Shown here piece after piece: positions 1 to 34,255 of a stretch of 34,255 nt of DNA (positions are counted from its first letter, which is position 1; every line of letters starts with the position of its first letter). The notes under the pieces are model-generated. The model was not told where the DNA came from and did no database searches. It saw only the letters and a list, made by a program, of their open reading frames with translations. This stretch comes from a virus. Location of the stretch: IMG/VR virus record IMGVR_UViG_3300027863_000011, positions 1 through 34,255 of that record, one strand, 5' to 3'. The translations under genes and the position numbers were made by a program.

Positions 1-402
1 AGCCATCTCCCGGATTTTGCTCTCCAGGCTCACGGGCACCAGGTAACCCCCGGCGGGGTCGGAACCCTTGTACAGGTCACGAGACTCGACCACGTTCCTC
101 CCGGCGCGAAGGAAGGCGTAAAAGGCGTCGCGGTACTCCCTGGTTTCGCTCACCCGCACCTCCGGGGCTTCGGGCTCGTTCAGGACCCGCGCCTCCTCGT
201 CCAGCACCGCGCGAGTAGCGGCCTCCACGCGCTCGATAGCCTCAATCTGCTCGCGGAGAGAGCGGGCCTCTTCCTCCATGCGGTCAAAGGTCTCCTTCGC
301 CTCGCCGGAGAATTCACGCCCCTCCTTCTCCAGCCGCTCCAGGTACCCGCGCATCTCGTTAACCAGGTTGGCGTATTTGCGTCGCAGGTCTCTTGCGTCC
401 AT
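1..402 (-). CDS. Major capsid protein (HK97 fold), N-terminal part with coiled-coil delta-like region; continues across the circular junction into 33352..34255
   Basis: Minus-strand ATG at 402, 5-6 nt downstream of GGAGG. My translation is MDARDLRRKYANLVNEMRGYLERLEKEGREFSGEAKETFDRMEEEARSLREQIEAIERVEAATRAVLDEEARVLNEPEAPEVRVSETREYRDAFYAFLRAGRNVVESRDLYKGS. It runs off position 1 and overlaps the start of ORF 33352..34221. It is in frame once the 127-nt overlap is collapsed (1179 nt in total). Confidence 0.85.
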   Translation of the reverse strand, partial: MDARDLRRKYANLVNEMRGYLERLEKEGREFSGEAKETFDRMEEEARSLREQIEAIERVEAATRAVLDEEARVLNEPEAPEVRVSETREYRDAFYAFLRAGRNVVESRDLYKGSDPAGGYLVPVSLESKIREMA

Positions 403-427
403 TTTCATCCTCCTTTCGTTTAATCGT

Positions 428-1840
428 TCAGTAGTTAATCAACAACTCCAGCCTCTTCCTCGCCAGCTCAAGACGCCCCTGCGCCTCGGCTATCGGCCCT
501 TCCGCCCCCTGGCGGGGGGCCGGGAGGAGTTGCCGGAGAGAAGCGATGGTTTTGGTGATGACGTCTATGTCTTCGCCAGTCGGGTCGCCGGAACGGACCC
601 GGCGCACGGCAATTCCCAATCGGTCGGTGTCGATGCCCACTTTCCGCAAGAGAGAACGCAACCCCACCACAGTTTGAGGATATGCGGGCATGGTCACCGG
701 CCCAAGCTCAAAAAGTTGTAGTTCGTGTATCTCCCGCCTGGCCGGAGAGGAACCCCGCGCCGGAATCCACTCGTCCCGGAGAACGGTGAAGCGGAAAGAA
801 CTTCCGCGGACATCTCCCCGCTCCACCAGCTTCACCAGGTCGTGAGCGTAGGAGACATCCGGCAGGTCACATTCGTAATTGAGGCCTTTTTTGCCCTCGG
901 AGAGCCGAAGTGTTCCGTTGGATAGTCTTCCCAGGACGAGATGGTCCTCGTGGTCGCGGCAGCAGACCACATCGAAGCCCTCATACCGCACTGCGCCGGG
1001 AAGGACCCTCTCCACGAAGCCCCCCAGATCTTCGCTCCAGGAGTTGTACGGAATGCCGGGGCTCCCGATGAGGGTACCGGGCCCCCCGTCCTCTCTCCGC
1101 AGAACTCGAAGCTCAGAACTCGGCAAGCTTCGTACCTCATAATCCCCGAAGAAGAGCTCTACCTCCATATCCTCGATGCCCAGGAATTTCTGCTCCTCCT
1201 CACGGTCGGCTATTCGACGCTTCAGCTCAGCGACCGCCATTCTTTTGATTATCGCCAGGTCTTTACAGGATAATTGGATGTCCTCCTGGGTGAGACCGTC
1301 CTCGGCGGGGTCAGCCCAGTCATCAAGCCCGTAATCAGCGGGTTTATCCGGGAAGGTACATTTCAGGGGGCTTTTTGGCCCGCTTCTCGGTGGAATATTC
1401 TCTGCTTTGGGCAGATTACAGGGTTCTTTGAGAGAACCCGCTATCATCTCGCACCGGCGGATGGTTCCTTGGATAGGACCGCACGATTCCGGATCTACCC
1501 GACCCCCATTCACCTGACTAAAATGGCATCGCCAGGCGGCAGCATAGTTACCTTTGAACCCCACGCTGGAATGGGTGCCGTATTTGTTGCGAGGACTAGA
1601 AACGAACCTCGCCTCCATGTCCCGCAGTTCCTCTTCGGAGTAGATAAAATTTCTATCCATCTCTCTTCCCGCCTCCTTCCAAAGGTTCACGCAAACGGCG
1701 AACCGCTGCGCCTCGTCCTCAAACTCGGAGACCATGACTTCGTCTCCCATGCACCTATTGAGGAAATCCTTCTGACTCTCGCCTGGATTGGGTTTGGGCA
1801 GAGGCACCTCCGTCACCCCCTGGAGATGATGCACTCGCAA
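428..1840 (-). CDS. Prohead (head maturation) protease, HK97/S78 family, with an unusually long N-terminal extension of about 230 aa
   Basis: The C-terminal half (LRVLRREDGGPGTLIGSPGIPYNSWSEDLGGFVERVLPGAVRYEGFDVVCCRDHEDHLVLGRLSNGTLRL...GDVRGSSFRF) reads as an HK97-type prohead protease and sits between portal and capsid. The N-terminus carries the phage-typical ESQKDFLNRCM...EFEDEAQRFAVCVNLW motif. The first codon at 1840 is TTG; GTG at 1816 (GTGA overlap with the portal stop) or GTG at 1807 are alternative starts. Confidence 0.85.
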   Translation of the reverse strand: MRVHHLQGVTEVPLPKPNPGESQKDFLNRCMGDEVMVSEFEDEAQRFAVCVNLWKEAGREMDRNFIYSEEELRDMEARFVSSPRNKYGTHSSVGFKGNYAAAWRCHFSQVNGGRVDPESCGPIQGTIRRCEMIAGSLKEPCNLPKAENIPPRSGPKSPLKCTFPDKPADYGLDDWADPAEDGLTQEDIQLSCKDLAIIKRMAVAELKRRIADREEEQKFLGIEDMEVELFFGDYEVRSLPSSELRVLRREDGGPGTLIGSPGIPYNSWSEDLGGFVERVLPGAVRYEGFDVVCCRDHEDHLVLGRLSNGTLRLSEGKKGLNYECDLPDVSYAHDLVKLVERGDVRGSSFRFTVLRDEWIPARGSSPARREIHELQLFELGPVTMPAYPQTVVGLRSLLRKVGIDTDRLGIAVRRVRSGDPTGEDIDVITKTIASLRQLLPAPRQGAEGPIAEAQGRLELARKRLELLINY

Positions 1841-3810
1841 CCTTTGTGAAGCGGGGGGTGGAACACATGGGTATCCACCTCGTGGGAAACCCCCTCAGCC
1901 TCCAGCTTGCTCCCGGCGTTGAGGAAGGTGGTATCGCGGCCCACCGTCTTTCCGTCCATCGCCTTACAAAGTGGGCAGGGGTCATGTCCGGCGGCTACCC
2001 ACCGCAGCACCGTTATCCCCAAGGCCAGGAAGGCGAGGCGGGCTATGTAGTTACCGAAACGGTGCGACTGTTCCATCGCCTCGTCCCCGGGGTAAGTCTC
2101 CTCATACTCGCGGAGACAGGCTTCCACCGCCTCGCTCACATCTCCTCCGGATGCGGCCGCTTCGGCGACCACCGCCTGGACCGCTTTCCTGGTGAGGGCG
2201 GCGTGGCGGCGGGCATGTGAATCGATGTAGTCCACAAGCTGGGGCTCCAGCTGGGAAAGGATATCCTGCTCGGAACCGACCTCCTCCTGTATGGCGGGAA
2301 CCATGGCCTCGAAATATCCACGCAGGGCCGGGGCCATGTTCAATGCCCAGGCTTCCGGGACCTCACCCCGGCAGTAGGTCTCCAACCAAGTGGAAAAACT
2401 CTCCAAACTGCGCCCCTCCAGGTGCTTCTTCACCGCCCGCCGGATATCGTTCACCTCACGCCTGGCGATGCGGGCCAGGGCGTCCTGGAGCACAGGCCGA
2501 TATGCGCGCATGAGCCGCTGGCGGTAGGCCGCCTTCCCTGACCTGCTCTCCAGGACGCGACTCGCCTGGGCGGGGGGCTGCTCCGTCCCCCCCGCTTGAC
2601 CAGCCGGGGTCATGTTCACGGGCATCCAGACGGTATCCCCGCCGGGGAGGGGGTTCCGGTTCTCCAGTTCCCGCACCTCGTTGGGGGTCATGAAACCGGA
2701 GAGGATGGCCCGCGAGTAGGCGTTGTACCGGCTCTCGGTATCCCCCCGGATGAGGGCATCCAGACTGAACTGCGGATAGTATTGCTTCTTGTCCTCTTCC
2801 GTTAAGAGCTTGGACCAGATAGCCTGCTCCCACCGAACACACCAGGATTCCAGGGCGTCGGTGACGTATTCGATGGATTGCATCTCAATGTTGCTGTAGG
2901 TGGCGTGCTCCAGATGCCCGATTTTGTGGAGAGGTACCCGGAACATCCGGGCAATCTCTTCTACTTCGAACTTCCGGGACTCCACGAACTGGGCGTCCTC
3001 AAGGGGCATGGGGATGGTCTTGAAATCCCACCCGGCTTCCAAAATCGCCAACTCAAACTTGCGCTCCACACCCTGATACTTTTTGCGGAACTCCTCGCGA
3101 ACCGCCTCCTTCTCCTCTTCGGTCAGGCGGCGGGGCACGAAGACCACTACCCCCGGCATGGCGTCATTGGCAAAATACCGCCCCCCGAACTCCCGCGTCG
3201 CTAAAGCCAAGCCGATGCTCTCCCGTGCGTACTGAATGACACTCGCACCGCAAATACCGTCAAAGGACAGGCCGGGGATGTGGAGAACATCCTTCCCGTC
3301 AATGTGGACCATGCCTCCGCCGTCCGGCATATAGCCGTAACTCACTTGCAGCCTGCCCAAGCTATCGCGGGCCCCGTAGACGATGACCTTGGTCGGGTCG
3401 AGAAGCCACAACCCGCGTACGTACCCGTCCGGCCCCCAGTCAATGTAGGCGTAGGCGTTCCCGTAAAGCAGGACGCTGGCTTGGGCGGCCTCCCGAAAGG
3501 AGAACGAGGTAGTCACGGGGTTGGGTTGGTGGTGCAGAATGTCATATAGTCGGTGGTCGGTCGCCTTCTCCCTACCCCCATCGGGCAACCGGCGGTAGAG
3601 ATGCAGGGGCAGTTTGGCCAGGTCCTCCGAAAGTACCCGAACACAGGCGTACACCGCGGCCACCGCCAGGGAGGTAGAGGCGGAAACGTACACTCCCGTG
3701 GCGGTCGGCCTCCCGCCTAACGCCTCAACCAACCAAGGCTCCGGATACGCCAGGGTCGAGGTTCGGGTTCGGGCTTCCGGTGCTCTGAAAAGGCGCGTCA
3801 ATATGCCCAT
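1813..3810 (-). CDS. Portal protein (HK97 family) fused to a MuF / SPP1 gp7-like minor head (head morphogenesis) domain
   Basis: 665-aa ORF directly after the terminase. The N-terminal ~410 aa are portal-like (LLYGNAYAYI, FVESRKFEVEEIARMFRVPLHKIG). The C-terminal ~240 aa end in the MuF-type signature WVAAGHDPCPLCKAMDGKTV...FHPPLHKGCECII. Confidence 0.85.
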   Translation of the reverse strand: MGILTRLFRAPEARTRTSTLAYPEPWLVEALGGRPTATGVYVSASTSLAVAAVYACVRVLSEDLAKLPLHLYRRLPDGGREKATDHRLYDILHHQPNPVTTSFSFREAAQASVLLYGNAYAYIDWGPDGYVRGLWLLDPTKVIVYGARDSLGRLQVSYGYMPDGGGMVHIDGKDVLHIPGLSFDGICGASVIQYARESIGLALATREFGGRYFANDAMPGVVVFVPRRLTEEEKEAVREEFRKKYQGVERKFELAILEAGWDFKTIPMPLEDAQFVESRKFEVEEIARMFRVPLHKIGHLEHATYSNIEMQSIEYVTDALESWCVRWEQAIWSKLLTEEDKKQYYPQFSLDALIRGDTESRYNAYSRAILSGFMTPNEVRELENRNPLPGGDTVWMPVNMTPAGQAGGTEQPPAQASRVLESRSGKAAYRQRLMRAYRPVLQDALARIARREVNDIRRAVKKHLEGRSLESFSTWLETYCRGEVPEAWALNMAPALRGYFEAMVPAIQEEVGSEQDILSQLEPQLVDYIDSHARRHAALTRKAVQAVVAEAAASGGDVSEAVEACLREYEETYPGDEAMEQSHRFGNYIARLAFLALGITVLRWVAAGHDPCPLCKAMDGKTVGRDTTFLNAGSKLEAEGVSHEVDTHVFHPPLHKGCECIISRG

Positions 3811-3978
3811 TTAACCCCCTTCAACTTTTTCCGTTCTTGCCTCCGCCCGCGCCCCGGCGATACCCCACGCCACCAGCGCAGAGCCCGTGAGGATTAATGC
3901 CGCGGGCCAGTACACGAACCAAAAGCCAGCGGCGCAGATGAGCACACCGATAACGACAAGCCAATCCCAGACGTCCAT
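3811..3978 (-). CDS. Small membrane protein (55 aa, two predicted TM helices), not in the supplied ORF track
   Basis: My translation is MDVWDWLVVIGVLICAAGFWFVYWPAALILTGSALVAWGIAGARAEARTEKVEGG. Its ATG shares one nt with the TerL stop (TGATG), and its TAA stop abuts the portal ATG at 3810. It exactly fills the gap between two coupled genes. Confidence 0.6.
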   Translation of the reverse strand: MDVWDWLVVIGVLICAAGFWFVYWPAALILTGSALVAWGIAGARAEARTEKVEGG

Positions 3979-5678
3979 CAGAAGACCGTAATCCCTATCC
4001 CTTCGCTGGTATCGATTTCCCGGTACCGCATAGCAAGGGCGAGTGCGGTGACCAAGGCTACTATCCCGTCGATTTTCTCCCGGCTTTTCTCCTTGTCCGG
4101 CTTCAGGTTCCCAGCGGGGTCGGACTTAACCACCAGATTGTCTGCCATCCACCGCAGGACGGGGTGGCCCCCATGTTTGAGTTTCCGCTCCAGGACTAAC
4201 CGGGCCAACTCCTTGGTAGGCTCGGTCATGGTCTTGAACCCGGGCCGCACCTCAATGGCCTCAAAACCTTCCGCCTGAAGGTGCTGCATAAACTCGAAAG
4301 CGTTCCAGGGGTCATACCCGATACGGTAGAACCGGTACCGCCTGGAGAGGGACAAGATGTCCTGCCGGATAGCCGCATAGTCAATGACCTCGCCGGGGGT
4401 GGTCCGGATAAATCCCTGCCGAACCCAGGCGTCATAGGGCACGCGGTCCCGGCGGGACCGCTCCACCGGGGCCGCCTCCGGCACCCAGAAGTAGGGCAGG
4501 ACATACCAGTTCTCGTCCCCCTTCTGGGGCGGGAAGAGGAGCACGAAGGCCGCCAGGTCTATCCGGTTCGCCAGGTCCAGGCCGCCGTAGCACACCAGGC
4601 CCTCCAGCTTCTCCGGCCTCACCAGGCCCGCACTGGCATCCCAGGCCCTGAGGTCGAGGAACCGGGTCTCCTGTTGCACCCATTCGTTGAGATAGTAACG
4701 CCTGAATTTGTTCTGCTCTGCGGGGTTTGCCAGGGCCTTCTCGCACTCCTGCTGGAGAAACTCCGGCTTGATGCTAATCCCATAGTTCGGGTTGGCCTTC
4801 CGCCATGACGCCGGGTCGGTCCAATCATCGCCCTCGTCAATGGTGGCGATGAAAGCGAACCTGGAATCATCTTCCAATACGCCGGACAATACCCGCTCGC
4901 TGTAGTCGTGCTCCTGGCGGCAGACGGTCGGCGTCCCGCCCAGGCCCGCCGTGGTGATGACGAAAGTGAGTGGCTGGCGGCGGGCCCCGGTGGCGGAGGT
5001 AAGCACATCCCATATGCCCCGGTCTTTGTGGGCGTGGAGCTCATCGATGATTAGGCCATGTGGATTAAGGCCGTCCATAGTGTCCTTGTCCGCGCCCAAT
5101 GGCTCGAACTTGGAGGCCGTTTCCAATACGTGGATGTTGTTGGTGTAGATTCCGACGCGTTTCTTAATCGCCGGGCTTCGGCGCGCCATCTCTTTCGCCG
5201 GGTCGAAAGTCAGCTTGGCCTGGTCTCGCTTGGTGGCGGCCACGTATATTTCCGCGCCGGGCTCCCCGTCCGCCAGGAGGAGGTAAAGGGCCAGGCCAGC
5301 AGCCAGAGTGGTCTTTCCGTTCTTCCTGGGCACTTCCACGTAGGCCGTGCGCACCAGGCGGGTACCGTCGTTCCTGCGCCATCCCAGGATGTACCCGAGC
5401 ACGAATTGCTGCCAGGGAGAAAGATTGAACCGTGCTCCGGCCCACTCGCCCTTCACATGGCGAAGGAGGGAAAAGAACCGAAGAGCCTTGTTGACCGTCA
5501 CCGGGTCATACCGGTAGCCCTTGGCGGGGGCGGCCCGAAGGAGACGCAGATGGCGTTCGCAGGCCCGCCAGACTAACTCACACGCCGGAACGGCCCCCTC
5601 AACCACGGAATGAGCATATACAGATACGGGGTCATTGTTCACTTCCGAAAATCTCTTCCCACTCATCGGGCTCTTCAC
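3978..5678 (-). CDS. terL: Terminase large subunit
   Basis: Walker A-like VEVPRKNGKTTLAAGLALYLL, ATPase plus nuclease layout of Terminase_1-type proteins, and position after TerS. The codon at 5678 is GTG; ATG at 5666 is an alternative start. Confidence 0.93.
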   Translation of the reverse strand: MKSPMSGKRFSEVNNDPVSVYAHSVVEGAVPACELVWRACERHLRLLRAAPAKGYRYDPVTVNKALRFFSLLRHVKGEWAGARFNLSPWQQFVLGYILGWRRNDGTRLVRTAYVEVPRKNGKTTLAAGLALYLLLADGEPGAEIYVAATKRDQAKLTFDPAKEMARRSPAIKKRVGIYTNNIHVLETASKFEPLGADKDTMDGLNPHGLIIDELHAHKDRGIWDVLTSATGARRQPLTFVITTAGLGGTPTVCRQEHDYSERVLSGVLEDDSRFAFIATIDEGDDWTDPASWRKANPNYGISIKPEFLQQECEKALANPAEQNKFRRYYLNEWVQQETRFLDLRAWDASAGLVRPEKLEGLVCYGGLDLANRIDLAAFVLLFPPQKGDENWYVLPYFWVPEAAPVERSRRDRVPYDAWVRQGFIRTTPGEVIDYAAIRQDILSLSRRYRFYRIGYDPWNAFEFMQHLQAEGFEAIEVRPGFKTMTEPTKELARLVLERKLKHGGHPVLRWMADNLVVKSDPAGNLKPDKEKSREKIDGIVALVTALALAMRYREIDTSEGIGITVF

Positions 5679-6087
5679 CCCCGGTAACCACTTCCATCTT
5701 TTGGCGGGCCGCCGGGGTCATGCCGAAAGCCTTGAGCAATTCCCGATACTCCTTGAGGAGCTGGGTGTACAGGGTGGCTGCCGGAGAGCGTTTCACCGCC
5801 CCCTTCTTATCCGGCACGGTGAACCCGAAGCTCAACATCTCCTGCTCGGCCCCCTTGAGCAGGCCGTGGAGAACACACAACCTCTCCAGGGCCGGGCGAT
5901 CCAACTCGGAGGCCAGCCCCAGCTCCTCCAGCCGGGCGGCATAGAGCTTCCAGAGCTTCCGCGCCTCCGGCGGGAGGCCACGCGGGGCGGGCCCCACCCT
6001 TGGAGTGGCCCGCGGGAAGTCCTTATCCCGGTCGGGGCGGAGTGTCCCGGACAGTGCTTTCAGGTGTCTCGGCTTCGGTGCGGGCAT
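5632..6087 (-). CDS. terS: Terminase small subunit, P27 family
   Basis: MPAPKPRHLKALSGTLRPDR... N-terminus and ...ALERLCVLHGLLKGAEQEM...FGMTPAARQKM are typical of P27-family small terminases. AGGAGGTGA lies 3 nt upstream of the ATG at 6087. It overlaps the terL start. Confidence 0.8.
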   Translation of the reverse strand: MPAPKPRHLKALSGTLRPDRDKDFPRATPRVGPAPRGLPPEARKLWKLYAARLEELGLASELDRPALERLCVLHGLLKGAEQEMLSFGFTVPDKKGAVKRSPAATLYTQLLKEYRELLKAFGMTPAARQKMEVVTGGEEPDEWEEIFGSEQ

Positions 6088-6167
6088 TAGTCACCTCCTA
6101 TGGGACGCGCCCCGGGGCGTTGCCGCCGCACGAAGAGAGGTCGGCGGCGGTATACTGGCGGGTAACT

Positions 6168-6476
6168 TCATGATTTTGGCCCCATACCCCCCGCTGTGAC
6201 CCGGCTGTGACAGGAATGACACAGGGGGAGTAGGTTCTCCGGGGCATGCGTCCCCCCGTCACGGATAGCCACTATATGGTGTAATTGCTCAGCTCGTCTC
6301 CCACACAGGGCACAGGCCGGGTTGGCCTGAAGGTACTGACGCCGGAGTTTATACCACCGCCGGTCGTAACCCCGCCGGGAGGGAGAGGGCCGGTTGTCTC
6401 TCGCCCGATGTTCCCGGCAGTAGTAGCCCTCCTTCACCGTGCGGGGGCAGCCCGGATACTCACATAGCCTGGACAT
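6168..6476 (-). CDS. HNH endonuclease (packaging-associated)
   Basis: CALCGRRAEQLHHIVAIRDGGTHAPENLLPLCHSCH is a canonical HNH motif with flanking Cys pairs. It sits immediately upstream of terS, as in HK97-like cos phages. Confidence 0.88.
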   Translation of the reverse strand: MSRLCEYPGCPRTVKEGYYCREHRARDNRPSPSRRGYDRRWYKLRRQYLQANPACALCGRRAEQLHHIVAIRDGGTHAPENLLPLCHSCHSRVTAGGMGPKS

Positions 6477-6491
6477 AGAACAAGACCGTTG

Positions 6492-6845
6492 TCATGGTGC
6501 GGGGCCCAACACCCGGACCCGGATTACCGTCCGATAGTCCTCGCCCCGCTCCTTCCTCGTTTTCCTTACGCGCATCTCCTTTACCTGGCGGTCGTTCTCA
6601 TAAACAATGGCCTCAAGCATGTCCAGAACCGAGGCCGCCAGGTTATCCACATCGTTCCGGCAGTTAGTCTCAATCTCCACGGCCACGGGCTTCTCGGTGG
6701 GTGCCCGCAGCCAGGCCCCCCTGACAGCCGAGCGCGCCTCGTGCTGCCACCGCAGGTAGTCTTGGGATGGGATGGTCCTGCCGTTGGGGAGGGTCAACCT
6801 TGAATTCTTCTTGGAGGGAATGCGTCCGGTTATGCATATCTCCAT
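6492..6845 (-). CDS. rusA: RusA-like Holliday junction resolvase
   Basis: IPSKKNSR...DVDNLAASVLDMLEAIVYENDRQV matches the RusA D-x-DN...DD/ND-x-Q pattern. I place the start at the internal ATG 6845 (MEICITGR...) rather than at 6935. Confidence 0.75.
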   Translation of the reverse strand: MEICITGRIPSKKNSRLTLPNGRTIPSQDYLRWQHEARSAVRGAWLRAPTEKPVAVEIETNCRNDVDNLAASVLDMLEAIVYENDRQVKEMRVRKTRKERGEDYRTVIRVRVLGPAP

Positions 6846-7010
6846 GGGCGCCCCCAAACAGGCCGTCCTATGCCTACCCCAAGCGGCCCCCAGGGGGAGC
6901 AGCGGGGCCGGGTTCGGTCGGTTGTGGTTGGGCACAGACGCATGGGCATTGAGGTGCCCGGCCCCGCAAGCACGGACGGCGGGACTATAGAGAAAGGAGG
7001 TGAGACGTGC

Positions 7011-7062
7011 AAAACAGGGGCGGATTTAAGGGGTGGCACGGAAAAGAAAGCCCCGCCGCCCC
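7011..7062 (-). terminator. Candidate GC-rich leader hairpin followed by UGUUUUG in the late-operon 5' leader (possible attenuator/terminator)
   Basis: GGGGCGG (7017-7023) is complementary to CCGCCCC (7056-7062), and GGGG (7030-7033) to CCCC (7051-7054). On the minus-strand RNA the 3' arm is followed by UGUUUUG (complement of 7010-7016). It lies between the promoter at 7094-7122 and the first late gene. Confidence 0.3.
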
Positions 7063-7093
7063 CCTGAGGCGATTTCCACCAGTTTACATTTTT

Positions 7094-7122
7094 ATAATAC
7101 CCACCGAACAATATTATGTCAA
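7094..7122 (-). promoter_or_regulatory. Sigma70-type promoter reading toward the RusA/HNH/terminase (late) operon
   Basis: The minus strand reads TTGACA (7122-7117), a 17-nt spacer, then TATTAT (7099-7094). It lies in a locally AT-rich gap between convergently packed genes. Confidence 0.55.
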
Positions 7123-7150
7123 GTGATAAAACCATCATTATTATATAATT

Positions 7151-7363
7151 CTAATTTCCCCTATTAGGCTGCTCTAACAGTTCGGGCATGATAAATTTCC
7201 CGTTGCGACAGAACCGCCCGTGGAAAAGGCAGGTCGGGCATCCGGGCCCCCGCTCCTTACACCTGACAATCGCCGCCAGGGCGAGGCGCACGAAGCCGGT
7301 AAATACGATGTCCTCCTCCCGGCAGTCGTGGGCCCCGGCGTCTTCGTTCCACGCGCTCCTCAT
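7151..7363 (-). CDS. Small Cys-rich hypothetical protein (70 aa)
   Basis: ATG at 7363 follows GGAGGAAGG with 3-7 nt spacing, depending on which part of the purine run is taken as the SD core. Product: MRSAWNEDAGAHDCREEDIVFTGFVRLALAAIVRCKERGPGCPTCLFHGRFCRNGKFIMPELLEQPNRGN. The upstream part of ORF 7151..7465 looks like non-coding read-through. Confidence 0.45.
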   Translation of the reverse strand: MRSAWNEDAGAHDCREEDIVFTGFVRLALAAIVRCKERGPGCPTCLFHGRFCRNGKFIMPELLEQPNRGN

Positions 7364-7811
7364 CGCCTTCCTCCAGATAGACACGCCGGTATTCCCTGAC
7401 CAGCCTACGCAGAGCGCACCGCAGGAACTTCTTCCCCTGCGGGATTCTGGACAGAGGAACGTCATATATATAGTGAAGATGGACCACCCTCCGCTCTACG
7501 GGCGGCAGGTCGTTCACCAGGCCCTCCAGGGCCCCCAATACTGGGTCATCGAACCGCCCCAGCCACCAATCCGGGGGCCAGTCGCCGGACGAGGCCCCCG
7601 GCCGGGGAACCTGCAGTATGCTACTCGTCCGTAACCAGCTACGCCCGTATAGCCGGTGTAGCCAGGCGTCGATGGTCTTCTCCGGCGCCCAGCCCCTGGC
7701 CCGCCAGTCATCGACGTCGTAAATGGTGGGCATGCCCTTCTTCCCATCCGGGCTTCGGTACCCCAGCCGGGCCACGCCCGCCTCGTGGGGCTTCCCCTGC
7801 CTCGTGCCCAT
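7257..7811 (-). CDS. Putative late-gene transcription regulator (weak sigma-70 region-4-like segment); function uncertain
   Basis: AAAGGAGAAGG lies upstream of the ATG at 7811. The segment LVNDLPPVERRVVHLHYIYDVPLSRIPQGKKFLRCALRRLVREY resembles the LP-x3-R-x-V...Y region-4 pattern. It occupies the position just upstream of the packaging genes where RinA/ArpU-type activators usually sit. The last ~35 codons are Arg/Gly/Pro-rich and overlap the next gene. Confidence 0.35.
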   Translation of the reverse strand: MGTRQGKPHEAGVARLGYRSPDGKKGMPTIYDVDDWRARGWAPEKTIDAWLHRLYGRSWLRTSSILQVPRPGASSGDWPPDWWLGRFDDPVLGALEGLVNDLPPVERRVVHLHYIYDVPLSRIPQGKKFLRCALRRLVREYRRVYLEEGDEERVERRRRGPRLPGGGHRIYRLRAPRPGGDCQV

Positions 7812-7898
7812 AGCCTTCTCCTTTCGCCTCCCCTACTTCGTCAGGTGGAGCTGTGTCAGTTTTTGTTGGCCGCCCCTTTGGCTTGCTCCGCTACCTAT

Positions 7899-8175
7899 GC
7901 GGGGGCTGCGGGGGCTAAATTGGCTTTTTGGAGTGTTTAAGGGTTTAGCGAAGCAAGGAGCATTTTCAAAAAATTTTAAAAATATGGTTTTAGCCCCCGC
8001 AGCCCCCGCAAGGTGAAACAAGACCCCCAATATATTGTGATTTGGCGTTAGATATATCGGGCCAAAATGTCTACTGAATTTTTTTAACACTTTCGTAACA
8101 TTTTGGCCCCCGCAGCCCCCGCAAAAACAATTACATTTGGTGCACCCAAAATAGGTGCAAGCAAGCAGCCCCCGC
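7899..8175. repeat. Putative replication origin: 9-mer iterons GCGGGGGCT / AGCCCCCGC flanking two AT-rich segments
   Basis: Copies lie at 7899-7907 and 7908-7916 (one orientation), and at 7992-8000, 8001-8009, 8105-8113 (one mismatch), 8114-8122 and 8167-8175 (opposite orientation). There is a degenerate copy near 8217-8225. AT-rich tracts at 7917-7991 and 8010-8104 lie between the doublets. The region is non-coding and directly downstream of the primase-helicase gene. Confidence 0.6.
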
Positions 8176-8275
8176 ATATTTTTGGTAGGACTGCTTACCA
8201 ACGCATTCCCGAAACCACCCCCCGCTGCTTGAACTGCTGTCAGGTTACTCAGGGGTAACATGCGCTACTCACCCC

Positions 8276-11083
8276 TCACCATTCCAGGCCTATCTGGTCC
8301 GCCGCCGACGGGGGCTTACCCCCTATCCCGCTTGCGTCGCCTGCGCCGCACGCCACCTCGGCTACGTCAGCTATGCCCGCATCGCCCGCATCGCCCGCAT
8401 CGCCCGCGTCGCCTGCGTCGCCCGCTACGCCCGCTACGCCCGCTACGCCCGCATCGCCTGCTACGTCTACGTCGCCTGACGGCATGAACCCGTAGCGATA
8501 TACCTTGGCATGTCCATCCCAGGTGACATACATCCCGAACAGGCGGGAAAGGTTCCTCTCGTGTGCCAGGAGGGCCTCCCCGAACCGGTGGGGGGTGATT
8601 ACCTTTCCGGCCCGGTCCCGAAGGGCACGCCCCCCTCCGTAATATGTGGTGAGCTCCTCCAGCAGCTCACGCGCGGTCAGGCTCCGGGGGGCGCCGCTTT
8701 GGTCTATATGGCGCCCGTCGGAAATCCATAGCCGAAGGACGTCTATCGCCGGTATGCTCTGGGCGGAGAATGTGGATGCCTGGGTGTAGGTCTTCACCAT
8801 TAGGTCATCCCAAACCTCCTCCTCAAAGCCCGCCGCAAGGAACAGCCCCTTTGCCAGGCTCATGAACTCGGATTGCCGGTGGCGCGTTTCCACGGCCTGC
8901 CTCGCCTGGTGCCAGTTCTTCGCCGCAAGGGAGAAGATGTAATGCAGGATGGCGTTTCGGCACTTCTGGATAGGTTCGTATACATGGTCTTCCCGCCGCC
9001 GTTTCTTCTCGCTTAGCTGGCTCAGCTCGAAGAACACCGCGCGGGTGACAACGTCATGTCGGTATTTATAGGCGGCGCCGTGCATGCTGGTGGTGATGAT
9101 ACCTGGGGTAGGGGTGATTTGAACACTGTCGAAATCTGTGTACAGTTTACGCTTTTCGTAGGCACTGCCGGTTATGACCGCCGCCAGGGCGTCGTGCAGG
9201 CCCCGGATGGTGGCGGTCTCCAGGTTGTCCAGGCACACCAGCCATCCCCTTTCCAGCATGACCCACAGGTCGTCGAGGTTTGGCGGCAGTTGCCGTACCC
9301 CCCAGCCATCCCCTACCAGGAGCCGACCGATGCTCCTGGCCAGGGTGGTCTTCCCGCTGTCGGCTTCCCCTATGATGCACAGGATAGGAGGCCGTATCCG
9401 GGCCGCCAGGCCCACCGGGAGAGCAAGGATGAGGGCCATGAGGAGGGTAGAATAGTCATCTTTCCGAAAGACCGGCCCGTCCTTCCAAGGCCAGGAATTG
9501 CAGAATACATGCAACATAGTTTCCCCGAAGCCCCCCAGCCGGGGCGGCTTGCCTATCGGGCTTAAGCCGGGCTCCGAGCGGAAGAGGACGCCGTCCGCCC
9601 CGTTAGGGAGGAGGTGGGGCTCCCCGGTCCCTAAATCCCACCTCCACATGGTCCCGTCCCCGTTGTCGCGGTAGATGCCCCGTTCGTTTATGCAGGCGAC
9701 GCGGTGCAGGTCGACCGCGCGCCCTTCGTTTAGGCCGCAGAGGCGCAGGTGCTGATAGACGTATCCGAAAAGGGCCTCCTCCGCGGGATTAAGCCCGAAC
9801 TCGAAGAGGATACGCTCGAAAGGCTGCCCCGGGCCGATGGAGGGGGGCATGGGAATGACCTGGTGGGTTTCCCGGCTGAAGTAGAAAACCCCGCCATCGG
9901 GGCGGTTTTCGGTGAGGAACTCCCCCGCATCCCTTAAGGCGGCCTGTATCTCTTCGGCTATCCTGCGTTTCACCTGCCGGGCGGCCCTCCCACCCGAAAG
10001 GTATTTTTGGATGCGGCCCCCCACGATTTGGGGCGAATGGGGGGTCAGCCGCTTCATGTTCTCGTTCAGGATGTCGGAAAGGTAGGTTCGGAATTCCTGG
10101 ATGACCTCTTCGCGGGCGGCGTATCGGTTCCGCTTGTATAGAAAAGCCCACAGGTCCCCCAGGTCTTTTACCCCCGGAAAAGGGGGCGTCCAGAGGTGCA
10201 GGTAGACTTCCCGGCCCCCGGAGGCGATTTCTTCCGCCCAGCGGCGGGCAGCCTCGGCCCCAGCGGGGTCGGCGTCATACAGAAAGTGGATTTCCTTGCT
10301 CGTGTCGAAATAGCGTACCGCGGGGGCGGGGTTGTAACCGGCCGCCCCCACGGATACGGCGGGCATCCCCCCGATATACCACAGGATGTCGGCATCCTTT
10401 TGACCTTCGGTAAAGAATATCTTGTCACTCCACAGGACCCCGCTTTCCGGGATGTAGAGGCCGTGCCCGTGGCCTTCTGGGGGGTTCTCCCCGCCCTTGA
10501 TGATAATGAACTTCGGGCCGGTGCCGTTGACCACCGCCCGGCCGAAAAGGCAGCAGGTTTTGTATTCGTCATTTATCTTTACGAAGTGAGGATAGATGTA
10601 CCGATAATCGAAGCATTGGGGCCAGCGGCGGGAGGCCCAGAGCTCTTCCGCGTTTTCTATCAGGTTCTTTTCGGCGGCCTCCCGCAGAATCTCCCTTGAA
10701 ATGATGCTGTCCAAGAAGAGGTGGGGTTTGTTGAGGGCCACCAAGCCGGTATCTTCCAGATATTTATAACCCGTTTTGTTCGGTTTTTTGTCCCGGAGGG
10801 CCGCCAAGAGAAGGGCGTACAGGGTGTCGTCATAAGAAACGCTTTCCGGCATGTCCCCGGTCAGGTACCGAAGGAGGGTTTCCATGGACAAGGCGCGCCC
10901 CCCGACCATGCAGTTGTTCGAGTGGCATTTGAACAGGACGCGCCCGCCCTCCGCGGTAAAGAACCCCGCGCTGGGGTGCTGGTCTTCGTGAAAGGGGCAG
11001 CGTACCGAGTTTGGTGGGTGTGCAGGGTCTATTTCTTCGGGCCAGAGGTCGGCAATCCTTATGAGCAGGTCGCGGTCTTCCAT
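8276..11083 (-). CDS. Bifunctional DNA primase / P-loop helicase (CHC2 zinc finger + Toprim + P4/D5-like NTPase)
   Basis: CPFHEDQHPSAGFF...FKCHSNNC (CHC2 finger); FFTEGQKDADILW and FLYDADPAGAEAARRW (Toprim-like); IIGEADSGKTTLARSIG with WLVCLDNLE (Walker A/B). GGAGGAGG precedes the ATG at 11083. Confidence 0.88.
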   Translation of the reverse strand: MEDRDLLIRIADLWPEEIDPAHPPNSVRCPFHEDQHPSAGFFTAEGGRVLFKCHSNNCMVGGRALSMETLLRYLTGDMPESVSYDDTLYALLLAALRDKKPNKTGYKYLEDTGLVALNKPHLFLDSIISREILREAAEKNLIENAEELWASRRWPQCFDYRYIYPHFVKINDEYKTCCLFGRAVVNGTGPKFIIIKGGENPPEGHGHGLYIPESGVLWSDKIFFTEGQKDADILWYIGGMPAVSVGAAGYNPAPAVRYFDTSKEIHFLYDADPAGAEAARRWAEEIASGGREVYLHLWTPPFPGVKDLGDLWAFLYKRNRYAAREEVIQEFRTYLSDILNENMKRLTPHSPQIVGGRIQKYLSGGRAARQVKRRIAEEIQAALRDAGEFLTENRPDGGVFYFSRETHQVIPMPPSIGPGQPFERILFEFGLNPAEEALFGYVYQHLRLCGLNEGRAVDLHRVACINERGIYRDNGDGTMWRWDLGTGEPHLLPNGADGVLFRSEPGLSPIGKPPRLGGFGETMLHVFCNSWPWKDGPVFRKDDYSTLLMALILALPVGLAARIRPPILCIIGEADSGKTTLARSIGRLLVGDGWGVRQLPPNLDDLWVMLERGWLVCLDNLETATIRGLHDALAAVITGSAYEKRKLYTDFDSVQITPTPGIITTSMHGAAYKYRHDVVTRAVFFELSQLSEKKRRREDHVYEPIQKCRNAILHYIFSLAAKNWHQARQAVETRHRQSEFMSLAKGLFLAAGFEEEVWDDLMVKTYTQASTFSAQSIPAIDVLRLWISDGRHIDQSGAPRSLTARELLEELTTYYGGGRALRDRAGKVITPHRFGEALLAHERNLSRLFGMYVTWDGHAKVYRYGFMPSGDVDVAGDAGVAGVAGVAGDAGDAGDAGDAGDAGIADVAEVACGAGDASGIGGKPPSAADQIGLEW
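8372..8476. repeat. Tandem 9-bp repeat (about 11 units, consensus on the plus strand ATCGCCCGC / TACGCCCGC) inside the 3' end of the primase-helicase gene
   Basis: Read directly: tatgcccgc atcgcccgc x3 gtcgcctgc gtcgcccgc tacgcccgc x3 atcgcctgc tacgtc tacgtcgcc. It encodes ...DVDVAGDAGVAGVAGVAGDAGDAGDAGDAGDAGIADVAEVA.... Confidence 0.9.
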
Positions 11084-11180
11084 TCCTTACCTCCTCCTGG
11101 TTTTCCCGGCCCCCTCCGACGCCCCCACGGTAATCCCGCAGGGGCGCCGCCGGAGGAGGTCGGAAAGCCGGGGGCCTTAA

Positions 11181-11780
11181 TCAGAGCAGCTTATAAGGCT
11201 CCCGGAAAAGCCTACACCTCGTGTTCAGGCAGGCCAGGTGGTCGTCGCACACCAAGGCTATGTGGTTTCCATCGAACTCCCACGTGTAGGGGCAGGTAAG
11301 CCGGAAATTGCCGTGTCGGGCGTCCACCCACAAGATGGAGTGGCCCAACTCCCCTTCTAACTTCCCGATGGCTTCGTCCAGCCGACAGAGGTGAGCTATG
11401 GCGCCCAAAAGCACGTCCTCTTTAGGTGGGGGGACAATCCCAGTGACCACAGGGGCTTCCGGGTTTTTGCGGACGAAGTAGGGCTTTATCCTCGCCAGTT
11501 TGTAGGATTCGCCGTGAAGGGGGCAGAATTTATGGAAGCATTCGATAGCGAGGCAGTCGTTCTCCTGAACCGGCACGAGCCGGTGGAAATGGGGTTCCTC
11601 CGCGCCGTAGGGGCAGACCAGGAATATCCCCTCCGACTTCGGGTCATGCACGTGGATAGGTGCCAAGAAGTAGTTCTCGGCTTCTCGTAAGGAGTTTAGT
11701 ACCTCCTTACGGTCCACCACGTCGAAGAAGTGCGGGGTGAGGAAGACGAGGTTTTCGTGCATCCAGGAGTACACGTTCAT
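11181..11780 (-). CDS. Hypothetical early protein with an internally duplicated Cys/His-rich domain
   Basis: AGGAGGTAAAAGC precedes the ATG at 11780 (MNVYSWMHEN...). The two halves share LVCPYG...CLAIECFHKFCPLHGESYKL versus LTCPYT...CDDHLACLNTRCRLFREPYKL. It is the first gene of the leftward early operon. Confidence 0.6.
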   Translation of the reverse strand: MNVYSWMHENLVFLTPHFFDVVDRKEVLNSLREAENYFLAPIHVHDPKSEGIFLVCPYGAEEPHFHRLVPVQENDCLAIECFHKFCPLHGESYKLARIKPYFVRKNPEAPVVTGIVPPPKEDVLLGAIAHLCRLDEAIGKLEGELGHSILWVDARHGNFRLTCPYTWEFDGNHIALVCDDHLACLNTRCRLFREPYKLL

Positions 11781-11841
11781 GCTTTTACCTCCTTTCGTCT
11801 GTGCCCCCATTCTTTAGGTGGCTGCCCTTGCGTCTATATTT

Positions 11842-11872
11842 ATTATACTCTATTTTTCGGTAAATTTATCAA
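11842..11872 (-). promoter_or_regulatory. Candidate early (leftward) promoter
   Basis: The minus strand reads TTGATA (11872-11867), a 19-nt spacer, then TATAAT (11847-11842). The spacer is longer than optimal. Confidence 0.3.
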
Positions 11873-11959
11873 TAACTTTATACCAAAATATACGGCTATT
11901 TTTATGCATATATCCAGTAAATTCGGGGATTTTTAAATCGTAATAAAGCAACCAGCGGC

Positions 11960-11988
11960 TTGATATTTAAAGAGGATTTTACTAAACT
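11960..11988 (+). promoter_or_regulatory. Candidate promoter of regulator copy 1
   Basis: TTGATA (11960-11965), 17 nt, TAAACT (11983-11988). It is preceded by AAAGCAACCA, a motif also found upstream of the paralogous promoter at 13854. Confidence 0.45.
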
Positions 11989-12038
11989 TAAACCAAGGTA
12001 AAAGAGGGCGGAGTTCTGGGAAGGTGGTGACGATGACG

Positions 12039-12503
12039 ATGAAGGTGAGTAAGAGACCCATCCCCTTTAACCTGTGGTTTAGGTACGCCCGTTATACCCG
12101 CCACTACTCCCAGACTCGGTTGGCGGAAGAGGCCGGGCTTGGGCAGACCACCGTGGTGGACCTGGAGACCGGGAAGCGGGACCCCAATTCCCTATCGCTT
12201 CGAAACATAAGAAAACTCTCCCGGGCCCTTGATATGGATTTGCTCTCCTTCCTGTCGAATGTCCTGTGGAGGCCCACCAAGTTCGAGCCTGGGCAATGCT
12301 CCAGATGCCGTAAGCCCGTGTATCCCTTTTCCTTGAACGAGCTGCGGATAAACATGGGCGGCAAGGAGCAGCTTTCCCTGTCTATGTGTGACCGGTGCCA
12401 CGCACAGTTCTTCTATATGCTCGGCTCGTTCCTCGACGAGCCCATACGAGAGGTATTACCCCCGGAATGGATAGAAGGAGAGTATCATGTTACTGAACCG
12501 TAA
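12039..12503 (+). CDS. XRE-family HTH regulator with C-terminal CxxC...CxxC zinc-ribbon-like domain (copy 1; candidate immunity repressor)
   Basis: YSQTRLAEEAGLGQTTVVDLETGKRDPNSLSLRNIRKLSRALDMDL is a Cro/CI-type HTH. The C-terminal part carries CSRCRKP...CDRCHAQF. AAGGTGGTGA lies 8 nt upstream of the ATG at 12039 (the ORF track starts at GTG 12024). It is divergent from the early operon. Confidence 0.8.
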   Translation: MKVSKRPIPFNLWFRYARYTRHYSQTRLAEEAGLGQTTVVDLETGKRDPNSLSLRNIRKLSRALDMDLLSFLSNVLWRPTKFEPGQCSRCRKPVYPFSLNELRINMGGKEQLSLSMCDRCHAQFFYMLGSFLDEPIREVLPPEWIEGEYHVTEP

Positions 12504-12576
12504 ACAACGTGCCGAGGCCCTTGGTGTTTACCCCAGCACTCATCTCCCGTTCTCCTTGTCCTCCTTATCGGAGTAG
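12487..12576 (+). pseudogene. Truncated/frameshifted remnant of an excisionase-like gene (paralog of 14390..)
   Basis: MLLNRKQRAEALGVYPSTHLPFSLSSLSE compared with MLVNRKQLAEAIGVHPNTIRRWELEGVL. The DNA aligns for about 60 nt (atgttactgaaccgtaaacaacgtgccgaggcc... versus atgctggtgaaccgtaagcagctggccgaggct...), then loses frame. It has the same overlap geometry with the upstream regulator gene. Confidence 0.6.
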
Positions 12577-12586
12577 CCCTCGGCCT

Positions 12587-13639
12587 TCACCGCGGGCCTC
12601 CTTTTCGTTTGATGAATAGGCGTTTGAATGTTTCTTTTCCACTCAAATATGACCCTCTTCCATATATACCATTGGGGTCTTGGTCGATGCCCTGATTTGA
12701 GCCCAAAATCTCGAACTGGTCAGGGTTATATTTATCCAAAAACGTAATCGGCACCCCCATAACCCCGTCGTAGTCGTAGGGTATCTCGGCGACTTTCGAC
12801 ACCTCGATGGCGTCGTAGTTGTCGTACTTGGGATACTTCTCCGGGTCGTAGCGCGCGTACAGGGTCAGCTCCTCGTGGCGCTTCGGGATGTCGAGGTTGG
12901 TGAACCAGCAAGCCATAATGTGTTTTACCCTTACTCCGTTTATAATTTTTTCACAAGCATAGTGTTTTGGGACAATGAACCACATATCCTGGTTGATATT
13001 TCTGTGTCCTATCCACAATTTGTTCTCTTTTATCAATGGGAATATTTCTTTATAGGTTATGGCGTTTTTGTTCCCAATTATCACGAACTTCTTCCCATAT
13101 TCCATAAGTTGCGCCACATACTCCCGGAACAGCGAGAAGGGCGGGTTGGTCACCACGATGTCGGCTTCTTTGAGCAGTTCCACGCACTCGGGGGAGCGGA
13201 AGTCCCCGTCTCCCTCCAACAGGGTCAGGGTGTTCTTCTTGTTCTTAATCAGCTGTTCCACGTCGGTAGGGCCAATTGCCCCATCTCCGGTCGTATCCGG
13301 GACTTCGGTTATTTCTACTTTGTAGGCCCTTTTTTCTTTTCCCCTTTTGTCCTCACCCTTGGGGCATTCCGCATCCAAGAGAGATAATTGTTTTTCCGCT
13401 ACGGGAGACCCGGCGTAGCTGGTGGTGATGAGCTTCTTTAGCCCCAAGTGGTTGAAGTTCAGGACGAAGTACCTAAAGAAGTTACTCTCGTAAGGGTCGT
13501 CACAATTGCAGTAGACCACTTTGTTGCGGAAATGTGGTTTGTAATGGCGCAGCTCCTCTTCAATGTCCTCCAGCCGAGTGTAGAACTCGTCCTGCTTGGC
13601 TTTTTTCGCCTTGTTTAGGGCCTTGTTGGTACTTCCCAC
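12587..13639 (-). CDS. Orphan N6-adenine DNA methyltransferase, EcoRI-methylase-like family
   Basis: KQDEFYTRLEDIEEEL...VVYCNCDDPYESNFFRYF...LGLKKLITTSY, and catalytic VVTNPPFSLF (motif IV NPPF). No adjacent nuclease ORF. GTG start at 13639. GC is visibly lower than its surroundings. Confidence 0.85.
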   Translation of the reverse strand: MGSTNKALNKAKKAKQDEFYTRLEDIEEELRHYKPHFRNKVVYCNCDDPYESNFFRYFVLNFNHLGLKKLITTSYAGSPVAEKQLSLLDAECPKGEDKRGKEKRAYKVEITEVPDTTGDGAIGPTDVEQLIKNKKNTLTLLEGDGDFRSPECVELLKEADIVVTNPPFSLFREYVAQLMEYGKKFVIIGNKNAITYKEIFPLIKENKLWIGHRNINQDMWFIVPKHYACEKIINGVRVKHIMACWFTNLDIPKRHEELTLYARYDPEKYPKYDNYDAIEVSKVAEIPYDYDGVMGVPITFLDKYNPDQFEILGSNQGIDQDPNGIYGRGSYLSGKETFKRLFIKRKGGPR

Positions 13640-13853
13640 CCTTTATTCACCTTTGAGAACGTCTGCGGCCCCAACCTCCTTTCTCGATACCGCCCGTATG
13701 GGCTTCCCCGACCGCCCTACTACTATTATTATAGTCCTAATATCGGATATTTTGGTTATATTTTTAATATTAAATTTTTTATTTTTCCCTGGTGATCAGG
13801 GTTTTTAAGGGTTTTTGATACCTAAATTTTTTATGCCAAAGCAACCACAAGAC

Positions 13854-13882
13854 TTGACATATATGCGCCTTACGTATAAAAT
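13854..13882 (+). promoter_or_regulatory. Candidate promoter of regulator copy 2 / xis / int
   Basis: TTGACA (13854-13859), 17 nt, TAAAAT (13877-13882). It is preceded by AAAGCAACCA, as at copy 1. Confidence 0.5.
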
Positions 13883-13941
13883 AAAGCAAGGAAGATGGAG
13901 GTTCGTATGACAGCGCGCGGGGATTGTGGGGGGGTAGAAAA

Positions 13942-14406
13942 ATGGAAGTGGAAAAGCGCTCGGAAGGCCTCAACCAATGGCTGCGCTTCATGCGTTTGGG
14001 GCACAACCTGACCCAGGCCCAGCTGGCACGGCGGGCCGGTTTAAGCTTAACCACCATCTCGGACCTTGAAAGGTCCCAGCGGGACCCGGAGGGCCTAACC
14101 CTCCGTAACCTACGTAGGCTTGCCCGCGCCCTTGATATGAACCTGTTTACGCTCATCTCGAACATCCTTTGGCGGCACGAGGGAATACGGTGGGGGCGGT
14201 GCTCCCGCTGTGGTAATCCGGGCGACCTGTTTAGATACCGGGAGGTCGGGATTGACCTTGGGGGGCACTCTGATTTCTTCTTTTCGCTGTGTCCCGCCTG
14301 CTACGGCGAGTTCTACGGCCTGCTTTCTACCTTTTTTGACCAAAAGTTACGTGAGTTACTATACGGGGATAGAACGGGACTTTTCGATTATGCTGGTGAA
14401 CCGTAA
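13942..14406 (+). CDS. XRE-family HTH regulator with C-terminal zinc-ribbon-like domain (copy 2)
   Basis: LTQAQLARRAGLSLTTISDLERSQRDPEGLTLRNLRRLARALDMNL followed by CSRCGNP...CPACYGEF. It is collinear with copy 1 along the whole length, with roughly 40 percent identity by eye. Start placed at the ATG at 13942. Confidence 0.8.
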   Translation: MEVEKRSEGLNQWLRFMRLGHNLTQAQLARRAGLSLTTISDLERSQRDPEGLTLRNLRRLARALDMNLFTLISNILWRHEGIRWGRCSRCGNPGDLFRYREVGIDLGGHSDFFFSLCPACYGEFYGLLSTFFDQKLRELLYGDRTGLFDYAGEP

Positions 14407-14743
14407 GCAGCTGGCCGAGGCTATAGGTGTCCACCCAAACACTATCCGCCGGTGGGAGTTGGAGGGGGTGCTACGCCCTGCCCTTCGTCACGGGCGCGTG
14501 ATACGATATGATATAGACGAGGTTCGGAGGCAGCTACAACCCGAATTCCAAGATGCCGGTTTACAAACTGGGGCCAGGCAAATACAGCGCGGAAAAAACA
14601 TACCGGGGGTGGCGTTTCCATCGCCGCTTTCGAAGCCGGGAACAAGCAGAACGCGCCATCCGGGATTTCATGAATGCGGTCGACGCAGGGATTTGGGGAT
14701 GCCCGGAAATCCCAGACAAAACAACCCTCGGCGTTTTCCTTGA
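14390..14743 (+). CDS. xis: Excisionase / MerR-like HTH DNA-binding protein (end uncertain)
   Basis: MLVNRKQLAEAIGVHPNTIRRWELEGVLRPALRHGRVIRYDIDEVRRQL is a typical excisionase-family HTH. The ATG at 14390 overlaps the end of the regulator gene. The frame stays open 190 nt into int with a low-complexity tail. Confidence 0.55.
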   Translation: MLVNRKQLAEAIGVHPNTIRRWELEGVLRPALRHGRVIRYDIDEVRRQLQPEFQDAGLQTGARQIQRGKNIPGVAFPSPLSKPGTSRTRHPGFHECGRRRDLGMPGNPRQNNPRRFP

Positions 14744-15587
14744 TGGGTGGATTTCCTCCCGCTGGGAGGAGTGGAAACCTTCCACCGCCCGCTCGTACCT
14801 TTCCATCATGCGACGGGCGATGGCCGAGCTTGGCGATGTGCCACTGGAACAAGTCGGTCCCCACGACATACAAAGGTTCCTTGACGGGCTTCAAGTCTCC
14901 CCCAAGACAAAGAAGAACTACCGCCTCTTTTTGAGCAGCGCTTTCTCTGCGGCCTGCTCCCTCGGCCTTATAGACGAAAACCCCGTCCTGGACACCCGCC
15001 CGCCGAGAACCCATCGCAGGCCCCTGCACATCTTGAGCCCGGGGGAAGCCCGTTCTCTTCTGGAGGCGTTCCCGGACCCGCACGACCGGCAGCTGGTGGA
15101 GTTTGCCATGCTTACCGGCCTGCGCCGGGGGGAAATCTTCGCCCTTCAGTGGCGTGACCTCCAAGACGGTTCCGTGCACGTGGAGAGGACGCTCTCTGGG
15201 GGCCGGGAGGCCCTCCCCAAGGGCCGGAAGCGGCGGCGGGTGCCTCTCCCGGAGCATCTGTGGGTCGAGCTGGAGGCCCGCCGCGGGGAGCCGAACGAGC
15301 GGGTGTTCCCGGGGAACCCGGACACCTGGGTCAAACGGCGGTTCTCGCCCGCAGTTAGGCAGGCGGGCTTGGACGGGCTTCGGTTCCACGACCTTCGCCA
15401 CTTCTTCGCATCCTCCGCCATCCGGGCAGGGGTGGACATCCTGCGTCTCCAAACCTGGTTAGGCCACAGCTCTGCCCAGGTGACCCTCGACATCTACGGG
15501 CACCTCTTCCCCGCGGACGAGGCCTCCCTAATCGAGAGGTTGGCAAACGGATTACACCAAAATCACACCAGCGACCCCGGCAAATGA
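14553..15587 (+). CDS. int: Tyrosine recombinase (phage integrase)
   Basis: N-terminal arm-binding-like YKLGPGKYSAEKTYRGWRFHRRFRSREQAERA. Catalytic region LRRGEIFALQWRDL, FHDLRHFFASSAI and LGHSSAQVTLDIYGHLF. attP lies immediately downstream. Confidence 0.95.
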   Translation: MPVYKLGPGKYSAEKTYRGWRFHRRFRSREQAERAIRDFMNAVDAGIWGCPEIPDKTTLGVFLDGWISSRWEEWKPSTARSYLSIMRRAMAELGDVPLEQVGPHDIQRFLDGLQVSPKTKKNYRLFLSSAFSAACSLGLIDENPVLDTRPPRTHRRPLHILSPGEARSLLEAFPDPHDRQLVEFAMLTGLRRGEIFALQWRDLQDGSVHVERTLSGGREALPKGRKRRRVPLPEHLWVELEARRGEPNERVFPGNPDTWVKRRFSPAVRQAGLDGLRFHDLRHFFASSAIRAGVDILRLQTWLGHSSAQVTLDIYGHLFPADEASLIERLANGLHQNHTSDPGK

Positions 15588-15588
15588 T

Positions 15589-15629
15589 AAGCCCAGCTCG
15601 CCGGATTTGCCCTTTGAGCTGGGCTTTTA
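15589..15629 (+). terminator. Rho-independent terminator after int
   Basis: AAGCCCAGCTC (15589-15599) pairs with GAGCTGGGCTT (15616-15626) and is followed by TTAT, so the U-tract including the stem end is TTTTAT. Confidence 0.7.
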
Positions 15630-15631
15630 TC

Positions 15632-15686
15632 TGGTAGCGGGGGGTGGATTCGAACCACCGACCTTCGGGTTATGAGCCCGATGCGC
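15632..15686 (-). other. attP core: 3' portion of a tRNA-Met(CAU) gene (anticodon stem-loop, variable loop, T arm, acceptor 3' strand, CCA)
   Basis: The reverse complement reads TCGGG-CTCATAA-CCCGA-AGGTC-GGTGG-TTCGAAT-CCACC-CCCCGCT-A-CCA. The GGG/CCC anticodon stem is initiator-like. No D arm or 5' acceptor strand is present upstream, so it is a fragment, as expected for a phage that integrates into a tRNA gene. Confidence 0.8.
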
Positions 15687-15780
15687 GCTCTCCTCCCTTA
15701 TCGGGCTTGGCCTGCTATTTTGCTCTTTACGAGCGCTTTTACGCTTGGTGCCTAAACCAGGAATAACCATAAAATACTAT

Positions 15781-15813
15781 AAAATCACACCAAAATCACA
15801 CCAAAATCACACC
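15781..15813. repeat. Three tandem 11-bp repeats AAAATCACACC (candidate integrase arm-type sites); a fourth copy at 15559-15569
   Basis: Read directly: aaaatcacacc x3 at 15781-15813, with the same 11-mer at 15559-15569 on the other side of the tRNA core. All are in the same orientation. Confidence 0.7.
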
Positions 15814-15872
15814 AACCTCGTGTCGGGCTTGGGGGGCACCAGAGGTCCTTCTTCCTTAGTGAAGGGGCGGGG

Positions 15873-16916
15873 TTAAATCCGGGGTGAGGAGATTAGCTCC
15901 CCAAGTGAGGGGAAATCATTCAGGAGACGAATAGATTTCTGGGGCTTTGTGGGGCGTAGGAGGTCTTCCTTGATTTTCTCCACGCATTCCTCCAAGCTGT
16001 GCGCCAAGTAAGTGGAGAGCCAAGTCACCCACGGGTTGTCATAGCCGGGAGGGACATATACATAAGTAGGCTTACCCAGCATCTTGGCGAAGAACAGCTC
16101 ACTCACGGTTCCGGCGCGGACATCGTGTATTTGGGTGAGGTTCACGAGCAGGGCGTCCGACCGGAGGACCGCACTCAAATCCCGGCGGACCAGCTCTTTT
16201 ACGTCATCGGGTTCGTCCACGGTGGGGTCGATACAATAGAAAACCGGGCCAAGCAACCGCTTGGCCCGGTTTCTCCAGCCTTGCGCCTGTCTCGCGGTTA
16301 AGTTGAAAATCCCTCCCGAAAGATAGACCATGGCCTTCGCCCGGTTGGGGGAAGGGGGGAACCCGCAGTCCTCAAGGAGCCGCACGACCATCCGGCGGGC
16401 CTCGTCAATCGAGATCCCGTCGGTATGGAAACGAAAATCCCACCCCTCCCACGTATCCAGCGCGGTCTCGCTGCTGTGGTCTGCCGGGAGCGTCAACCCC
16501 GCGGCTTGGGCGCGCCGCCTCCGCTCGTCATCGGAAGCGTCAAGTCGTACAGTGACGAAGTCCCCCGCCTCCTGGAGCCGCATTATCTCGTTCGGGAAAC
16601 GGCAGTCGTCGATGGCTATGAGGGGACGCCCCGCCTTTTCCCAACGCCGGATGAGGTGGTTTATCCACACATCCGGGTCTATGCTCCTCGCCACCTCGGT
16701 TCCGAAGCGTTGTAGTATCCTGCGGTGTTTGGCTTTTTGTGCGGGGTCAAAAAAGTCGATGCCGAAGATTTCTCCAGCGTACCGCTTTACGGGTTCGGCG
16801 AAGGACCACCTCTCGAAATCGGGGTTTACTTCGCATACGAGTTCAGCCCAGGTCGTCTTTCCGGAGGCGGCTTTCCCCCCGAAGATGATACCGTCTGGCA
16901 AGGCCCCTCCTTCCAT
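15873..16916 (-). CDS. Fusion protein: dNMP kinase-like P-loop domain + nucleoside 2-deoxyribosyltransferase/dNMP N-hydrolase-like domain
   Basis: N-terminal half: FGGKAASGKTTWAELV, FAEPVKRYAGEIFG, RRILQRFGTEVARSIDPDVWINHL, IDDCRFPNEI (phage dNMP kinase pattern). C-terminal half (aa ~195-315): MVYLSGGIF...W...DL..VLRSDALLVNL...GTVSELFFAKMLGKPTYVYV (Nuc_deoxyrib_tr-like pattern with the conserved Glu). Confidence 0.7.
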   Translation of the reverse strand: MEGGALPDGIIFGGKAASGKTTWAELVCEVNPDFERWSFAEPVKRYAGEIFGIDFFDPAQKAKHRRILQRFGTEVARSIDPDVWINHLIRRWEKAGRPLIAIDDCRFPNEIMRLQEAGDFVTVRLDASDDERRRRAQAAGLTLPADHSSETALDTWEGWDFRFHTDGISIDEARRMVVRLLEDCGFPPSPNRAKAMVYLSGGIFNLTARQAQGWRNRAKRLLGPVFYCIDPTVDEPDDVKELVRRDLSAVLRSDALLVNLTQIHDVRAGTVSELFFAKMLGKPTYVYVPPGYDNPWVTWLSTYLAHSLEECVEKIKEDLLRPTKPQKSIRLLNDFPSLGELISSPRI

Positions 16917-16919
16917 TCG

Positions 16920-17081
16920 TCACTCCCCGGGAGAGGGGAACAGGTACCCTATGGCTGCCCCGACCGCCAGCGTTATGATGGGCAGGCCGACGTCCGCCGG
17001 GACCCTCCCGGCCACCATCAAGACCACTACGGCTACCAAGCAGAGTAGCGTCAAGACAAAAGCCGCCAGCGTCTTGTCCAT
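16920..17081 (-). CDS. Small membrane protein (53 aa, two TM helices), not in the ORF track
   Basis: MDKTLAAFVLTLLCLVAVVVLMVAGRVPADVGLPIITLAVGAAIGYLFPSPGE. GGAGG lies 9 nt upstream of the ATG at 17081 (an in-frame ATG at 17087 is also possible). It fills the gap between two coupled genes. Confidence 0.55.
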   Translation of the reverse strand: MDKTLAAFVLTLLCLVAVVVLMVAGRVPADVGLPIITLAVGAAIGYLFPSPGE

Positions 17082-17105
17082 CGACATTCACCTCCTTTCT
17101 CCGGG

Positions 17106-18206
17106 TCAGTAATCCTGCGTTCGCACGATGTACCACGTCATCCAGTGGGTGGTGATTTTTGCCAGGCCACGCTCATCGGGCGTCAGCTCTATGAGCAGGC
17201 CGCAGATGTCGGGCCACAGGCCCTTCCGCCTCAAATAAGGGGTTTGGGCCTGGAATGCCCCGATGGAGAACATCTCCACGTTCCGGCACATGGGCACGTG
17301 GCAGGGCACATGCCAATGCCCCACCAGACCGACGTGCGGCTTTCTTTCCGGCGGGTACCCTTCCGCTATCTTCTGGAGGCGGTAACTGCGCGCGTACGCC
17401 TGGCCGCCGTCGGCGTGCATCATGTGCACGAGAATGGCCCCCATTTGGAGATACGCCCCGAAGTCTCCCAGGTATTTTATGTCTTCCCTTTCGCACGCCA
17501 CGGCCTCCACTATGTTCGCCCCTCCCCCCTTCACAAAGGAGTAATCGTGATTTCCGGCGATTACGAGGGTTTCCACCCCAGGCTCGTATGGGTAGTTCTC
17601 CACTACCGCCTTTTTCTGGGCATCGAAGCCGTGGGCGTAAACCTCGTATTGCTGGCCTTTGTAGACGTCGATGCCGTCTACCAGGTCTCCGCAATGGAGC
17701 ACGAGGCTTATGCGATGCTCGGAGCAATATTTGTAAAACTCCCGCAAAGCTGTCAGTTGCTGGTAAATGCTCCCAAAGTGCGTGCAGGCCACCACGCCGA
17801 GCCTTATCGGCTTTCCTTTCACGAAGCGGTCGATGCAAACCTCCGTATCTGTCCGCGTCGGCTCCTCTACCACGACCTTCTTTCCCCGCCTGGATAGTTC
17901 TTCCAGTAAGACGATGTCATCCAGCGCGCTCAAGGTGATGTCCTGTGCTTTGTTCCTGGTTGGCCCCCCGGGCTTTCGCGTACGGCGGAGGTAGTATTCG
18001 ACTTGGCGACGGCACCGGGGGCCACAGTATGCCTTGTGGGGATGGACGGGGTCAAACGGGAAGGTGTTTTGGCAGAGGCCGTACTTCGACGCTTGGCATG
18101 GGATGGGGGTTCCTGCGGGGATGGCGGTCTCCTCCTCCTTTTCCTCCTGGTTCTCCTTGACCCCGGATTCGGGCGGGGTGTAATCCCACCAGGATTCGCT
18201 TTCCAT
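17106..18206 (-). CDS. Calcineurin-like metallophosphoesterase with N-terminal Cys-rich (zinc-ribbon-like) region
   Basis: LHCGDLVDG (motif II), VIAGNHDYS (GNHD), VHMMHADGG and LVGHWHVPCH (GH-x-H). N-terminal CQASKYGLCQ...AYCGPRCRRQ. GGAGGTGAAA precedes the ATG at 18206 (the track starts at GTG 18212). Confidence 0.8.
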   Translation of the reverse strand: MESESWWDYTPPESGVKENQEEKEEETAIPAGTPIPCQASKYGLCQNTFPFDPVHPHKAYCGPRCRRQVEYYLRRTRKPGGPTRNKAQDITLSALDDIVLLEELSRRGKKVVVEEPTRTDTEVCIDRFVKGKPIRLGVVACTHFGSIYQQLTALREFYKYCSEHRISLVLHCGDLVDGIDVYKGQQYEVYAHGFDAQKKAVVENYPYEPGVETLVIAGNHDYSFVKGGGANIVEAVACEREDIKYLGDFGAYLQMGAILVHMMHADGGQAYARSYRLQKIAEGYPPERKPHVGLVGHWHVPCHVPMCRNVEMFSIGAFQAQTPYLRRKGLWPDICGLLIELTPDERGLAKITTHWMTWYIVRTQDY

Positions 18207-18234
18207 TTTCACCTCCCGTGTTTCAGGGAACTGA

Positions 18235-18549
18235 TTACTGGAGAAGGGCGGGGCGCACCAAAAGCGTGCCGGTGCACACCGTATGGGTATCCCCCACTTC
18301 CGAGGTTACTTCAGCCTCATGGTTGTATTTTCCAGGTGTGAGAGTAGAGGTCTGCGTGTGAGACAGGCGGAAGTACATCTTGTTGGCATTTATGCTGTGG
18401 TGGCTGACGACAAGGACAGGGTCGCCTCCCTGGATGGGGGCGCATCCCCACCGCCCGGCGTAGCCGGTGAGGTCTGATAGGTCTTCCACGGTGACCTCTA
18501 TCTCCACATCGTCACCGACCACGATTTCCATATTCTGGTTTCTTTTCAT
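18235..18549 (-). CDS. Hypothetical protein (104 aa), beta-rich, possibly virion-associated
   Basis: GGGAGGAGACAAA precedes the ATG at 18549, with an ATGA start/stop overlap with the upstream ORF. MKRNQNMEIVVGDDVEIEVTVEDLSDL... reads like a small Ig-like/beta-sandwich protein. Confidence 0.5.
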   Translation of the reverse strand: MKRNQNMEIVVGDDVEIEVTVEDLSDLTGYAGRWGCAPIQGGDPVLVVSHHSINANKMYFRLSHTQTSTLTPGKYNHEAEVTSEVGDTHTVCTGTLLVRPALLQ

Positions 18550-18776
18550 TTTGTCTCCTCCCAAGTTCCCGAGAGCTTCAAGACGGCGGAGCCCCAGAGG
18601 GAGATGGTGGGCGTCGCCGTGCCTTGTATGCGTTGTTTAACCCAGGGCCCGCCCTTGCGTAGCTTCCTCAATGTGGGGATTTCGAAGAAGTCGGTAAAAC
18701 TTACCAGCCGCTTGAAGAACTTGTGCAGGCCCCGGAAGTAGAGAACCTGTTTAGTGGCAAGGTGTTGCTTGAGCAT
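18546..18776 (-). CDS. Hypothetical basic protein (76 aa)
   Basis: The ATG at 18776 abuts the TAA of the upstream beta-helix gene, and its stop overlaps the next ATG. Coding status is inferred mainly from the tight packing. Confidence 0.4.
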   Translation of the reverse strand: MLKQHLATKQVLYFRGLHKFFKRLVSFTDFFEIPTLRKLRKGGPWVKQRIQGTATPTISLWGSAVLKLSGTWEETK

Positions 18777-20342
18777 TTAGACCACCGCGAAATCGCCGAA
18801 CCAAGCCTCCCCGCCGCCGCTCGCCAGGAAGAGCATAGCTTGGCAATCGGAGGCGGGGGTCACGGAAAGGGTCAACTGTTCCCACTCGCCGCTGGCGGTG
18901 GCGGTGGCATAAACCGGGGAGAACTCGCCTCCATCGGAAACCAGGCGGATGTTTGGTGCGGGCTGGGTGCTGGTATTTCGATACACCCAGACCGATATGG
19001 TGTTCTGGACGCCGCCTACCAAGCTCACCCGGACGCTCTCCTCGCACCCGGCGGGCAGGTGCACGGAAGGCGGGGTGGAGTGGTAGGTCTCGTAATCCGC
19101 CTCGGCAAGCCCGCCGAATTCCACGGCCCCCATGTCCACGGTCCCGCCCAGGATGCGGCTGAAGCCGAAGAAATCTGCGACCCCCTCCGCGTCGTTGTTG
19201 TTTCCCTGGTTTATGGGCAAGTTGGTCAGGCCCGGGTCGCTTGCGGGGGGAGAATCAGGCCGTGCCGCGGTGGGCAGATAGACCAGCCGGGTTATTTCCC
19301 CCAGTAGGGAGAAGAAGTCGGGGAGGAATACCGGGAAGCCGACTTCCTGAGGCGGGCATTGCGGGGAAGAGCCACTTCCAAGGGCATATCTGCAGTATGC
19401 GTATAAATAGCGGCTGGCCGCGGAATGGTTTATCTGGATGTAGGAAGAGGAGGAGATGAGGTTGTAACACCCAATCCCTATGCAGTGGCGGATGTTGTTC
19501 GCATTCGGGTAGTGGTCATAAAAAGTGTCGAAGTAAAACCCGTTCATGCACAGGAAAGCGAGGAGATTCACCGCCTTGAACCCGGCGGTGGTGGAAGAAT
19601 TGTCAAAGAACTTGAAGCCGTTATAGCAGTAAAAAGAGCTGCAATTGGCTATGGTTATGTTAGTGGGTGGGTTTGTGGATATCCAGAACCCGACTTGGCA
19701 TCCGATGGCGATGGAATTCACGATTTCTACGTTCGAGCCGATAACGCGAAACCCCCCTTCTGACGTATAATTCCCAGTCGCGACCGCAATACATCGGTCA
19801 AACCTGGCGGAAATGGATATATATATGTATCTCCCCCCGGCGAAGAACCCGCGACAAACATTTACGTATTGCGCATAGACCAGAGTCTCCGCGGCAACGT
19901 AACCCAAAAAAGAGACGCCGTATAGATTTGACCTGTCGGGATTGTAGCCGGAGAGCTGGGCGAGGGCGGCATTTGGGTACCCATCCACCAGCAGCTGGTG
20001 GAATCCCCCGTCGGACCTGCCTATGGTCACTCTTTTGAAGTTCAGGTCGAAAATGTAAGCGGGCAACGAACCGGAAGGCTTCCGGTCATAGGCGGTCATA
20101 TTGGTCAGGCGCACAATCCCCGGCTTGTCCCCGACGACCCACCGTGCTTCCGGGTCTGGAATCCAGGTCACCGAGTTGGTGCGGAAAGTTATAGTCTCGC
20201 GATAGACGCCGGGCCCGATATATACGGTATCCCCCGGGGCAACCGTGGAGTTCGCCTTTGCCCAGGTCGCCCACGGGCTTTGTGGGGAGGTTCCGGGGTT
20301 GCTATCGTTCCCTCTCTGGGCGGAGACGTAAAAAACAGCCAT
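18777..20342 (-). CDS. Right-handed parallel beta-helix (pectate-lyase fold) protein: putative tailspike / polysaccharide depolymerase with C-terminal binding module
   Basis: N-terminus FYVSAQRGNDSNPGTSPQSPWATWAKANSTVAPGDTVYIGPGVYRE is the classic beta-helix cap motif. Repetitive N/G/I/V-rich coils follow, then VDMGAVEF near the helix end and a ~110-aa beta-rich C-terminal domain. GAGGTGA precedes the ATG at 20342. Confidence 0.75.
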   Translation of the reverse strand: MAVFYVSAQRGNDSNPGTSPQSPWATWAKANSTVAPGDTVYIGPGVYRETITFRTNSVTWIPDPEARWVVGDKPGIVRLTNMTAYDRKPSGSLPAYIFDLNFKRVTIGRSDGGFHQLLVDGYPNAALAQLSGYNPDRSNLYGVSFLGYVAAETLVYAQYVNVCRGFFAGGRYIYISISARFDRCIAVATGNYTSEGGFRVIGSNVEIVNSIAIGCQVGFWISTNPPTNITIANCSSFYCYNGFKFFDNSSTTAGFKAVNLLAFLCMNGFYFDTFYDHYPNANNIRHCIGIGCYNLISSSSYIQINHSAASRYLYAYCRYALGSGSSPQCPPQEVGFPVFLPDFFSLLGEITRLVYLPTAARPDSPPASDPGLTNLPINQGNNNDAEGVADFFGFSRILGGTVDMGAVEFGGLAEADYETYHSTPPSVHLPAGCEESVRVSLVGGVQNTISVWVYRNTSTQPAPNIRLVSDGGEFSPVYATATASGEWEQLTLSVTPASDCQAMLFLASGGGEAWFGDFAVV

Positions 20343-20344
20343 AT

Positions 20345-20629
20345 CTACTCACCTCTTCTGCGCGAGCCCCCCACCCGAAGAACCGCCTCGAAAGAAGTGC
20401 CGTATTTTTCCACCACTATCTCTTCAGACATCTGCTCCAGCCCTACACGCTTCCCACGTTCGAGGATTTCCCGGTAAATGGGCGTTCTCCGGACCTGCTT
20501 ATTGCGGGCGCGGGAACGCTCCACCCAGCATTTGATGGGCATTTCCGGGGTGCTGATGTCGTATATCCTGATTTGTTCAGCGTCTGGGGCGGTCGCTATC
20601 TCTTCCCGGACCAGTTCCAGCTCATCCAT
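20345..20629 (-). CDS. Hypothetical protein (94 aa)
   Basis: AAGGAGGTAGGAA precedes the ATG at 20629. No recognisable motif. Confidence 0.5.
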   Translation of the reverse strand: MDELELVREEIATAPDAEQIRIYDISTPEMPIKCWVERSRARNKQVRRTPIYREILERGKRVGLEQMSEEIVVEKYGTSFEAVLRVGGSRRRGE

Positions 20630-20641
20630 TTCCTACCTCCT

Positions 20642-21019
20642 TTAGAGCTTGGGCACGACACGGTAATTAATCATGAGGGCGACGCTATCGTCGTCTTGGG
20701 GGGCTTCCTCGTCTTCCGTAGCCCGCGCCCGGACCCAGAAATATTTACCCTCTTCTGGTAAAGTGCCCCCCAGGAGGAGGGCGGCTCCCCACTCCTGCCA
20801 GGGCCCGGGGTTGCCGTTTATGTCTTCCGCGAATGCCCAGTGGTCAAAGGTGGTACCCTGCAAGGACAAGACGACGTCCGCAACCTGGTATTCCGAGCTC
20901 ACCCCCAGGAGGAGCAGCCTGGTCCTCTTCTCCTCCCGGTAGTCCACTCGGAGCATAAACTCTATGAGCCCCACTTCCTGTGCCTGTTCGTCCCGAACGG
21001 ATAGATAGCCAGAGCCCAC
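20642..21019 (-). CDS. Hypothetical protein (125 aa)
   Basis: GAGGAGG plus 5 nt precedes the GTG at 21019, just after the endolysin stop (21030). The longer ORF to 21163 overlaps the endolysin and looks spurious. Confidence 0.5.
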   Translation of the reverse strand: MGSGYLSVRDEQAQEVGLIEFMLRVDYREEKRTRLLLLGVSSEYQVADVVLSLQGTTFDHWAFAEDINGNPGPWQEWGAALLLGGTLPEEGKYFWVRARATEDEEAPQDDDSVALMINYRVVPKL

Positions 21020-21029
21020 TTTTTCCTCC

Positions 21030-21878
21030 TCAAGCCAACACCCCGCCGTGCAGGGGAACCGGGGAATGCACGGTAACCCAGGCGGCTCCTGGCAGAGTTG
21101 GGAACAGCTGGCGGACATAGGTGAGGAGGCCATGCACCTGGTCCCGGTTTCCATAGCCGCCAATCCTGGTCTTGGTGTACATCAGTTCGCCGACTATCGG
21201 CTTTGCGTACACCGCCACCTCCACATCATGCGCCGGAACATCGGCGTCCAAAGCGATTAGGTCTTCAGGCTTTAAGGGCAGGCAGAACTCGTACACCAGG
21301 TTGTTTCCTTCCTTCCGGTCGAATTCCAATCGCACCGTTTCCACCTCCTTTTTCGTTGTCGGGGGCAAAGTCGCCGGTCTGCTCAAAGCCTGCCGCAGCC
21401 TCTCAAGGCTGAACCGCCCCGGGCAGCTGGTAGGCTGTAGCTGGTCATGCCTGTAGATGCGGGAGACTGGGATGCCATATCTTTCCATGTAATGCCGGAC
21501 TTCTATCTCCAGGGAGCGGTATTGCGCCTCCGTGGGCCAGCCGGTGGGCTGGAGGCCGCCGGAGAGGCATATGCCGAAGGTGTGGTCGTTGTGCCCCAAG
21601 CAATGCGTCCCGATTACGTCGTCGGTGCGGCCCACCTCCACAGAGCCGTCCATCCGGATGAGCTTGTGATACCCCATGTAGGGATATGGCCCCGAACCAC
21701 GGGGCTGAAAGCCGCGGTTCCGGTGCCACTCATTGACCTCCGCGGCGGAGCAGTCCCAGTCGCAGTAAGCGTAATGGACGACTATCCCGTCGGGCTTTCG
21801 GGGCCAGTGGATGATTGTCGCTGTATGCATTTCGGCGACCCGTAACCCGGAATAGAAGTTATTGTCGAATATCTTCAT
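21030..21878 (-). CDS. Endolysin: N-acetylmuramoyl-L-alanine amidase (Amidase_2/PGRP, T7-lysozyme-like) with C-terminal domain of unknown function
   Basis: IVVHYAY...EVNEWHRNRGF...MGYHKLIRMDGSVEVGR...THCLGHNDHTFGICLSG...IYRHDQLQPTSCPG. AGGAGG precedes the ATG at 21878. Confidence 0.88.
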   Translation of the reverse strand: MKIFDNNFYSGLRVAEMHTATIIHWPRKPDGIVVHYAYCDWDCSAAEVNEWHRNRGFQPRGSGPYPYMGYHKLIRMDGSVEVGRTDDVIGTHCLGHNDHTFGICLSGGLQPTGWPTEAQYRSLEIEVRHYMERYGIPVSRIYRHDQLQPTSCPGRFSLERLRQALSRPATLPPTTKKEVETVRLEFDRKEGNNLVYEFCLPLKPEDLIALDADVPAHDVEVAVYAKPIVGELMYTKTRIGGYGNRDQVHGLLTYVRQLFPTLPGAAWVTVHSPVPLHGGVLA

Positions 21879-21897
21879 CTTCCAAACCTCCTGGGTT

Positions 21898-22170
21898 TTA
21901 TCTGCGTTGGACCCGCAGTAGGTTGCCGTGCACTATCCACTTACGGGGCGGGTTTACGGCTTTGGGCGACCAGACCGTGAGCAGAACCGCGCACTGTGGG
22001 CCGAGCACGCAATTGGGCGCGTCGGGGCATTCGAAACAATGGCGGTCATAGAGGTCTCGGATTGCCTTGGAGACAGTTTTTTCCAGAATGCGCCATTCAT
22101 AATCTTCCAGTGTTTCGCCGGGCAAGGGGGGCACGAAGAACGGCTCCGGGAAGATGTCATTGTTTTCCAC
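21898..22170 (-). CDS. Hypothetical protein (90 aa)
   Basis: GTG start overlapping the upstream stop. No TM segment and no recognised motif. Confidence 0.4.
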   Translation of the reverse strand: MENNDIFPEPFFVPPLPGETLEDYEWRILEKTVSKAIRDLYDRHCFECPDAPNCVLGPQCAVLLTVWSPKAVNPPRKWIVHGNLLRVQRR

Positions 22171-22444
22171 CGTTTATTCCCCACTCTTTGCAAAGCCGCT
22201 CTATGGCATTGACCAACATCTGCTGTGACTCCACGACGTGCTCAAGGTGGTTTAGTATGATTTGGTCCCTGTTGGTCATCGCAATGTTAATCTTTTCCAG
22301 GGTCTTCAGCAGTTCTTTGTTCGTCTGTTTCAGGCAGTCTATTCCGGTGGAGACCCTGCCCAGCACGAAACGGAGGAGTAGCAGAAAGGCGACGATAAGT
22401 GCCGTCGCCTCCGTCATCCGATAAATCCACTGCGCATCCATCAT
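22157..22444 (-). CDS. Putative holin-like membrane protein (one TM helix + coiled coil)
   Basis: MMDAQWIYRMTEATALIVAFLLLLRFVLGRV followed by a charged helical tail. It is upstream of the endolysin, has an ATGA overlap with the preceding gene, and has locally low GC. Confidence 0.45.
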   Translation of the reverse strand: MMDAQWIYRMTEATALIVAFLLLLRFVLGRVSTGIDCLKQTNKELLKTLEKINIAMTNRDQIILNHLEHVVESQQMLVNAIERLCKEWGINGGKQ

Positions 22445-23781
22445 GGCAACACCCCCGCCTTAAGACGGCCGATTGCTTCCAACCAAAGGGCATGCCCCTG
22501 AATCGGGGTTCCTCCCACATCCCAGACAAAAACAGTGACGCTGCCTTCTCTCTCGTTGCTTACCGAAGCGGTCATCCACGTGTTCGTGGAAGAAGCAGGC
22601 TGGACCCGTATATACAGCAGCTGCTCGAACAGCCCTTCCGGGAAGAACACGCTGTAACCGCCGTATCTCGCCCCGGCCCCTACGTAGCCTGGGTAGGTGT
22701 AAGGGTCCACGTATACATATCCCTCCAACAGCCCGAACCCCCCACCGGCGTTGAGGGAGTCCCCGTCCAGGTCGAACAGGCAGGCCGTTCTACGGAGCCG
22801 GTAGTGGCAGGCGTCGGAATAGGACTGCAGGAGAGTCGAGGACAAAGGCGTGGAGCTCGTGGCCTCGGTCAGCGAAAACCCACGGTTCTGCGGCGTGATG
22901 GGCAACACGCCGGAAGCCAAAAGCCCGCGTGCTCTAATCCAGAGGGCATGCACCTGGATGGGCGTGAGCCCGGAATCCCAGACGAAGACCGTGAAGCCGG
23001 AGGTGGTGGCGTTGTTGACCGTCGCCAGGATAGCCCCGTTCGCCCCGCTTGCCGCCTGGATGGAAAGGCCGATGAGCTGGCTGAAAACGGGCGGTAGGGA
23101 AACCGAGTAGGTCCCCCAGTGATAACCGGACCCGTTATAGCCTGGGTAGGTCGCCGGGTCCACCAGGAGATAACCCACCACCTCGCCTATCCCATAGCTA
23201 CCGACCCAGGCCGCCCCGTCCGTGTTCCGGTAGTATGGTACTGCCAGGTGCTGGTAGCTGATGGTCTGTCCCAGGCGGTTCAGCCAGTAGGCGGATACCG
23301 GATGGCCCGAGAACGGGGGCCAGAAGTCCGGCGTGAGCCCGTTGGGGAGAACACCGGCAGCTGGGCCGGAGGCGGTTATCCATAAGCCGAAGGGGTCCGA
23401 GATGGGGGTTCCCCCGGCGTCGCACACCACTACCAGTACCCCATCTTCGCTTTCGTTGGAGACGGTCGCCAGAAGCGCGGCATTGGAGCCGTATTGGGGT
23501 TGGAGCTGGACGTTCCTTAAACTGGAAAGCACCGGCGGGAAGGGCAGAGGAAACACACCATACCGCTCCCCGGCGTGCTGGTAGCCCGGGTAGGTGTCGG
23601 GGTCGATTTCGGCATAGCCGGAGATGCACACCTGACCCTGGGTGAGTATTTTCCCTTGCATGGAAAGCGTGTGGGGTTGCCTTTCCCGCAGCCACCGTAT
23701 GGCGTTGGTGAGTTTTTCGATTTTGGCTTGGGTCAAGACCTCCCCGGTATTCCACTCCGGTAGTTCGGGGTTGGGGAGCAT
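22441..23781 (-). CDS. Receptor-binding / tail fibre protein built from three tandem ~150-aa units (helix + lectin-like beta-sandwich)
   Basis: GGAGGT plus 6 nt precedes the ATG at 23781 (MLPNPELPEWNTGEVLTQAKIEKLTNAIRWL, a typical fibre N-terminus). The three repeats each end in GVLP: GYAEIDPDTYPGY..., GYLLVDPATYPGY..., GYVYVDPYTYPGY.... Confidence 0.7.
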   Translation of the reverse strand: MLPNPELPEWNTGEVLTQAKIEKLTNAIRWLRERQPHTLSMQGKILTQGQVCISGYAEIDPDTYPGYQHAGERYGVFPLPFPPVLSSLRNVQLQPQYGSNAALLATVSNESEDGVLVVVCDAGGTPISDPFGLWITASGPAAGVLPNGLTPDFWPPFSGHPVSAYWLNRLGQTISYQHLAVPYYRNTDGAAWVGSYGIGEVVGYLLVDPATYPGYNGSGYHWGTYSVSLPPVFSQLIGLSIQAASGANGAILATVNNATTSGFTVFVWDSGLTPIQVHALWIRARGLLASGVLPITPQNRGFSLTEATSSTPLSSTLLQSYSDACHYRLRRTACLFDLDGDSLNAGGGFGLLEGYVYVDPYTYPGYVGAGARYGGYSVFFPEGLFEQLLYIRVQPASSTNTWMTASVSNEREGSVTVFVWDVGGTPIQGHALWLEAIGRLKAGVLP

Positions 23782-24299
23782 TACGATACCTCCGTTACCA
23801 GCTCTATCCCGGGCATTTCTCCTGTATAGGCCAGGCCACAATTCGTTCTGGTGGCTGCCGTGACCGTAGATTCTGGTTGGGATACGGCAGACATCACCCC
23901 CATTGAGGAATCCAGGACGGGCTTACGCTGGCGAGTGATGTTGAATGGTATAGCGCGCCGCCACTGCTCCCCCACACAAACCCACAGCCCTTCCCAAAAA
24001 TTGGTTCTAATCCAGACCCCCACCTTTACCCTTACCCCGGGCTCTGCCAAAGCCCGCCATTTTCCATCCACCACTACCCATAGATACGGGGAGGGAACCA
24101 GGCGCACGGCAGGCATCTCCCCCGTAAGCTCAAAATCTGCCAAGTGGCGGGGGGCGTCCTCGGCGACGGTGGTCAAGGAAAGGCCGGGGTGCTCTCCGGT
24201 TATCTCCTCGACATTCTCCCGTCGGGTCGCATCCGTTACTGTGGTGGCGACCTCCTCGGCTGCTATCTCTCCATACTCCGAGGCAGTATATTCCGCCAT
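23781..24299 (-). CDS. Hypothetical tail-tip associated protein (172 aa)
   Basis: Position within the tail-tip block, and TAATG coupling to the downstream fibre gene. No motif recognised. Confidence 0.5.
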   Translation of the reverse strand: MAEYTASEYGEIAAEEVATTVTDATRRENVEEITGEHPGLSLTTVAEDAPRHLADFELTGEMPAVRLVPSPYLWVVVDGKWRALAEPGVRVKVGVWIRTNFWEGLWVCVGEQWRRAIPFNITRQRKPVLDSSMGVMSAVSQPESTVTAATRTNCGLAYTGEMPGIELVTEVS

Positions 24300-24300
24300 T

Positions 24301-24918
24301 TCAACCTTCCGGGAACTCCAGAGTGAGGGTATAGGTGGCGGTCAATGATTGCGCATCCGCAACATCAATCGCCGAAGGCAGGACATCGCGTACCAAGAGG
24401 ATACGATTATAGGGCTGGTAATAATACGCCAGCCCGATTTCGGTGACTGTTATGCTTCCCCCGCTATTATTGACGGCGGCGCGGCTTATCTCGACCGTCC
24501 AGGTATTAGTACCCCCATCCCAGGTCGGGACTACTGTGGTCTCCTGATACTCCATTTGATTAGTCCCGGTACCGTTTTCTATTTTTTGCGAGAGGACATA
24601 ATCATCCAGGCTGAACGGGGAGGAACCCCTCCCGAATAAGATGCCGTATTCGGTATTACCGGCTCCGGCAGCCACCCCCCCGCTGCCGCGTTCGTTTCCC
24701 GTGCTGCCGCTCATGTTTTTGAACAGGGTGGTCCCCTCACCGTATGTGCCGCTGACCCGCACATCGGCCCACCACATGGATATTTGGTTATACGCATTCC
24801 GCACCCACGAATGGGCGGGGAAGCGGTAGACGCGGCCCTTGGTAACCAACACCCATTCCGCCACTGGTATGACGATACCCCGGGCCTTCATCCGTTCTAC
24901 CAATTGCCTGGTATTCAT
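24301..24918 (-). CDS. Tail-tip/baseplate-associated protein, paralog B (205 aa)
   Basis: AAGGAGGAAGC precedes the ATG at 24918. It shares HSWVRNAY, a Gly-rich loop and the ...ITVTEIGL...RD.L...I.V...Q.L...YT... tail with the upstream gene. Confidence 0.6.
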   Translation of the reverse strand: MNTRQLVERMKARGIVIPVAEWVLVTKGRVYRFPAHSWVRNAYNQISMWWADVRVSGTYGEGTTLFKNMSGSTGNERGSGGVAAGAGNTEYGILFGRGSSPFSLDDYVLSQKIENGTGTNQMEYQETTVVPTWDGGTNTWTVEISRAAVNNSGGSITVTEIGLAYYYQPYNRILLVRDVLPSAIDVADAQSLTATYTLTLEFPEG

Positions 24919-24927
24919 GCTTCCTCC

Positions 24928-25638
24928 TTACGAGGTCGGAAGTTGGGGTCCATAGATGGTATAGGTAATCTGCAGCTGTTCTCCGTTGGCAACATTTATG
25001 GCGGTTTCCAGCAAATCCCGAATAGCCAGGTACGAGTCTATGCGGTTCCCCACATAGGCGTACATATGCATCCCGACTTCTGTCACTGTGATGGTGTTGC
25101 CGCTGCTGTTCAACAGGTTGCGCACGTATTCTGCTTTGAACCGCCGGGAAGCGGGATCCCAAGAGAACGAATAAGACGTTAAGCCATAACTCATCTTCCC
25201 GGCCCCGGTACCGTGTGGGATGATACTGTCTAATTGCCAGGCGCCAAAACTTTCCGCGGCGTTACCAGTGCCCGCCACAGGGCCTTTTCCGGTGTTACCT
25301 GCGGAACCCACGTAAATGTATTCGGAATACGGTGTGGAAATATCTGGGAGTTTGTCTGTCCCGGATATCGTTCTGATGTACAATCCACCCTCGCCATAAA
25401 ACTGGTATTCAGTCGGGACAGACATGCGCAATATGCAGTTCAGTGCCTGAATATATGCATTACGCACCCAAGAATGTGAGATGTCCCTATAGACCAGACG
25501 AGGGGAAAGGGGGTCTTTGCCCACCAGCAGCTGGTAAGTAGCCAAAGCCGGGGGCATATGATGGAGTTTCAGGGCCTCCCTTTCCAAATCTAACAATTCT
25601 GCCCATTCCTTCGGGTCTATATCTTTGATGATTTTCAT
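24928..25638 (-). CDS. Tail-tip/baseplate-associated protein, paralog A (236 aa)
   Basis: GGGAGGCAGC precedes the ATG at 25638 (MKIIKDIDPKEW...). It contains HSWVRNAY and ...ITVTEVGMHMY...IRDLLETAINVANGEQLQITYTI. Confidence 0.6.
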   Translation of the reverse strand: MKIIKDIDPKEWAELLDLEREALKLHHMPPALATYQLLVGKDPLSPRLVYRDISHSWVRNAYIQALNCILRMSVPTEYQFYGEGGLYIRTISGTDKLPDISTPYSEYIYVGSAGNTGKGPVAGTGNAAESFGAWQLDSIIPHGTGAGKMSYGLTSYSFSWDPASRRFKAEYVRNLLNSSGNTITVTEVGMHMYAYVGNRIDSYLAIRDLLETAINVANGEQLQITYTIYGPQLPTS

Positions 25639-25652
25639 GCTGCCTCCCGCCG

Positions 25653-25871
25653 TCACTCGACATAACGGATGTACAGAGAACCATCAGGAAGTCCCGCAGG
25701 GTCGGGCGGCGTCTCCGTCGTGCCGAACAGAACTACCACAGGGATGACCCGTGCCCCGGAAACCGCACCCCCAGAATAATTTTCCGCTACTTTCGTCTCC
25801 AGTCGCCGGAGGCGGTGCTCGATGCCCCCCTCTTTCCACACGATGACGTCTTCCGGAATCCCAGTGCTCAT
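25653..25871 (-). CDS. Hypothetical small protein (72 aa)
   Basis: ATGA overlap with the upstream stop; lies within the tail block. Confidence 0.45.
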   Translation of the reverse strand: MSTGIPEDVIVWKEGGIEHRLRRLETKVAENYSGGAVSGARVIPVVVLFGTTETPPDPAGLPDGSLYIRYVE

Positions 25872-27646
25872 GCCCCCACCACCTCCACTTTCATGCTGTC
25901 GCCCGCGCCGAGGGAAATCGAGGTCACCAGATAGGCCGCGCTAATCCCCAGGCGGTCGGAATTGACGGTAATCCTGTCTCCGGCCTCCCAGTGGGGGCGC
26001 GGGGGGAGCTCCAAGGTCAGCCGGTGCTTGGCCTGTGATAAGTAGGAGAGGATTTGCTGGGCGAACGTCGCCCCCGCGGTCTTGTCCCAAACCGGGGACT
26101 GGAGGCGAAGTTCCCGTATCCCCATCCGCCTGCTCAAGCCCTCATCTTCCGACGCCGCCTCCATGTCGTACAGCAGCAGGGGCTGCCCGAGCACGGTCAG
26201 GGACTCGTCATCTTCGCCCCCGCTCGCGGTTATCTCGGCCCTCCACTCGTCGCAGCTGAAGGCGGACACCGTGCCTGAAAAGTCGATGCCCGAGACCGCC
26301 AACACGGGGGCTTTGGAAAACTCAGTCTCCCTTGCCTCTCCCGTGATTTCTTCGTGCCTCAGTCCCCCGACTTCCTGACAGGGACCCCTGGAGGGCTGCC
26401 GCCATCTGACCACCACGCGGCTGCACGGCTCCAGATTGCCGACCTCCGGCAAAGAAAGGAGGTCGACATCCGAGACCCCCGCCACGGGGGTGGGGGTCGC
26501 CGTCCGGCGTCGTATCCTCAACTTCCCGTCCAGGCCGAACCAGACGTGGTGCAGGCTGGCCTGCGCCAAATCGTTCAGGGCCCTTGTCGGGTCTTCCCCT
26601 TCCAGCAAGACGTAGTCGTGTACCGTGGTGTCCGCGGTGGAATCGACCACGATGTCCTCGTTGTTCGTCCAGGCGACATGGGCGAGGTACCGCAGGGCGT
26701 CCACTATCGAGGCTTCTCCGAACAAGTGGGCCTCGAACCCCCGCCCCGCCATGAAGGCCATCCGGTCACGCGCCCGCACGGAGACGGTCTTCGCCTGCCG
26801 GACCCATTCGTCGGCGAAGAACTCCCCCTGGGGGACCCACTCCCAACCCTCGGAGGTGTACAGGCCCCACCACGGACGGAGGCGTACGTTCGGCAGCAGG
26901 TAAGGGGTGTAGTCCTCCAGTCCATCCAGATAAATCTCCGCCGCCAAGTCCGAGGTCGCCACCGTGCCCAGCGGGTAACCAACAGCGGCGAGGAACTCCA
27001 GGCGACGCGCCACGTCCATCCGGATGATGGTGTCCCCTTCGTATGTCTCCTCCCAGACGGCGTCCACCTCGGCGAGGCGGGCGTGGTCGCTGGGTTGGCT
27101 GGTGGAAAGTATTTCCACCCGCAGGGCGCGGAGGGATAGGCGAGAGGGGAGGGAAGCCTCCAGGAAATAGTCGGTCAGCTCATACTCCCCCAGAGTGGTC
27201 CATTCCGCCGCCCCCTCGAGGCGGTATTTAATCCTCACCCCGGCAATACGGGGATAGTAGCGAGTGGAGACCACCCGGACCTTATTGGCGGCCCGCAGCC
27301 GGTCGGTAGGATACCAAACCTCCACATAAGGCGGGGTGGAAAAGCCCCCGGAGTTATCGGAGGTCTCCAGTGACCACCAGCCTGGGTTCAATACCCCGGT
27401 CTCCGGTATCGGGTACCACGCCCCGTCCGCGGTACACCCATTGTCCAACACACAGTAGGGGCGGCATTCGGGGACGCCGGTTACCAGGTTTTGGGCGGAG
27501 AGGGCGGAGGCGTAATCCCCGCTGGAGCTGGCGGTCGGGGCGGGTTCGGTGGCGTTGGAGGTCCAACTCACCGTCAACTTCCACCGCCACTTCCGAACCG
27601 AGGCGGCGAGAGCCGACCGAAACGCATTGGAAACAGGCCAGGCCAT
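25868..27646 (-). CDS. Tail tip protein (Dit/Tal position) with a discoidin/galactose-binding-like insertion
   Basis: GGAGGAAATCTA precedes the ATG at 27646 (MAWPVSNAFRSALAAS...). It lies downstream of the tape measure. The segment GWWSLETSDNSGGFSTPPYVEVWYP...NKVRVVSTRYYPRIAGVRIKYRLEGAAEWTTLGEYEL resembles an F5/8 type C carbohydrate-binding module. Confidence 0.55.
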   Translation of the reverse strand: MAWPVSNAFRSALAASVRKWRWKLTVSWTSNATEPAPTASSSGDYASALSAQNLVTGVPECRPYCVLDNGCTADGAWYPIPETGVLNPGWWSLETSDNSGGFSTPPYVEVWYPTDRLRAANKVRVVSTRYYPRIAGVRIKYRLEGAAEWTTLGEYELTDYFLEASLPSRLSLRALRVEILSTSQPSDHARLAEVDAVWEETYEGDTIIRMDVARRLEFLAAVGYPLGTVATSDLAAEIYLDGLEDYTPYLLPNVRLRPWWGLYTSEGWEWVPQGEFFADEWVRQAKTVSVRARDRMAFMAGRGFEAHLFGEASIVDALRYLAHVAWTNNEDIVVDSTADTTVHDYVLLEGEDPTRALNDLAQASLHHVWFGLDGKLRIRRRTATPTPVAGVSDVDLLSLPEVGNLEPCSRVVVRWRQPSRGPCQEVGGLRHEEITGEARETEFSKAPVLAVSGIDFSGTVSAFSCDEWRAEITASGGEDDESLTVLGQPLLLYDMEAASEDEGLSRRMGIRELRLQSPVWDKTAGATFAQQILSYLSQAKHRLTLELPPRPHWEAGDRITVNSDRLGISAAYLVTSISLGAGDSMKVEVVGA

Positions 27647-28029
27647 TAGATTTCCTCCAGGCGGACACTCACGGACCACACCCACCGGCCCCCGGCCCGG
27701 AAGGCGATAGCCTCACTGTATTCGCCAGGGGGGATTATCATCTGATAATCCTGGAAAGAACTGGCATTCTCATATACCCGCACGGTGACGGGGGCCATCG
27801 CCTCATACAGGGCCTTGAGGTCATCACGCCCCAGATAGCCGGAGATGGTCCCCGGCAGGTAGTCCCACCGCAGTTCTATGCGCAGCTTCAGGTCATCGGA
27901 TACGTCGAGATGCAGACTCCCGTCTATGCTGCGGTGCACCTCCCCTACGGGGGCGCGGGACTTGGAGATTCTCCGGCTCCCCTCGAAAACCGGCGTGCCG
28001 TTTATGTACACCATGGGAGAAGCCGCCAT
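27646..28029 (-). CDS. Small tail protein directly after the tape measure (possible minimal distal tail protein)
   Basis: Called by position only. TAAATG junction with the TMP and TAATG junction with the next gene. Confidence 0.4.
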   Translation of the reverse strand: MAASPMVYINGTPVFEGSRRISKSRAPVGEVHRSIDGSLHLDVSDDLKLRIELRWDYLPGTISGYLGRDDLKALYEAMAPVTVRVYENASSFQDYQMIIPPGEYSEAIAFRAGGRWVWSVSVRLEEI

Positions 28030-30648
28030 TTACACCACCCCCGCCGCGCGGGCCAGGCGCGGGCCATACTTGAACTGGATTTTCCTTGCCAATTCCTCCC
28101 AGGAGCGGTCGTCGGATATTATGGTCCCCACGTGGATGTTGATTACCGCCCCCGCCCCGGCCTTGGGCTGCGGGGCGGCTGCCGCAGGAGCGGGCCGCAG
28201 CGTGGCGGTCATGGTGGGGAGGAACTTTAACGATGCGCTCGTCGCTAAGGCGGCGGCCCCCACCTCCATCTCCCGCTTCACCCCCTCCAGGGCTTTCCTG
28301 TAGAGTTGGGGGGCCCATACGTCCACGGCAGGAGAACCCTCCAGCCGCAGAAGGCGGTTCATGGTCATGGCGAAACGTTGTGCTTCCGTCCTTGCGTTTG
28401 TCCCCGCTGGACCAGAGAATGAAGCCGCTATTCTGTTTAATGCTGCGTCATAGGTGTAACGCACCCCGGAAATCTCTCCTTCGGTTAGGCCGAGGCCCTG
28501 GGCGATTTGCTGGGAAAGTTTGTCAGCTGCGTCACGGGTAAGTCTCCCCGCTGCCACCATGGCGTTTATCAATTCCTGGATACTCACCCATGCCCGACGA
28601 CGGATATCCGGGTCGGCGGAAGAATATGCCTGCGCCGTCAGTTGTGCTATCTCTGCAGCCTTCGCCGGGGGCAGCCCGCCTGCTATAGCCATCCCCTGGA
28701 GATATGCGTTGAGGGCCTCGACCGCCGCCTGCTGCACCTGGGGGTTCCCGGACCGCAGAGCCGACGTGATGTTGCTGGGCAGCTCCCCGAAGGTTTTGGC
28801 GGCCTCCTCTGCCTCTTGCTTAAGACACCCGGTTTTGGCCTTCAGCTCTAACAGGGCCTCCCCGGCGGCCTGGGCCTGGCGGCGGAAGTTCTCGGCCATC
28901 TCCACGTCCTGCACCTGGTCGGCGGCGTTGTACAATTCCGCCATGCGCGCGGCGAGATAATCTATTGCAGCTTTGGCGTCGGTAAGAGAGGCAATCGCCA
29001 GCTTCTCCGCCCACTCCTGGTTGGAGAAAGCCTTGTATTGCTCCACCAGGCCCTCGTATTCCTGCCGGACGCCCACCACCTCGTTGCGGTGGGCTTCGGC
29101 GACTTCTGCCAGCTTCTTCCTGCGGTCGATTACGATGTTCGCCAGCTCCTCCTGCGCCGCAGCCTCACGGTGGAGGGCCTCTATCTCCATCTCCGACCAT
29201 TGATTGATTTGGTTGGCAATCCAATTCCCTATCCCAGACCCCATCCAGTAACCCATGATTCCGGAGACGAGAGCGCCTCCCACAGCCATACCCACGGAAC
29301 TGGCAGAAAGGGTCAAGGGGGCGGTAAGACTGGAGATGGCGGTGGACAGGGTACCGGGAAGGCCAGAAGCCCCGGCTGCGGCAGCCCCGCCCAGCCCCAT
29401 GAGGCTGGAACCCAGATTGGAGATAGCGGAGAAGAGAGAGGAGATAGCGGAGAAGAGAGAGGAGATGCCGGATACGACCTTTGTGGCAATCAAGGCATAG
29501 ACGATGCCTTGAATGAGCCCTAACTTATCGGCAATCTCGATAAGGGGAGTGATGACCTTGAGGGCGGCATCGATAAGGGGGATGGCTATCTGCAGCAGAC
29601 GGTCGAGAAGGTCCACGAACTCCCCGCCCACAGCATCCACGATACGGGCGATGCTGTCAACAATGCCGGATTTCACCAAGGAATCCGCCGCCCGGCCTAT
29701 CACATCCACAAGCCGGGTCACCAGGTCGAGGAAGACCGGGGACAGCTTCTCCACCAGCTGCCCGAACACATCTACCAGGGGTTTAGCGGCCTGGAAGAGT
29801 TCCAGGATGACGGGGGCCATGTCGGCGAAGGACTGCGCAATCGACTGGATGACGCCCCGGAAATCCTCGCCCTCCAGGAAGGAGATGGCCTCCTCCAGGA
29901 CCGGCTTGAAGGCGGGAAGCAAGGACTGCCCGGCGTCCGCCATGGCCTTGGTGAAGGCGTCTTTCATGTTGGAAAGCATGCCTTCCCAGGTCTGGGACAT
30001 CTTCTCCATAGCCCCGCCATAACGGTCGTTCCAGATGGCGGTGAGGGTGGAGGCAATCATCTCGCGGTTGTTCTTGTCCACAACCACGCGCTGTTGCTTC
30101 CCAGACTTGTCAACATAATCGAGGGCCACCTTGGCCCCGTCCACGGAGGCCTTGATACCGAACTCCTTCAGCCGCTCGAACTCACCCGTGGTAGCATCCG
30201 CCAGGGCCTCTACCGCCATATTGACATCCTTGCCCAGGGCGGCTGCGGTGTCGCCGAGGACCCGCATATATTTCTCGGCGGAGAACCCATAGGCTTCCAG
30301 CTTGGTCGCCGCCTCCATGAGACCGGGAAGCTCAAACGGGGTCTTGGCGGCGAATTCCCGGAGCCAGTTCAGCTTTTGGGCGGCAGTCTCGGCGGAGCCG
30401 GTTACCGTCTCGAGGATGGCGGCGTATCTTTCGACCTCGCCCGCCCCGGAAAGCATGCGCTTTCCGGCCATGACCGAAGCAGTCCCGATGGCGGCAAAGG
30501 AGGCAGCCGTGGTGGCGGCAGCCACTTTGAAGGCGTGTCCCAGCCGGTCCCCTACCCTGTGGGCATGCTGCGAGACCTCCTCCAGGGCCTTTTTGGCTTC
30601 CTTGGCGTCGCCGGTTATCTTTACCCGTACTTCCTTATCCTTTGCCAT
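28030..30648 (-). CDS. Tail tape measure protein
   Basis: It is the second-longest ORF in the genome (after the primase-helicase) and lies directly after the G/GT chaperones. Features: AAKTPFELPGLMEAATKLEAYGF core motif, a long helical region, and a Gly/Ala-rich hydrophobic segment (GLGGAAAAGASGLPG...GGALVSGIMGYWMGSGIGNWI). Start placed at the ATG at 30648 (MAKDKEV). Confidence 0.9.
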   Translation of the reverse strand: MAKDKEVRVKITGDAKEAKKALEEVSQHAHRVGDRLGHAFKVAAATTAASFAAIGTASVMAGKRMLSGAGEVERYAAILETVTGSAETAAQKLNWLREFAAKTPFELPGLMEAATKLEAYGFSAEKYMRVLGDTAAALGKDVNMAVEALADATTGEFERLKEFGIKASVDGAKVALDYVDKSGKQQRVVVDKNNREMIASTLTAIWNDRYGGAMEKMSQTWEGMLSNMKDAFTKAMADAGQSLLPAFKPVLEEAISFLEGEDFRGVIQSIAQSFADMAPVILELFQAAKPLVDVFGQLVEKLSPVFLDLVTRLVDVIGRAADSLVKSGIVDSIARIVDAVGGEFVDLLDRLLQIAIPLIDAALKVITPLIEIADKLGLIQGIVYALIATKVVSGISSLFSAISSLFSAISNLGSSLMGLGGAAAAGASGLPGTLSTAISSLTAPLTLSASSVGMAVGGALVSGIMGYWMGSGIGNWIANQINQWSEMEIEALHREAAAQEELANIVIDRRKKLAEVAEAHRNEVVGVRQEYEGLVEQYKAFSNQEWAEKLAIASLTDAKAAIDYLAARMAELYNAADQVQDVEMAENFRRQAQAAGEALLELKAKTGCLKQEAEEAAKTFGELPSNITSALRSGNPQVQQAAVEALNAYLQGMAIAGGLPPAKAAEIAQLTAQAYSSADPDIRRRAWVSIQELINAMVAAGRLTRDAADKLSQQIAQGLGLTEGEISGVRYTYDAALNRIAASFSGPAGTNARTEAQRFAMTMNRLLRLEGSPAVDVWAPQLYRKALEGVKREMEVGAAALATSASLKFLPTMTATLRPAPAAAAPQPKAGAGAVINIHVGTIISDDRSWEELARKIQFKYGPRLARAAGVV

Positions 30649-31107
30649 AAATTTCCAACTCCTCCTCCAAAAGGGCGAGGTCATCGATGAGCATGTGCAA
30701 GATGGTGTCGAAGGGTTGGTGGGAGAGCAGGGAGAGGCGGATTAGGTGCCGTCTCCAGGAGAGCTCAAAATCTTCTCCGCCTCTCCCCGCATCAGCTTCG
30801 CGCCCTCCGGGCTCTGTAAAAAATCGAGGACTTGTTTGGCGAACGCCTTGGGCAGGTTGGCGAGGTTTTCTCCCTTCGCCCGCCCGGCCTTTGCTATGAG
30901 GATATTCCATGCGTCATCCAGGGTCAGCTGCTCTGCATCCAACCCGGGCGCCCAGGCATCCACTATATCCTTAACAACCTTGAGAAGCTCATCCCCGTCG
31001 GAAGCGAGCAGGCGGGTTGCGTGCTGCATGACACGGGAGAATTCCCCAGCCCGGCAGCCCACGATATCCACCGAACGGTTTATCCCTTCCAGAAATACGG
31101 AGCGCAT
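30635..31107 (-). CDS. Tail assembly chaperone -1 frameshift product (gpGT analogue)
   Basis: The -1 frame stays open from the slippery site to 30635 and reads FFTEPGGREADAGRGGEDFELSWRRHLIRLSLLSHQPFDTILHMLIDDLALLEEELEIYGKG, ending inside the TMP start region. Confidence 0.65.
30742..31107 (-). CDS. Tail assembly chaperone (gpG analogue)
   Basis: 121 aa, between the major tail and tape measure genes. GAGGAGG precedes the ATG at 31107. Confidence 0.75.
   Translation of the reverse strand: MRSVFLEGINRSVDIVGCRAGEFSRVMQHATRLLASDGDELLKVVKDIVDAWAPGLDAEQLTLDDAWNILIAKAGRAKGENLANLPKAFAKQVLDFLQSPEGAKLMRGEAEKILSSPGDGT
30817..30823 (-). promoter_or_regulatory. -1 programmed ribosomal frameshift heptamer U_UUU_UUA
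   Basis: The minus strand reads GAT TTT TTA in the G frame, which is X_XXY_YYZ = T_TTT_TTA. It lies 25 codons before the G stop. Confidence 0.65.
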
Positions 31108-31122
31108 GGCGTCCTCCTCATG

Positions 31123-31671
31123 TTAAGAGACGGCGACTATATCCTGCCTACCGAATGCGGGCTCCGACAGGTTATTGTTCTTCTCGTCTTTGGTCGCCTT
31201 GAGCATGTTGGCCTTTATGTTGACCTCCACGCTCTCCCCATGGGCCATGCCCGCGGGCTGTATGGTGCCCACACAGCGGAAGATGTACACGTCCCTGTAG
31301 TAGGCCGCCCCGCTGTCGGGGTCCTTTGCTCGCTGGCGGAGCCGGAGCATGAACTCCACGGGCTGCAACTCGGTGTCGGTGCCAAAGAGGATTTTGGATA
31401 TTTCGGGAGGCCCTGAATCGGTGACCACCTGGTTTCCGGTAATGGTCTCATAGACTTCCAGGTCGATAAGGCCCCCGGTAATCTCGATGGTCCCCTTCTG
31501 GCTGTGGTTCCAGTAGGCGAGAATGTCGTCGTCCCCCTTGACCTCCACGGTCTCCATCTCGTAGGAGATGTTGGCCTTAGTCACGCCCCGAATCTGGCTG
31601 AAGGTTGGGGTGGTGCCGGGGGTCACGAAGTCCGCCCGCTCGAACCCGAATGCGGTCGCTATGGTCGGCAT
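31123..31671 (-). CDS. Major tail protein
   Basis: 182 aa, immediately upstream of the G/GT pair. Very strong SD (AAAGGAGGTAGTGCT ATG). Confidence 0.7.
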   Translation of the reverse strand: MPTIATAFGFERADFVTPGTTPTFSQIRGVTKANISYEMETVEVKGDDDILAYWNHSQKGTIEITGGLIDLEVYETITGNQVVTDSGPPEISKILFGTDTELQPVEFMLRLRQRAKDPDSGAAYYRDVYIFRCVGTIQPAGMAHGESVEVNIKANMLKATKDEKNNNLSEPAFGRQDIVAVS

Positions 31672-31692
31672 AGCACTACCTCCTTTCTACTG

Positions 31693-32109
31693 TTATTCTT
31701 TTCGCCTGCGATACTCAATGAAGACCCCGGAGATACGCGCCATTCCGGGGGATATGTAAACGGACAGAGACTGTGTATAGTCCACAGCCCCGCCCAAGTC
31801 GTCATTGGCTTCGAGGAGGTCGGCTATCCGGGAGGCTATCTCGGTCGTGTCGCCTATGTTATTAGGCTGCTCCGGGGTTTCCAACAGCTCGCGTGTTATG
31901 ACCCAGACATCCACGCGGTAGGTCACCTCGACAGCATCCTCCGCCGTAATCCCCCTTTCCTCCGCTGGATCTCCAGGAGTAATCATCACCGCCGGGAGAT
32001 GCTGGACAAAGGGCCCCGCGGGGCGGCCTGGTTGGTAGAGGCGGCGTACATTAGGTAGGTCCTCACGAATTAGCAGTTCATACATCGCGTCGAGCACAGC
32101 GGCAATCAT
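31693..32109 (-). CDS. Tail terminator / tail completion protein (by position)
   Basis: 138 aa between the HK97 gp10-like gene and the major tail gene. ATGA coupling. Confidence 0.45.
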   Translation of the reverse strand: MIAAVLDAMYELLIREDLPNVRRLYQPGRPAGPFVQHLPAVMITPGDPAEERGITAEDAVEVTYRVDVWVITRELLETPEQPNNIGDTTEIASRIADLLEANDDLGGAVDYTQSLSVYISPGMARISGVFIEYRRRKE

Positions 32110-32510
32110 AGCTTTTCAACCACCTTTCCCAGCACTTCGTTCACTTTCTTCTCCACCGCCGCCTCTACCCCAGGCTGGATAAAATATCCATCAGGCTTGT
32201 ACGGTTTTCCAGGAATATCCACCCATCGCCGGGCCCGTTTTATCCAAGCCTGGTGCGCCCGGTATCCACGCTCCTGCAAGCGGGCCACGAACCAATCGGA
32301 AGTCACTGCAGGTTCAGCCCCGGTCTCGGCCCGAATAGACTTCTTCGTCCTTCCCGTCGGCCCGACAGGCGCACGCTGTCTTACTTCCTTTGCTGCTTCG
32401 CGGGCGAGCCATTTGAGGACTTCCGGAACCGACTTGTCAAGCCGCCCCGCCATCAATTCGAGTTCCCGCAGGGACAGCGAATCCACCTGTATCTCGACAA
32501 TGGCCGCCAT
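32106..32510 (-). CDS. Head-tail joining protein, HK97 gp10 family
   Basis: MAAIVEIQVD...LAREAAKEVRQRAPVGPTGRTKKSIRAE matches the gp10-family A-P-x-x-TG-x-L/T-x-x-SI pattern. The start at 32510 makes a TAATG overlap with the upstream gene. Confidence 0.7.
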   Translation of the reverse strand: MAAIVEIQVDSLSLRELELMAGRLDKSVPEVLKWLAREAAKEVRQRAPVGPTGRTKKSIRAETGAEPAVTSDWFVARLQERGYRAHQAWIKRARRWVDIPGKPYKPDGYFIQPGVEAAVEKKVNEVLGKVVEKL

Positions 32511-33103
32511 TAAGTCCTCACCACCTGCCGCCGGAAGGAGCGCATGAGCTGGTCTATCTCGTGGTGGCCTGTTGGGTTTTCCTCGTTGACCGGCTGGTAG
32601 GAATAGGAAATTCCTTCCATGGACATCGCACGGATAGAGGGCCCCCAAGGCTCGTCGCGGGGAACCAGCACCCAGCGGCAGAGCAGGAGGGCAAGCCGCT
32701 TGAGGCGAGCCTGGGCACGGCTATCCAGTTCTTTCCAGCACTTGGCGGTCACCCGCACGCGGTCTTTGTCCAGAACGGTGTCTTCCAGTTTTAACCATTC
32801 GCCGTGCGGGGGGATAAATACCCTCCCGTCATACTGCACCCAGTCTTCCCCATCCCAGATTTCTATGGAAACCACACCATCCGGATGGAAGGGGCCGTCC
32901 TGGGCGGGTGCGAGAATGGTGTCGCCCCGCTCTTCGGTATATATATAGATAGACGCGGCAGCGGGCTCCTCAAAGGTGCAATTGCAATAGTGGTCAATGA
33001 TGCCCTTCACCAACTCCAAGGCACCCTCGGCCTCGTTGTCGGGAAGTTCTGCCGCGGAGAGCCCGCAGAACACGCGTACCTCATCAGGGGTCGCATAGGC
33101 CAT
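32510..33103 (-). CDS. Head-tail connector (gp6-like N-terminal domain, longer than usual at 197 aa)
   Basis: MAYATPDEVRVFCGLSAAELPDNEAEGALELVKGIIDHYC is the typical gp6-like connector opening. It follows the capsid gene. Confidence 0.6.
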   Translation of the reverse strand: MAYATPDEVRVFCGLSAAELPDNEAEGALELVKGIIDHYCNCTFEEPAAASIYIYTEERGDTILAPAQDGPFHPDGVVSIEIWDGEDWVQYDGRVFIPPHGEWLKLEDTVLDKDRVRVTAKCWKELDSRAQARLKRLALLLCRWVLVPRDEPWGPSIRAMSMEGISYSYQPVNEENPTGHHEIDQLMRSFRRQVVRT

Positions 33104-33284
33104 CCTTCACTCGCCTCCTCTTCGGCCTGGTGGCGGCCTCGACTGGCTTGCTCCTGGCATTTTCTACCGCCGGAACGGCAAGGCCGGACCGCACCAGCTC
33201 GGCGGCCTTGGGATGGTCTATCACCTGCCCCGCCTGGAAGACACCGTAGGCGGTGGCTACAGACGTCATCAGCTTCACGCGCAT
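33084..33284 (-). CDS. Hypothetical small protein after the capsid gene (66 aa)
   Basis: GGAGG plus 5 nt precedes the ATG at 33284. No motif recognised. Confidence 0.45.
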   Translation of the reverse strand: MRVKLMTSVATAYGVFQAGQVIDHPKAAELVRSGLAVPAVENARSKPVEAATRPKRRRVKDGLCDP

Positions 33285-33306
33285 GAATGCCTCCTGCGAG
33301 GAAACA

Positions 33307-33333
33307 CCAAGGGCCCCGCAAGGGGGCCCTTGG
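33307..33333 (-). terminator. Stable hairpin (11-bp GC-rich stem) plus UGUUU directly after the capsid gene: partial terminator / mRNA stabiliser
   Basis: CCAAGGGCCCC (33307-33317) pairs with GGGGCCCTTGG (33323-33333), with a 5-nt loop. On the minus-strand RNA it is followed by UGUUUCCU. Confidence 0.5.
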
Positions 33334-33351
33334 CATTACCGTTACCGGCGA

Positions 33352-34255
33352 TTAGGAGTCGCTCGCCATCTGCAATACCTGCACGGCCTCGGTGATGAGC
33401 AGGTTCCCGTCAACGCGCTCGTTCACCCGGAACCCGATTTGCCCGCTCCCCGCGTACAGCTCCACCAGCTTCTGGATGGTGATGCCGAGACGGTCCTGCA
33501 CGCGGTAATTGGAGAAATCGCCGAAAGCGATTACCTTGGCGTCGGCCTCCAGGGTATCGGGCATGTAGGGGGAGGTGTACACCGGATAGCCGAGCAGCCT
33601 GGGCGGGTTAGTGATTTGCTGCTCCAGCGTCCACAGGTACTGCCCCACGTCGTTCTTGAGCAGGGAGACCGCCAAGGCTATGTCGGTGTGCATGAGCCAG
33701 ATGGCGCGGGACTTGTAGGCTTGCTTCAGCTTCCAGGGCAGGCTCTTGACCTCGTCGAAGGTTATGGCATTGGTGGCCGCCGCGGTCACTCCGACCTCCG
33801 CGCGCCCCAGGAACCCGGTGGGCTGGCCAGTGCCGGTGCCATTGATGAAGTAGTTCTCCTCGGCGACCCCCAGGCCCTGCCCGGACTTCTTGGCGATGTA
33901 AGCCTCCAGGTCCGTCGCGGCGTCCGCCAGCAGCTCCTCGCTGACCTTGATTATCCCACCTATCTTGTAAGCATCGAGCTGCACCACGCCGAAGGTCAGG
34001 TTAGCCTCGGTATAGGCCCCCTTTTCGGCGATGATACCGAACTGGGGGATGCTCGCCTCGACAGGTATCTTCTCCTTGGTCGAGGAGACCACCACCTCGG
34101 CAAACTGGCGGATGACGTTGAGTTCCGCAGCCATCTCCCGGATTTTGCTCTCCAGGCTCACGGGCACCAGGTAACCCCCGGCGGGGTCGGAACCCTTGTA
34201 CAGGTCACGAGACTCGACCACGTTCCTCCCGGCGCGAAGGAAGGCGTAAAAGGCG
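33352..34255 (-). CDS. Major capsid protein (HK97 fold), C-terminal part; the 5' end wraps to 1..402
   Basis: ...GGYLVPVSLESKIREMAAELNVIRQFAEVV...AEKGAYTEANLTFGVVQLDAYKIGGIIKVSEELLADA...NGTGTGQPTGFL...WLMHTD...LLGYPVYTSPYMP... is a typical HK97-family capsid sequence. The frame is open to the window end. Confidence 0.9.
   Translation of the reverse strand, partial: AFYAFLRAGRNVVESRDLYKGSDPAGGYLVPVSLESKIREMAAELNVIRQFAEVVVSSTKEKIPVEASIPQFGIIAEKGAYTEANLTFGVVQLDAYKIGGIIKVSEELLADAATDLEAYIAKKSGQGLGVAEENYFINGTGTGQPTGFLGRAEVGVTAAATNAITFDEVKSLPWKLKQAYKSRAIWLMHTDIALAVSLLKNDVGQYLWTLEQQITNPPRLLGYPVYTSPYMPDTLEADAKVIAFGDFSNYRVQDRLGITIQKLVELYAGSGQIGFRVNERVDGNLLITEAVQVLQMASDS
34129..34255. repeat. 127-nt exact copy of positions 1..127 (end overlap of a circular assembly)
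   Basis: Base-by-base comparison of both ends. Confidence 0.95.

What the first reader, a model, noticed from the sequence alone, without database searches (positions are those of the whole stretch)
11944..14450. Duplicated promoter + HTH regulator + xis module bracketing a low-GC orphan methyltransferase; the first xis copy is a frameshifted stump
About 600 bp at 11944-12545 and about 610 bp at 13836-14450 are collinear paralogs. Each contains:
- the AAAGCAACCA motif;
- a TTGAYA-17-TAAAnT promoter;
- an HTH/zinc-ribbon gene;
- an ATG overlapping the gene end that opens an MLxNRKQxAEAxGV excisionase-like ORF.

In copy 2 the xis ORF continues into int. In copy 1 it loses frame after about 17-20 codons and stops. 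Between the copies, on the opposite strand, sits the methyltransferase. Its GC is clearly lower: I counted 38 and 50 percent in two 60-nt lines, against a visibly GC-dominated typical line elsewhere.

This looks like a scar of either an immunity-region duplication or recombination between two related phages. The methyltransferase cassette would have replaced the first xis-int. A temperate phage carrying two diverged copies of its putative immunity regulator is unusual, and may represent a two-repressor or hetero-immunity switch.
Basis: seen in the sequence. Interest (0 to 1): 0.7.

Follow-up and report, generated by a model that had tools for sequence, protein, structure and literature searches.

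The report
Duplicated phage control region around methylase
A complete 34-kb temperate phage genome carries two diverged copies of its control region (regulator gene plus the start of the excision gene) on either side of a captured DNA methylase gene; this is most likely a recombination scar between two related phages, which is real but fairly ordinary phage mosaicism.

Summary
Two collinear modules share these parts:
- box AAAGCAACCA;
- a TTGAYA-17-TAAAnT promoter;
- a 154-156-aa XRE-HTH/Cys4 regulator (43% aa identity, no gaps, E=1e-44);
- the first 18 codons of an excisionase-like gene.

They bracket an M.EcoRI-family methyltransferase (GC 48.8% against 59.3% for the genome).

1. Collinear landmarks suggest the repeat extends leftwards over the whole divergent control region. 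The methylase ORF then sits where copy 1 has the first early gene.
2. The first xis is truncated, not frameshifted. Homology ends after codon 18 in every frame.
3. The stump's differences from xis2 are mostly synonymous (9 synonymous, 5 non-synonymous; P=0.002), at the same synonymous divergence as the regulator genes. It was therefore an intact gene until recently.

This favours module exchange between two diverged related phages over an old in-place duplication.

The methylase is an orphan. Its cellular homologues (62-73% identity) sit beside a DUF262-HNH type II restriction enzyme, which this phage lacks.

The regulator's full-length family has only these two members among 1.84 billion representative proteins, and no related phage was found. 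A two-repressor or double-immunity switch therefore remains untested.

The parts
11181..11780 (-). ORF199, first gene of the leftward (early/lytic) operon of copy 1. It is a Cys/His-rich protein with an internal repeat and matches no family.
   Evidence: ORF list. The Logan gene call gives 199 aa. The ribosome-binding site GAAAGGAGGT lies 6 nt upstream of ATG 11780. No Pfam or PHROG hit.
11787..11847 (-). Copy 1 leftward control landmarks: ribosome-binding site GAAAGGAGGT (11796-11787) and the -10-like box TATAATAAATATAG (11847-11834), 45 nt apart.
11945..11998 (+). Copy 1 rightward promoter: box A AAAGCAACCA (11945-11954), TTGATA-17-TAAACT (11960-11988), box B AAACCAAGG (11990-11998). Box A to box B is 45 nt start to start.
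   Evidence: Homology with copy 2 gives z=4.0, with 0 of 500 shuffles reaching the score.
12033..12503 (+). HTH1: XRE-type helix-turn-helix regulator with a C-terminal Cys4 (CxxC...CxxC) domain, 156 aa.
   Evidence: PF01381 at 32.2 bits, above the cut-off of 23. Paralogue of HTH2. Equals protein P0002.
12487..12576 (+). Truncated xis (stump), a 29-codon ORF. Only codons 1-18 (12487-12540) are homologous to xis2. It has a strong ribosome-binding site (AAGGAG, 12475-12480), and its ATG lies 17 nt before the HTH1 stop codon.
12546..13673 (-). Insert between the two copies (1128 bp) on the extended-repeat reading: 41 nt, then the methylase ORF, then a 34-nt leader. DNA similarity to cellular methylase loci covers the ORF only.
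   Evidence: In-register identity falls to 25% after 12544. blastn against cellular loci covers window 12602-13641 only. The right boundary rests on the landmark argument.
12587..13639 (-). Orphan M.EcoRI-family (type II, N6-adenine) DNA methyltransferase, 350 aa, GTG start, TNPPF motif.
   Evidence: PF13651 E=1.9e-139. PADLOC MTase_II E=9e-124. Homologues are 62-73% identical and conserved to the C-terminus. No restriction enzyme gene anywhere in the genome.
13674..13733 (-). Copy 2 leftward control landmarks: GAAAGGAGGT (13683-13674) with no start codon at a working distance (the methylase GTG is 34 nt away), and TATAATAATAGTAG (13733-13720), 44 nt apart.
13838..13891 (+). Copy 2 rightward promoter: box A AAAGCAACCA (13838-13847), TTGACA-17-TAAAAT (13854-13882), box B AAAGCAAGG (13883-13891). 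Box A to box B is 45 nt.
13942..14406 (+). HTH2: paralogous XRE-HTH/Cys4 regulator, 154 aa.
   Evidence: PF01381 at 39.2 bits. The AF2 model shows a five-helix HTH domain plus beta hairpins carrying the Cys pairs, at low confidence (pLDDT 61.7). The nearest folds are R-M controller proteins, DdrO, SinR and P22 c2, over the HTH domain only.
14390..14743 (+). xis2: MerR/HTH_17-type excisionase-like ORF. Its ATG lies 17 nt before the HTH2 stop codon. Its last 191 nt overlap int out of frame.
   Evidence: MerR_1 at 29.3 bits (cut-off 21.6); HTH_17 at 25.5 bits (cut-off 27). PHROG 66, excisionase/regulator, E=4.8e-7. The overlapping tail is not coding-like in the xis frame.
14553..15587 (+). Tyrosine integrase, 344 aa.
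   Evidence: PF00589 at 74.7 bits. PHROG 1 E=8.6e-66.
15635..15698 (-). attP core: the 3' part of a tRNA-Met(CAT) gene.
   Evidence: Rfam tRNA at 37.5 bits. ARAGORN finds no complete tRNA. A stretch of 47-52 nt is identical to tRNA genes of Chloroflexota and Actinomycetota genomes assembled from metagenomes.

Best explanation
**What the window is.** It is a complete, circularly assembled 34,128-bp temperate tailed-phage genome. All lytic, replication and structural genes lie on the minus strand. Only the lysogeny module lies on the plus strand: regulator, xis, int, then attP in tRNA-Met.

**What the repeat is.** The module's control region is present twice, about 0.6 kb by demonstrable homology and about 0.76 kb if the collinear leftward landmarks are counted. 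Each copy contains:
- a leftward -10 box and ribosome-binding site;
- box A;
- a rightward promoter;
- box B;
- an HTH/Cys4 regulator gene;
- the first 18 codons of xis.

**How it most likely arose (inferred).** An illegitimate join between two related but well-diverged phages.
- Arm A contributed: lytic genes, leftward promoter 1, rightward promoter 1, HTH1, and xis1 up to codon 18.
- Arm B contributed: methylase, leftward promoter 2, rightward promoter 2, HTH2, xis2, int2 and attP.
- In the donor of arm B, the methylase ORF had already taken the place of the first early-left gene.
- The join cut xis1 recently, compared with the age of the split between the two modules.

**How it most likely works now (inferred).**
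- HTH1 sits at the true lytic/lysogenic switch. It controls the early-left operon (ORF199, primase and so on) and its own promoter.
- HTH2 controls its own operon (HTH2-xis2-int, translationally coupled) and the paralogous leftward promoter. That promoter now drives only the methylase.
- Both rightward promoters keep the same two boxes at the same spacing, so either protein may act at both.
- The methylase, captured without its restriction partner, protects phage DNA against hosts carrying the cognate type II system (methylase plus DUF262-HNH nuclease).
- The 29-codon stump is a leftover.
For: **Shown.**
- Paralogy of the two regulators over their full length, and of the promoter region.
- Each copy is the other's only full-length relative among 1.84e9 representative proteins.
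- Collinear landmarks with nearly equal spacing in both copies: ribosome-binding site to leftward -10, 45 vs 44 nt; then to box A, 97 vs 104 nt; then to -35, 5 vs 6 nt; spacer 17 vs 17 nt; box A to box B, 45 vs 45 nt. TATAATAAnnnTAG occurs exactly only at these two places in the genome.
- The copy-2 ribosome-binding site has no start codon behind it.
- Regulator genes: pS 0.64, pN 0.40. xis head: pS 0.68, pN 0.12, with 9 synonymous and 5 non-synonymous differences (binomial P=0.0018). The stump therefore diverged as a coding gene to the same synonymous depth as the regulators.
- Homology stops at about 12545 in all frames.
- The methylase is foreign: GC 48.8% against 59.3%; 62-73% identical to proteins from Thermoplasmata, Anaerolineae, Patescibacteria, Clostridia and Pseudomonadales; similarity to cellular loci is limited to the ORF.
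- In all three cellular contexts examined, the homologue is followed by a full-length PADLOC REase_II protein (GmrSD_N+HNH). The phage has no such gene.
- Genome layout and circularity.
- Four assemblies are identical in this region.
Against: - No relative of this phage or of the regulator was found. Neither parental arrangement has been seen, so the direction of the event cannot be fixed.
- The synonymous/non-synonymous argument rests on only 18 codons, and the first 6 of them overlap the end of the HTH gene. Codons 7-18 alone give P=0.024.
- The leftward AT-rich part of the repeat is supported by landmarks and spacing, not by a significant alignment (z=0.5-1.6).
- The boxes were defined from the four sites themselves.
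- No binding, transcription or methylation data exist. It is not known which protein, if either, is the immunity repressor.
- Co-transcribing a repressor with xis and int would be awkward for stable lysogeny.
Confidence: 0.6

Rival explanations
1. In-place tandem duplication. An ancestor duplicated its own control region (or the whole regulator-xis-int module). The copies diverged inside one lineage, perhaps under selection for a new operator specificity. The methylase later landed at the junction and removed the rest of xis1, and int1 if it was there.
For: The two copies are each other's only full-length relatives in 1.84e9 representative proteins. Both ORFs are intact and align without gaps, with dN/dS about 0.38, so both look maintained.
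Against: - A stump that had been dead since an old duplication should have decayed. Instead it has no indel or stop in 18 codons, and its differences are mostly synonymous at the same pS as the regulators.
- Keeping two complete xis(-int) modules functional in one 34-kb genome for that long is less parsimonious.
- The orphan ribosome-binding site and the leftward -10 box in copy 2 fit a copy that once headed its own early operon in another genome.
Confidence: 0.2
2. Restriction-modification origin. HTH2 is a controller (C) protein that arrived together with the methylase as a divergent C/M pair. HTH1 is a later copy recruited to the phage switch.
For: - One cellular homologue has a divergent 83-aa HTH_26 gene upstream of the methylase, which is the same geometry.
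- The best structural matches of the HTH2 model are C.BclI, C.AhdI and C.Esp1396I.
- There are weak PADLOC 'Control_protein' hits.
Against: - The cellular HTH is unrelated beyond the fold: 23% identity, E=0.04, and E=24 against HTH1.
- DNA similarity to cellular loci stops at the methylase ORF ends.
- Both HTH genes are translationally coupled to a xis start, so the regulator-xis unit is the ancestral one.
- Both are twice the size of C proteins and carry a unique Cys4 domain.
- The fold matches have E about 1e-3 and also include P22 c2, 434 Cro and SinR.
Confidence: 0.04
3. The stump is kept because it is useful, not as a mere leftover. It could be a translated 29-aa peptide coupled to HTH1. 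Alternatively, its antisense RNA could form a hairpin that ends or insulates methylase transcription before it runs antisense into HTH1 and on into the lytic operon.
For: - A strong ribosome-binding site (AAGGAG) lies 6 nt before its ATG, better than that of xis2.
- Its substitution pattern is that of a protein under purifying selection.
- The methylase-strand RNA across 12500-12600 folds well (-40.2 kcal/mol, z=-3.7). It includes a hairpin antisense to the stump that is absent from copy 2.
Against: - Eighteen residues are about one helix of a winged-helix domain and cannot form the fold.
- The hairpin alone is only marginal (z=-1.7, 9 of 200 shuffles fold as well) and lacks a clear U-tract.
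- Purifying selection is equally explained by a past life as an intact xis.
- No relatives exist to test conservation.
Confidence: 0.1

Closest known systems
Modular (mosaic) exchange of lysogeny modules between heteroimmune temperate phages, which leaves truncated gene remnants (general knowledge of lambdoid and dairy phages)
   Same: A sharp homology breakpoint inside a gene (xis, about 12545). Paralogous sequence on one side and unrelated sequence on the other. A remnant that still looks like a recently functional gene.
   Different: The exchange left both regulators and both promoter sets in one genome, instead of swapping one for the other. No parental genomes are available.
Phage-borne orphan DNA methyltransferases acquired as single-gene additions (morons) for anti-restriction (for example Dam-type methylases of P1, T-even and Stx phages; from general knowledge)
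   Same: A single methylase ORF with atypical GC and no restriction partner in a phage genome. The closest homologues belong to complete type II systems.
   Different: The family is M.EcoRI-like (PF13651), whose partner is a DUF262-HNH nuclease. The ORF appears to sit in the slot of the first early gene behind a duplicated early-type promoter. Its target sequence is unknown.
Restriction-modification controller (C) proteins such as C.BclI, C.AhdI and C.Esp1396I
   Same: XRE-type HTH fold (best Foldseek matches). The gene is divergent from a methylase gene. Two sites flank or overlap its own promoter, which suggests autoregulation.
   Different: HTH1 and HTH2 are 154-156 aa with an extra Cys4 domain. 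There is no restriction enzyme gene. The boxes are direct repeats 45 bp apart, not adjacent dyads. The genes are coupled to xis-int. There is no sequence relationship to the C-like gene next to cellular homologues.
ICEBs1-type immR-immA-int operon, and lambda-type CI/Cro switches
   Same: An XRE-type regulator gene transcribed away from the element's main operon and in the same direction as int, next to attP or the element end.
   Different: There is no ImmA-type protease and no S24 peptidase domain. A xis-like gene lies between regulator and int. The regulator is present twice.
Phages with more than one immunity region (P22 immC/immI; P1 and N15 with several imm regions; N15-type phages described in PMC4997575 and PMC4488713)
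   Same: More than one regulatory locus in a single temperate phage.
   Different: In those phages the regions encode unrelated functions (repressor against antirepressor control). Here the two loci are paralogues of each other.

Membership tests
XRE / Cro-CI helix-turn-helix regulators (Pfam HTH_3, PF01381) | Match to the HTH_3 profile above the curated cut-off | tested here: met
   HTH1 32.2 bits and HTH2 39.2 bits; cut-off 23.
Lambda CI / LexA-type cleavable repressors | C-terminal S24 peptidase domain | tested here: not met
   No Peptidase_S24 hit. The C-terminus is a Cys4 domain that matches no Pfam family.
Restriction-modification controller (C) proteins | Small single-domain protein of about 70-100 aa | tested here: not met
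   154-156 aa with an additional conserved Cys4 domain.
Restriction-modification controller (C) proteins | Encoded within a system that has a restriction endonuclease gene | tested here: not met
   tblastn with the partner restriction enzymes of cellular homologues finds nothing in the genome.
Restriction-modification controller (C) proteins | C-protein-like fold | tested here: inconclusive
   The top Foldseek hits are C proteins, but E is about 1e-3 and other XRE regulators score alike. The model pLDDT is 61.7.
Excisionase / recombination directionality factor of the MerR-HTH_17 winged-helix type | Winged-helix domain match, and a gene directly upstream of int | tested here: met
   xis2 scores 29.3 bits on MerR_1 (cut-off 21.6) and E=4.8e-7 on PHROG 66. 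HTH_17 scores 25.5 bits, just below its cut-off of 27. The gene lies immediately upstream of int and overlaps it.
Excisionase / recombination directionality factor of the MerR-HTH_17 winged-helix type | Stimulates excision with its integrase | not testable with these tools
   This needs an in vivo or in vitro recombination assay.
Excisionase (the copy 1 stump) | Complete winged-helix domain | tested here: not met
   Only residues 1-18 are homologous. There is no Pfam hit and no continuation in any frame.
Tyrosine integrases (PF00589) | Catalytic domain match above the cut-off | tested here: met
   74.7 bits against a cut-off of 27.1; PHROG 1 E=8.6e-66.
M.EcoRI-family N6-adenine methyltransferases (PF13651) | Full-length profile match and the NPPF catalytic motif | tested here: met
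   465 bits, covering residues 8-321. TNPPFSLF is invariant in the alignment. PADLOC MTase_II E=9e-124.
M.EcoRI-family N6-adenine methyltransferases (PF13651) | Recognition sequence (GAATTC or other) and methylation activity | not testable with these tools
   The genome has 9 GAATTC and 6 CAATTG sites, so there is no obvious avoidance. No solved-structure relative was found by sequence.
Orphan (solitary) methyltransferase | No cognate restriction enzyme in the same replicon | tested here: met
   The genome is complete and circular. There is no homologue of the partner REase_II.

The most novel reading that the evidence does not exclude
The phage runs a two-regulator circuit built from a protein family seen nowhere else (XRE-HTH plus Cys4 domain; two members among about 15 billion proteins). 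HTH1 holds the lytic switch. Its paralogue HTH2 separately gates integration/excision (xis-int) and an early anti-restriction methylase. Through the shared box A and box B sites the two cross-talk, and lysogens gain immunity to both parental phage types.
Probability: 0.2. Interest if true: 0.55.

Novelty: new member of a known kind. Interest (0 to 1): 0.3.

Why it matters
- If the reading is right, this is a clean snapshot of how temperate phages swap lysogeny modules. The breakpoint lies inside xis, the remnant is still fresh, and both parental regulators are retained.
- It also shows how a bare methylase ORF can be captured from a type II restriction system and placed behind an early-type promoter as a counter-defence.
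- The regulator family (HTH plus Cys4 domain) is otherwise unsampled. The phage probably infects uncultured Chloroflexota or Actinomycetota, so it is a small window on lysogeny control in a poorly known host group.
- It does not reveal a new kind of system.

Tried and rejected
1. **Search for single-copy relatives.** Every route failed.
   - The word-indexed protein search with HTH2 found only the query itself.
   - The exhaustive HMMER profile search found only the two copies at full length.
   - Scans of viral contigs with the HTH alignment, the primase and ORF199 found nothing.
   - A metagenome-contig scan with the alignment found nothing. A degenerate DNA pattern for the HTH-end/xis-start junction gave only chance hits.
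   - megablast against GenBank phages hit only the tRNA fragment.
   - The closest integrase homologues are about 33% identical and sit in unrelated small elements.
2. **Prophage relatives at the tRNA-Met site.** The 42-nt core matched 24 genome loci, none of which carries phage-related genes.
3. **Frameshift hypothesis for the stump.** Rejected. tblastn finds no continuation in any frame. The 100 nt after the stump are only marginally similar to xis2 (z=2.0, 16 of 500 shuffles). The part of that stretch under the methylase's C-terminus, which is conserved in homologues, belongs to the methylase.
4. **Homology of the AT-rich leftward region.** Not significant by alignment. It rests on landmarks only.
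5. **Dyad-symmetric operators or C-boxes in either intergenic region.** Nothing convincing.
6. **Family for the Cys4 domain.** No Pfam or NCBIfam match.
7. **Specificity of the methylase.** Not found in the literature, and no solved-structure relative by sequence.
8. **Published precedents for paralogous repressor duplication.** Literature searches gave nothing specific.

Full report
**1. What the window is**

The last 127 nt of the window repeat its first 127 nt, so it is a circular assembly of 34,128 bp. Four independent assemblies exist (JGI, ENA and Logan; contigs of 34.1-34.3 kb with different start points). They carry the same sequence, 99.98-100% identical overall and 100% identical across 11701-14800. 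The arrangement is therefore not an assembly artefact.

The genome is that of a tailed temperate phage. The following genes all lie on the minus strand:
- terminase, portal, protease and major head protein;
- tape measure and tail proteins;
- amidase;
- RusA;
- a 935-aa primase-like protein;
- a dNMP kinase.

Only five plus-strand ORFs matter: two HTH genes, a short xis-like stump, xis and int. Downstream of int lies the 3' part of a tRNA-Met(CAT) gene on the minus strand (Rfam 37.5 bits; ARAGORN finds no whole tRNA). This is the likely attP core. A stretch of 47-52 nt of it is identical to tRNA genes of Anaerolineae/Thermoflexales (Chloroflexota) and Geothermincolales/Candidatus Solincola (Actinomycetota) genomes assembled from metagenomes.

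**2. Check of the observation**

- **Regulators.** The two regulators align without a single gap over 154 residues: 43% identity over the 140 aligned by BLASTP, E=1e-44.
- **Not just the HTH motif.** Identity is 50% in the HTH domain and 31% in the C-terminal domain. That domain carries CxxC...CxxC with all four Cys conserved and matches no Pfam family.
- **Refutation test failed.** A profile of the pair, run exhaustively over 1.84 billion representative proteins, matched full length only the two copies (307 and 302 bits). Every other hit covered only about positions 5-75.
- **Promoter features.** The region from the box to the start codon aligns better than any of 500 dinucleotide shuffles (z=4.0).
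- **xis heads.** They share 13 of 18 residues.
- **Methylase.** It matches PF13651 at 465 bits. Its GC is 48.8% against 59.3% for the genome.

**3. Corrections and additions**

*(a) The stump is truncated, not frameshifted.*
- In-register identity falls from 70% to 25% at about 12545.
- tblastn with Xis2 finds only residues 1-18, in one frame.
- The methylase C-terminus is conserved in homologues to within a few residues of its stop codon. The sequence from about 12590 onward therefore belongs to the methylase gene.

*(b) The repeat probably extends further left than reported.* On the minus strand both copies carry a perfect -10-like box. TATAATAAnnnTAG occurs exactly only at 11847-11834 and 13733-13720 in the whole genome (expected 0.06). 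It is followed 45 nt (copy 1) or 44 nt (copy 2) later by the ribosome-binding site GAAAGGAGGT.
- In copy 1 this site serves ORF199 (ATG 11780), the first gene of the leftward operon.
- In copy 2 no start codon follows it. The methylase GTG lies 34 nt away.
- The remaining spacings also match between the copies: leftward -10 to box A, 97 vs 104 nt; box A to -35, 5 vs 6 nt; spacer 17 vs 17 nt; box A to a second box (AAAsCAAGG just after the -10), 45 vs 45 nt.
- The AT-rich part between these landmarks is not significantly alignable. This extension therefore rests on landmarks and spacing only.
- On this reading the insert is 12546-13673, little more than the methylase ORF. It occupies the slot of the first early-left gene of copy 2.
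- DNA similarity to cellular methylase loci also stops at the ORF ends.

*(c) Timing of the truncation.*
- Nei-Gojobori counts for the regulator genes give pS 0.64 and pN 0.40.
- For the 18 xis codons they give pS 0.68 and pN 0.12, with 9 synonymous and 5 non-synonymous differences where 24% synonymous is expected (binomial P=0.0018).
- For codons 7-18, outside the overlap with the HTH gene, P=0.024.
- The stump thus diverged from xis2 as far as the regulators did, but as a protein-coding gene under purifying selection. It has no indel or stop in those codons.
- It must have been part of a working xis for most of that time and was cut recently.

**4. The methylase**

- The family is huge and promiscuous. 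At least 8000 proteins score below E=1e-30, and the best are 62-73% identical. The few that carry source names come from Thermoplasmata, Anaerolineaceae, Patescibacteria, Clostridia and Pseudomonadales.
- In all three cellular contexts examined, the gene is followed directly by a protein of about 360 aa with GmrSD_N (DUF262) and HNH domains. That protein matches PADLOC REase_II over its full length (E=1.6e-139). In one case a divergent 83-aa HTH_26 gene precedes the methylase.
- The phage has no trace of the nuclease, so its methylase is an orphan. The most likely role is protection of phage DNA from hosts that carry the complete system. This is an inference from general knowledge of phage orphan methylases.
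- The target sequence is unknown. GAATTC occurs 9 times and CAATTG 6 times in the genome.

**5. Most likely origin and function**

*Origin.* The data fit a join between two related, well-diverged phages. One arm ends in xis1 codon 18. The other begins just past the methylase stop and brings methylase, control region 2, HTH2, xis2, int and attP. An old in-place duplication is less likely because the stump does not look long dead. It cannot be excluded, because no relatives exist to compare.

*Function.* This part is inferred only.
- HTH1 faces the early-left lytic operon and is the better candidate for the switch regulator.
- HTH2 heads a translationally coupled HTH2-xis-int operon. In both copies the xis ATG lies 17 nt before the HTH stop codon.
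- HTH2 faces the paralogous leftward promoter, which now drives only the methylase.
- Both genes look maintained: intact, same length, dN/dS about 0.38, all four Cys conserved.
- The shared boxes suggest each protein could act at both promoters.
- Whether a lysogen is immune to two phage types is open.

**6. Rivals considered**

- **C-protein origin.** HTH2 might be a restriction-modification controller protein that came with the methylase. In favour are the geometry seen in one cellular locus and the top Foldseek hits, which are C.BclI, C.AhdI and C.Esp1396I. Against it:
  - those fold matches are weak (E about 1e-3, on a model with pLDDT 61.7) and are shared with P22 c2, 434 Cro, SinR and DdrO;
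  - the cellular HTH is unrelated in sequence;
  - both phage regulators are twice the size of C proteins;
  - both are coupled to xis.
- **Functional stump.** The stump might be retained for a function. It has a strong ribosome-binding site. The methylase-strand RNA across 12500-12600 folds well (z=-3.7). The stump-antisense hairpin alone is marginal (z=-1.7). This cannot be decided here.

**7. Comparison with known systems, and novelty**

- The pieces are ordinary: an XRE regulator, a MerR/HTH_17-type xis, a tyrosine integrase, tRNA attachment, an orphan methylase, and a mosaic breakpoint with a gene remnant.
- Two things are less usual. Both parental control regions survive in one small genome, giving a paralogous regulator pair. 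The regulator's HTH-plus-Cys4 architecture is otherwise unsampled.
- Literature searches found multi-region immunity in N15-type phages (PMC4997575, PMC4488713) but nothing on paralogous duplication of this kind. That is absence from a limited library, not proof of novelty.
- I file it as a new member of a known kind (phage mosaic junction with a moron), of modest interest.

**8. Limits**

- There are no relatives and no expression, binding or methylation data.
- The selection test uses 18 codons.
- The boxes and the leftward landmarks were recognised after the fact.

Noticed in passing
window 1-127 and 34129-34255: The last 127 nt repeat the first 127 nt, so the window is a circular assembly of 34,128 bp. 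Independent assemblies of 34.1-34.3 kb have permuted start points.
   Followed up: yes
window 15635-15698 (-), 15560-15569 and 15781-15815: The 3' part of a tRNA-Met(CAT) gene lies next to int and is the likely attP core. AAAATCACACC is repeated 3.2 times in tandem at 15781-15815, and a further AAATCACACC lies on the other side of the core at 15560-15569. These are candidate integrase arm sites. The core is identical to tRNA genes of Chloroflexota and Actinomycetota genomes assembled from metagenomes, with the longest matches in Geothermincolales/Ca. Solincola, which hints at the host.
   Followed up: partly
window 14390-14743 against 14553-15587: The xis2 ORF has no stop codon until 14743, so it overlaps int by 191 nt in another frame. 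The overlapping part has int-frame, not xis-frame, codon-position GC. The last 60 or so residues of Xis are therefore probably an unselected tail. A GAATTC site (14543-14548) lies directly before the int ATG.
   Followed up: partly
window 11181-11780 (-): ORF199, the first early-left gene, has two similar Cys/His-rich halves (CPYGAEEPHFH...C..C and CPYTWEFDGNH...C..C). It matches no Pfam, PHROG or PADLOC family. It could be the Cro-like or antirepressor partner of the switch.
   Followed up: no
window 8370-8476 (-), C-terminus of the 935-aa primase-like protein: A 9/18/27-nt tandem repeat encodes a (GDA/GVA)n low-complexity tract near the C-terminus of the protein.
   Followed up: no
window 15873-16916 (-): A fusion protein with an N-terminal dNMP-kinase-like domain (PHROG 139, E=3e-33) and weak, below-cut-off hits to a nucleoside 2-deoxyribosyltransferase-like C-terminal domain. 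It lies next to attP and may be involved in nucleotide salvage or modification.
   Followed up: no
L033 3596-6159, L035 49-2186, L036 775-2873: Cellular homologues of the methylase form a widespread type II system whose nuclease is a DUF262 (GmrSD_N) + HNH protein. Once it has a divergent 83-aa HTH_26 controller-like gene.
   Followed up: partly
window 12500-12600 (-): The methylase-strand RNA across its stop codon and the antisense of the xis stump folds unusually well (-40.2 kcal/mol, z=-3.7). This could end or insulate methylase transcription before it enters HTH1 antisense.
   Followed up: partly
window 7132-7145 (-): A third near-match (one mismatch) to the leftward -10 box TATAATAAnnnTAG lies in an intergenic gap upstream of the RusA/terminase block. 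It may be another promoter of the same class.
   Followed up: no

What the first reader, a model, noticed from the sequence alone, without database searches (positions are those of the whole stretch)
15873..16916. Single polypeptide fusing a dNMP kinase to a nucleoside 2-deoxyribosyltransferase / dNMP N-hydrolase-like domain, at the att-proximal end of the genome
Residues 1-175 carry the phage dNMP-kinase pattern (GKAASGKTT, RRILQRFGTEVAR, IDDCRFPNE). Residues 195-315 carry the YLSGG...SDALLVNL...GTVSELxxAxxxGKP pattern of the deoxyribosyltransferase/Rcl(DNPH1) superfamily, including the catalytic-position Glu. I am not aware of this combination as a described enzyme.

Coupling base exchange or base removal on deoxynucleotides to phosphorylation suggests a compact nucleotide-pool editing device. 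Possible roles are feeding a non-canonical base into phage DNA, salvaging dNMPs from host DNA breakdown, or countering host nucleotide-depletion or nucleotide-signalling defences. It sits in the classical moron/accessory position next to attP, together with a tiny membrane protein and a phosphoesterase.
Basis: partly seen in the sequence, partly recalled or inferred. Interest (0 to 1): 0.65.

Follow-up and report, generated by a model that had tools for sequence, protein, structure and literature searches.

The report
Phage dNMP kinase fused to NDT-like domain
A temperate phage of an uncultured hot-spring actinobacterium encodes one protein that joins a deoxynucleotide kinase to a DNPH1/DmtZ-like base-cleaving domain, a pairing seen only once in billions of proteins and likely used to edit the pool of DNA building blocks, though its activity is untested.

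Summary
ORF 15873-16916 (-) encodes 347 aa. Residues 1-186 are a complete T4-gp1-type dNMP kinase. A 9-residue Pro-rich linker follows. Residues 196-322 are a complete NDT-superfamily domain with the Tyr198/Asp246/Glu273 triad, then a 25-residue disordered tail. The predicted fold matches bacterial NDTs, DNPH1/Rcl, MilB and the characterised phage enzyme DmtZ.

No confirmed second kinase-NDT fusion was found in any protein, viral-contig, metagenome, genome or GenBank phage survey. The fusion rests on one assembly, and its linker contains C6/C5 homopolymers, so a 1-nt assembly error is not excluded.

The concept has precedents:
- DmtZ, a dNMP hydrolase/phosphodeoxyribosyltransferase, is fused to a dUTPase-like enzyme in phage Wayne.
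- PfkB-PF05014 fusions occur in bacteria.
- Cluster AZ Arthrobacter phages conserve an unfused dNMP kinase and NDT-like gene in one block.
- T5 pairs its dNMP kinase with a dNMP-destroying enzyme to evade Kongming immunity.

The most likely role is dNMP-pool editing coupled to phosphorylation. Hydrolase versus transferase mode and base specificity are unknown. This is a new variant of a known kind.

Side finding: a sister subfamily of these NDT-like proteins is tightly linked to DpdA and preQ0 genes.

The parts
15873..16916 (-). Fusion ORF, 347 aa plus stop codon
   Evidence: ORF list. Identical protein P0001 in the database. Full-length AF2 model has pLDDT 85.9 and pTM 0.60.
16359..16916 (-). 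N-terminal dNMP kinase domain (residues 1-186). P-loop G14-T22, R65/Q69/G72-T73/R77, D104-x-R-F-P-N-E110, H147-x-S-E150.
   Evidence: phrog_139 E=1.4e-33. PF21448 29.2 bits, above the 27.1 cut-off. All family-invariant residues present. Family profile versus T4 gp1 1DEK E=1e-25.
16332..16358 (-). Linker PPSPNRAKA (residues 187-195). The DNA contains C6 and C5 homopolymer runs.
   Evidence: Free-standing kinases end here and free-standing NDT-like proteins begin at the following Met. pLDDT is below 50 at residues 190-192. Sequence read. Frameshift scenario worked out.
15951..16331 (-). C-terminal NDT-superfamily domain (residues 196-322). Y198, P231, D246, R267, G269-T270, E273 (codon 16098-16100), W296.
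   Evidence: PF05014 25.6 bits. 404 relatives. Family invariants W-R, P, G, E. PDB profile hits to NDT, YtoQ, BcmB, BlsM and Rcl. AF2 pLDDT 86.6. Foldseek against PDB and BFVD, including DmtZ.
15876..15950 (-). Unique C-terminal tail (residues 323-347), absent from all relatives
   Evidence: Alignment A5. pLDDT about 50. GC3 is 0.52, against 0.72-0.73 in the two domains.
16240..16273 (-). 15-bp hairpin followed by a U-run on the coding strand, inside the C-terminal domain coding region (about codons 215-226)
   Evidence: Terminator-like scan. RNA fold dG -33.7 kcal/mol, z=-4.7, 0 of 200 shuffles fold as well.
16920..17087 (-). 55-aa hydrophobic protein with two predicted TM segments, 3 nt upstream of the fusion ORF
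   Evidence: Hydropathy. No Pfam or PHROG hit.
17106..18212 (-). 368-aa calcineurin-like metallophosphoesterase with a Cys-rich N-terminal region
   Evidence: PF12850 and PF00149. phrog_7339 'DNA repair exonuclease' E=3e-8. Distant relatives L095 and L096 have no kinase or NDT-like neighbours.
15635..15698 (-). attP core: tRNA-Met(CAU) fragment lacking the D-arm. The 51-52-nt block at about 15631-15682 is identical to tRNA genes in Actinomycetota MAGs.
   Evidence: Rfam tRNA 37.5 bits. ARAGORN finds no intact tRNA. Exact matches in Geothermincolales and Solincola MAGs.
15773..15814 (+). Three tandem AAAATCACACCA-type repeats, with a fourth copy at 15551-15570. Candidate arm-type integrase sites.
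14553..15587 (+). Tyrosine integrase, convergent with the fusion gene
   Evidence: PF00589 E=1e-20

Best explanation
This is most likely a genuine bifunctional phage enzyme that acts on the deoxynucleoside-monophosphate pool.

The N-terminal domain is a T4-gp1-type dNMP kinase (dNMP + ATP -> dNDP). The C-terminal domain is an NDT-superfamily enzyme of the DNPH1/DmtZ kind. Glu273, positioned by Tyr198 and Asp246, attacks C1' of a deoxynucleotide, releases the base and forms a covalent deoxyribosyl-5-phosphate enzyme intermediate. That intermediate is resolved either by water (hydrolase mode: base + dR5P) or by another base (phosphodeoxyribosyl-transferase mode: a new dNMP). The two domains are independent folds on a flexible linker.

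The net effect is that the phage decides which dNMPs are phosphorylated back towards dNTPs and which are destroyed or converted. These dNMPs probably come from host DNA breakdown.

Shown here: both folds, the domain boundaries, and intact catalytic motifs. Inferred: dNMP rather than nucleoside substrates (from the fused dNMP kinase, the lack of the NDT 5'-OH Asp, and Arg267 in its place), and dual hydrolase/transferase capacity (from the family-invariant 'transferase' Pro231, as in DmtZ). Unknown: base specificity and which mode dominates. I rate hydrolase-dominant and transferase-dominant modes as roughly even.
For: Kinase half:
- phrog_139 E=1.4e-33, and PF21448 above its cut-off.
- All invariant residues present.
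- Family profile hits T4 gp1 1DEK at E=1e-25.

C-terminal half:
- 404 relatives, and the family is PF05014/PF15891.
- Invariant Y/D/E, P and W.
- The Glu aligns with the nucleophile of solved NDT/PDT, BcmB and BlsM.
- AF2 pLDDT 86.6. Foldseek hits NDT, DNPH1 and MilB and DmtZ at TM 0.62.
- Motif equivalents of DmtZ Tyr6/Pro57/Asn77/Glu103/Trp124 are present (criteria from PMC12884076, section 22).
- Position -6 from the Glu is Asp in nucleoside-specific NDT/PDT and Ser in the nucleotide glycosidases BcmB and BlsM (alignments). It is Arg267 here.

Fusion:
- Complete domains on both sides, uniform GC3, and a flexible linker.

Precedents for the logic:
- The DmtZ-DutZ fusion and DmtZ's dual activity.
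- The conserved unfused kinase plus NDT-like pair in Arthrobacter phages.
- DNK and Dmp co-occurrence.
Against: - No biochemical data exist.
- The C-terminal domain scores below Pfam's PF05014 cut-off. Characterised DmtZ scores lower still.
- The domain has no significant pairwise similarity to DmtZ.
- Neither the Ser of DNPH1/BcmB nor the Asp of NDT occupies position -6, so phosphate versus hydroxyl recognition is only inferred.
- Kinase linkage is not typical of either family. Only 1 of 87 NDT-like loci has a kinase within 6 kb, and none of 80 kinase loci has an NDT-like gene within 4 kb.
- The fusion is a singleton from one assembly.
- A strong hairpin plus U-run inside the C-terminal domain coding region could attenuate expression of that domain.
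Confidence: 0.55

Rival explanations
1. Transferase-to-kinase channel for a non-canonical or salvaged base. The C-terminal domain transfers deoxyribose-5-phosphate from an abundant dNMP to a free base (as DmtZ does with the Z base), and the fused kinase immediately makes the dNDP. This would feed a modified or salvaged nucleotide into DNA before replication.
For: - Fused enzymes usually catalyse consecutive steps, as in DmtZ-DutZ.
- The 'transferase' Pro is invariant in the family.
- T4-type dNMP kinases are the enzymes that handle hydroxymethyl-dCMP in T4 (established knowledge).
- A sister subfamily is tightly linked to 7-deazaguanine genes.
- Hutinet 2019 raised the possibility of undetected deoxyribosyltransferases.
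Against: - The window has no base-biosynthesis genes (no DpdA, QueC/D/E, YhhQ or PurZ-sized unexplained ORF) and no gene for eliminating a canonical dNTP.
- No DNA polymerase was found among the ORFs scanned, so the phage probably relies on the host polymerase.
- The window's domain belongs to the loop-less group, which is not DpdA-linked (2 of 31 groups against 21 of 31).
- An EcoRI-type methyltransferase already offers anti-restriction protection.
Confidence: 0.15
2. Built-in counter-defence. The C-terminal domain destroys dAMP or dIMP so that the phage's own dNMP kinase cannot be hijacked by Kongming-type immunity to make the dITP alarm signal. This would be functionally analogous to T5 Dmp.
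For: - Kongming is triggered by phage dNMP kinases. T5 Dmp, a dNMP-degrading enzyme, is the anti-Kongming factor, and DNK and Dmp co-occur in phage genomes.
- DmtZ shows that phage NDT-like enzymes can be dAMP-specific hydrolases.
- A physical fusion would guarantee co-expression of trigger and antidote.
Against: - Nothing is known about Kongming in the putative Geothermincolia host.
- Base specificity of the domain is unknown. DmtZ's adenine-reading Asp12 aligns with Phe204 here.
- NDT-like genes are not generally linked to dNMP kinases.
Confidence: 0.12
3. Classical nucleoside-level deoxyribosyltransferase (dN + base' <-> dN' + base) fused to a kinase, as a general salvage enzyme.
For: - The best Foldseek PDB hits are bacterial NDTs, such as 7o62 at TMt 0.77.
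- The 'transferase' Pro is present.
- Many sources name relatives 'nucleoside 2-deoxyribosyltransferase'.
Against: - The Asp that binds the 5'-OH in NDT/PDT is replaced by Arg267.
- The fused kinase is a dNMP kinase, not a deoxynucleoside kinase, so the product of a nucleoside-level reaction would not be its substrate.
Confidence: 0.08
4. Assembly artefact. These are two adjacent, slightly overlapping genes (kinase, then NDT-like from Met196) that were merged by a 1-nt error in the C6/C5 homopolymers of the linker.
For: - Only one assembly supports the fusion. L001 is 100% identical to the window over 5,975 bp.
- Deleting one C would end the kinase at the TAA at 16298 and leave an NDT-like ORF starting at the ATG at 16331. 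The alternative-frame ORF 16298-16408 appears, and the linker sequence.
- Met196 coincides with the start of free-standing homologues.
Against: - There is no convincing ribosome-binding site before Met196; GAAGG lies only 3 nt upstream.
- The frameshifted kinase would carry about 20 residues with no counterpart in free-standing kinases.
- Free-standing kinases end just where the linker begins, consistent with simple stop-codon loss.
- GC3 is uniform across the junction.
Confidence: 0.1

Closest known systems
DmtZ and the DmtZ-DutZ fusion (Gordonia phage Ghobes AOE44404.1; Arthrobacter phage Wayne ALY10777.1; PMC12884076, 2026)
   Same: It is a phage-encoded NDT-superfamily, DNPH1-like domain acting at the dNMP level. 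It has a Tyr/Asp(Asn)/Glu triad, the 'transferase' Pro and a Trp lid, all with positional equivalents here. In Wayne it is fused to another nucleotide-pool enzyme. The folds match at TM 0.62.
   Different: There is no significant sequence similarity. The fusion partner is a dUTPase-like dNTP pyrophosphatase (the upstream step), not a kinase (a downstream or competing step). DmtZ sits in PurZ0 Z-genome clusters, and the window has none. DmtZ's adenine-reading Asp12 is not conserved here.
DNPH1/Rcl 2'-deoxynucleoside 5'-phosphate N-hydrolase
   Same: It shares the fold and the catalytic Tyr/Asp/Glu. It has a pool-sanitising role, acting on hmdUMP in mammals (established knowledge).
   Different: DNPH1 has a phosphate-binding Ser at position -6 and, according to the DmtZ paper, lacks the transferase Pro. 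The window has Arg267 and Pro231. DNPH1 is free-standing.
T4 gp1 / T5-type phage dNMP kinases (PF21448, phrog_139)
   Same: The N-terminal half is a full-length member with all motifs.
   Different: Known members are free-standing proteins of about 180-300 aa. None of those surveyed here carries an NDT-like domain.
Cluster AZ / Liebevirus Arthrobacter phages: dNMP kinase - hypothetical - Cas4 exonuclease - DUF4406/NDT-like
   Same: A dNMP kinase and an NDT-superfamily protein are conserved together in one DNA-metabolism gene string next to the tail genes.
   Different: The genes are separate and lie 1.5-2 kb apart. The NDT-like protein is of the DUF4406 type (PF14359), a different family from the window's domain.
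PfkB (PF00294)-PF05014 fusions next to QueC cluster-4 genes in bacteria (PMC13329287)
   Same: A kinase is fused to an NDT-like domain.
   Different: The kinase is of the ribokinase/PfkB fold, not P-loop. The context is cellular, and these proteins were not examined here.
T5 DNK + Dmp (anti-Kongming pair)
   Same: A phage dNMP kinase is genetically coupled to an enzyme that destroys dNMPs.
   Different: Dmp is a 5'-nucleotidase (phosphatase), not a glycosidase, and the two genes are separate.

Membership tests
T4-gp1-type dNMP kinase (PF21448 / phrog_139) | Profile match above the curated threshold over the full domain | tested here: met
   The N-terminal half alone scores 29.2 bits against a cut-off of 27.1. 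phrog_139 E=1.4e-33 over residues 10-182.
T4-gp1-type dNMP kinase (PF21448 / phrog_139) | P-loop G-x4-G-K-[ST] plus the family motifs R-x3-Q-x2-G-T-x3-R, D-x-R-F-P-N-E and H-x-S-E | tested here: met
   All 18 invariant columns of alignment A4 are occupied by the consensus residue. The family profile aligns end to end with T4 gp1 1DEK at E=1e-25.
T4-gp1-type dNMP kinase (PF21448 / phrog_139) | ATP-dependent phosphorylation of dNMPs | not testable with these tools
   Needs an enzyme assay.
NDT superfamily (PF05014 clan: NDT/PDT, DNPH1, MilB/BcmB/BlsM, DmtZ) | Pfam PF05014 gathering score | tested here: not met
   25.6 bits against 28.8. Characterised DmtZ scores only 18.3 bits, so the cut-off is conservative for phage members. 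Relatives do pass it.
NDT superfamily (PF05014 clan: NDT/PDT, DNPH1, MilB/BcmB/BlsM, DmtZ) | Flavodoxin-like alpha/beta fold superposable on solved members | tested here: met
   AF2 pLDDT 86.6 and pTM 0.81. Foldseek hits 7o62 at E=1.5e-7 and TMt 0.77, plus 2a0k, 6evs, DNPH1 and MilB.
NDT superfamily (PF05014 clan: NDT/PDT, DNPH1, MilB/BcmB/BlsM, DmtZ) | Catalytic triad Tyr / Asp(Asn) / nucleophile Glu | tested here: met
   Y198, D246 and E273 are invariant or near-invariant in the family. The Glu aligns with the nucleophile in 7m5h, 2a0k, 4jen and 5vto.
Nucleoside 2-deoxyribosyltransferase sensu stricto (nucleoside substrates) | Asp six residues before the nucleophile Glu, which binds the 5'-OH | tested here: not met
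   This position is Asp in 7m5h and 2a0k (alignments). The window has Arg267.
DNPH1/Rcl-type dNMP N-hydrolase | Ser six residues before the Glu (phosphate binding), and absence of the water-excluding 'transferase' Pro | tested here: not met
   The window has Arg267 instead of Ser, and Pro231 is present and family-invariant. Criteria come from PMC12884076 section 22 and established Rcl structural work.
DmtZ (dAMP hydrolase / phosphodeoxyribosyltransferase) | Sequence-level family membership | tested here: not met
   BLASTP E=8.3, and hhalign probability 0.9%.
DmtZ (dAMP hydrolase / phosphodeoxyribosyltransferase) | Key residues Tyr6, Pro57, Asn77, Glu103, Trp124, and no Asp/Asn at the 5'-OH site | tested here: inconclusive
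   Positional equivalents Y198, P231, D246, E273 and W296 are present, and there is no Asp/Asn at position -6. The alignments are not statistically significant. The fold match to DmtZ is TM 0.62. Asp12, the adenine reader, is not conserved (Phe204).
DmtZ (dAMP hydrolase / phosphodeoxyribosyltransferase) | Genomic association with PurZ0, DutZ or DUF5664 | tested here: not met
   Pfam scans of all ORFs of 300 aa or more gave no PurZ or Dut hit. The only unassigned long ORFs lie in the tail module.
DpdA-linked NDT-like subfamily (found here) | D-P-M-R-R-D-Y-R-G loop, and an adjacent DpdA-like or preQ0 gene | tested here: not met
   The loop is absent in the window's domain. No DpdA, QueC, QueE or Vut_1 is present in the window. 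The association is 21 of 31 loop-bearing groups against 2 of 31 loop-less groups.

The most novel reading that the evidence does not exclude
The fusion is a self-contained two-step pathway for pre-replicative DNA modification. The C-terminal domain swaps the base of a canonical dNMP for a host-supplied non-canonical base, for example a 7-deazaguanine such as preQ0 or another purine analogue. The fused kinase commits the product towards the dNTP pool, and the host polymerase incorporates it. This would happen in a phage that has no DpdA, PurZ or base-synthesis genes. It would be a route that the field currently considers unproven, since all reported phage 7-deazaguanine modifications are held to be post-replicative (PMC10516641).
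Probability: 0.06. Interest if true: 0.85.

Novelty: new variant of a known kind. Interest (0 to 1): 0.5.

Why it matters
If the fusion is real and active, it ties a phage dNMP kinase physically to an enzyme that cleaves or swaps the base of deoxynucleotides. This touches two very recent discoveries.

First, phage NDT-like enzymes can work at the dNMP level as hydrolase/transferases (DmtZ, 2026). Second, phage dNMP kinases are a liability that bacterial immunity exploits (Kongming, 2024-26). A kinase carrying its own dNMP 'editor' would be a compact test case for how phages control which nucleotides re-enter the dNTP pool, whether for sanitation, immune evasion or modified-base synthesis. It would also be a candidate one-polypeptide biocatalyst for making modified dNDPs.

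The side finding may matter as much. A sister NDT-like subfamily sits immediately next to DpdA in about two-thirds of the loci examined, and it is not discussed in the two 7-deazaguanine papers consulted here. It is a candidate missing component of phage 7-deazaguanine DNA-modification systems.

Tried and rejected
1. 7-deazaguanine transfer to the window protein. Five of five first neighbourhoods of free-standing homologues contained DpdA-like, Que or YhhQ genes. Scoring 62 non-redundant loci showed the link is confined to the RRDYRG-loop subfamily (21/31) and is absent from the loop-less group containing the window's domain (2/31). The window's closest sub-clade (L089-L092) and the window itself have none. 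Rejected as a direct inference and kept as the low-probability novel case.

2. Search for other fusions. All of these gave no confirmed second example:
- word-indexed search with the whole protein
- exhaustive HMMER search with the C-terminal half
- two profile searches with precomputed Pfam architectures
- tblastn against 50,697 GenBank phages
- IMG/VR, JGI metagenome and GTDB genome scans
- 80 kinase loci
- BFVD structure searches

Longer NDT-like proteins carry DeoC, DUF3310, DUF7695 or unknown domains instead.

3. Bacillus phage Finn gp52, immediately after the dNMP kinase, is not NDT-like.

4. Functional linkage of the metallophosphoesterase. Its relatives have no kinase or NDT neighbours, and the SWEP2 'exonuclease' is PD-(D/E)XK, not homologous.

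5. Internal translation start at Met196. There is no convincing ribosome-binding site.

6. Alignment A2 was discarded because MAFFT placed the kinases on the C-terminal half. A6 was used instead.

7. Alignment-based locus searches with A1 and A5 failed for lack of conserved stretches.

8. Profile searches of the DpdA-like neighbour families against PDB sequences found nothing. Their identity rests on PHROG and depositor annotations.
Full report
**What is there.** The window is a complete circular phage genome. Its first and last 127 nt are identical, giving about 34.1 kb at 58-60% GC. Nearly all genes lie on the minus strand. TerL, portal and prohead protease wrap around the ends to the major capsid protein, tape measure, amidase and a beta-helix fibre. 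After these come a 109-aa protein (18235-18564), a 368-aa calcineurin-like phosphoesterase (17106-18212), a 55-aa two-TM protein (16920-17087) and the ORF in question (15873-16916). Gaps between these last genes are 3-22 nt.

Downstream lies a D-arm-less tRNA-Met(CAU) fragment (15635-15698; Rfam 37.5 bits; no intact tRNA by ARAGORN). It is flanked by four AAAATCACACCA repeats. A convergent tyrosine integrase, HTH regulators and an EcoRI-type adenine methyltransferase follow. The 48-nt tRNA core is found exactly in Geothermincolales, Solincola and other Actinomycetota MAGs. The host is therefore probably an uncultured hot-spring actinobacterium.

Residues 1-186 are a full dNMP kinase:
- phrog_139 E=1.4e-33
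- PF21448 at 29.2 bits, above its cut-off, for the half alone
- all 18 invariant columns of an alignment with free-standing homologues conserved
- the family profile aligning end to end with T4 gp1 (1DEK) at E=1e-25

Free-standing kinases end where a Pro-rich 9-residue linker begins. The next residue, Met196, coincides with the start of free-standing homologues of the C-terminal half.

Residues 196-322 score below the Pfam cut-off on PF05014 (25.6 against 28.8 bits). However, an exhaustive HMMER search of 1.84 billion representatives found 404 relatives. Nearly all are proteins of 120-150 aa whose family carries PF05014/PF15891. The family profile reaches solved NDT/PDT enzymes, YtoQ, the CMP N-glycosidases BcmB and BlsM, MilB, and Rcl/DNPH1. 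An AlphaFold2 model (pLDDT 86.6, pTM 0.81) matches bacterial NDTs, DNPH1 and MilB in the PDB and the characterised phage enzyme DmtZ in BFVD (TM 0.62).

Tyr198, Asp246 and Glu273 are invariant or near-invariant in the family. The Glu aligns with the nucleophile of the solved enzymes. DmtZ itself scores only 18.3 bits on PF05014, so the sub-threshold Pfam score is not evidence against membership.

The full-length model (pLDDT 85.9, pTM 0.60) shows two well-folded domains, a low-confidence linker (190-192) and a disordered tail (327-347). The last 25 residues have no counterpart in relatives and a lower GC3 (0.52 against 0.72-0.73).

**How rare is the fusion?** I found no confirmed second example. 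The searches were:
- the whole protein against 5.8 billion clusters
- the best-scoring 120-150 hits listed from each of the three C-terminal-domain searches
- 50,697 GenBank phages
- IMG/VR, JGI metagenomes and GTDB species genomes
- 80 viral loci with the closest kinase relatives
- 87 loci with NDT-like relatives, of which one had a kinase, 3.7 kb away

Longer NDT-like proteins carry other partners: DeoC aldolase, DUF3310, DUF7695, or an unknown N-terminal domain in mycobacteriophage MalagasyRose gp52. Two BFVD entries (A0A6J5RPH7 and A0A8S5VIY1) look as if they might be two-domain proteins of this kind. They did not reappear in the top 50 for the C-terminal domain alone, and their sequences could not be retrieved.

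The only other record of the protein is a JGI contig that is 100% identical to the window over 5,975 bp, so it is not independent. The linker DNA contains C6 and C5 runs. Losing one C would terminate the kinase at 16298 and leave a separate NDT-like ORF starting at Met196. I give this artefact about 10%. The arguments against it are the lack of a ribosome-binding site before Met196, uniform GC3, and clean domain boundaries.

**What it most likely does.** Three recent lines of work frame the interpretation.

(i) DmtZ (PMC12884076) is a phage NDT-superfamily enzyme that hydrolyses dAMP. [quoted passage not shown] In phage Wayne it is fused to a dUTPase-like dNTP pyrophosphatase. That paper's criteria are the Tyr/Asn(Asp)/Glu triad, a water-excluding Pro found in transferases, a Trp lid, and no Asp/Asn at the 5'-OH site. 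All have positional equivalents here: Y198, D246, E273, P231, W296, and Arg267 at the -6 position. The pairwise alignments are not statistically significant, though. In the alignments, position -6 is Asp in the nucleoside-specific NDT/PDT and Ser in the nucleotide-specific BcmB and BlsM. An Arg there, together with a fused dNMP kinase, favours nucleotide rather than nucleoside substrates. This step is inferred.

(ii) Cluster AZ/Liebevirus Arthrobacter phages conserve a dNMP kinase and a DUF4406-type NDT-like gene 1.5-2 kb apart in one string. PfkB-PF05014 fusions also exist in bacteria.

(iii) Kongming immunity hijacks phage dNMP kinases to make dITP. T5 escapes with Dmp, which destroys dNMPs, and DNK and Dmp co-occur in phage genomes.

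Together these support a bifunctional dNMP-pool enzyme. The C-terminal domain cleaves or exchanges the base of selected dNMPs via a Glu273 covalent intermediate, and the N-terminal domain phosphorylates dNMPs. Whether hydrolysis or transfer dominates, and on which base, cannot be decided from sequence.

**Rivals.**
- A transferase-to-kinase channel for a non-canonical base is attractive, because fused enzymes tend to catalyse consecutive steps and the transferase Pro is present. However, the phage has no base-synthesis, DpdA, PurZ or dNTP-elimination genes, and no DNA polymerase was found among the ORFs scanned.
- An anti-Kongming safeguard is plausible but rests on analogy only.
- A classical nucleoside-level NDT is disfavoured by Arg267 and by the type of kinase.
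- The 'moron' label is not supported. The gene ends a tightly packed same-strand string, and the simple sigma-70-type consensus scan found no promoter-like site directly upstream.

**Side finding.** Free-standing relatives that carry a conserved D-P-M-R-R-D-Y-R-G loop sit directly next to DpdA-like transglycosylases, with a median gap of 0 nt. They are often accompanied by QueC, QueD, QueE or YhhQ. This holds in 21 of 31 non-redundant loci, against 2 of 31 for loop-less relatives. The two neighbour families are homologous to each other (hhalign probability 94.8%). Their cultured-phage homologues are annotated as DpdA-like tRNA-guanine transglycosylase or queuine tRNA-ribosyltransferase. Term searches of the 2019 and 2023 phage 7-deazaguanine papers found no mention of such a partner. 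The window's domain lacks the loop, and the phage lacks these genes, so the link cannot be transferred to the window protein.

**Verdict.** This is a new architectural variant (dNMP kinase plus NDT-like domain) of a known kind of phage nucleotide-pool enzyme. It is seen once and is biochemically untested. Interest is 0.5.

Noticed in passing
L002-L008 and L009-L088 (e.g. L007:5513-7049; L003:5474-7033; L002:4924-6423): A sister subfamily of about 125-135-aa NDT-like proteins carries a conserved DPMRRDYRG loop. It sits immediately next to DpdA-like transglycosylases, often with QueC/D/E or YhhQ (Vut_1), in 21 of 31 non-redundant phage loci, against 2 of 31 for loop-less relatives. Term searches of the two main phage 7-deazaguanine papers found no mention of such a partner. 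It may be an unrecognised component of these DNA-modification systems.
   Followed up: partly
window 16240-16273 (-): A 15-bp hairpin (14 Watson-Crick pairs plus one G-U, 4-nt loop; dG -33.7 kcal/mol, z=-4.7) is followed by UUUUCUAUU on the coding strand. It lies inside the C-terminal domain coding region, about 60-90 nt after Met196. It looks like an intrinsic terminator or attenuator within the gene. Its function is unknown.
   Followed up: partly
window 1-127 and 34129-34255: The first and last 127 nt are identical. The window is therefore a circularly closed assembly of about 34,128 bp, and the capsid/protease module spans the junction.
   Followed up: yes
window 15551-15570, 15631-15698, 15773-15814: The attP anatomy comprises a tRNA-Met(CAU) 3' fragment without a D-arm and four AAAATCACACCA arm-type repeats. 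The 48-nt core matches tRNA genes of Candidatus Geothermincolales/Solincola and other Actinomycetota MAGs exactly, which suggests the host. No related prophage was found at those loci.
   Followed up: yes
window 15876-15950 (-): The last 25 codons of the fusion ORF have no counterpart in any relative, are predicted to be disordered, and have GC3 0.52 against 0.72 elsewhere. This looks like a read-through extension into formerly non-coding DNA next to attP.
   Followed up: partly
window 12587-13639 (-): An orphan EcoRI-family N6-adenine methyltransferase (PF13651, E=2e-139) lies beside the lysogeny module with no cognate endonuclease nearby. It is probably an anti-restriction function.
   Followed up: no
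window 8276-11083 (-): A 935-aa protein combines an N-terminal primase region (phrog_47) with a weak STAND/AAA-type NTPase signal at about residues 560-620. No DNA polymerase was found among the ORFs scanned.
   Followed up: no
L186:1856-2824 and L186:3018-3935 (Mycobacterium phage MalagasyRose gp52, gp54): gp52 is a 322-aa fusion of an unannotated N-terminal region of about 210 aa (no P-loop) with a DUF4406 NDT-superfamily domain. gp54, two genes downstream, carries a dATP/dGTP diphosphohydrolase N-terminal domain (PF18909). This is another uncharacterised NDT-like fusion in a nucleotide-pool context.
   Followed up: partly
BFVD entries A0A6J5RPH7 (297 aa) and A0A8S5VIY1 (294 aa): In the structure search with the full-length model, these viral proteins aligned in a way that suggests they could also combine a kinase-like and an NDT-like domain. 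The sequences could not be fetched to verify this.
   Followed up: no
L013, L050, L055, L070 and other loop-less NDT-like loci: Loop-less NDT-like genes recur near dATP/dGTP diphosphohydrolase N-terminal-domain genes (PF18909; 8 loci) and dCMP deaminases (15 loci). This echoes the DmtZ-DutZ/DUF5664 logic of dNTP to dNMP to base.
   Followed up: partly
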